Virus record (IMG/VR): IMGVR_UViG_3300045988_005096 | Location: 1-5,430 of that record | Direction: 5' to 3' (one strand) | Length of the DNA stretch: 5,430 nt | Source of the DNA: a virus | Shown here: positions 1-5,430 of the stretch, piece after piece | Numbering within the stretch: position 1 is the stretch's first letter | How the letters are laid out: each line of letters begins with the position of its first letter | Made by a program: the position numbers and the translations under genes | Notes under the pieces: generated by a model | Seen by the model: the letters and a program-made list of their open reading frames with translations, nothing else | The model's database searches: none | What the model was told of the DNA's origin: nothing

Positions 1-99
1 ACATCAAGCTCAAGTTTGACAACAATGTGGACAAATTCATTGCATCGTTTGGCACAGTCGAATGGGCCAAAAATCTGGGCATTTACCAAGAAAAAAAAG
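1..99. repeat. Terminal redundancy, left copy (identical to 5332..5430)
   Basis: Base-by-base comparison: acatcaagctcaagtttgac...catttaccaagaaaaaaaag is identical at both ends. It lies inside the VP3 reading frame. Confidence 0.97.
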
Positions 100-149
100 C
101 CGAACCCGAAGCAACGAAAGCAACAGAAGCAGCGGAGGCTAAAGAGTGA
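3..149 (+). CDS. VP3: C-terminal end of internal scaffolding protein VP3 (continuation of 4986..5430 across the circle junction)
   Basis: The frame starting at position 3 reads IKLKFDNNVDKFIASFGTVEWAKNLGIYQEKKAEPEATKATEAAEAKE and stops at TGA 147-149. It is in phase with the open frame running off the right end of the window (5334 = position 3). Confidence 0.85.
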   Translation: MKLKFDNNVDKFIASFGTVEWAKNLGIYQEKKAEPEATKATEAAEAKE

Positions 150-1837
150 ACAGAAACAAAGACGCAGGATTCAACCAAGTCCCACGCTTGGACATCACGC
201 GAAGTCGCTTCAAACGACGGCAGGACGTCAAGTTAACGCTGAATGCAGGACAACTTATTCCGTTCTATGTGGATGAAGTACTCCCGGGTGACACCTTCAG
301 CATTGACCAAGCAGCGATTATCCGCATGACAACGCCTATTTTTCCAGTTATGGATAACTGCTACATGGACATTTATTATTTCAATGTCCCATGCCGAATC
401 CTCTGGAAAAACTTCAAAAGGTTTATGGGTGAGAACGACACCAGACCGTGGGCGCAGACTCAGGAATACACCATTCCGCAGGTCAAAGTAACCGGCACAG
501 CAGCAAAACCAGCACCTTATGAGGGCAGCATCCTTGACTACATGGGCATTCCGACCAAGGTAAGCAAGGGAGCAGACACGGCCTTCAGCATCAACGCGCT
601 ACCCATGAGGGCGTATGCTATGATATGGCAGGAGTGGTTCAGAGACCAGAACGTGGACAATCCGGCCATCAACAGCGATGCAGACGCGACCGTGAACTAT
701 ACGGACGACGAAACCAAAGGCATGGACGCAGCAACACCGGACTTGGAGTATATTCTCCAGAACGCATACACAGGCGGCAGACCTTTACCAGTCAACAAAT
801 ACCACGACTACTTTACCAGCGCACTTCCTTCACCGCAGAAAGCGGGAAACCCCGTATCGATTCCGCTGAGCGGCAACGCAGCGGTGTACATGTATCAAGA
901 CACAACGCTGCAGACCAAAGGAACGATGAACAAAAAAGAATCGCTATATTTGCAAGGCGGTTCAGGGGCACAAAGTAGCTTCTACAACAACAACGAAGCG
1001 CTGGCAATATTGGGCGCAGAAGCACCCGGGGGCACAACCTCAGACGCCGCATATTTAGGGGCTGACCTTGCATCAATCAACGCGGCAACCATCAACCAGC
1101 TGCGACAGGCGTTTCAGGTTCAGAAATATTACGAAGAGCTGGCACGAGGCGGCAGCCGCTACCGTGAGATGATCTACTCGCTTTTCCACACCAAGATAAG
1201 CGATAAAACCGTACAGATTCCGGAGTATCTGGGCGGCACGCGTATAACCATCAATATGAGTCAGGTCATCCAGACCAGCGGCACAACTGCGGAAAGTCCG
1301 CAGGGCAACACCGCAGCCGTAAGCGTTACGCCGTACAACGGCAGTATGTTCACGAAGAGCTTTGAAGAACACGGCTTTGTTATCGGAGTGTGCTGCATCA
1401 GACATGACCACACCTATCAGCAGGGACTCGAACGAATGTGGAGCCGGAAAACCAATCTGGATTTTTATTATCCGGTCTTCGCAAATCTGGGAGAGCAAGC
1501 AATTCTCAAAAAAGAGCTGTACCTCACCGGCACGGACACAGATGAACAGGCATTCGGCTACCAAGAGGCTTGGGCTGAATACCGGATGAAACCAAACAGA
1601 ATCAGCGGCAAATTCCGGTCGAACGCTAAAGGAACTTTAGACAGCTGGCACTATGGCGACAACTACAGCGAGACGCCAAACCTCAGTCAGGCGTGGATGA
1701 AAGAAGGAGATTCCGAAATCCAACGAACACTGGCAGTAGACAACGAACCACAGTTTATCATGGATACCATCATCGACAACACCAGCGTCCGGCCTATGCC
1801 CATGTACAGCATTCCGGGACTCGTTGACCATCACTAA
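146..1837 (+). CDS. VP1: Major capsid protein VP1 (phiX174 F-protein family), 563 aa, GTG start
   Basis: The N-terminus FNQVPRLDITRSRF...LTLNAGQLIPFYVDEVLPGDTF matches the hallmark Microviridae capsid N-terminal pattern. GGAGG at 134-138 lies 7 nt upstream of GTG 146. An in-frame TAA at 140-142 excludes any earlier start. GTG 146-148 overlaps the VP3 stop TGA 147-149. Confidence 0.95.
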   Translation: MNRNKDAGFNQVPRLDITRSRFKRRQDVKLTLNAGQLIPFYVDEVLPGDTFSIDQAAIIRMTTPIFPVMDNCYMDIYYFNVPCRILWKNFKRFMGENDTRPWAQTQEYTIPQVKVTGTAAKPAPYEGSILDYMGIPTKVSKGADTAFSINALPMRAYAMIWQEWFRDQNVDNPAINSDADATVNYTDDETKGMDAATPDLEYILQNAYTGGRPLPVNKYHDYFTSALPSPQKAGNPVSIPLSGNAAVYMYQDTTLQTKGTMNKKESLYLQGGSGAQSSFYNNNEALAILGAEAPGGTTSDAAYLGADLASINAATINQLRQAFQVQKYYEELARGGSRYREMIYSLFHTKISDKTVQIPEYLGGTRITINMSQVIQTSGTTAESPQGNTAAVSVTPYNGSMFTKSFEEHGFVIGVCCIRHDHTYQQGLERMWSRKTNLDFYYPVFANLGEQAILKKELYLTGTDTDEQAFGYQEAWAEYRMKPNRISGKFRSNAKGTLDSWHYGDNYSETPNLSQAWMKEGDSEIQRTLAVDNEPQFIMDTIIDNTSVRPMPMYSIPGLVDHH

Positions 1838-1867
1838 ATGATCATCACTAAACAAGAAAGGGGGAAA

Positions 1868-1898
1868 AGCCCGGGGCAAAACCCCGGGTTATTTTATT
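1868..1898 (+). terminator. Hairpin plus T-rich tail between VP1 and VP2 (candidate partial intrinsic terminator or attenuator)
   Basis: cccgggg (1870-1876) pairs with ccccggg (1882-1888): a 7-bp all-GC stem with a 5-nt loop caaaa. It is followed by ttattttatt. Confidence 0.5.
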
Positions 1899-1901
1899 AA
1901 A

Positions 1902-2774
1902 ATGGCTTTTTTAATTCCATTCCTGAAAACAGCAGCAATGCAAATGATTCCAGCATTCGCAGGAGCAGCAGCAAATAAACTCTTTGGGACAAGCGGAGGC
2001 TATGGACAGCAAGGACAATCCAACAGTCAAAGCAGCGGCTCAAGCTGGGCACAAAGCACAAGCAACAGCGGAAGCATGAGCAGCAGCGGGACAAATGACG
2101 AAGTAAACAAAAGCATCGCAGCACTAGCAAATCAGTTAAGCCAAGGTAGCATGGCAGGACAGCAGAAATACAATCGAAATTCCATGCTTATGCAAATGGG
2201 CTACAACACGTTCGCTGCAATTCAGCAGGGAGTGTACAACCACATCGAGCAGCAAACGGCAATGAACTTTAACAGCGCAGAGGCCGCAAAAAACAGAGCA
2301 TGGCAAGAGCAAATGAGCAATACATCTTACCAAAGAGCAGTCGAGGACATGAAAAAAGCTGGCATCAACCCTATCTTAGCATACACACAAGGCGGAGCAA
2401 GCACACCGAGCGGAGCGCAGGGAACAATCGGAAGCGCAAGTATGGGCATGGCATCCAGTAGCGCACTGGGGGCGACAGCATTGCCGGGAATCAAACAAGA
2501 CGGAAGTTGGAGCAGCCACAGCGAAGCATGGAGTCACGCAGAAAGCGCAGCACAGAGCATTCAGCAAGCTATCATGTCAAGCAGCTCAAGCCCTGTCAGA
2601 CTCAGGGGAGACATGGAACGCATCGCAGAAACAGCAGTAGATGGAGCAATAAAGCTCAAAGAAAAACTTGCAGCACTGCCGGTATCGGACAAGGAAAGAC
2701 GGAAATCCGCAGAAAACCTTGAAAGAGTACGGCGGCAAACAATCGGAATGGGAACAACCGGAAATTATTGGTAA
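1902..2774 (+). CDS. VP2: Minor capsid / DNA pilot protein VP2, 290 aa
   Basis: Position immediately after VP1. Hydrophobic N-terminus, then a Ser/Gly/Gln-rich low-complexity segment. The motif [20 protein letters not shown] resembles the conserved gokushovirus VP2 core (YQR...AG.NP.LA). Confidence 0.85.
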
Positions 2775-2779
2775 CAAAA

Positions 2780-3799
2780 ATGGGATGCAACAAGCCGTTA
2801 ATTCGGTTTTACGTACCTCACGACAAAGAGGCAAGTGGAAGAGTGTATTCACTTGCCTCTTTTAACGAGATACACAAGACCAAAATGACATACGAAAACT
2901 TAATGTACCGCAAAGATGTAATGTTGATACCATGCGGACAGTGTACAGGGTGCAGGCTCAGAAAACGAAAAGACTGGGCCACGCGGATGGAGCTAGAAGC
3001 ATACGGATACGACAAAGAAAGTATCTGGTTTATCACACTAACGTACGACGATGACCATGTACCAACACAAGACACCGAAACAGGCGAAATCTACAAAGGT
3101 GGAGTAAACGTCTGGAAAGGCGTCTCAGAGCGTCCAAGAACAACGCAAACACTGAGCGTGGAGGATACCCAACTCTTCATCAAAAGGCTAAGAAAGGCCG
3201 TCAAAGAGCCTCTGAGATACTTTTTAGCCGGAGAGTATGGAGACAACACGGCAAGACCACACTATCACATGATACTGTACGGGTGGCATCCCGACGACTT
3301 AAAGCCAATCCATAAACTATCAAGACACGGTCACTACACAAGTGATAAACTGGTCAAAATCTGGGGACAAGGCACAGTTGACATAGCACAGGCAACACCA
3401 GAGACATATAATTATGTTGCAGGGTACGTAACAAAAAAACTATACGGGAACGACAAAAAGCGTTACCAAAAAATGGGTTTAATACCACCATTTTGCACAA
3501 TGAGCCGAAAGCCGGGACTCGGAGACCAATGGTTCCAAGACCATCAAGAACGACTCTGGCAGCAGGGATACATACAGCTTACCAACGGCAAGAGAGCAGC
3601 CATACCGGAATACTACTGGCGAAAACTGGAAGCGGAAAACCCTGAAAAAGCATGGAGAATCAAACAGTATCGGCAGGAAAAAGCCATTGCCTCCCTAATC
3701 GAAAAAAACGCGGAAACAGATAAATCATACGCAGAGCAGCTAAAGGACAAGGAAGCATCCATGTCCAAGAAGATGAGCAAAGCCAAAGGTGTATTTTGA
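2780..3799 (+). CDS. VP4: Rolling-circle replication initiator VP4 (HUH endonuclease; phiX174 A-protein analogue), 339 aa from ATG 2780
   Basis: RCR motif 1 FITLTY (3029-3046). HUH motif PHYHMILYG (H-Y-H at 3260-3268). Two-tyrosine motif YVAGYVTKK (Tyr codons at 3413 and 3425). Cys cluster PCGQCTGCR. The ORF track opens at TTG 2768, but ATG 2780 gives the typical MGC..P N-terminus. Confidence 0.93.
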   Translation: MGCNKPLIRFYVPHDKEASGRVYSLASFNEIHKTKMTYENLMYRKDVMLIPCGQCTGCRLRKRKDWATRMELEAYGYDKESIWFITLTYDDDHVPTQDTETGEIYKGGVNVWKGVSERPRTTQTLSVEDTQLFIKRLRKAVKEPLRYFLAGEYGDNTARPHYHMILYGWHPDDLKPIHKLSRHGHYTSDKLVKIWGQGTVDIAQATPETYNYVAGYVTKKLYGNDKKRYQKMGLIPPFCTMSRKPGLGDQWFQDHQERLWQQGYIQLTNGKRAAIPEYYWRKLEAENPEKAWRIKQYRQEKAIASLIEKNAETDKSYAEQLKDKEASMSKKMSKAKGVF

Positions 3800-3810
3800 C
3801 ACTTTGGTGT

Positions 3811-3857
3811 CACTCAGCCAAGTAACTATCAAGTATAGACTTGGCTGAGTGTTTTTT
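3811..3857 (+). terminator. Rho-independent terminator downstream of VP4
   Basis: Perfect 13-bp stem: cactcagccaagt (3811-3823) pairs with acttggctgagtg (3839-3851). The loop is 15 nt. T6 follows directly (3852-3857), 12 nt after the VP4 stop. Confidence 0.85.
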
Positions 3858-3868
3858 ATTTCATATTG

Positions 3869-3909
3869 ACATATGCACGCGCGCACGTAATCGCGCACAC
3901 GCGCACATG
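3869..3909. repeat. Two alternating purine/pyrimidine (CG/CA) tracts carrying a GCACRCGCGCAC direct repeat
   Basis: 3869-3889 (21 nt) and 3892-3909 (18 nt) alternate R/Y without exception. gcacgcgcgcac (3875-3886) and gcacacgcgcac (3895-3906) match 11/12. This is a GC island inside an AT-rich spacer. Confidence 0.8.
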
Positions 3910-3910
3910 A

Positions 3911-3943
3911 TATTATTATTATTTGTTGTAGTCGTAGTAGTAG
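3911..3943. repeat. Triplet-periodic low-complexity block (TNN)x11
   Basis: Reads tat tat tat tat ttg ttg tag tcg tag tag tag, with T at every third position for 33 nt. Confidence 0.8.
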
Positions 3944-3954
3944 GGAGTGTTGAA

Positions 3955-4038
3955 ATGTTGAATACTATGAATTTTTATCCTTGGAACGATATTTTATGGA
4001 TTATTTTGATGTTAATACTTTTGTGGATAACTTGTTGA
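3955..4038 (+). CDS. Speculative 27-aa hydrophobic mini-ORF (MLNTMNFYPWNDILWIILMLILLWITC)
   Basis: ATG 3955 is preceded by GGGAG (3943-3947) at 7-nt spacing. The C-terminal 15-18 residues are hydrophobic. However, it lies in T-rich non-coding DNA that overlaps the repeat array, between the terminator and the main promoter. Confidence 0.15.
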   Translation: MLNTMNFYPWNDILWIILMLILLWITC

Positions 4039-4062
4039 ATTGTTGAAAGTGTAGCAATATGC

Positions 4063-4080
4063 ACAAAACCATTTGTACAA
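4063..4080. repeat. 18-nt direct repeat, copy 1 (ACAAAACCATTTGTACAA)
   Basis: Matches 4289-4306 at 17/18. Contains the perfect palindrome TTGTACAA (4073-4080). Confidence 0.85.
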
Positions 4081-4165
4081 CTTTTCGTGGAAAACCTGTT
4101 GAAAATGTTGAAAACGTGGAAAATTCGAATTAAAGGCCGTCCGGCGAGCGAAACCAGAAAGTCAC

Positions 4166-4205
4166 GTCATGCTCTTCGCACGGCGCACCGCGCCTACCGC
4201 ATGAC
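4166..4205 (+). other. GC-rich nested hairpin in the non-coding region
   Basis: Outer stem: gtcatgc (4166-4172) pairs with gcatgac (4199-4205). Inner stem: ggcgc (4182-4186) pairs with gcgcc (4190-4194), with a 3-nt loop. It sits in a locally GC-rich segment (about 4135-4205) flanked by AT-rich DNA. Confidence 0.5.
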
Positions 4206-4226
4206 CTCTTAAAGAAAAAAGAAAGC

Positions 4227-4255
4227 TTGACAAACCCTCTGCCTTATGATATAAC
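4227..4255 (+). promoter_or_regulatory. Near-consensus sigma70-type promoter with extended -10
   Basis: -35 TTGACA (4227-4232), a 17-nt spacer, then TGaTATAAC (TG 4247-4248, hexamer 4250-4255). An A-rich UP-like tract aaagaaaaaagaaagc lies just upstream (4211-4226). It points into the small-ORF/VP3/VP1 gene chain. Confidence 0.7.
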
Positions 4256-4288
4256 AAAAATAGTTAAACAGCACAGAAGTGCTATTTT

Positions 4289-4306
4289 ACAAAACCATTT
4301 ATACAA
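4289..4306. repeat. 18-nt direct repeat, copy 2 (ACAAAACCATTTATACAA)
   Basis: Matches 4063-4080 at 17/18. Lies in the predicted 5' leader, 12 nt upstream of the SD at 4319-4327. Confidence 0.85.
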
Positions 4307-4334
4307 AATAACTTTTAGAAAGAGGTGAACCGCT

Positions 4335-4439
4335 CTGACTCTCAAGGAAATTGACGCGCTGTTTAACAACATTCGCAAAATCTTGGCTATGCTGGACAAG
4401 ATTTATCACGCAGTAGAGGGCAACAAACCCGAGGGGTGA
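4335..4439 (+). CDS. Hypothetical 34-aa ORF with a putative CTG start ((M)TLKEIDALFNNIRKILAMLDKIYHAVEGNKPEG)
   Basis: Strong SD AAGAGGTGA (4319-4327) lies 7 nt before CTG 4335. An in-frame stop at 4326-4328 excludes an earlier start. The peptide looks like a real amphipathic helix. Its TGA 4437-4439 overlaps GTG 4436. In-frame TTG 4383 and ATG 4389 are alternative, shorter starts. Confidence 0.3.
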   Translation: MTLKEIDALFNNIRKILAMLDKIYHAVEGNKPEG

Positions 4440-4666
4440 CCAAGGTGAAAACATGGAACGTAAGAGACCAGACCGATACGAACCTCATGCAGGAATTGAT
4501 GAAAACCTACAAAGAAATCGATTCCGCATACAAACTGCTCCAACAGGCCGCAAAGTACGAAGACGCAAAGTTTTACCTTGACATGGCCTTCAGGAAAAAA
4601 GCAGCAGCAAACAGCATTGAGGTGGAAATCCTCAGAAGGGAAATCAACCATGGCAAAGAGGAGTAA
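4436..4666 (+). CDS. Hypothetical small protein, 76 aa (73 aa if GTG 4445), predicted helical/coiled-coil
   Basis: Open frame with GTG starts at 4436 (GTGA overlap with the upstream ORF stop) and 4445 (GAGGGG 8 nt upstream). Charged heptad-like sequence QELMKTYKEIDSAYKLLQQAAKYEDAKFY. I recognise no family. Confidence 0.55.
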   Translation: MTKVKTWNVRDQTDTNLMQELMKTYKEIDSAYKLLQQAAKYEDAKFYLDMAFRKKAAANSIEVEILRREINHGKEE

Positions 4667-4769
4667 AGTCCGCAAGTCCAAAGACGCAAAAATTTACAAC
4701 AAGACCGCAAAAAAGACCAAGGCAATCAACCTTGGCAGCGGCGCAATGCGAGGAGGTATTCGACTGTGA
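4650..4769 (+). CDS. Small highly basic DNA-binding/packaging peptide (gokushovirus ORF8 / phiX174 J-like), 39 aa
   Basis: MAKRSKVRKSKDAKIYNKTAKKTKAINLGSGAMRGGIRL carries 13 Lys/Arg in 39 residues. From memory, the C-terminal MRGGIRL-type ending recurs in gokushovirus small basic proteins. GAAGGGA lies 8 nt upstream of ATG 4650. The longer 4578 start in the ORF track has no support. Confidence 0.7.
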   Translation: MAKRSKVRKSKDAKIYNKTAKKTKAINLGSGAMRGGIRL

Positions 4770-5008
4770 GCACCAACGTATACGGCATCTTCGACAACTG
4801 TGTGATGGGCTACATCACCATCTTCACCGAGCGGGAAGACAAGGTGGCAGAGCGCAACTTCAAAATTGCGCTCAACGACGAACGCAACATTATGAGCAAA
4901 TCGCCGAGCGACTACCGGTTGGTACGTCTGGCAAAGTTCGACGAAAAAACCGGCGAATTTGTCGAGAATAAGGAGAACATCTTCGATGGCATTTCGCTCT
5001 GTAAGTAA
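4766..5008 (+). CDS. VP5-like small non-structural protein, 80 aa, GTG start
   Basis: AGGAGG (4751-4756) lies 9 nt before GTG 4766, which overlaps the preceding TGA (4767-4769). The pattern VYGIFD...AERNF..ALND....SKSPSDYRLVRLAKFDEKTGEF resembles the conserved gokushovirus VP5/non-structural family (.Y.I.D...A.R.F...ND....P.DY.L..L..FD..TG). Confidence 0.75.
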   Translation: MSTNVYGIFDNCVMGYITIFTEREDKVAERNFKIALNDERNIMSKSPSDYRLVRLAKFDEKTGEFVENKENIFDGISLCK

Positions 5009-5430
5009 CTGGCGGGAAACCGCAACAGCAAAACCAACCGAGGCCGGGGAAAGCGTAAGACGCACTTATCTCTGGGAACGCAATGAAAAAGGCGAAAAGG
5101 TGCTAAGACTCGACCAAACCATTGACCAGCAGGCCGAAATCGACTCCTATTTGGAAGAAACCAAGCTGGAAAACATCATCCGGCAAGCAAGCATCGACCC
5201 GGACATTGCAGCACGTATCAAGCCGGACATCGGGGGCGGCATCCAAGACTTTACCGAAGCACCGCAGAATCTGGCCGAACTCCAGAACATCATGATGCGA
5301 GCAGAGCAAATCTGGGACGAGGTGCCGAAAGACATCAAGCTCAAGTTTGACAACAATGTGGACAAATTCATTGCATCGTTTGGCACAGTCGAATGGGCCA
5401 AAAATCTGGGCATTTACCAAGAAAAAAAAG
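4986..5430 (+). CDS. VP3: Internal scaffolding protein VP3, N-terminal 148 codons; the frame runs off the window end and finishes at 147-149 on the circle (164 aa in total)
   Basis: AAGGAGA (4970-4976) lies 9 nt before ATG 4986. There is no stop through 5430. The sequence MAFRSVSNWRE...EVPKDIKLKFDNNVDKFIASF is consistent with the VP3 C-terminal motif. Position directly upstream of VP1. Confidence 0.85.
   Translation, partial: MAFRSVSNWRETATAKPTEAGESVRRTYLWERNEKGEKVLRLDQTIDQQAEIDSYLEETKLENIIRQASIDPDIAARIKPDIGGGIQDFTEAPQNLAELQNIMMRAEQIWDEVPKDIKLKFDNNVDKFIASFGTVEWAKNLGIYQEKK
5332..5430. repeat. Terminal redundancy, right copy (identical to 1..99)
   Basis: Same 99 nt as 1..99. Most simply explained as a k-mer-length overlap left by linearising a circular assembly. 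Confidence 0.97.

What the first reader, a model, noticed from the sequence alone, without database searches (positions are those of the whole stretch)
3800..4334. Non-coding control region of about 535 nt (10% of a 5.3-kb genome) with modular architecture
Microviruses are normally almost gapless, yet no credible ORF lies on either strand between the VP4 stop (3799) and the next SD-led ORF (4335). The region is not featureless filler. In order it contains a terminator (3811-3857), Z-prone GC tracts (3869-3909) and a phiX-ori-like TGATATTA core (3908-3915). Next come a triplet-periodic AT-rich block (3911-3943), the DnaA-box-like array (3948-4123), a GC-rich nested hairpin (4166-4205) and a UP element with a consensus promoter (4211-4255). 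It ends in a leader carrying a repeat copy (4289-4306). DnaA boxes beside AT-rich, easily melted DNA and a strong promoter is the layout of a bacterial or plasmid origin. That is unexpected for a phage thought to replicate by Rep-nicked rolling circle plus host priming.
Basis: partly seen in the sequence, partly recalled or inferred. Interest (0 to 1): 0.65.

Follow-up and report, generated by a model that had tools for sequence, protein, structure and literature searches.

The report
Bacterial-style replication origin inside a microvirus
The 535-base gap in this small single-stranded-DNA gut phage holds a compact copy of the DNA-opening module that bacteria use to start chromosome replication, so the phage probably recruits the host initiator DnaA, which has not been described for this virus family.

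Summary
The gap 3800-4334 is real. It is 100% identical in five independent human-gut assemblies and has no conserved ORF, apart from an ambiguous 27-codon one.

Its core (3908-4123) has the layout of a bacterial oriC basal unwinding system. In order it has an AT-rich stretch, seven triplets TTG TTG TAG TCG TAG TAG TAG (DnaA-trios), a 4-nt spacer, a tandem DnaA-box pair, and two further clusters of same-orientation boxes. One box is a perfect TGTGGATAA.

The same cassette occurs in at least 145 gokushovirus genomes. Its geometry (4-nt spacer, 8-9-nt box pitch) matches 120 bacterial genome loci carrying the same motif. At least 49 of these have dnaA signatures alongside, and one was confirmed by Pfam as the dnaA-dnaN gap. 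The phage repeat TGTTGAAAA is also the dominant repeat in that confirmed origin, from a Ruminococcus.

In 13 IMG/VR genomes and three GenBank genomes the cassette is inverted relative to the genes. It therefore works as a double-stranded cassette and is not the Rep nick site.

The phiX-like "TGATATTA core" is chance. The terminator, promoter and GC hairpin are confirmed, but the hairpin is an exchangeable accessory.

Most likely function: host-DnaA-dependent opening and replication of the replicative form. No paper in the searched library reports this.

The parts
3811..3861 (+). Intrinsic terminator after VP4: stem 3811-3823 / 3839-3851, then a T-run
   Evidence: 13-nt perfect inverted repeat. 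RNA fold dG -23.2 kcal/mol, z -5.1, followed by UUUUUUAUUU.
3873..3909 (.). GC-rich alternating purine/pyrimidine tract (two ~17-nt direct repeats) flanking the AT-rich stretch. Role unknown.
   Evidence: Direct repeat D5. A similar tract within 120 nt 5' of the trios in 78 of 114 relatives, against 13 elsewhere in those genomes. No stable hairpin.
3908..3922 (.). AT-rich stretch in the position of the duplex unwinding element (DUE). It contains the chance TGATATTA match.
   Evidence: Sequence. The 25 nt 5' of the trios average 81% A+T across 114 genomes. The same position is AT-rich in the bacterial oriC-type loci.
3923..3943 (+). DnaA-trio array: TTG TTG TAG TCG TAG TAG TAG (5'-TAG-3' = 3'-GAT-5')
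   Evidence: With an independent anchor, about 140 of 145 genomes have the block with 2 mismatches or fewer, mostly 165-167 nt from the anchor. Same motif as the C. difficile oriC2 trio and 120 bacterial loci.
3944..3947 (+). 4-nt spacer (GGAG) in the place of the oriC 'GC cluster'
   Evidence: Spacer is 4 nt in 113 of 114 phage cassettes and 113 of 120 bacterial loci.
3948..3964 (+). Trio-proximal tandem box pair TGTTGAAAT / TGTTGAATA. Most relatives have TGTGGAAAA-GTTGAAAA here.
   Evidence: Box1-to-box2 pitch is 8 nt in 104 of 114 phages and 8 or 9 nt in bacteria.
4011..4049 (+). Box cluster 2: TGTTAATAC, perfect DnaA box TGTGGATAA (4022-4030), TGTTGAATT, TGTTGAAAG
   Evidence: The perfect box is almost confined to genomes whose proximal pair is the GTTGA type (40 of 68, against 1 of 46).
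4086..4123 (+). Box cluster 3: CGTGGAAAA, TGTTGAAAA, TGTTGAAAA, CGTGGAAAA at 9-11-nt pitch
   Evidence: This cluster is conserved in all groups, including those with an inverted cassette.
4163..4207 (+). Conserved GC-rich nested hairpin. An accessory, exchangeable module, possibly a single-strand (complementary-strand) origin.
   Evidence: Nearly invariant in 65 of 114 genomes. Absent from 49, including close relatives that carry other GC-rich hairpins. 0 hits in 185k bacterial species genomes, none in plasmids, no Rfam match. Folds.
4211..4255 (+). A-rich tract plus sigma70/sigmaA-type promoter: -35 TTGACA 4227-4232, TG 4247-4248, -10 TATAAC 4250-4255
   Evidence: Sequence. An equivalent promoter in 63 of 101 same-orientation relatives, 49 with TG, against a background of 0.001 per 550 nt. 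The tool scan missed it because the -10 ends in C.
4262..4334 (+). Leader of the downstream operon: 5' hairpin 4270-4283, second copy of the 18-mer (4289-4306), SD 4322-4328
   Evidence: Fold. 18-mer pair. Not coding: stops in 16 of 29 relatives.
4063..4080 (+). First copy of the 18-mer ACAAAACCATTTGTACAA, in the spacer between box clusters 2 and 3. Unexplained.
   Evidence: Fixed at +140 from the trios in 49 genomes, with the second copy in the leader in 28.
3955..4038 (+). Possible 27-aa hydrophobic ORF (MLNTMNFYPWNDILWIILMLILLWITC) overlapping the box array. Found only in the window's clade.
   Evidence: 46 genomes. Third-position changes 90 against 38 and 38. Synonymous fraction 0.39 against 0.16 expected. 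But 5 of 36 unique sequences have premature stops.
4335..4439 (+). First gene after the gap: conserved 34-aa ORF with a CTG start. This marks the 3' boundary of the non-coding region.
   Evidence: tblastn hits in 113 of 114 genomes. 0 stops in 48 unique sequences and third-position bias. CTG in 32 of 33 with SD AGGAGGTG.

Best explanation
Window 3908-4123 is a roughly 215-nt cassette that mimics, or was captured from, a host chromosomal origin. It consists of a DUE, DnaA-trios, a 4-nt spacer, a tandem DnaA-box pair, and two further clusters of same-orientation DnaA boxes that would act as a DnaA oligomerisation region.

Proposed mechanism:
1. After the incoming single strand is converted to the double-stranded replicative form, host ATP-DnaA binds the boxes.
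2. DnaA grows as a filament onto the TAG-trio strand and melts the adjacent AT-rich stretch.
3. The opened DNA is used to load the host helicase and replisome. The replicative form is then copied like a small oriC minichromosome, and/or the melted DNA gives the HUH nickase VP4 the single-stranded substrate it needs.

Around the cassette, a terminator (3811-3861) insulates it from VP4 transcription. An exchangeable GC hairpin (4163-4207) and a strong promoter (4227-4255) follow it.

Shown: the sequence architecture, its geometry, its conservation, its occurrence in both orientations, and its match to bacterial oriC. Inferred: DnaA binding, unwinding, and the downstream use. The likely host is a Ruminococcus-like member of the Bacillota, whose oriC uses the same TGTTGAAAA repeat.
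For: Definition of the basal unwinding system: (PMC8287927, PMC6669920, PMC7561715).

The C. difficile oriC2 trio, reverse-complemented, reads TCATAGTAGTAATAGTAGTAGGTG. The window reads TAGTCGTAGTAGTAGGGAGTG.

The pattern TAGTAGTAGG-N2-6-TGTGGAWAA hits at least 120 bacterial genomes. The context is always AT-rich, (TAG)n, spacer, tandem boxes. dnaA signatures lie 300-1200 nt away (up to about 1,850 nt in a few) in at least 49 of them.

The geometry is the same in phage and bacteria.

Boxes are concentrated in the cassette: TGTGNAWAA 158 times and TGTTGAA 791 times within 200-300 nt of the trios in 114 genomes, near zero elsewhere, and all in one orientation. There are about 9.8 repeats per genome at a pitch of 8, 9, 11 or 12 nt.

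In Ruminococcus sp. RGIG7051 the gap between dnaA (Pfam 8e-65) and dnaN holds the same trios plus 12-14 TGTTGAAAA repeats.

The cassette is hit by megablast even where the genes are too diverged to match. VP4 identity across carriers ranges from 33% to 97%.

The cassette is inverted relative to the genes in 13 of 114 IMG/VR genomes and in GenBank KT264784, KT264801 and KX513876. A double-stranded, self-contained module explains this.

The canonical motif in IMG/VR is found mostly in microvirus-sized contigs, about 57 of 79.

No paper in the searched library links Microviridae with DnaA boxes, trios or oriC.
Against: There is no experimental evidence. DnaA binding and unwinding are inferred from sequence alone.

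In the window itself the two trio-proximal boxes are 3 mismatches from TTATCCACA. They pass only if TGTTGAAAA is accepted as a host-specific box, and that rests on a single bacterial origin (L190).

About 21 cassettes contain no exact TGTGGAWAA at all.

The near-invariance of AAC-TTGTTGTAG goes beyond what degenerate trios need, which suggests an extra, unknown constraint.

The classical gokushoviruses Chp2, SpV4 and phiMH2K lack the cassette, so it is not needed for microvirus replication in general.

The phage keeps an intact HUH Rep, so a DnaA-driven theta mode is not obviously required. The data cannot separate real origin firing from DnaA titration or DnaA sensing.

A weak coding signal (the 27-aa ORF) overlaps part of the array.

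The host is unknown. No prophage was found, and the genome-contig scans are exhausted.
Confidence: 0.6

Rival explanations
1. DnaA sink or sensor. The cassette binds DnaA but does not fire as an origin. Many RF copies, each with about 10 boxes, would titrate ATP-DnaA (as datA and DnaA-box clusters do). This would block host re-initiation, or couple phage transcription to the host cell-cycle state.
For: Dense same-orientation box arrays. A strong promoter lies about 100 nt downstream in most genomes. The phage already has its own Rep.
Against: Titration or regulation would not need trios at exactly the 4-nt spacing, nor an AT-rich stretch on the correct side. In inverted cassettes the boxes no longer face the promoter, yet the whole module is kept intact.
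Confidence: 0.15
2. Complementary-strand origin on the packaged single strand. DnaA, or a DnaA-type ABC primosome, assembles on the viral strand, which carries the TAG trios in most genomes, and primes synthesis of the minus strand.
For: In 101 of 114 genomes the trio strand is the gene (viral) strand. The window has an inverted repeat that places the TGTGGATAA box in a potential stem. L003 and L009 have box-containing inverted repeats.
Against: 13 IMG/VR genomes and 3 GenBank genomes carry the trios on the complementary strand. The window's box hairpin is no more stable than shuffles (z 0.0). The + strand of the array holds no complementary TTCAACA copies to make the boxes double-stranded.
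Confidence: 0.1
3. The repeats are iterons for a phage-encoded protein, or they are Spo0A boxes, and have nothing to do with DnaA.
For: The commonest repeat, TGTTGAAAA, differs from TTATCCACA at 2 positions and from the Spo0A 7-mer TGTCGAA at 1. Small basic ORFs of unknown function lie downstream.
Against: The same repeat fills a bacterial dnaA-dnaN origin that carries no phage. 17% of repeats are TGTGGA, including exact consensus boxes. The fourth base is never C, which the Spo0A box requires. The 9-nt units are too short for typical Rep iterons, and no winged-helix Rep is encoded.
Confidence: 0.05
4. The conservation comes from a small protein gene. The 27-aa hydrophobic ORF at 3955-4038, for example a lysis or membrane peptide, would explain it without any replication element.
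For: Third-position bias, excess of synonymous changes, and start and stop codons kept in 35 of 36 unique sequences of its clade.
Against: The ORF exists in only about 46 of 114 genomes. 5 of 36 unique sequences have premature stops. The trios, box clusters 1 and 3, and their geometry are conserved well outside the ORF and in clades that lack it.
Confidence: 0.05

Closest known systems
Bacterial chromosomal origin basal unwinding system (BUS: DnaA-box pair + DnaA-trios + DUE; B. subtilis incC, C. difficile oriC2)
   Same: Same elements in the same order and orientation. Same 4-nt spacer between the last TAG and the first box, same 8-9-nt box pitch, AT-rich stretch beyond the trios, and further distal box clusters.
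   Different: It sits in a 5.3-kb ssDNA phage that has its own HUH Rep, and not next to dnaA/dnaN. It is very compact (about 215 nt). Most of its boxes are the TGTTGAAAA variant. It occurs in either orientation and at two genomic positions among relatives.
oriC of Ruminococcus sp. RGIG7051 (locus L190, dnaA-dnaN gap)
   Same: (TAG)n-GGGGC-TGTGGAAAA followed by tandem clusters of TGTTGAAAA at 9-11-nt pitch. This is the same repeat and the same style of array as in the phage.
   Different: Longer (about 500 nt), with boxes in both orientations. No extended sequence identity beyond the roughly 40-60-nt BUS core, so it is not a recent direct donor.
Plasmid and phage origins that use DnaA boxes as accessories (P1 oriR, pSC101, F, RK2; own knowledge)
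   Same: A mobile replicon recruits host DnaA through consensus boxes placed next to an AT-rich region.
   Different: Those origins are built around 17-22-bp iterons for their own winged-helix Rep, and are not known to carry trios in BUS geometry. Here there is no such Rep or iteron.
phiX174 / G4 / M13 replication signals (gpA ori CAACTTGATATTAATAAC; PriA n' site; G4 primase origin; M13 minus-strand origin; own knowledge)
   Same: An ssDNA phage with an HUH Rep needs both a nick site and a complementary-strand start. The exchangeable GC hairpin after the array could be the latter.
   Different: Only an 8-nt chance match to the phiX ori. None of these systems uses DnaA. The cassette is not strand-fixed.
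Single-strand origins (sso) of rolling-circle plasmids of Bacillota (ssoA/U/T/W; own knowledge)
   Same: The GC-rich hairpin module is cassette-like. It is interchangeable between close relatives and has a fixed orientation relative to the genes.
   Different: No sequence match was tested against sso families. Priming has not been shown. Stability is only modest.

Membership tests
oriC basal unwinding system (BUS) | At least 3 consecutive DnaA-trios (3'-GAT-5', central A) | tested here: met
   Window 3929-3943 reads TAG TCG TAG TAG TAG, with three contiguous TAG. The block is nearly invariant in about 140 genomes.
oriC basal unwinding system (BUS) | A DnaA box with 2 mismatches or fewer to TTATCCACA (or to a species-specific box) within 0-16 bp of the trios | tested here: inconclusive
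   Window: TGTTGAAAT has 3 mismatches to the E. coli consensus but 1 to TGTTGAAAA, the repeat that dominates a Ruminococcus oriC. In 46 of 114 relatives the position holds (T/A/C)GTGGA, usually TGTGGAAAA (1 mismatch; fits TTWTNCACA).
oriC basal unwinding system (BUS) | A second, tandem box next to the first | tested here: met
   Box1-to-box2 start-to-start distance is 8 nt in 104 of 114 phages and 9 nt in 7. In bacteria it is 8 nt (34) or 9 nt (51).
oriC basal unwinding system (BUS) | Short (about 4 bp) spacer or GC cluster between box and first trio, with a fixed box orientation | tested here: met
   4 nt in 113 of 114 phage cassettes and 113 of 120 bacterial loci. Boxes read TGTGG 3' of the TAG strand in both.
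oriC basal unwinding system (BUS) | AT-rich unwinding element on the far side of the trios | tested here: met
   Window 3908-3922. Mean 81% A+T in the 25 nt 5' of the trios. The most AT-rich 40-nt window of the genome lies in or next to the cassette in 72 of 114.
oriC basal unwinding system (BUS) | ATP-DnaA binding, filament formation on the trio strand, strand separation | not testable with these tools
   Needs purified DnaA and a footprint or strand-separation assay.
Chromosomal oriC | Located beside dnaA/dnaN on a bacterial chromosome | tested here: not met
   The cassette lies between VP4 and a small phage ORF in a 5.3-kb phage genome. It works like oriC but is not a chromosomal oriC.
phiX174-type Rep (gpA) origin | Conserved nick/recognition sequence on the viral strand in every genome | tested here: not met
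   Only TGATATTA (8 nt) matches, at chance level and unconserved. The conserved block is on the non-gene strand in 13 IMG/VR and 3 GenBank genomes. No 10-mer outside the cassette is shared by 75% or more of genomes.
Iteron-type plasmid origin | 17-22-bp iterons bound by a replicon-encoded winged-helix Rep | tested here: not met
   The repeats are 9-mers that also occur in a bacterial oriC. The only Rep is the HUH-type VP4.
DnaA 'A-site' single-strand initiation hairpin (ABC primosome) | A stable ssDNA hairpin with a DnaA box in its stem, on the packaged strand | tested here: not met
   Window 4008-4082 DNA fold: -6.0 kcal/mol, z 0.0. The cassette orientation is not fixed.
Single-strand origin (sso) of rolling-circle replicons (for hairpin 4163-4207 only) | Structured, orientation-specific, exchangeable element on the displaced strand that primes the complementary strand | tested here: inconclusive
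   It has a fixed orientation, and close relatives replace it with other GC-rich hairpins. Folding is only modestly better than shuffles. Priming is not testable here.

The most novel reading that the evidence does not exclude
A large clade of gut gokushoviruses has captured a minimal copy of its host's chromosomal origin. It replicates its double-stranded form as a DnaA-controlled minichromosome. This would give these integrase-less microviruses a plasmid-like carrier state that is copied in step with the host cell cycle, with VP4 rolling-circle replication used only to make progeny single strands. The box variant (TGTTGAAAA versus TGTGGAWAA) would then track host DnaA specificity and could be used to predict hosts.
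Probability: 0.3. Interest if true: 0.85.

Novelty: new variant of a known kind. Interest (0 to 1): 0.78.

Why it matters
Microviridae are the textbook case of Rep-nicked rolling-circle replication that does not depend on the host initiator. A conserved, portable oriC-type unwinding module in at least 145 gut gokushoviruses points to a second, DnaA-dependent layer of replication control.

If correct, it would:
- offer a mechanism for the long-term persistence of gut microviruses that have no integrase;
- give a sequence handle on their unknown hosts, through the DnaA-box variant and a match to Ruminococcus-type origins;
- provide a naturally minimised origin of about 215 nt, useful for studying DnaA-trio function and for building replicons in hard-to-manipulate gut Bacillota.

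It also shows that bacterial origin modules can be mobilised by viruses.

Tried and rejected
1. phiX-like Rep origin at TGATATTA. There is a single 8-nt hit, 13 of 200 shuffles match, and it is not conserved.

2. The trio block as the VP4 nick site. Rejected because the block lies on the non-gene strand in 13 IMG/VR and 3 GenBank genomes. A k-mer search for another universally conserved gene-strand motif found none, so the true nick site remains unknown.

3. DnaA-box hairpin 'A-site' priming signal. The window hairpin is no better than shuffles.

4. Non-coding RNA. No Rfam hit at E <= 1.

5. The GC hairpin as a host-derived or attP-like sequence. There are 0 hits in 185k bacterial species genomes and no plasmid match. 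I also looked by eye for a dif/XerCD-like site around 3895-3925 and saw no convincing match. This was not tested formally.

6. Degraded or hidden genes. ORFs 4087-4212 and 4227-4328 are full of stops in relatives. The 65-aa ORF 3841-4038 is broken upstream of codon 39 in most relatives.

7. Spo0A boxes. The fourth base of the repeat is never C.

8. Misassembly. The gap is identical in 5 independent assemblies.

9. A general gokushovirus feature. Chp2, SpV4 and phiMH2K lack it.

10. Prophage or host identification. None of the 120 bacterial loci carries VP1 or VP4, and the scans are exhausted.
Full report
**What the window is.** The 5430 bases are a circular gokushovirus genome of 5331 nt with a 99-nt terminal overlap. 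All genes are on the + strand:
- VP1, 146-1837
- VP2, 1902-2774
- VP4/Rep, to 3799 (Pfam REP_ORF2-G2P)
- small ORFs from 4335
- VP5, 4766-5008
- VP3, running across the end of the window

The same genome occurs in five independently assembled human-gut contigs, and its 535-nt gap is 100% identical in all of them. Gene callers place no gene in the gap either. The gap is therefore real.

**Checking the listed modules.**
- The terminator is sound: a 13-bp perfect stem at 3811-3823 / 3839-3851, RNA dG -23.2, z -5.1, then a U-run.
- The GC-rich alternating purine/pyrimidine tract (3873-3909) does not fold (z +1.05). A tract of this kind nevertheless sits within 120 nt 5' of the triplet block in 78 of 114 relatives, against only 13 anywhere else in those genomes.
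- TGATATTA (3908-3915) is a single 8-mer that 13 of 200 shuffles also produce. It is absent from relatives, so the phiX-like reading fails.
- The promoter TTGACA-17-TATAAC with an upstream TG (4227-4255) is real. An equivalent promoter follows the region in 63 of 101 same-orientation relatives, against a background of 0.001 per 550 nt.
- The 18-mer repeat (4063-4080 / 4289-4306) is real and kept as a pair in 28 genomes. I cannot explain it.

*Coding potential.* ORFs 4087-4212 and 4227-4328 are broken by stops in most relatives and show no codon-position bias. The ORF at 4335-4439 and the next ORF behave as genes. A 27-codon hydrophobic ORF (3955-4038) shows a third-position bias in its own clade, but 5 of 36 unique sequences have premature stops. 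It stays ambiguous.

**The region is conserved and partly mobile.** BLAST finds the gap in 43 or more GenBank gokushoviruses from human, pig, monkey, dog and mink faeces. In several, megablast matches only this region and none of the genes.

An alignment with 11 of these genomes shows three kinds of conserved element:
- an invariant TTGTTGTAGnnGTAGTAGTAGG, preceded by AT-rich DNA;
- many same-orientation GTTGAAA/GTGGAAA repeats;
- a nearly invariant GC hairpin.

**Identification of the core.** The triplets read 5'-TAG-3', which is 3'-GAT-5', the consensus DnaA-trio. The published basal unwinding system (BUS) of bacterial origins is a pair of DnaA boxes, a short spacer (GC cluster), at least three trios with a central A, and then the AT-rich unwinding element. 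The C. difficile oriC2 trio, reverse-complemented, is TCATAGTAGTAATAGTAGTAGGTG. The window has TAGTCGTAGTAGTAGGGAGTG, and most relatives have GTAGTAGTAGG-GGC-TGTGGAAAA-GTTGAAAA.

All share the context AT-rich, (TAG)n, spacer, tandem boxes. In at least 49, DnaA protein signatures lie 300-1200 nt away (up to about 1,850 nt in a few) on the opposite strand, as expected for the dnaA-dnaN origin.

The geometry is the same in phage and bacteria. The spacer from the last TAG to the first box is 4 nt in 113 of 120 bacterial loci and 113 of 114 phage cassettes. The box-to-box pitch is 8 or 9 nt in both.

**The box array.** Across 114 microvirus genomes rotated to the trio block:
- TGTGNAWAA occurs 158 times in the 200 nt 3' of the trios.
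- TGTTGAA occurs 791 times in the 300 nt 3' of the trios.
- Both are near zero in the remaining roughly 5 kb.
- All copies are in one orientation.

There are about 9.8 repeats per genome. The consensus is AAaTGT(T/g)GAAAa, and the repeats are arranged in three clusters at a pitch of 8, 9, 11 or 12 nt.

The window has boxes at 3948, 3956, 4011, 4022 (perfect TGTGGATAA), 4033, 4041, 4086, 4097, 4106 and 4115.

The commonest repeat, TGTTGAAAA, is 2 mismatches from the E. coli consensus. However, the dnaA-dnaN gap of Ruminococcus sp. RGIG7051 carries the same trios followed by 12-14 TGTTGAAAA repeats in tandem clusters. Its flanking genes were verified by Pfam (dnaA 8e-65, dnaN). The repeat is therefore a natural origin repeat in at least one Bacillota lineage, which also suggests the kind of host.

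The perfect TGTGGATAA box in cluster 2 is almost confined to genomes whose proximal pair is the GTTGA type (40 of 68, against 1 of 46).

**Orientation.** In 101 of 114 IMG/VR genomes the trio strand is the gene strand, just 3' of VP4. In 13 the whole cassette is inverted relative to the genes:
- Four genomes keep it in the VP4-ORF gap.
- Nine have it between VP2 and VP4.

The annotated GenBank genomes KT264801, KT264784 and KX513876 show the same inversion. Only the DUE-trio-box unit of about 225 nt flips. In the group that keeps the cassette in the VP4-ORF gap, the alternating GC tract stays next to VP4.

By established knowledge of Microviridae, the packaged strand is the gene strand. The cassette therefore cannot be the Rep nick site, and it cannot depend on lying in the packaged single strand. 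It behaves as a self-contained double-stranded module.

With an independent anchor in box cluster 3, 145 genomes were recovered. About 140 of them have the trio block with 2 mismatches or fewer, mostly 165-167 nt from the anchor.

The canonical BUS pattern in IMG/VR gives 79 stretches, about 57 of them microvirus-sized contigs. Chp2, SpV4 and phiMH2K lack the cassette.

**The hairpin.** The 4163-4207 element is nearly invariant in 65 of 114 genomes. It is missing from 49, including relatives with 93-95% identical VP4 that carry other GC-rich hairpins at the same place. It has no match in bacterial genomes, plasmids or Rfam. Its stability is modest. It is an accessory, exchangeable and orientation-fixed module. 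My best guess is a complementary-strand (sso-like) origin, but this is untested.

**Mechanism.** The most likely explanation (0.6) is that host ATP-DnaA binds the boxes on the replicative form, extends onto the TAG strand, and opens the AT-rich stretch. The opening is then used to load the host replisome, and/or to give VP4 single-stranded DNA. The architecture, geometry, conservation and bacterial counterpart are shown. Binding, opening and the downstream use are inferred.

Rivals:
- a DnaA sink or sensor (0.15);
- a complementary-strand start on the viral strand (0.1), weakened by the inversions and by the lack of a stable box hairpin;
- iterons for a phage protein, or Spo0A boxes (0.05);
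- conservation due only to the 27-aa ORF (0.05).

**Novelty.** Full-text searches combining Microviridae or gokushovirus terms with DnaA, DnaA box or oriC, phage with DnaA-trio, bacteriophage with DnaA boxes and oriC-like, and gokushovirus with origin of replication and intergenic, returned nothing whose title or abstract describes this. The element belongs to a known kind (the oriC BUS) but sits in a new and unexpected carrier, so I rate it a new variant of a known kind.

Noticed in passing
window 4335-4439: Conserved 34-aa ORF (LTLKEI(D/N)ALFNNIRKILAMLDKIYHAVEGNKPEG) that appears to start at CTG, 7 nt after a strong SD. tblastn finds it in 113 of 114 relatives. CTG is at the start position in 32 of 33 checked. 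Gene callers miss it.
   Followed up: partly
window 3955-4038: 27-aa hydrophobic ORF overlapping the DnaA-box array, found only in the window's clade. It has a weak coding signal, but 5 of 36 unique sequences have premature stops. It could be a small membrane or lysis peptide, or a by-product of the box sequences.
   Followed up: partly
window 4063-4080 and 4289-4306: 18-mer ACAAAACCATTT(G/A)TACAA present twice in the same orientation. One copy is fixed in the spacer of the box array. The other is in the mRNA leader just before the SD, and it moves with inserted cargo in relatives. The pair is kept in 28 genomes. Function unknown.
   Followed up: partly
window ~4208-4262; relatives L001, L004, L005, L006, L012, L017, L018; KX513876 1358-1759: The junction after the hairpin and promoter is an insertion hot spot. 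Relatives carry 76-413 nt or more of extra DNA here. In some it looks like a peptidase M15 (cell-wall hydrolase) gene, annotated as such in KX513876. The window has none.
   Followed up: partly
window 3873-3909: A GC-rich alternating purine/pyrimidine (Z-DNA-prone) tract flanks the AT-rich side of the cassette in 78 of 114 genomes, with only 13 such tracts elsewhere. In at least the four inverted genomes that keep the cassette in the VP4-ORF gap, the tract stays next to VP4. Role unknown (barrier to unwinding? absorber of supercoils?).
   Followed up: partly
L190:3613-4983: The DnaA of Ruminococcus sp. RGIG7051, whose origin is full of TGTTGAAAA, has an unusual DNA-binding domain (RKVAIYVV and GGRDHSTIVYS, where RQIAMYL and GGRDHTTVIHA are usual). 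This may go with an altered box preference.
   Followed up: no
L252/L260/L276, L259, L264, L285; L258/L261/L288 (= Prevotella loci L169/L214): Long IMG/VR contigs (17-160 kb) also carry canonical (TAG)n-spacer-tandem-box motifs, with no DnaA signature within 2.5 kb. Other mobile elements may also carry oriC-type unwinding modules.
   Followed up: no
L364 (Chlamydia phage Chp2) 2812-2880: The VP3-ORF8 gap has TGTGCAAAAAA twice, 12 nt apart, followed by phased A-tracts. There are no trios, so it is not the same cassette.
   Followed up: no
L026, L035, L038, L043, L053, L055, L056, L059, L065, L072, L075, L083, L105, L109, L113, L118: Exact matches to the trio pattern in large viral contigs lie in low-complexity GTAGTTGTTG-type repeats with no box-like motifs alongside, probably coding. 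These are chance hits, not cassettes.
   Followed up: partly

Follow-up and report, generated by a model that had tools for sequence, protein, structure and literature searches.

The Microviridae are the textbook case of rolling-circle replication carried out with an initiator of their own, for which DnaA is not needed. The complementary-strand origins known from phiX174 (a PriA assembly site) and G4 (a primase site) are hairpins of single-stranded DNA, used in one orientation and independent of DnaA. At the origins of P1 (oriR), pSC101, F and RK2, a plasmid Rep protein works on its own iterons and DnaA serves as a helper. As far as the account in PMC6127211 goes (citing Masai and Arai), the A-site of plasmid R6K, assayed in M13, consists of a single DnaA box within a stable hairpin of single-stranded DNA. 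In bacterial chromosomes, the basal unwinding system (BUS) is made up of a tandem pair of DnaA boxes, separated by some 4 nt from a 5′ tail that bears three or more DnaA-trios; the trios read 3′-GAT-5′ with a conserved middle A, and AT-rich DNA lies beyond them (PMC8287927). A BUS is predicted for 85% of bacterial origins, and that of the Bacillus subtilis dnaA-dnaN (incC) origin comprises DnaA-boxes #6/#7, trios and AT-rich DNA (PMC8287927; PMC6669920). The tables of the former study are printed 3′ to 5′ and were re-read 5′ to 3′ for comparison; so read, its Table S2 gives TAGTAGAAGTAATAGTAG-GGCC-TGTGGATT-TGTGGATAA for B. subtilis and ...TAGTAGTAG-GGCT-TGTTGATA-TGTTAATAA for Clostridium botulinum (PMC8287927). 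A full-text literature search returned no paper joining gokushoviruses or Microviridae with DnaA boxes or trios, in agreement with the initial annotation of this DNA, which knew of no DnaA-box arrays in this family.

The window, i.e., the whole stretch of 5,430 nt analysed here, is a complete circular gokushovirus genome (Microviridae) in which positions 1–99 are repeated at 5332–5430. Its closest GenBank records are those named "Gokushovirus WZ-2015a" from human and monkey samples (88–89% identity). All genes are on the + strand, and VP4 is followed by about 535 nt of non-coding DNA and then by small ORFs and VP3. VP4 is an intact HUH initiator and the only one, no other candidate ORF being present in the 5.3-kb genome. 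The element studied here is situated between VP4 and the following phage gene; its parts are listed in Table 1. A promoter-like sequence, TTGACA-17-TATAAC, is found at 4227–4255, about 100 nt downstream of the box array.

Table 1. Coordinates of the genes and of the parts of the element, numbered from the first nucleotide of the window.
Feature	Position	Strand	Sequence	Remark
VP1	146–1837	+		
VP2	1902–2774	+		
VP4, rolling-circle initiator	2768–3799	+		motifs HYH and YVAGYV; Pfam PF23343
Alternating purine/pyrimidine GC-rich tract	3873–3909		ATGCACGCGCGCACGTAATCGCGCACACGCGCACATG	bounds the AT-rich tract on its 5′ side
AT-rich tract, candidate DNA-unwinding element	3907–3922			5′ of the trio block
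DnaA-trio block	3923–3943	+	TTG TTG TAG TCG TAG TAG TAG	5′-TAG-3′ equals 3′-GAT-5′
Gap between trios and first box (4 nt)	3944–3947	+	GGAG	
Trio-proximal 8-nt DnaA box	3948–3955	+	TGTTGAAA	
Abutting 9-nt DnaA box	3956–3964	+	TGTTGAATA	
Degenerate box	4011–4019	+	TGTTAATAC	family consensus TGTTGAAAG
Perfect consensus DnaA box	4022–4030	+	TGTGGATAA	TTATCCACA on the − strand
Abutting box pair	4033–4049	+	TGTTGAAT + TGTTGAAAG	
Third box cluster	4086–4123	+	CGTGGAAAA, TGTTGAAAA, TGTTGAAAA, CGTGGAAAA	boxes at 4086, 4097, 4106 and 4115
GC-rich block with nested hairpin	4129–4207	+		optional, conserved

The initial annotation had described a one-way array of DnaA-box-like 9-mers at 3948–4123, and all of its coordinates were confirmed. 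The perfect consensus box reads as claimed on both strands, TGTTGAA units start at 3948, 3956, 4033, 4041, 4097 and 4106, CGTGGAAAA occurs at 4086–4094 and again at 4115–4123, and the first units of the three tandem pairs are indeed 85 and 64 nt apart. As for the unit reported at 3995, TATGGATTA is present there, but TAATCCATA at this place belongs to a poorly conserved spacer and looks like a chance match. The other boxes that had been listed are real, yet the list was incomplete (the degenerate box at 4011–4019, for instance, had been left out), and the span encloses the boxes while missing the most diagnostic parts of the element, the AT-rich tract and the trio block, which lie just 5′ of it.

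The six TGTTGAA copies of the window all fall within 3948–4112 on the + strand, compared with 1.25 expected per 5430-nt window, and this count was matched by 1 of 200 shuffles. Between 3900 and 4130, the 9-mers with at most two mismatches from TGTGGATAA number six forward and one reverse, against 1.18 in dinucleotide shuffles, of which 1 in 2000 reached the six forward copies. In the same interval GTKGAAA occurs 6 times (0.18 expected; shuffle maximum 3). The comparison with shuffled controls, which had been proposed as a check of motif density, therefore comes out in favour of the array, with the excess in one orientation; the confirmed coordinates and the counts above the shuffles indicate that the array is real, unidirectional and non-random.

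To see how widely the element occurs, IMG/VR was scanned twice with different anchors, which yielded more than 150 gokushovirus genomes carrying it, so that arrays in other gokushoviruses, whose absence would have spoken against the original claim, are indeed present. Because the first set of phages was gathered by means of the trio block, it is biased towards this block; the second set, for which the second box cluster served as anchor, corrects this bias. The relatives that carry the element have VP1 proteins 40% to 87% identical to that of the window. At the DNA level, the segment 3910–4220 is conserved in 43 GenBank gokushovirus records, in several of which the similarity to the window is confined to the element; the element is thus conserved more strongly than coding sequence. 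Among 108 distinct elements, the trio block and every box approach the maximum of information content, whereas the 4-nt gap and the spacers between the clusters carry little, a pattern that fits binding sites for a protein.

The most conserved block of all is that of the trios. The second set, which is unbiased with respect to the trios, comprises 66 variants, of which 65–66 have TAG at each of the three trios nearest the boxes; the fourth trio is NAG or NCG. The variants GAG, AAG, CAG and TAA preserve both the register and the middle A, and these substitutions match the pattern expected for DnaA-trios. The gap that follows is 3–4 nt long among the relatives and hypervariable in sequence, while the boxes keep their positions at +24 and +32 from the start of the trio block. 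Altogether, the 153 distinct elements contain 1217 forward and 34 reverse boxes, or about 8 boxes per element, with the logo T-G-T-[T>G]-G-A-[A>T]-A-[A/G]. Ranking the perfect TTATCCACA first among the units, as the initial annotation did, is not supported: TGTTGAAAA is both the family consensus and the host-type box, and at the site homologous to 4022–4030 it is found in 65 of the 153 distinct elements, compared with 28 for TGTGGATAA. The perfect box thus represents a lineage variant rather than the key site. Within the third cluster, the last box is the least conserved.

The flanks of the trio block are also shared. On its 5′ side the + strand of the window reads TAT four times, and the 16 nt preceding the trios have a median AT content of 87.5% over the 153 elements, compared with 54% in the genomes. 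When duplex stability is computed in 20-bp windows, the minimum for the whole genome falls at 3911–3930, although with windows of 30–40 bp the interval 3910–3943 is only the third or fourth least stable. Alternating purine/pyrimidine runs of at least 10 nt are found between −60 and −11 from the trio block in 84 of the 153 distinct elements (median 18). Beyond the boxes, the GC-rich block can pair GTCATGC (4166–4172) with GCATGAC (4199–4205) around an inner GGCGC-ACC-GCGCC (4182–4194), a fold that is no better than those of shuffled sequences. It occurs in 36 of 155 module-carrying genomes, always on the same strand and 220–290 nt past the start of the trios, and is probably a separate module.

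The position of the element beside VP4 is constant, its orientation is not. Among 111 relatives, 88 elements run in the same direction as the genes and 23 are inverted, and VP4 is adjacent in every case. The 88 gene-sense elements lie 70–380 nt past the VP4 stop; in 20 of the inverted ones the trio block is 56–72 nt before the VP4 start (292 nt in one genome), and the remaining 3 are downstream of VP4. The polarity of the element relative to the packaged strand is thus not fixed.

Other identities of the conserved DNA were considered. A coding sequence was rejected, as each reading frame is open through the element in at most 5% of the 153 relatives and only the repeats are conserved. A structured RNA was likewise set aside (no Rfam match over the whole window at E ≤ 1), and no plasmid relatives were found by PLSDB match. 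The 13 matches to the trio motif in viral contigs other than gokushoviruses were all low-complexity coding repeats.

A scan with the canonical pattern revealed a second microvirus lineage, consisting of four genomes of 4.65–4.8 kb whose VP1 and VP4 are 35–37% and 28–32% identical, respectively, to those of the window. Here the module is composed of AT-rich DNA, (TAG)5–6, GCAT, TGTGGAAA TGTGGAAA and, after a spacer of some 36 nt, four or five perfect TGTGGATAA boxes that share one sense; it is located beside VP4 and is inverted relative to the genes in all four genomes. On the other hand, the module was not found in the cultured gokushoviruses phiMH2K, Chp2 and SpV4 using the E. coli consensus with up to two mismatches, a strict scan which the window's own trio-proximal boxes fail and pass only with the host-type motif. 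That cultured gokushoviruses lack the module may explain why this feature is absent from the literature.

We then compared the element with the rules by which a BUS is recognised. Its two trio-proximal boxes stay within the limits for the box pair (at most two mismatches in the better box and four in the other, relative to the standard or to a species-specific motif): TGTTGAAA departs from TGTGGATA at 2 positions and TGTTGAATA from TGTGGATAA at 3, and against the Oscillospirales-type box TGTTGAAAA the numbers fall to 0 and 1. The two boxes have the same sense and abut, where up to 3 nt between them is allowed. At least three consecutive NAN trios, ideally 3′-GAT-5′, are expected, and TAG TAG TAG occupies 3935–3943, 5′ of the boxes. 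The spacer, measured from the distal box and including the gap GGAG, is 12 nt long, within the 16-nt limit and the peak at 10–13; the same value of 12, together with an 8-nt box, a 9-nt box and a 4-nt gap, is found in the phage, in B. subtilis and in C. botulinum. In their TGTT the boxes of the phage are of a Clostridium-like kind. The DNA next to the trios is AT-rich, as seen above from the median of 87.5% in the 153 elements and the 20-bp stability minimum. The location differs, since the element lies between phage genes and not beside dnaA/dnaN. By these sequence rules the element qualifies as a BUS, save for the location in a chromosomal origin.

A phage-derived pattern, TAGTAGN{4,5}GTKGAAANGTKGAAW, which contains no gene terms, was scanned against one genome per bacterial species. 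It matches at least 120 bacterial loci, compared with about 17 expected by chance when uniform base composition is assumed. Among the matches listed, 90 of 120 have a dnaA gene signature next to them, with distance and strand fixed: the DnaA Walker A motif is 1.0–1.35 kb and the DnaA signature 220–700 nt away, both on the opposite strand when the match is read from trios to boxes, and rpmH is often close. In an Oscillospiraceae genome annotated with Pfam the order is dnaA, match, dnaN, the match falling within the 456-bp spacer. Prophages or contamination were rejected as the source of these loci, VP1, VP2 and VP4 being encoded by none of the 120 matches listed.

Among the matches listed, both boxes are of the TGTT type in Oscillospiraceae (four), Ruminococcus, Candidatus Faeciplasma, gut Eubacteriales, an uncultured Firmicutes genome and Syntrophomonadaceae. 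The mixed type, TGTGGAAA + nGTTGAAA, which is common in other phage clades, is represented among them by Ruminococcus, Ruthenibacterium, Acutalibacteraceae, Lachnospiraceae, Selenomonas and others. The origins of Oscillospiraceae, Ruminococcus and Eubacteriales read AT-rich DNA, TAG trios, GGGC, TGTTGAAA TGTTGAAAA, so that the TGTTGAAA box occupies the same place in oriC of Oscillospiraceae and Ruminococcus as in the phage. In four of the Oscillospiraceae and Eubacteriales origins, including that with the 456-bp spacer, this core is followed by 6–8 GTTGAAA boxes in the same sense and 0–1 in the opposite one, an arrangement that the phage element shares.

The phage core is near-identical in sequence to the origins of Oscillospiraceae and Ruminococcus MAGs, and the similarity between phage and bacterium is limited to this core of 31–43 nt. 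A recent capture of a host origin is therefore rejected, and the module looks like the product of mimicry or of an ancient capture and not of recent transfer; with similarity to bacteria confined to so short a core, common descent and convergence are indistinguishable. By their letters, the boxes appear to be written in the TGTTGAAAA dialect of gut Clostridia of the order Oscillospirales. Among the matches listed, the box dialect alone suggests such gut Clostridia as hosts, for which, to our knowledge, no microvirus has been cultured. The peptidase genes of human-gut gokushoviruses have independently been tied to Faecalibacterium, which also belongs to the Oscillospirales (Roux et al., PMC3394797).

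Taken together, the TAG trios with oriC-type spacing, their presence in more than 150 relatives and the motif shared with the dnaA-dnaN origins of Clostridia strongly support the initial annotation's identification of the 9-mers as DnaA boxes. Our main reading, to which we assign a probability of roughly 55%, is that 3907–4123 constitutes a phage-borne miniature of a dnaA-dnaN-type chromosome origin, which would be opened by DnaA and used for replication. Host DnaA would first bind the boxes on the double-stranded replicative form, a step that we consider very likely. Starting at the two boxes next to the trios, ATP-DnaA would then oligomerise along the TAG strand, and the oligomer would melt the adjacent AT-rich DNA; this opening of the duplex by DnaA is what we infer from the arrangement of the parts. 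Finally, the helicase-loading pathway of the host could assemble a replisome, and the replicative form would be copied or maintained through initiation of the host type. This last use of the opened DNA, for helicase loading and for starting or maintaining replication of the replicative form, is proposed tentatively, at somewhat less than even odds. Meanwhile, the HUH initiator VP4 would still serve the rolling-circle production of single strands. The occurrence of both orientations, folding no better than that of shuffles and the boxes all pointing the same way argue for an action on duplex DNA and against a single-strand hairpin.

A broader version of this proposal, which is possible but rather doubtful, is that gut gokushoviruses have two modes of replication, the rolling circle driven by VP4 and a working miniature oriC fired by DnaA. 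The latter might allow amplification of the theta type, or carriage like that of a plasmid in step with the cell cycle of the host, and the module would reveal the host, here Oscillospirales, because its boxes follow the DnaA-box dialect of that host. Under the main reading, too, a second mode of initiation is not obviously needed, given that VP4 is intact.

Alternatively, the element might start no replication at all: with about 8–10 boxes and a trio platform, a multicopy replicative form could soak up ATP-DnaA, thereby delaying or blocking the initiation of the host chromosome or retuning DnaA-regulated genes to the benefit of the phage. The dense box arrays and the occurrence of the element in either orientation are in keeping with this explanation, and box clusters that titrate DnaA, such as datA, are a recognised means of control (PMC3245932). 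This explanation, the second of the roles suggested by the initial annotation, is the main rival of our reading, but we hold it to be rather unlikely. Titration needs boxes only, whereas the best conserved features are the trios, the exact spacing and the AT tract, for which it has no use; moreover, a multicopy plasmid carrying a DnaA-box cluster in B. subtilis bound DnaA and left over-initiation uncorrected (PMC3245932), so that plasmids cannot be assumed to titrate DnaA in Firmicutes.

The constant proximity of VP4 and the integrity of its HUH initiator raise the question of whether DnaA could simply melt the duplex for nicking by VP4, with no loading of helicase, all the more as HUH enzymes need single-stranded substrates. 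This is unlikely in view of the orientation flips: inversion, as in 23 of the 111 relatives, swaps the strand freed by the DnaA filament, while the nick must stay on the viral strand. In addition, cultured gokushoviruses manage without the module. The cleavage heptamer of phiX174, which we take to be CAACTTG, resembles the conserved AACTTG just 5′ of the trios; a VP4 nick site in this block was considered and rejected, as the window has ATTTG in its place and inversion puts the block on the wrong strand.

A complementary-strand origin, the first of the roles suggested by the initial annotation, would require DnaA to bind a hairpin box on the incoming single strand and to assemble a primosome as at the A-site. 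The precedent of the A-site on M13 single-stranded DNA is real (PMC6127211), and in the window 4019–4029 can pair with 4058–4068, which places most of the perfect box in a stem. This stem, the only one to touch a box, nonetheless carries a G-G mismatch within the box and is lost in relatives with TGTTGAAAA, while the folding of 3905–4125 equals that of shuffles (z = 0.00 for the + strand and 0.22 for the − strand). The small palindrome TTTTC-gtg-GAAAA at 4082–4094, cited earlier as a possible hairpin, is merely a T run next to a box and is not conserved as a hairpin. As the boxes all have the same orientation, they are unable to pair with each other. Finally, in 23 of 111 relatives it is the complement of the element that lies on the viral strand, and in the second lineage all four elements are inverted. 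Such a role is thus very improbable.

We regard as equally improbable that the repeats are iterons or operators of a phage or host protein other than DnaA, their resemblance to DnaA sites being a coincidence. The family consensus TGTTGAAAA does differ from TTATCCACA at 2 of 9 positions, but TGTTGAAA boxes accompany TAG trios at the same spacing in the dnaA-dnaN spacers of Clostridia, the second microvirus lineage has the same layout with perfect TGTGGATAA boxes, and the G/T exchange at box position 4 is seen in phages and bacterial origins alike. Nor is the element an iteron origin of the theta-plasmid kind: a plasmid-type Rep that might bind the repeats was not found in the window, where the only initiator is VP4, an HUH protein (PF23343), and PLSDB showed no similarity.

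Least probable of all is a transcriptional role, by which the array would couple the downstream genes to the DnaA status of the host through the promoter-like site at 4227–4255: DnaA regulates transcription in many bacteria and this site lies about 100 nt downstream, but the trios, the AT-rich tract and the oriC-type spacing would be left unexplained, and inverted elements relate differently to the neighbouring genes.

Such a module is unexpected in Microviridae, all the more so as it outconserves coding sequence and is found in two lineages that are distant from each other and differ in box dialect. If functional, it would introduce a step dependent on the host initiator into the life cycle of the most abundant ssDNA phages of the gut, and would allow the hosts of uncultured microviruses to be predicted by matching their box dialect to host oriC. 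It would also offer a compact natural substrate, with a core of about 60 nt, for DnaA-trio-driven unwinding in Clostridia, and could enable these phages to persist in a plasmid-like manner or to interfere with host replication.

Compared with known systems, the element would share with the A-site and the ABC primosome the recruitment of host DnaA to a small replicon or ssDNA phage template, with loading of helicase and primase; unlike the A-site, it has an unpaired array of same-sense boxes and trios, no conserved hairpin and no fixed orientation. Like the complementary-strand origins of phiX174 and G4, it would be a non-coding Microviridae element that recruits host replication proteins. DnaA-titrating clusters, such as datA of E. 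coli and those of B. subtilis, resemble it in having several DnaA boxes outside oriC, but are chromosomal and have neither trios nor an adjoining unwinding element (PMC3245932). Theta origins of plasmids and phage-plasmids would be similar in that a mobile replicon makes use of the DnaA of its host for its origin; the phage, however, has no such Rep or iterons, and its module appears to copy the DnaA-only unwinding unit of the chromosome. The closest likeness is that to the BUS of oriC, with the same order, polarity and spacing of an AT tract, three or more TAG trios, a gap of some 4 nt, an 8-nt box, a 9-nt box and further same-sense boxes. The phage version differs in being carried by a 5.3-kb ssDNA phage beside the gene of a rolling-circle initiator, in either orientation, and in its shorter AT-rich tract (about 16 nt, the AT-rich 27-mer of B. 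subtilis being longer), and it is known from sequence alone. What is new is that a module with the hallmarks of the chromosomal DnaA unwinding system appears to be carried by single-stranded-DNA phages.

The origin-like element of this gokushovirus is followed, directly 3′ of its last cluster of DnaA boxes, by a GC-rich block which occurs in 36 of the 155 module-carrying genomes, always in this position and on the same strand. Its identity reaches 93–96% between gokushoviruses that are dissimilar elsewhere. The block contains a nested hairpin, whose fold energy is no better than that of shuffled sequences, and it may constitute a separate cis element, for instance a strand origin or a nick site. 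On the opposite, 5′ side, the AT-rich tract is directly adjoined by an alternating purine/pyrimidine tract, in principle prone to adopt the Z-DNA form; similar tracts, in which the alternation runs for 10 nt or more, are present in 84 of the 153 relatives, roughly half.

Features in and around the origin-like element, and the corresponding module of a second microvirus lineage
Feature	Position (window) or contigs	Sequence or description
Terminator-like site	3811-3858	perfect 13-bp inverted repeat, then T run
Alternating purine/pyrimidine GC-rich tract	3873-3909	GCACGCGCGCACGT..CGCGCACACGCGCACATG
23-codon hydrophobic ORF	3968-4039	MNFYPWNDILWIILMLILLWITC
18-nt direct repeat	4063-4080 and 4289-4306	ACAAAACCATTTGTACAA / ACAAAACCATTTATACAA
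GC-rich block	4129-4207	AATTAAAGGC...ACGTCATGC...GGCGC-ACC-GCGCC...GCATGACC
Promoter-like site	4227-4255	TTGACA-17 nt-TATAAC, near-consensus
Second-lineage module	L316, L317, L325, L328	(TAG)5-6, TGTGGAAA TGTGGAAA, 4-5 perfect TGTGGATAA boxes

Putative transcription signals lie on both sides of the element. The inverted repeat found directly after the stop codon of VP4, the rolling-circle initiator gene, looks like a terminator from its sequence, and was passed over by the terminator scan because its loop is 15 nt long. Likewise, the promoter-like site preceding the downstream genes was not called by the promoter scan, since this demands a T at the last position. An 18-nt direct repeat has its first copy between box clusters 2 and 3 and its second copy downstream of this promoter-like site, ahead of the ribosome-binding site that precedes the next gene; the repeat may be an operator common to the origin-like element and the promoter. 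At the place of the first copy, the relatives have a small palindrome of variable sequence (TGCACAAA..TTTGTGCA, CGTCAAAATGACG or GTCATTATGAC), after which comes a conserved TTGTGCAAC.

A small ORF extends across the spacer that separates box clusters 1 and 2; no ribosome-binding site was found for it at a suitable distance. Within the clade of the window this spacer is well kept, with some third-position changes (CCT/CCG/CCA), and in other clades unrelated sequence is found instead.

Origin-like modules are also present in other viruses. Four IMG/VR contigs of 4.65–4.8 kb represent a second, distant microvirus lineage, whose module is independent of that of the window and is placed just downstream of VP4, in the orientation opposite to the genes. 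Furthermore, canonical modules of trios and two boxes occur on viral contigs of 9.7–109 kb (L311, L313-L315, L318-L324, L326, and L329); no DnaA gene signature was found in the stretch of each that was examined. These contigs could be dsDNA phages or phage-plasmids whose origins depend on DnaA; alternatively, they could be misbinned bacterial DNA.

AACTTG, which matches the core of CAACTTG, the heptamer at which the phiX174 gene A protein cleaves, is repeated in the element: it stands directly 5′ of TTGTTGTAG in most relatives and again in box cluster 2 (window 4029-4034). The window lacks the copy 5′ of the trio block, and in genomes with an inverted element the motif falls on the wrong strand. 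Finally, the interrupted trio run of the phage, TAG TCG TAG TAG TAG, is also found in two chromosomal origins, one from a Bacillota genome and one from an Actinocrinis genome (L164 and L201); it may therefore be that real origins tolerate an NCG as their fourth trio, or even make use of it.
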